Assembly: GCF_009914755.1 (NCBI RefSeq) | Contig: NC_060941.1 | Length of the DNA stretch: 64,000 bases | Source of the DNA: the human T2T-CHM13v2.0 reference genome, Homo sapiens | Reading direction: 5' to 3' (one strand) | Part shown: piece by piece, positions 1 to 64,000 of the stretch | Layout of the letters: every line of letters starts with the position of its first letter | Position numbering within the stretch: position 1 is the stretch's first letter | Notes under the pieces: generated by a model | Database searches by the model: none | Told to the model about the DNA's origin: nothing | Seen by the model: the letters and a program-made list of their open reading frames with translations, nothing else | Program-made: the position numbers and the translations under genes

Positions 1-707
1 AGGTGCTTGATAAGAGCCCCTGATCTAGTGGGAACTGGAGGCAGTGAACAATGAAAGGTATTAACTTGGCTCTGAAGTGCAGTCAGGTATGTGACCCCAT
101 ACTCTGCAATCCCAAAATCACTCAGCTGCCAATCACACTAGCTTAGGCTTTGAAAAGTCTAAGGGCACAGTATTGTTTGTTCTCAACTGCCATGAAGCAG
201 TTGGCTTTAAGAGACTGGTATCCCTCCCTCTCCACTCCAGCCTGTTTGAGGGCTGCTGCACAGTGTTGTGTACCAGGAGATGTTTCTAGGTGTGTGGGGG
301 TTGGAGATGTGAGTAGTGCCGATGAGTTGCGTGAGTTGCTGTGCTGTTCATAGATTATGTGAATTCTTCATTGTCGTAATGATTTTCACGGTTTTGAGGC
401 AGCCACACAGTCATTGTGCCTGGGAGATTCACAATTGGCCAGCTGAAGAAGAGGTTGATTTTGTTTAGTATCCGTGTATTCCAGACTGCATAGCCTCGGG
501 GGAAGGCAGGCAGGTGACTCTTTTTATTTGGGGGGGGGTGAGGAGTCAGGAGTTTGTCTACCATCAGGTCTTAATAAGAGGCACAAGTTCCCATACCTCC
601 TGGGCTACCCCAGTCCTGGTTACTTCCCGTTGTGATGGCCCAATCCCTGTGTGCAGGCGAATCTTGTTAGGCATCCAGTTTCTGATGCTGTTATCTGCCT
701 TCAGGCA

Positions 708-710
<3 letters not shown>

Positions 711-748
<38 letters not shown>
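711..748. repeat. (CA)n microsatellite, ~19 units
   Basis: Direct reading. Confidence 0.97.
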
Positions 749-750
<2 letters not shown>

Positions 751-1695
751 CTGATGCAGCCACAGGTTAGATTTTTCCCTCTTAGTTATTGTGTCCAGAC
801 ATATTGGTAGGATACATTTATTTGAATTAATGAAAGCTGCGATTTAGCTTCAAAAAGGACTCTATCCAAATTCAACTTCCACTGTAGCCCTTCTTGCTAA
901 AGGTGTGCCTTATGGGAGCATCAAGCGTGGGATTTTAAAAATTAACTTTAATAATGTTCAGTTTGGCCAAGCAACTCACATTCAGAATGTTTAGTTTTGA
1001 GCATATGGAGAAAAGAAAGCAACAAAAGGATGGCAAGGGATAAGATGTCCCAGGATTGGAAAAGCCAGAAGGAAGAGATGTTGAAGTGAGATTCAGATGG
1101 AGGATGTGATCAATTCCCATTGTAAATTACCTTGGCATTTCCTTAGGGTTTGTCAGGCAAACCACTAGGTGCTCTGACAACTGCATTCCCCTGAGCATAA
1201 AAAGGTATAAAGTTTTGGAAAAGGAAGAAGCATCATTTTCAACTTGAGCCTGTAATGATGGAAAGCCAGCCAGGGCCTGCAGGCTAAAGATATTTTTTAG
1301 AGTTGTTAGTTTTCAGTGACATTGTCCTTAACAAAAGGTGATACACTTGAGTCTGTGAAGTATTGTACTGCCTGAGTTTGTTTACCTGGGAGCTGTGGAT
1401 ATAGCACTGGAGAGCTTAAAAGTAAATCAGAATTTGCTATTCTCTTGTCGCCAATTTGCCAATGGCTTCCCATTGCCCTTCAGATATAATCTAATTCCTT
1501 TCCTTGTAGGCACCACACGGCTTGTCCTACTCCCCCATCTTCTGCCTCATCTCTTACCAATCCCCAACCTGTCCACTCTGCTTCTTCCTGCTTGAGAAAA
1601 GCTCGCCTTTCTGAGGTTTCTGAAACATGCCATACTTAGGTTTGTCATAGGGCTTTTCTACTGGTAGTAACTCTTTCCAGGATTCTTTCTCCAGA

Positions 1696-1990
1696 TTTTT
1701 CTTTTCTGTTTGAGACAGGGTCTTGCTCTTGCCCAGGCTGGAGTGCAGTGGTGTGATCTGCTCACTGCAACCTCTGCCTCCCTGATTCAAGTGATTCTCC
1801 TGCCTCAGCCTCCCAAGTAGCTGGGATTACAGGCGCACCCCACCACGCCCGGCTAATTTTTGCATTTTTAGTGGAGACGGGGTTTCACCATATTGTCCAG
1901 GCTGGTCTTGAACTCCTGACCTCAGGTGATCTGCCTGCCTCAGCCTCTGACAAGTCTTGGGATTACAGGCATAAGCCACCGTGCCTGGCT
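1696..1990 (-). mobile_element. AluS element
   Basis: Reverse-complement Alu; flanking ctttctcca(g/a)attttt TSD. Confidence 0.93.
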
Positions 1991-2089
1991 CTTTCTCCAA
2001 ATTTTTGCGTGGCTGACTCTCACTTGGTTCTCAGAGCTACTTCCTGACGGACCAGTTATCTAGAACAGCTCCTCCCTTCTCTGCCCCTC

Positions 2090-2270
2090 AGCCTCTCTTA
2101 ATCCCCTTAACTTTATTTTCTTCAAAGCACTTTAATACCGTCTGGAAATATATTATCTACCTGTTTGCCGACACGGAAGCTTGAGAGCTTCTCTGTCTTG
2201 CTTGCTGCTGAAAATGCTTGGTGTGGAGTAGACACTGGATAAGTATTTGTTGGTTGAATGCGTGAATGAC
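2090..2270 (+). mobile_element. L2 3' end fragment
   Basis: Ends ataagtatttgttggttgaatgcgtgaatga, resembling the L2 3' terminus. Confidence 0.55.
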
Positions 2271-2599
2271 CAAGAGAACCAAGGTTTAGAATCTCTAGAG
2301 GAGGAAATATACTTTAAGAGGAAAAGATAATTCTCTTTTTCTGGGATAATATAGTATGCTCTCAGAATTACTTTCACTTGCACTATTTCTGCTTTTCACA
2401 ATAGTTTTCATTCCTTTATTCCATTTATAGGTTGGCAAAGCCTCCAAAAGCTCCATTGTTATTTTGTTGTCATTAATAATAAACAACTCTTACCTACCCC
2501 AGTAACCTTATTCTAGGCCTCGCTGTTTGTTTTCTTCTAACAAATGTTAGCATTTCTATCAGTAATCACATTTCATTAATACCAGGAGGCACTATATGT

Positions 2600-2815
2600 G
2601 GGGCTAAGAGCCTGGACTTTGGAATCAGAAAGACCTGGATAATTAGCTCTGTGACCTTGGCAATCTACTAAAATTCTCTAAATCTTTGTTCCTTATTTTT
2701 AAAATGGTACTAATAATAGTTTGCATCACACGGGACTGATGGGAGGATTAAATGAGACTGCAGGGGAAACCAGGTACAGAGCCTGGCACCTAAGCACTCA
2801 GTGCTAGCTATTAAT
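2600..2815 (+). mobile_element. MIR element
   Basis: ctctgtgaccttggcaa...aaaatgg...aataatag...ggaggattaaatgaga MIR core. Confidence 0.7.
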
Positions 2816-3257
2816 AACAGCACTAATATTAATAGGTGGATTCCCCTCTCTCTGGCTCAGAGGAATCCATTCTCAATCCATTGATTTGGGAGTGGACAGT
2901 GTGTGGTGGGGTCAGAGGAGGACTTCTTAATATAAGTAAGTAAAGACTGAAAATGCCACTTACATCTATTTGAACTGGAATGGAATTTAGAAACCATGTA
3001 TTCGCAAGCTGACTGCTGCCCAACACCCACCTGGAAGAAGTAACAGTTACAGAAGTTTTTGGAAGGACGAGTTTTCTATCTGCTCCTGTGGCGATTCTTG
3101 GTTTTAGACTTGATTAGGCTGGGCCATCTGCATGTGCCATTATGTCAGCCCCTCCGTTGTTATTTTTACCGAGTTGGGCTTCAGTGTCTGCCCTTTGCTT
3201 TATGGAAGGACACTGTCAGAAATAGCTTTATATAACTTGTTACTGTAATTCTTATAA

Positions 3258-3630
<373 letters not shown>

Positions 3631-5839
3631 GGGAGAAATTCTTTTAGAACCTAATGTCTCTGAAAAGCTTTGCCTCTCCTGAAAACCTGGTATGCTTTTT
3701 CTTTTGTGGAAATTGGAAATTTATAGCATGATAAATGCTATAAATGCTATAAATGATAAATGCTTTTTGCTTTGGCTACCAGGAAGTACAGAGTGAAATT
3801 TGTGGCTTGATTTTAGTGACTAAGTAGGGCCCTGCATCCTAATTTTTTCTAGTGTTAACCTTGTAATTTTTGTTTTCTATTAATTAGGTATATACTGGGT
3901 TGGGCATTAAAGTCTGTTTAGGTGTTAACATTTTGGAGATATACACACTGAGGTTCAAACAGACAAAAAGGACTTGCTTTAAGACATAGTGCTAATTAGG
4001 GCAAAGCGGAAGCTATAAACCATACCTTCTGTTTCCCAGACCCAGGCCTCTTCCTACTGCTGCGCATTCTGGAATAATACCAGCTCCTCATCTAAACCCT
4101 AAATAGCCCATGTCTCCATTCTAGGCAGAGTCTACCTTCTCTCTGAAACGAGACAGAGCAGCATTCTGCTTGCGAGGTGCAGCAGTGCCACCTGCATTCC
4201 TGTTACCTGGATGGCTCAGCAATACCTGGGTCTCCTGAGCTACAGAGGAGTCAGCCCTCCCCTGTGGTCTTAAAAGCAGTGTGTCTAGACTGAGTGGCTT
4301 TGATTCGAAACTGGATTGCTGGCTCCACGTGAGCTTACCCTCCAGTGTCTGGAGTTCCTTTGTCTGTTTCTCACTGGGAAAGGAAGGCTTGACATCCAGT
4401 TGGCAGATGGGTGCCACTGAGGCTCAAACATGATCTTCTGGGTGTGAATGGTGACCAAGTTCAGTTGCACCAGAGAAAGTGGCTTTGTTTTACCTGATAC
4501 GAAATTTTTAGTTCTAGGAAATACTGACCTTTCTAGTGATTGGTATTTTGTTTTCTCAAGACATTCTGTTCAGGAGTACCTGAGGCAAATAAGTGTAGGC
4601 ACGGAACAGATCCTGCCCATCAGGAATATTTTGATCCCTATTTTTGAGATGGATTGGTGAAGAATGAAGAGGATTTACACATACAGAAACATTCCATGGG
4701 AAACAGTTGTGCAGAGGCACTGAGGTGTGAATATAAGAGGGAGTGTATGGGGAATGTTCAGGAAGCACGTGAGATGGGGAAAGAGGGCACTGGGATGTAG
4801 TTCTCAGCTACCATGGCTGCAGATAGAGCACTCCGTGGGAGTGGACTGTGACTTCCTTCACAGTAAGGGTGAAGAGCACTGCACAATGGCTAATTGCCTC
4901 AGATCATAGGCGTCTCCAGGAGGGAGGCTATCTCTAGGGATTCTCGAAGCTGGCTGCCTTAAGAATTCATCGTCCTGCTAAAGGCCTACAAAATCAGAAT
5001 TTTCAGGATGGGGAATTTGTAACAAAAACAAGAAAATAGTAACAACCCCTGAAAAACTGTTTCCCAGGTTCTTCTAAAGCAGCCAACCCCACACATGACT
5101 GAGGTCTGGAAACCACTGAGGTCGTGCTTGATCCCTCTGGCAGGAGCTACCAAGCAGCCTTGGCTTTTGGCCCCCTTGCCCTTGCTCTTTCTATTTTTGC
5201 TTTTTCCTTTGTGTTGCCCCTACACGTCATCCAGGATATCTGCGCCCCCCACCCCCACCCCCACCCCAACGCCTTGTTTCTTCTTTTACCACTTCGGTCT
5301 TTGTCTGTTGGGGGTCCCTCCCTACATTGACCCATTGCCAAATGAACCATAAGAGAGAAATGAATTAACTTTCAGGACAGGTTACGTTAATGGTATGAAC
5401 GTGCACATTACATAAACCTAAATTAAATAGGGCTTGCAGTTTGTTTTGCTCGCGGGGCTCTTTTTTTCTGTTAGGATTTGAGGAAAAGTTATCCCCACAC
5501 TTAACTGCAGCCTTAAAGCTAAGTGCTTCATTAGCAGAGAGGTACAACAAGAGCTGAAAACTCCCTTTTTCTTGTGCCTAATCTGTTGTCCCACCTTCTG
5601 GCTCAGGTTATTCCCATCCCTCATTTGTTTTCTCCCATTTCGGCAATTTAATGTTGAAGCATTGAGCTGAGAGTCTGAGGGTGTTTAGAGAGAACTTGAC
5701 GTCTTCATTTTGCATTATGTTGAGTTGACTTAGACTCTCCCATTCTGCTTGAAGCTCTGGAAGGAATTCAGGGACTGAGAATACACTTCCTCAGACTCTT
5801 CTCTGGCTGGTTTGGGGAGGAAGGATCTACTTGCAAGGG

Positions 5840-5980
5840 ACGGGGGATTTGAATCCTGGTTTTGGTCCTCTCTAATTGTGTGATCTTGGGCAAATTGTTC
5901 CTTTTTCTGTGTCTGGAAAGCAGGGGTCATCATCATAATGCCTGTCTCCCTGGGTTGTTGTGAGGATTAATTGAGATATG
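5840..5980 (+). mobile_element. MIR fragment
   Basis: tttgaatcctgg...tgtgtgatcttgggcaaatt...gggttgttgtgaggattaa. Confidence 0.6.
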
Positions 5981-6251
5981 ACCCCTCATAGACGCATAAC
6001 AGGGAATTAATAAATTGTAGAATCCTGGAGGTTTATCTGCAGTTGTTCCAGGGTCTCTCTCCCAAACTGCCCCCACTTCCTACCTTCCTCCAACCAAGGC
6101 TTACTGAGCTTTCTGAGCTCCTCTTGCCAAGCTTTGGGCTGCGTATGAGGGCTGATTAACCAGACATGGTCTCATGTCTGATTAACCATGGCCAGGAATG
6201 GTTTGCAATCTAGTGGGAAGTCTGACTGAGAAACAACTAATTTTGTGGAAC

Positions 6252-7155
<904 letters not shown>

Positions 7156-7184
7156 TGTTTTGCGGAACTTTAAAAAATTAAGGT

Positions 7185-7938
<754 letters not shown>

Positions 7939-10220
7939 CTATCTGCTATTCCCATTCAGAGAAGAAACCCAGAAATGTGCTGTAGAGTGAGTCTCCTCCC
8001 TTTCCCACCCCACCGCCTTTCCTCTCCCTCAGTAAATGGCACCACTGGATGACAGTTTAATAATTCCCAGAACAAAATAACTTCCAACTTTGGGCTGGCG
8101 ATGGCTGGGTCTTTAGACATATAAGCAACCTTTTGAAAGTGCCTCTTCCCTTTTTTGCTCTTCAGTTTTTAAAAAGTTCAATTTCCAAATTCCAATTGCG
8201 GAAAGGCGGGGAGCCCAGCCACAGATGTCAGAGTCTAGAGTTTTGGATTTATTTGAATTGGGAGATTAAAGTCAGAAAGCCAAAGGCATGCTGACAGCTG
8301 AACAACAGAATTGTATTGGCAGATTTAGGATGGGTGGTTTGTAGCTAATTGGGGCCCCAGCTGTGCCCTGGGGGACCAGCAGTTTAAAGAGAAATCAAGG
8401 TCACACAGTGCCCAAAGTCTACAACACATTCATGTATTCAGCAGATATTTGAATGTGGGAAACACAGATGACAATCAAATAATCACCTCAGTAAAAGTAC
8501 AGCTGTGGATAGTGCTATATGTGTGGCATAGGGGAGCCTGACTTAGTTGGGGCTGGACGAGGCCAGGGGGAGGGTTCCCTGGTGCAGTAACTTCTGAAGA
8601 TAGGCCGTATCTCTTACCCTATTTTCCAAGACCTTCTTTTCTTCCTAGATCTTGTAAATGGCTGTTTTTCATTATACTTTAAGTATAGCCCTGTCTGGGG
8701 ACAGAAAGATGGACCAGATTTTTCTCTGGGTCACAGATCATGGGAAAAATCTATTTGTTTTGTTTTAACCAGGATTATCATCTCTGAGCATGATCAAATA
8801 CAAAAGGAAGGACTGGTGTTGAAGGGCGGCAGTCTCTTGGGGCTGGAGGAAAAGGGCACATTTGGCTCTCTCGTCTGCATAGTCAAGGCAGGGTTGAGGG
8901 ATCCCTTGCCTTCTTGGTTTGAATCAAGTCTGACACTTCATTTTTTTGTGACTCATTCTTGCCTGGGGTAGCAGTTCAGACTGTCCTGGGGGTTTTGTGG
9001 GGACCACCTTGGAAGAAGACTCCTAGGTTGGAACTCTAAGCTTTTCACTAGGGGTCTGGAAGTCCCTGCCCGCCTGGGAGGGTCACTTGGGAAGCTAACC
9101 CAAGGGAGCATACACAGACTGTGTGAAGGGCAGAGCAGGAAACGTTTCTGCTGTCAGACAGCAGCCAGGTAAAAGCATCAGAGGCTTGTGTGGTGTGGCT
9201 TATCTGGGTAATTTCATGGCCCTACTGAGTTTCATACTCTATCTGCTGGCCCAAATGAGTTGGCATCACAAGAGTTTACTGGCTTTTTAACTTTGTAGAG
9301 CATTAATGGTGTGTAAGTCCCATGTAATGCCCAGATTGGATATTTTAAATGTACTGGAGAGTGGCAAACTGAGTAAGGTGATTTAAAAAATACCAGCTTT
9401 ACATGGCAGTGTGGTTTCACTGATGGCCATTCATTTTACTCAGTTAACATTTATCAAGGATTTCCAGTATGCTGGAGCTGTGAGTCCTGTAGACACTACT
9501 GGGGGTGGGGTTGGGGGGATCTGGAAGGCCGGACCTTTGACTGCAAGAAGTTCCCAGTCTTATGGGGATAGAGACTCATGAACAGTGTGATAAAATGCCA
9601 TTCCAGAGAAAAATTAAGTTTTTTGTGTGCTGGGAGAAGGGACCACCAGCTCTGTTAGGGTCCTACTGGAGCTGAGTATTAAGGGATGAGCAGGCATTTA
9701 CTCATCCCTTAACGAATAAGGTAGGCAGAGAAGGGTAGGGTAAGGCATTATAGGAGCTGGAATAATGTAAGGAGCACAGGATAATGACTGAGTTTGATCT
9801 GTAGGAAACAGGTTTGGAGTAGGGTGGGGAGGTGATGACAATATAAGGAGAGTTGGACCCAGGCTCTTGGTGCCACCTGAAGGGTTGGACCACATCTTGT
9901 AAGCTACTAGGAAACCACTGGAGGTTTTGAAATGTGAAAGTGTGTGATCAGGTTGTGTTTTATAAACAGAATTCTAGAATGGGCTGGAGAGGTAAGAGCT
10001 GAGTCAGGGAGACCTATGGGAAGCTGTCGCAGTAGTCCAGGATGAGAGAAGATGGGGTTCACAGTGCTGCTGCTGGTGACTGAGGGTGGCAATGGGAGGG
10101 TGCATCTAGGAAGCAGAACCAACTGTCTAGGGGACAAATGAAGTATGACATAGAAGGGAGAGCATAAAGGGGGTTTCCTGCTTGGGCAACTGGAAGCAGG
10201 AACAGAATTGGAATGAAGGT

Positions 10221-10971
<751 letters not shown>

Positions 10972-11035
10972 TTATGATAAATGATATTCATGAAGCATTG
11001 CCAGAAGGCTCTGTAGCTCTTCCATCCCTCTAGAG

Positions 11036-11250
11036 CAGTGGTCCCCAACCTTTTGGCACCAGGGACCGGTTTTGTGGAAGACAATTTTTCCACGGATGTG
11101 GGGGATGGTTTTGGGATGAAACTGTTCCACCTCAGCTCATCAGGCATTAGTTAGATTCTCATAAGGAGTGCACAACCTAGATCTCTGGCATGCACAGTTC
11201 ACAATAGGGTTCGCACTCCTATGAGAATCTAATGCCGCCACTGACCTGAT
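11036..11250 (-). mobile_element. MER1B (hAT-Charlie) partial
   Basis: cagtggtccccaaccttttggcaccagggaccggttt terminus and internal attagattctcata...tatgagaatctaat palindrome. Confidence 0.85.
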
Positions 11251-13249
11251 GGGGCGTTTTGAAGGCTGACAGAGGAATACTTTCTCCTGAGGCAGGATTC
11301 GGCAGGCAGAGCATCACTACTACATGGAACCAGGACTTTAAAGGCTGAAAGAATTCTAGAGATCATGTAGGATTATCATCTGACGTATAAGCCCCCGAAA
11401 CCAAGACTAGACCCTGCATCCAGGGTTGAGATGAATGGTTGTTTTTGTTTATGAAGGAGCGTGGTTTCTTGAGTATCCAAGCTGGTTTTTATTACCAGCT
11501 GGATGGATGTGAAGTCCCACCTGGTTCCAGTGCTGTAAAAGAGGTGTCTAGAAAATGATGATTTTCCTGTGGGCCTTGCACATCAGCTCCTTGGCAGCTT
11601 TAATAGACGATTTTCAGAGAAGTTTTAGCAGTGGCCCCGTCCTGAGATTAGTAGAGTCAGTGTAGACCACAGAGATAACTTTTTCAATACAGTAAGTGAT
11701 GGAGTGGTCTGTGTTAGGAATGACAGCAATAATATCAGGTCCCCAGCTAAGCCACAGAAGCCTACTTAAACCACAATGTACCTTTAAGTCGATTAGTTTA
11801 GGCCCTAACCTCCTAACCACCGTGAGTCAACCTGGGGGACGGGAACGCCATTCCTTTTGGTCTTGTGAATAGGAACAATTCCTGTGCTTTTTCTCCCTCA
11901 CTGGTAAGGGTGACTGTAGCTAATCGGGATTATTGAGTATTAGCCATGTGCTGGGTGCTGTGCTGAATACTCCAATTGCGTTATCTCATTTCATCCTTCT
12001 GTCTCCTGCAGGAGGTAGGCTCTATTGTTATCTCCTTTCAGGCAATTTGCCCAGTGGTAATGTAGCTGGTGAGAAGAACCAAGACGGAATCCAGGTCCAC
12101 CCACCTTTAGATCCTGCACTCTTAACCGCTGGGCAACACTGCTGCCCACCTCTCTCATTGGGCGGGCACAGGTCTCTCTGTGCTCTCTGCTCTAGGCTCA
12201 GGATTCTGGGGAGAGTAGGATGGGGAAGGAGGACAACTTTCCCAGTATAAAGGCCTTCTCACAATTCCACCTCTCTCTTTTTTCTGTCTCCCACTCCCAG
12301 AAGTAGCTTGCCTCCTCCTTTCTGCCGCCACCACCATTTAGTGCCTCCAGCCAGGGCTGCTTTCATTCTTCACAGATGTTGGGACAGGCTATGGCTACTT
12401 AGTCACGTTCCTACCCTCCCGTCCTTAAAGTTAGCACAAGGTCCCTTTCAGTCTTTCTAAGAGTTTTTAATTTGTTTGTTTTTTAAACCTAGACCAGCAG
12501 TGTAAAGAATAGGCATGGATGCCAATGACAGGCCTTTGAGTGGCACCCAGGAATTGTGGTTTTCCTGGGCATCACAGCACGGGATGAGAGTGGAGGTGGT
12601 GAGGAGAGAATTGGGTTAGATGGAGTCTCGGGACGCAGAGTAAGTTCGCCTCCTTCCTCCTTGCTTGGAGAGGGAGGGAGGGGCCTTATCACATGTGCTA
12701 CCTGTGCAGGTAGGTGGACCTGTCCAGTGAGCAGCCAATGGGAAGCAGAGGAGGTTCAGTTCAGTGATGGTGTTTAGCTTCTACTGTGTGTCCTGTGCTG
12801 CTGAGTTCATGGGGTACAAAGATGACTCTTGGAGCCTACCTCTAGTAGAGGATACAGAGGCAGAAAGGGTAATTTCAATTTCAGTAGGGTTAAGATGGAG
12901 GTGAGCACAGGAGAGGCCACTAAGCCCGGTGTTGAGGTGACATTTGAGCTGAGTTTCAATGGACAAGTAAGGGCCTTGTGAGGAGAGATGGAAAGGTTGT
13001 ATCAGCCTGAAGGAATGGCATCAGCAAAACCATGGAAGCGTAAAGTGCAAGCGTGGTGTACTGAGGGGACCTACAAGGAGTGGTACAAGTTGCCAAATGC
13101 CTCCTAAGAGAGTTCCTGACACATGGTAGACTCTTAAATGTCATTTCAATAAATGGAGATGGAGGATAAGGTATAGAGGATGAGATGAGTCCGAAGCTAT
13201 GCATGGGCGTTAGTGGTAATACACACCTGGAATGTATTATGTGGTTACT

Positions 13250-13430
13250 ACATGCCAGGCACATATGCTGAATACTTTTCTACTAACTTAGTTCATCCTC
13301 ATATGAGCCCTATGAAGTAGATATTATTGTCTCTATTTTTTGTGAGGAAAGTGAGGTCCAGAGAGGTTAGGTAATTTGTCCAAGGTCACACAGCTAGTAA
13401 ATGACAGAGCTGAGATTTGAAACTAGTTCC
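13250..13430 (-). mobile_element. MIR element
   Basis: gaggaaagtgaggtccagagaggttaggtaatttgtccaaggtcacacagctagtaaatgacagagc. Confidence 0.75.
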
Positions 13431-13439
13431 AGGTCCTTT

Positions 13440-13567
13440 TTTTTCTTTTTTCTTTTTAGGGTTTCACTGTGTTGCCCAGGCTAGTCTCATACTCCTGGCC
13501 TCAAGCAGTCCTTCTGCCTCAGCCTCCCGAAGTGTTGGGATTACCGACATGAACCACTGTGTCCAGC
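13440..13567 (-). mobile_element. Alu monomer (FLAM)
   Basis: Left-arm Alu sequence with T tail. Confidence 0.85.
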
Positions 13568-15046
13568 CGGTCCTGTCTTTTTAACCACTGCTCTGTGTTG
13601 CCTTTCTGAAAACTTTAAGAGTGATGACGTGGTCAGATCTCCTTTTTAAATAGACAACACTGGCTGGCATGCAGTGGGTGGATTTGAGGGGGAAAGAGGC
13701 CCAAAGGCCTGCCAGGGCTGTATAAGTCAGAGATGCTTACCTTCAGGCTGTTGAGAGCATGGCCACTGAGGAAGCACCTCTTAGAAGGACCTCAATACTA
13801 ACGCATGCCTGTGGTTCCTCCAATATTATTGCCGCCTTGTCTCATCTTGAAAAGAGAATTCTAGATTTGGGGAGATGTCCCAGTGGTATCATCTCAAAGA
13901 GATGCTTGAAGACAAGTTAAAGGATCCTAATGGAAGGGGCAGGCTGGAATTTGGCTACACACAGGCATCAGGTTCAACATAAATAGGAAAGAGGAAAAAT
14001 AGGATGTTCCCAAAGGACCCCAAACTCCATGTCTGTCTGAACTCTCAGGCCTTCTCCTTTTTCTTTTTCTTTCTTTTTTTTTAAGCAGCAGCATCTGTTT
14101 TTCTCCCCCATTGGCCATTAAAAATAATAGATGAAATTTTGGTGTGTATTGTGCGCCAGCTCTGTGTAAGCACTGAGATCATCTCACTTAACACCTAGAA
14201 CCCCTGTGGAGGTTGGTCTTATTAGAGATAGGGAAGCTGAGGGTCAGAGTGGTTTCGTAACTTGCCAGAAGTCACGCAGCTAGAAAGGAGCAGAACTGGT
14301 TTGTGTGAGTCCAGAGCCCACTTCTTTTCCAGTCTTCACCTCCTCTCAGACACCCCATGGAAACAACAACACAGAGGCATGCCTTGGGGCCAGCCTTGTC
14401 TCATGTCTGGAGGAATTCCTTCCTGTAGAGAGTCCCACTTCTCAGGTCAGTTTCCGTGGCTCGGCATGTGGTGGTCCAGCCTTGCTTCCACATCATTCCT
14501 CACGTTCCTTTGTGGCTTAACAAGAGCGTCCCATCTCCCGCCCCTCCATCCTGGTGGCACTCAGAAGGTTCTGTTTTGAGTTCCAGCGGCAGTTACTCCC
14601 TTTTGGGGAAGGCCTGTTGGCCGGGGAGGCGGCGTGGGGTGGGGGCTGGCCAGGTTGGCATGTGCTCCCTGTGCATTTGTCTCTCGAGGTGGTGTATCGA
14701 AGATCTTTGTTTTTAATCATAATATCTCACATATTTTCTTTCTGTGCTGCTCAGTGAAAGCTAGCTAGGGGTGGCGGCAAATCTTCCTTTAATTTCCACT
14801 GTGATGGATTATTAGTTCACTTAAAATGGTGTTTAATTTGCACATGTGCCCTGAGGCTTTTAAATATTAAGCTCATTTGATGACTGTTGGAAATCAATTT
14901 GGAACTCCACAGTTATGTTCTATGAGTTGGACTCATGAAGCCCCATGGACCCTGTTGCCCCATTAACAGGGGCTAAAGTTCAAAAATTAGAATGATGAGT
15001 TAAGCTCCATACTCTTAATTTCTTCCTTTAAAAAAAAATCAATTTT

Positions 15047-15389
<343 letters not shown>

Positions 15390-15490
15390 TTAAAAGGGAA
15401 GAAGACAGTGCAGATGTTGATTTTTTGGTCCCCATCTCTCAGCTTGTTCCTCTCATGCAGCCTGCCCTCCCCTTTCTCAGCCCACAGGCC

Positions 15491-16501
<1,011 letters not shown>

Positions 16502-17233
16502 TTTTCCTTTTTTCTTCTTAGGAAAGGAGTCCCTCTCTAGGATGCCTGTTTATTCATATTTAAGAGCAATGGGGAGCAGAGTGACCCTGCCACAGCAAAA
16601 TGTAAGGCTTCTTGTCTAGGCCTTCCAGAGCCTTTCTAGCACCAGACAGCCTGGGCCATTGCTTATATGGTAGATTTTTCTCTTGTCTTTTTAGGTTCAG
16701 AGCTGTGGTGAGGATGGAATGTGCATGTGTGTGTTTGTATGTGACACACTCACATTTAATACAAACAAGAAATGCTTATTTCACAGAAGGTAGCTTTGAA
16801 TAAGTTTCGGGATTCAGATTTGAAGCTGAACATAACCAGAAACTTCTACCTGTAAACTTTTTTTGGGGGTTTCCTTCAGAGGAGAAGTGAGAGAAGAAAT
16901 AATTCTACTCTGGGGAAATGTATAATTTAGAAGCTGTCTGCATGTATAAGAAAACAGACTCTGTATCTGCTCTCTAAACTCAGCCTGGCAGCCAGGGTCA
17001 TTGTTTCTTTTTCTCCCCTCTGTGTTTGTGTAAGACGGATGGGTCTGGTGCTCTTTGTGCTCCCCAGCGGGCAGCTAAGGCTGTGGACTCTAGCAGCATT
17101 TGGCCTGGGGGAAGCCTACTGCTTGTTTTCCCCTGCCTGTCTTTCCTATTTCCTTACTCTAACTCACCACCCCTTCCTTTCCTGGATGTGCTGTCTATCC
17201 TGAAATGGAACAGGAGTATTAGAAAGGTGGAAG

Positions 17234-17537
17234 GGCCAGGTGCGGTGGTTCACACCTGTAATGCCAGCACTTTGGGAGGCTGAGGTGGGTTGATCACCTG
17301 ATGTCAGGAGTTCAAGACCAGTCTGGCCAACATGGTGAAACCCTGTCTCTACTAAAAATACAAAAATTAGCCAGGCGTGGTGGCGGGCGCCTGTAATTCT
17401 AGGTACATGGGAGGCTAAGGCAGGAGGATTGCTTGAACCCGGGAGGCGGAGGTTGCCGTGAGCCGAGATCATGCCACTGTACTCCAGCCTGGAAGACAGA
17501 GTGTGAGACTCTGTCTTAAAAAAGAAAGAAAAAGAAA
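17234..17537 (+). mobile_element. AluS element
   Basis: Full sense Alu; TSD-like agaaaggt on both sides. Confidence 0.94.
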
Positions 17538-19355
17538 GGTTGAGGGTATTTCAGGAAACTCCAAGCAGGGTACTTGGCTCTACCACCCTTTCTATCTGTA
17601 ACACTCTGGCACCCAACAGCATTGGTCTTCTGTGGGCTGTTTTGTCATTCACCTTACCTGCTACCCAGAGTGTGCCCAGGGTGTGATGAAGGGGTTCTGG
17701 ATCCAAAAGTTTATGTATCTTTCGTCCTATCTCCTGTGATGGCCAGACCTAACTGAGGCAAAGCCGAGAGAATTATTTCCCACTTCCATTTCCTTCAAGT
17801 GTTGCTATAATGTTCACTGTAAACTGATTTTACATCTTTAAAACTAGAGGTGGGAGACTGAGCAGGGGCGACATCATACGTTGGCCCCCAAAGGTCTGAA
17901 TCCCTTCAACAGTCAGATAGCTCACATATAATTGGTCGCTTTGCATGAGGAGCTTCCTTGGCTCAGGGCTGCAGAAGAGAAGTGCTCTCACTGTGGGTTA
18001 AGGGGTGGTGGCTGATATTGTCCTTCAGCCTAGTGCTAGTTAGTTAGTTGGCCACTCAGGAAGGTATAAAGTGTCCCAGAAGTATGGCGGCCTCAGTGAC
18101 TGTTTTGGTGGGAAGGATTCCAGGGAAGATGGCAGTTTCGCCTTAGAAGATTTGGTTCCAGGGAGGTTTAGAGGAAAAAGAGGACGATGATTTGCAGGCT
18201 TTCTCTAAAGATCCAGATGGATCCCAGACGTAGTCCAGCCAGGAAGATCTGATTTTGTTTGTCTTCCTTCCCCATCTCCCTAAATAATTTTTAATTTTAT
18301 CTTCAAAGCATGACGCAGGTGTTAATTAACACTGCCTGCTCTCCTGGGAGGTAGGCAAGTGGAAACACCACCCCTATTAGTGAAGCCCAGGGGATAGCAG
18401 GTGCGGAAGCCTTAGGCAGGTGAGCCACAGAGAAGCAGAGGGAGTCTTAGACCTCGTGGCCCTGCCCTCAGACCTTTACTGGGACTTGCTGCTCACTTAG
18501 TTACCTTGGGAGCCACCTCACTTTCTCATTGTCCTTAGTTCCCAGTAAAAGAGCTGAGGCTGTGGTAGGAAAGATGTATGGTCCTATGGGATGAGTAATG
18601 GAAAGTCTAAGGGCTGGGAGAAATTCTGGTAAAATTCACTGTTACTGTGAATTTTAGATGCAGGATTCTGATTATGCCATTGATTTCATTCATTTGGTTT
18701 AAAAAAATGTACTGAGTATTTACTTCTGAGTGAGGTGTGTTATAAAGAGAATCACTTCTTCTGAAAGAGCTGGCTTAGCACTAGGGATCCTGCTGATTGG
18801 GAACTTGTTCCTTTATATCCCATGCTCAATCTCTAAAGCAAAGGCTGGGGTGTGGGGTTTGCTGCCTCTGCAGGTGATGGCTTCAAGCGTTGGACTCTTG
18901 ACATCTGGAAATAGATGAGAAACCCAGGTGTGACTGTTGGATGTGGTGAACCTCTAGAGGCTGAACTTTCCCTTCTCCTTTAACCACTCACCTTGGTTGG
19001 CTCAGGAGAGGGGGTCCCTGAGGAGTCCTCTCCCTGGGGCTGTAGGTGGTAGCACATCTTCAAGCCTGATGTTATCTAGGGCTGCCTGGGAATGATGATA
19101 ATGTGTGTGCTGGGTGTCTAATGAAACTGCTGGGATGATACTGAACTTCCCACTCCAGAAAAGCAGCGAGACTGGAGTCTCCAGTGGTTTCTTTCTCATT
19201 CATTGGGTATCTTGGGCATGATACCAGGAACAGAGAAGTGGGTCATTTGATCCTGTCAGTGTTGCCTTCTTCATGGGTGGCAGTTGGATTCTGCTTGCTT
19301 TGTAGGGAGCCCTGCTCCATCAGCCAATGTTAGTCCTCTTCCCTTGATGTTACAG

Positions 19356-19550
19356 GCTGCTGAGAACTAGCCCTAGACCTCTGCGTGAGGGTTCTTCTGC
19401 CGAAGACATCACCAGTGTGTGGAGCCTGCCACACCCACCCGCTGCCAAACCACGGCCTTTACCTGTGTCTTCCGGTGTTTCCCGTGCGACCCATCCTGTG
19501 GGAGTGCCTCGTGGGCTGCCCCAGAGTTCACCCCACACTCAGCAGCACCA
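19356..19550 (+). other. YPEL2: YPEL2 exon 2 5' UTR part
   Basis: Acceptor tcctcttcccttgatgttacag|GCT at 19355/19356; no ATG between acceptor and 19551. Confidence 0.85.
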
Positions 19551-63332
<43,782 letters not shown>

Positions 63333-64000
63333 TTGGACAGCATCTACCCAACCCAGTGTCCACGTGAACGCCATTCAACCGAACATTCTTCCCAAGCGTG
63401 AGAGAGTGACTGACACTTGGTTCCATCCATTTAGGGGCCTTGCCATCCGGGGCATCCTCCCACCCTGACGCCATCTTTCTGGTGACCGGCCTCTAAATCG
63501 CTGTCTCTCTGTCTCTTTGCTTTGTATCTGTTTGTGAGTTGATCCTGGCTTCTCTCTCTGTTCTAGTTTTGGCTGAAAACAAAACAACAAAAGGAACAGA
63601 TCCTTGACCGCATGGCGGCAGCCCACCTTGGTAAGGGCCCCAGGGCCCATGCGAGAGCTGCCTGATGGCCTCTTGTCAGGAGAGCAGTGGCACGGGGGCG
63701 TGAAGAAGAGGGAAAGGGGAAACTCTAAGGGTCCTGGCGCGGGGAAGGGGTGGAAGGGTGGAGGTAGGAACAAAATTGCGCCGCTCCTGGAGACCTGATA
63801 ACTTAGGCTTGAAATAATTGACTTGTCTAAAAGGACAAAGAGAAAAAAAAAATACCTCATGACTGCATTCTCTCTGACTAGAAGCTTCTGTTCCTGACAC
63901 CAAATGTGCCAGGTTAGCAAATGAGCACAAGATGTGGCCCTGATTCTAGTTGGTGGGGCAAGGGCCTGGTTCTCCTGGGCTGAGTGGGGGAGTGTCCTGG
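63333..64000 (+). other. YPEL2: YPEL2 3' UTR (continues beyond window)
   Basis: Repeat-free sequence after stop codon; no AATAAA seen before window end. Confidence 0.85.

What the first reader, a model, noticed from the sequence alone, without database searches (positions are those of the whole stretch)
19452..19553. In-frame ACG start in strong Kozak context: hidden Cys-rich 33-aa N-terminal extension of YPEL2
Seen: aaACC-ACG-G at 19452-19454 has A at -3 and G at +4 and lies exactly 99 nt (33 codons) upstream of the annotated ATG with no stop between. The annotated ATG has C at -3 (cacca-ATG-g, suboptimal). An in-frame TGA at 19386-19388 and the lack of any ATG in this exon's UTR mean an extension cannot come from an upstream AUG. 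The extension (M)[32 protein letters not shown] has 4 Cys among hydrophobic residues. Knowledge: ACG is a known near-cognate initiator; the YPEL4 N-terminus has a similar CDP motif; from recall, non-AUG extensions have been proposed for YPEL genes in comparative surveys, so the start itself may be known while its function is not. Inference: a 152-aa proteoform, possibly palmitoylated or membrane-targeted, made alongside the 119-aa form (and an M4 start with A at -3) by leaky scanning.
Basis: partly seen in the sequence, partly recalled or inferred. Interest (0 to 1): 0.8.

Follow-up and report, generated by a model that had tools for sequence, protein, structure and literature searches.

The report
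Known ACG-started long form of YPEL2
The YPEL2 gene really does encode a longer protein that starts at a non-standard ACG codon 33 codons before the usual start, but this was published in 2011 and is already annotated by GENCODE; only the job of the extra cysteine-rich piece is still unknown.

Summary
ACG 19452-19454 has A at -3 and G at +4. 33 open codons lead to ATG 19551, and an in-frame TGA lies at 19386.

The start is real and already known:
- Ivanov et al. 2011 list YPEL1, YPEL2 and YPEL4 among ten genes whose non-AUG extension is conserved in all vertebrates.
- Fedorova et al. 2022 list YPEL2 among non-AUG starts annotated in GENCODE v35: ENST00000672916.1, 33 codons, PhyloCSF +521.8, Ribo-seq support.

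My own checks agree:
- All four human paralogues keep ACG-GCN in frame.
- In 65 vertebrate YPEL1/2 models T1, A2, C5, C9, F10 and C12 are invariant, and conservation collapses upstream of codon -1.
- The published Ribo-seq source data show a start-type peak at the ACG: 16 reads, against 89 and 115 at the two AUGs.

Caveats and additions:
- Footprints in the extension show no frame preference.
- A translated 115-codon upstream ORF from exon 1 overlaps the whole leader.
- I found no peptide evidence.
- Palmitoylation is untested.

Verdict: a rediscovery, of low interest.

The parts
19449..19455 (+). Start context ACC-ACG-G (A at -3, G at +4)
   Evidence: Across orthologue models codon -1 is Thr (ACN) in 60 of 63, Ala in 2 and Ile in 1, so -3 is a purine in 63 of 63. 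Codon +2 is Ala (GCN, G at +4) in 65 of 65.
19452..19454 (+). ACG initiation codon of the long (152-residue) YPEL2 proteoform
   Evidence: ACG-GCN is kept in frame in all 4 human paralogues, and in YPEL4 a TGA lies one codon upstream. Ensembl/UniProt models P0007, P0030 and P0113 begin exactly here. The GENCODE extension is 33 codons. A Ribo-seq peak of 16 reads sits at +4, the same offset as at both AUGs.
19452..19550 (+). 33-codon N-terminal extension
   Evidence: PhyloCSF +521.84 in PMC9789052 Supplementary Data 3. It is the only frame open in all four human paralogues.
19452..19493 (+). Conserved core of the extension (codons 1-14): T/M-A-[FL]-[TA]-C-[VIM]-[FL]-[RQ]-C-F-[PF]-C-[DEQ]-[PRQ]. 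Invariant Cys codons at 19464, 19476 and 19485; Phe at 19479
   Evidence: C5, C9, F10 and C12 are invariant in 65 of 65 YPEL1/YPEL2 models from mammals to sharks. C9 is invariant in all four human paralogues.
19386..19388 (+). In-frame TGA that closes the main frame upstream
   Evidence: The estimated main-frame translation upstream of the ACG is about 0.
19551..19553 (+). Annotated AUG (C at -3)
   Evidence: Ribo-seq peak of 89 reads at +4. Met in 59 of 65 models.
19560..19562 (+). Second in-frame AUG (M4, A at -3)
   Evidence: Ribo-seq peak of 115 reads at +4. Met in 65 of 65 models.
19356..19557 (+). Exon-2 part of a 115-codon upstream ORF in frame +1. It starts at an ATG in exon 1 outside the window and stops at TGA 19555-19557
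   Evidence: the exon-1 end is inferred from the only GTAAGT donor. 83 of 113 Ribo-seq reads upstream of the ACG lie in this frame, and it holds 15 reads at the expected stop position.
19417..19434 (+). Leader hairpin GTGTGG-AGCCTG-CCACAC, ending 17 nt before the ACG. It is non-coding, and its arms are shared with YPEL1
   Evidence: The energy z-scores are not significant and there is no covariation.
11298..11437 (+). Alternative first exon of the GENCODE transcript that carries the non-AUG CDS (ENST00000672916.1)
   Evidence: The transcript letters in the source data were located in the window, with GT at 11438. No Ribo-seq reads in index 37-149 (index 0-36 was not read).

Best explanation
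Window 19452-19550 is the coding sequence of a real, ancient N-terminal extension of YPEL2. It starts at ACG 19452 with initiator Met-tRNA.

How it is made:
- Scanning 43S complexes either pass the exon-1 upstream ATG or come from transcripts that lack it.
- A minority of them, roughly 10-20% by my estimate from published footprints, initiate at the ACG because of its ACC-ACG-G context.
- The rest scan on through an ATG-free stretch to AUG1 (19551, weak context) and AUG2 (19560).
- One mRNA therefore gives a form of about 17 kDa (152 residues) and two short forms.

What is shown: the start, the frame, the conservation and the footprints.

What is inferred:
- The extension acts through its first 14 residues, with invariant Ala2, Cys5, Cys9, Phe10 and Cys12.
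- After Met removal these form a Cys-based N-terminal module.
- My first choice is S-acylation that tethers the long form to membranes (about 0.3).
- Next come a metal site (about 0.2) or replacement of the short form's free N-terminus as a partner-binding determinant (about 0.25).
For: Literature:
- Ivanov 2011 (PMC3105428, passage in section 12) names YPEL1, YPEL2 and YPEL4 as cases where both the extension and the non-AUG start are conserved in all vertebrates.
- Fedorova 2022 (bioRxiv text; PMC9789052 section 8) places YPEL2 in the GENCODE v35-annotated set and calls it clearly supported by Ribo-seq.
- Supplementary Data 3 of that paper gives ENST00000672916.1, PhyloCSF 521.84 and 33 codons.

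Own checks on paralogues:
- All four human paralogues keep ACG-GCN in frame.
- In YPEL4 a TGA sits one codon before it.
- In YPEL3 an ATG sits 7 codons after it.
- Only frame 0 is open in all four.

Own checks on orthologues:
- In 65 models, T1, A2, C5, C9, F10 and C12 are present in 65 of 65.
- The top-residue share at -12..-2 is only 0.19-0.65.
- The upstream stretch is read in three different frames across species, so it is non-coding.

Ribo-seq source data:
- The peak of 16 reads at ACG+4 is the highest point of the extension.
- Estimated main-frame translation is about 0 upstream of the ACG and about 47 reads within the extension.

Family context:
- In YPEL5 the free N-terminus is essential for binding WDR26 (PMC7616709, passages).
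Against: - Footprints in the extension show no triplet preference: 49 of 157 are in frame, against 202 of 258 in the CDS. Most reads there therefore come from something else, chiefly the overlapping upstream ORF. The counts are small and pooled.
- I found no peptide or western evidence. YPEL is absent from the 5 searchable supplements of the N-terminomics paper PMC5749180 (1 file not searchable). It appears only in the annotated-set sheet of PMC9789052 Supplementary Data 3.
- RefSeq does not annotate the start (hub table).
- Orthologue evidence here is at the protein level only, from gene models that happen to read through the leader. I could not see orthologue DNA, so ACG itself was verified only in the four human paralogues.
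- Function: nothing supports palmitoylation beyond the look of the motif.
- Strict invariance of Cys spacing would also fit a metal site.
Confidence: 0.86

Rival explanations
1. The extension is translated, but the peptide is irrelevant. The ACG, together with the upstream ORF, only tunes how many ribosomes reach the AUGs.
For: The leader is busy. A 115-codon upstream ORF is translated across it, and in-frame flux from the ACG is low. Fedorova 2022 argues in its title and abstract that thousands of non-AUG extensions lack selection.
Against: Residue-level invariance holds in 65 of 65 models, with conservative replacements elsewhere (F/L, V/I/M, R/Q, D/E/Q). The motif is kept in paralogues that separated before sharks and mammals did. 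PhyloCSF is positive. YPEL3 makes the homologous piece from an ATG (PMC10804680).
Confidence: 0.05
2. The conservation of 19452-19550 reflects a non-coding RNA element or the overlapping frame +1 upstream ORF, not the main frame.
For: There is nucleotide-level conservation without frame just upstream: hairpin arms shared by YPEL1 and YPEL2. Frame +1 is open and translated in human.
Against: Frames +1 and +2 carry stops in YPEL1, YPEL4 and YPEL3. Frame shifts between species stop at about codon -8, and none occurs inside the extension in 65 models. Folding is not better than shuffles (z -1.21), and no Rfam family matches.
Confidence: 0.03
3. The long form comes from an upstream AUG through alternative splicing or another promoter, not from the ACG.
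For: Many database models of other species start at far-upstream Met residues. An alternative first exon with ATGs exists at 11298-11437.
Against: In human an in-frame TGA at 19386, inside the same exon, blocks any upstream start. The in-frame ATG of the alternative exon meets TAG 19368. YPEL4 has a TGA one codon before its ACG. The upstream parts of those models are unrelated to each other.
Confidence: 0.02
4. Functional rival: the Cys cluster C-x3-C-x2-C binds a metal (Zn or Fe-S), or forms a redox CxxC, rather than being acylated.
For: The spacing of C5, C9 and C12, and F10, are strictly invariant in 65 of 65 models. YPEL4 has C-x2-C-x3-C-x2-C. The Yippee domain itself is a Cys4 zinc fold (PF03226).
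Against: Only three Cys are invariant. The fourth (C16) is present in 36 of 65 models and is absent from teleost YPEL2. YPEL3 keeps only C9. No structure prediction could be run.
Confidence: 0.2

Closest known systems
Conserved non-AUG N-terminal extensions of Ivanov et al. 2011 (NAR; PMC3105428), specifically the YPEL1/YPEL2/YPEL4 cluster
   Same: It is this very case. YPEL2 is named among ten genes with the extension and the non-AUG start conserved in all vertebrates. The GENCODE extension of 33 codons equals ACG 19452 to ATG 19551. YPEL1's 35 codons equal the distance from its second ACG.
   Different: Nothing in the start itself differs. I could not see their Table 1 body or Supplementary Dataset 1, so I did not read the codon they named.
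YPEL3 long isoform (157 residues, 38 extra N-terminal residues)
   Same: Its extra piece aligns with the YPEL2 extension (shared C9 and WAAP). ACG-GCT-CTG is still present 7 codons before its ATG. The isoform is described in PMC10804680 (passage).
   Different: It starts at an ATG, lacks C5 and C12, and its first seven ancestral codons are not needed.
Other functional non-AUG long forms (VANGL2-Long, TRPV6, MYC, PTEN-L, FGF2)
   Same: One mRNA gives long and short proteoforms by initiation at a near-cognate codon in good context. VANGL2 belongs to the same deep-conservation group, and a preprint reports a Golgi-associated long variant (listing and abstract start only).
   Different: For those genes the long protein has been seen and given a role (TRPV6, MYC, PTEN-L and FGF2 are recalled, not checked here). 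For YPEL2 no protein-level evidence or role was found.
YPEL5 N-terminus as WDR26-binding determinant in the CTLH E3 ligase (PMC7616709; PDB 8qbn)
   Same: It has the same Yippee fold (E 2.8e-28). In YPEL5 the free N-terminus after Met removal is essential for partner binding (passages). Changing the N-terminus of a YPEL protein can therefore plausibly switch partners.
   Different: YPEL5 has no such extension, and the alignment starts at residue 52 of the long form. Binding of YPEL2 to WDR26 was not examined.
N-terminal Cys-cluster S-acylation motifs (such as those of GAP-43 and PSD-95; recalled, not checked)
   Same: Several Cys lie among hydrophobic residues and one basic residue within 12 residues of the N-terminus.
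   Different: No acylation data exist. The strictly fixed Cys spacing is more typical of metal sites.

Membership tests
[quoted passage not shown] 2011) | Near-cognate codon in a good Kozak context, in frame with the CDS | tested here: met
   ACC-ACG-G at 19449-19455. A purine at -3 is implied in 63 of 63 models and G at +4 in 65 of 65.
[quoted passage not shown] 2011) | No in-frame AUG can supply the extension (an in-frame stop lies upstream) | tested here: met
   TGA 19386-19388 lies in the same exon. YPEL4 has a TGA one codon before its ACG.
[quoted passage not shown] 2011) | Protein-coding conservation of the extension that ends at the start codon | tested here: met
   Six invariant residues in 65 of 65 models, a collapse of conservation upstream, and three frames used upstream. 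PhyloCSF +521.84 from PMC9789052. This is protein level only, as no orthologue DNA was available.
[quoted passage not shown] 2011) | Ribosome footprints that begin at the near-cognate codon | tested here: inconclusive
   There is a start-type peak of 16 reads at ACG+4, and main-frame signal appears only after it. In-frame reads are only 49 of 157 in the extension, against 202 of 258 in the CDS.
[quoted passage not shown] 2011) | The long protein is detected (mass spectrometry or western) | not testable with these tools
   None was found in the supplements searched. The YPEL2 study PMC10804680 uses an N-terminally tagged 119-residue cDNA.
N-terminal S-acylated (palmitoylated) membrane anchor | Cys close to the N-terminus among hydrophobic or basic residues | tested here: met
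   C5, C9 and C12 lie among F, V and R. This is a resemblance only.
N-terminal S-acylated (palmitoylated) membrane anchor | Thioester-linked acyl chains and membrane association | not testable with these tools
   No paper links YPEL to palmitoylation in its title, and the one abstract hit is an unrelated ALS gene-network study (16 full-text co-occurrences).
Cys4-type zinc knuckle | Four conserved metal ligands | tested here: not met
   Three Cys are invariant. C16 is present in only 36 of 65 models, and there is no invariant His in the extension.

The most novel reading that the evidence does not exclude
The long YPEL1/2/4 proteoforms carry a roughly 14-residue N-terminal switch module (Ala2, C-x3-C-F-x-C) that is S-acylated or metal-loaded. 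This module sends a fraction of these otherwise nucleocytoplasmic proteins to membranes or to different partners. The share of long form would be set by leader elements that nobody appears to have described for this gene: a translated 115-codon upstream ORF ending on the main start, and a hairpin 17 nt before the ACG whose arms are shared by YPEL1 and YPEL2.
Probability: 0.25. Interest if true: 0.55.

Novelty: already known. Interest (0 to 1): 0.2.

Why it matters
The start itself adds nothing new. It has been in print since 2011 and is in GENCODE.

It matters in practice because RefSeq and the functional YPEL2 literature I read still treat the protein as 119 residues and tag it at that N-terminus. 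Any role of the long form is therefore invisible in those experiments.

The extension is older than the split of the four vertebrate paralogues, and its Cys/Phe core has not changed between sharks and humans. A function is therefore very likely, and it is cheap to test.

Tried and rejected
- Alternative in-frame start GTG 19419: poor context, no conservation upstream of codon -1, and about 0 estimated main-frame reads before the ACG.
- A downstream enhancer hairpin after the ACG: the fold of 19400-19560 has z -1.21, and the local stem CACGG/CCGTG is not kept in YPEL1.
- A known RNA family: the only hit has E 0.54 and 13.8 bits against a gathering score of 70.
- Codon-level test among human paralogues: frame 0 gives more identities than the other frames (6, 9 and 7, against 3 to 6), but the numbers are too small to count.
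- ESM Atlas look-alikes of the 33 residues: no usable hit.
- Pfam: nothing on the extension; the Yippee domain starts at residue 54.
- Structure prediction of the 152-residue form: the tool was not accepting jobs, so whether the extension packs on the domain is open.
- Ivanov's supplement: not readable. bioRxiv supplements are closed.
- Signal peptide or mitochondrial presequence: rejected by eye (one Arg, net negative charge, hydrophobic run of 6).

Full report
**1. The observation.**
- The window reads aaACC-ACG-G at 19447-19455. ACG is at 19452-19454, A at -3 (19449) and G at +4 (19455).
- Translation from the ACG runs 33 sense codons to ATG 19551-19553. That ATG has C at -3. A second ATG at 19560-19562 has A at -3.
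- The frame is closed upstream by TGA 19386-19388, and there is no ATG between 19356 and 19550.
- The local sequence is not remarkable by itself. ANNACGG occurs 35 times in the window against 28.5 expected, and a 54-codon open stretch is common. The case therefore rests on outside evidence.

**2. It is already in print and annotated.**
- Two papers in the library hold both "YPEL2" and "non-AUG".
- Ivanov et al. [quoted passage not shown]
- Their Table 1 body is not in the held text and their supplement could not be searched. I therefore did not see which codon they named.
- Fedorova et al. 2022 (bioRxiv text; PMC9789052 section 8) count YPEL2 among the non-AUG proteoforms already annotated in GENCODE v35. 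They say its extension is clearly supported by Ribo-seq.
- Their Supplementary Data 3 has the row "ENST00000672916.1 YPEL2 521.8397 33", followed by "ENST00000672036.1 YPEL1 -756.5811 35".
- The first number recurs as a PhyloCSF score in their Fig. 3g source data. I did not see the header of the last column. However, 33 equals the codon count from ACG 19452 to the ATG, and 35 equals the count from the second of YPEL1's tandem ACGs.
- RefSeq, as given by the hub, starts the CDS at 19551. The extension is therefore "hidden" only there.

**3. Independent check with the human paralogues.** The window's own genome is held. The 72-residue product of 19452-19667 finds exons on chromosomes 22, 16 and 11, and a decayed copy on 9. 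Reading them gives these sequences around the start:

| Gene | Codons around the start |
|---|---|
| YPEL2 | CAA ACC ACG GCC TTT |
| YPEL1 | ACA ACG ACG GCT CTT |
| YPEL4 | TGA AAC ACG GCT CTA |
| YPEL3 | GTC CCC ACG GCT CTG |

- All four keep ACG-GCN in frame with the Yippee domain.
- In YPEL4 a stop sits one codon before the ACG, which pins the start.
- In YPEL3 an ATG follows seven codons later. It gives the 38-residue extension of the known 157-residue isoform (PMC10804680, passage).
- The products align as T-A-[FL]-x-x-x-x-x-C, with T1, A2 and C9 invariant in all four.
- Only frame 0 is open in all four.
The homologue is CFTCDRLCG, inside YPEL4's own upstream extension.

**4. Orthologues.**
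- A search for longer relatives returned 633 hits, of which 120 were listed. Many are vertebrate YPEL1/2 gene models that read through the leader.
- I aligned 23 of them with the window. I then aligned 65 models, leaving out most unnamed entries, evident intron read-throughs and fusions.
- In the 65 models, T1, A2, C5, C9, F10 and C12 are present in 65 of 65. Other positions change conservatively (F/L, T/A, V/I/M, R/Q, D/E/Q).
- Codon -1 is Thr in 60 of 63. Positions -12 to -2 have top-residue shares of only 0.19-0.65.
- Upstream of about codon -8, the same stretch appears in three different reading frames in different species. 3 models have the QCVEPA type, 18 the SVWSLPH type, 15 the VCGAC/LCGQCH type and 28 other types, of 64. 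This means conserved nucleotides that are not coding.
- Three Ensembl/UniProt models (cattle, 152 residues; a finch; an electric eel) begin exactly at this Thr codon.
- A second search shows the same motif in mammalian and bird YPEL4. 3 of 5 bird models have no Met at all between the motif and the domain.
- Limits: this evidence is at the protein level and comes from models selected for reading through. I could not obtain orthologue DNA.

**5. Ribosome profiling, read from the published source data.** The sheet for Supplementary Fig. 8 of PMC9789052 gives per-base counts for the YPEL2 transcript. Transcript index 140 is window 19356.
- Both AUGs show a peak four positions after their A: 89 reads for AUG1 and 115 for AUG2.
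- The ACG shows 16 reads at the same offset. This is the highest point of the extension.
- Upstream of the ACG, 13 of 113 reads are in the main frame. Deconvolution with the CDS periodicity gives about 0 main-frame translation there and about 47 reads' worth within the extension.
- Against the CDS density, this suggests that some 10-20% of the flux starts at the ACG. This is a rough estimate of mine.
- Against the reading: in the extension only 49 of 157 reads are in frame, with 54 and 54 in the other two frames. In CDS positions 365-471, 202 of 258 are in frame.
- The footprints there are therefore mostly not from the extension, and the counts are small and pooled across studies.
- The frame-2 reads (54 of 157) remain unexplained.

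**6. What else is in the leader.**
- The RefSeq gene start lies 2206 bases before the window. I fetched that stretch.
- The only consensus donor (GTAAGT) lies 170 bases downstream of the start. This gives a 365-base leader.
- That exon has one ATG, at base 25, with G at -3.
- With that splice, which I infer and which is not annotated for me, the ATG opens a 115-codon ORF in frame +1. It crosses the whole exon-2 leader, the ACG and the extension. It stops at TGA 19555-19557, on codons 2-3 of the main ORF.
- The phase agrees with the footprints. 83 of 113 reads upstream of the ACG are in that frame. 15 reads sit at the expected stop position, and the frame then falls to 25 of 258.
- Ribosomes that start there cannot use the ACG, so "leaky scanning" must include passing this ATG.
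- Three papers hold both "YPEL2" and "uORF". Two are the non-AUG surveys above. The third looks unrelated by its title and abstract start, and I did not open it.
- A 6-bp hairpin (19417-19434) ends 17 bases before the ACG. Its arms are shared with human YPEL1 while 4 of 6 loop bases differ. Its energy is no better than shuffles (z -0.05 and -0.54) and there is no covariation. It is only a lead.

**7. How it most likely works.**
- Shown: the site, the frame, deep conservation that begins at the ACG, a start-type footprint peak, and co-use of the two AUGs.
- Inferred: initiation with Met-tRNAi, and removal of Met before Ala2 (a general rule, recalled). This would leave an N-terminus that carries three invariant Cys and one invariant Phe within 12 residues.
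- I rank S-acylation with membrane tethering first (about 0.3). The cluster sits at the very N-terminus among hydrophobic residues.
- A metal site is second (about 0.2). The fixed C-x3-C-x2-C spacing fits one, but a fourth ligand is present in only 36 of 65 models.
- A change of partner binding by replacing the short form's free N-terminus is also plausible (about 0.25). In YPEL5 the free N-terminus is essential for binding WDR26 (PMC7616709, passages).
- No paper found links YPEL proteins with palmitoylation. There were 16 full-text co-occurrences. None names both in the title, and the one abstract hit is an unrelated ALS gene-network study.
- The mouse Ypel4 knockout has a red-cell membrane phenotype (PMC8342551, abstract and passages). 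That is only circumstantial.

**8. Verdict.** The core interpretation is right, but it is a rediscovery of a published and annotated feature. The functional guess is untested. Novelty: already known. Interest: low. The practical point is that YPEL2 studies still use the 119-residue form.

Noticed in passing
window 19356-19557 plus exon 1 outside the window (L006 318-463): A 115-codon upstream ORF starts at an exon-1 ATG (mRNA base 25, G at -3) in frame +1. It overlaps the ACG and the whole extension, and stops at TGA 19555-19557 on the main start region. Published Ribo-seq reads upstream of the ACG are 83 of 113 in this frame. The exon-1 end is inferred from the only GTAAGT donor.
   Followed up: partly
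window 19417-19434: The hairpin GTGTGG/CCACAC with a 6-base loop ends 17 bases before the ACG. Human YPEL1 keeps the arms but changes 4 of 6 loop bases. In orthologue models this stretch is read in three frames, so it is a conserved non-coding element. The energy is not better than shuffles and there is no covariation.
   Followed up: partly
window 11298-11437: This is the alternative first exon of the GENCODE transcript that carries the non-AUG CDS, with a GT donor at 11438. It holds three ATGs, each followed by a stop within 5 codons. No Ribo-seq reads in index 37-149 (index 0-36 was not read).
   Followed up: partly
window 19455-19554 (transcript index 239-338): 54 of 157 footprints in the extension fall in frame +2. 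No matching translation continues downstream (31 of 258). This is unexplained.
   Followed up: no
window 19408-19410: ATC lies four positions before the largest leader footprint peak (34 reads, frame +1). It is either a pause inside the upstream ORF or a second start in that frame.
   Followed up: no
L005 (G000 chromosome 9), about 1441-1731, minus strand: A decayed YPEL copy with TGA and TAG inside the Yippee part. It still shows a YPEL1-type extension (…QQSCNSS…PE…) before its MT.SKTF. It looks like a retrocopy that includes the leader.
   Followed up: partly
L003 (YPEL3, chromosome 16) 1501-1752, minus strand: YPEL3 keeps ACG-GCT-CTG seven codons before the ATG of its 157-residue isoform. 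The ancestral ACG start may therefore still be usable there.
   Followed up: no
proteins P0139, P0144, P0169 (bird YPEL4 models): 3 of 5 bird YPEL4 models aligned have no Met between the TAL..LLRCFPC motif and the Yippee domain. The non-AUG start may be their only start near the domain.
   Followed up: no
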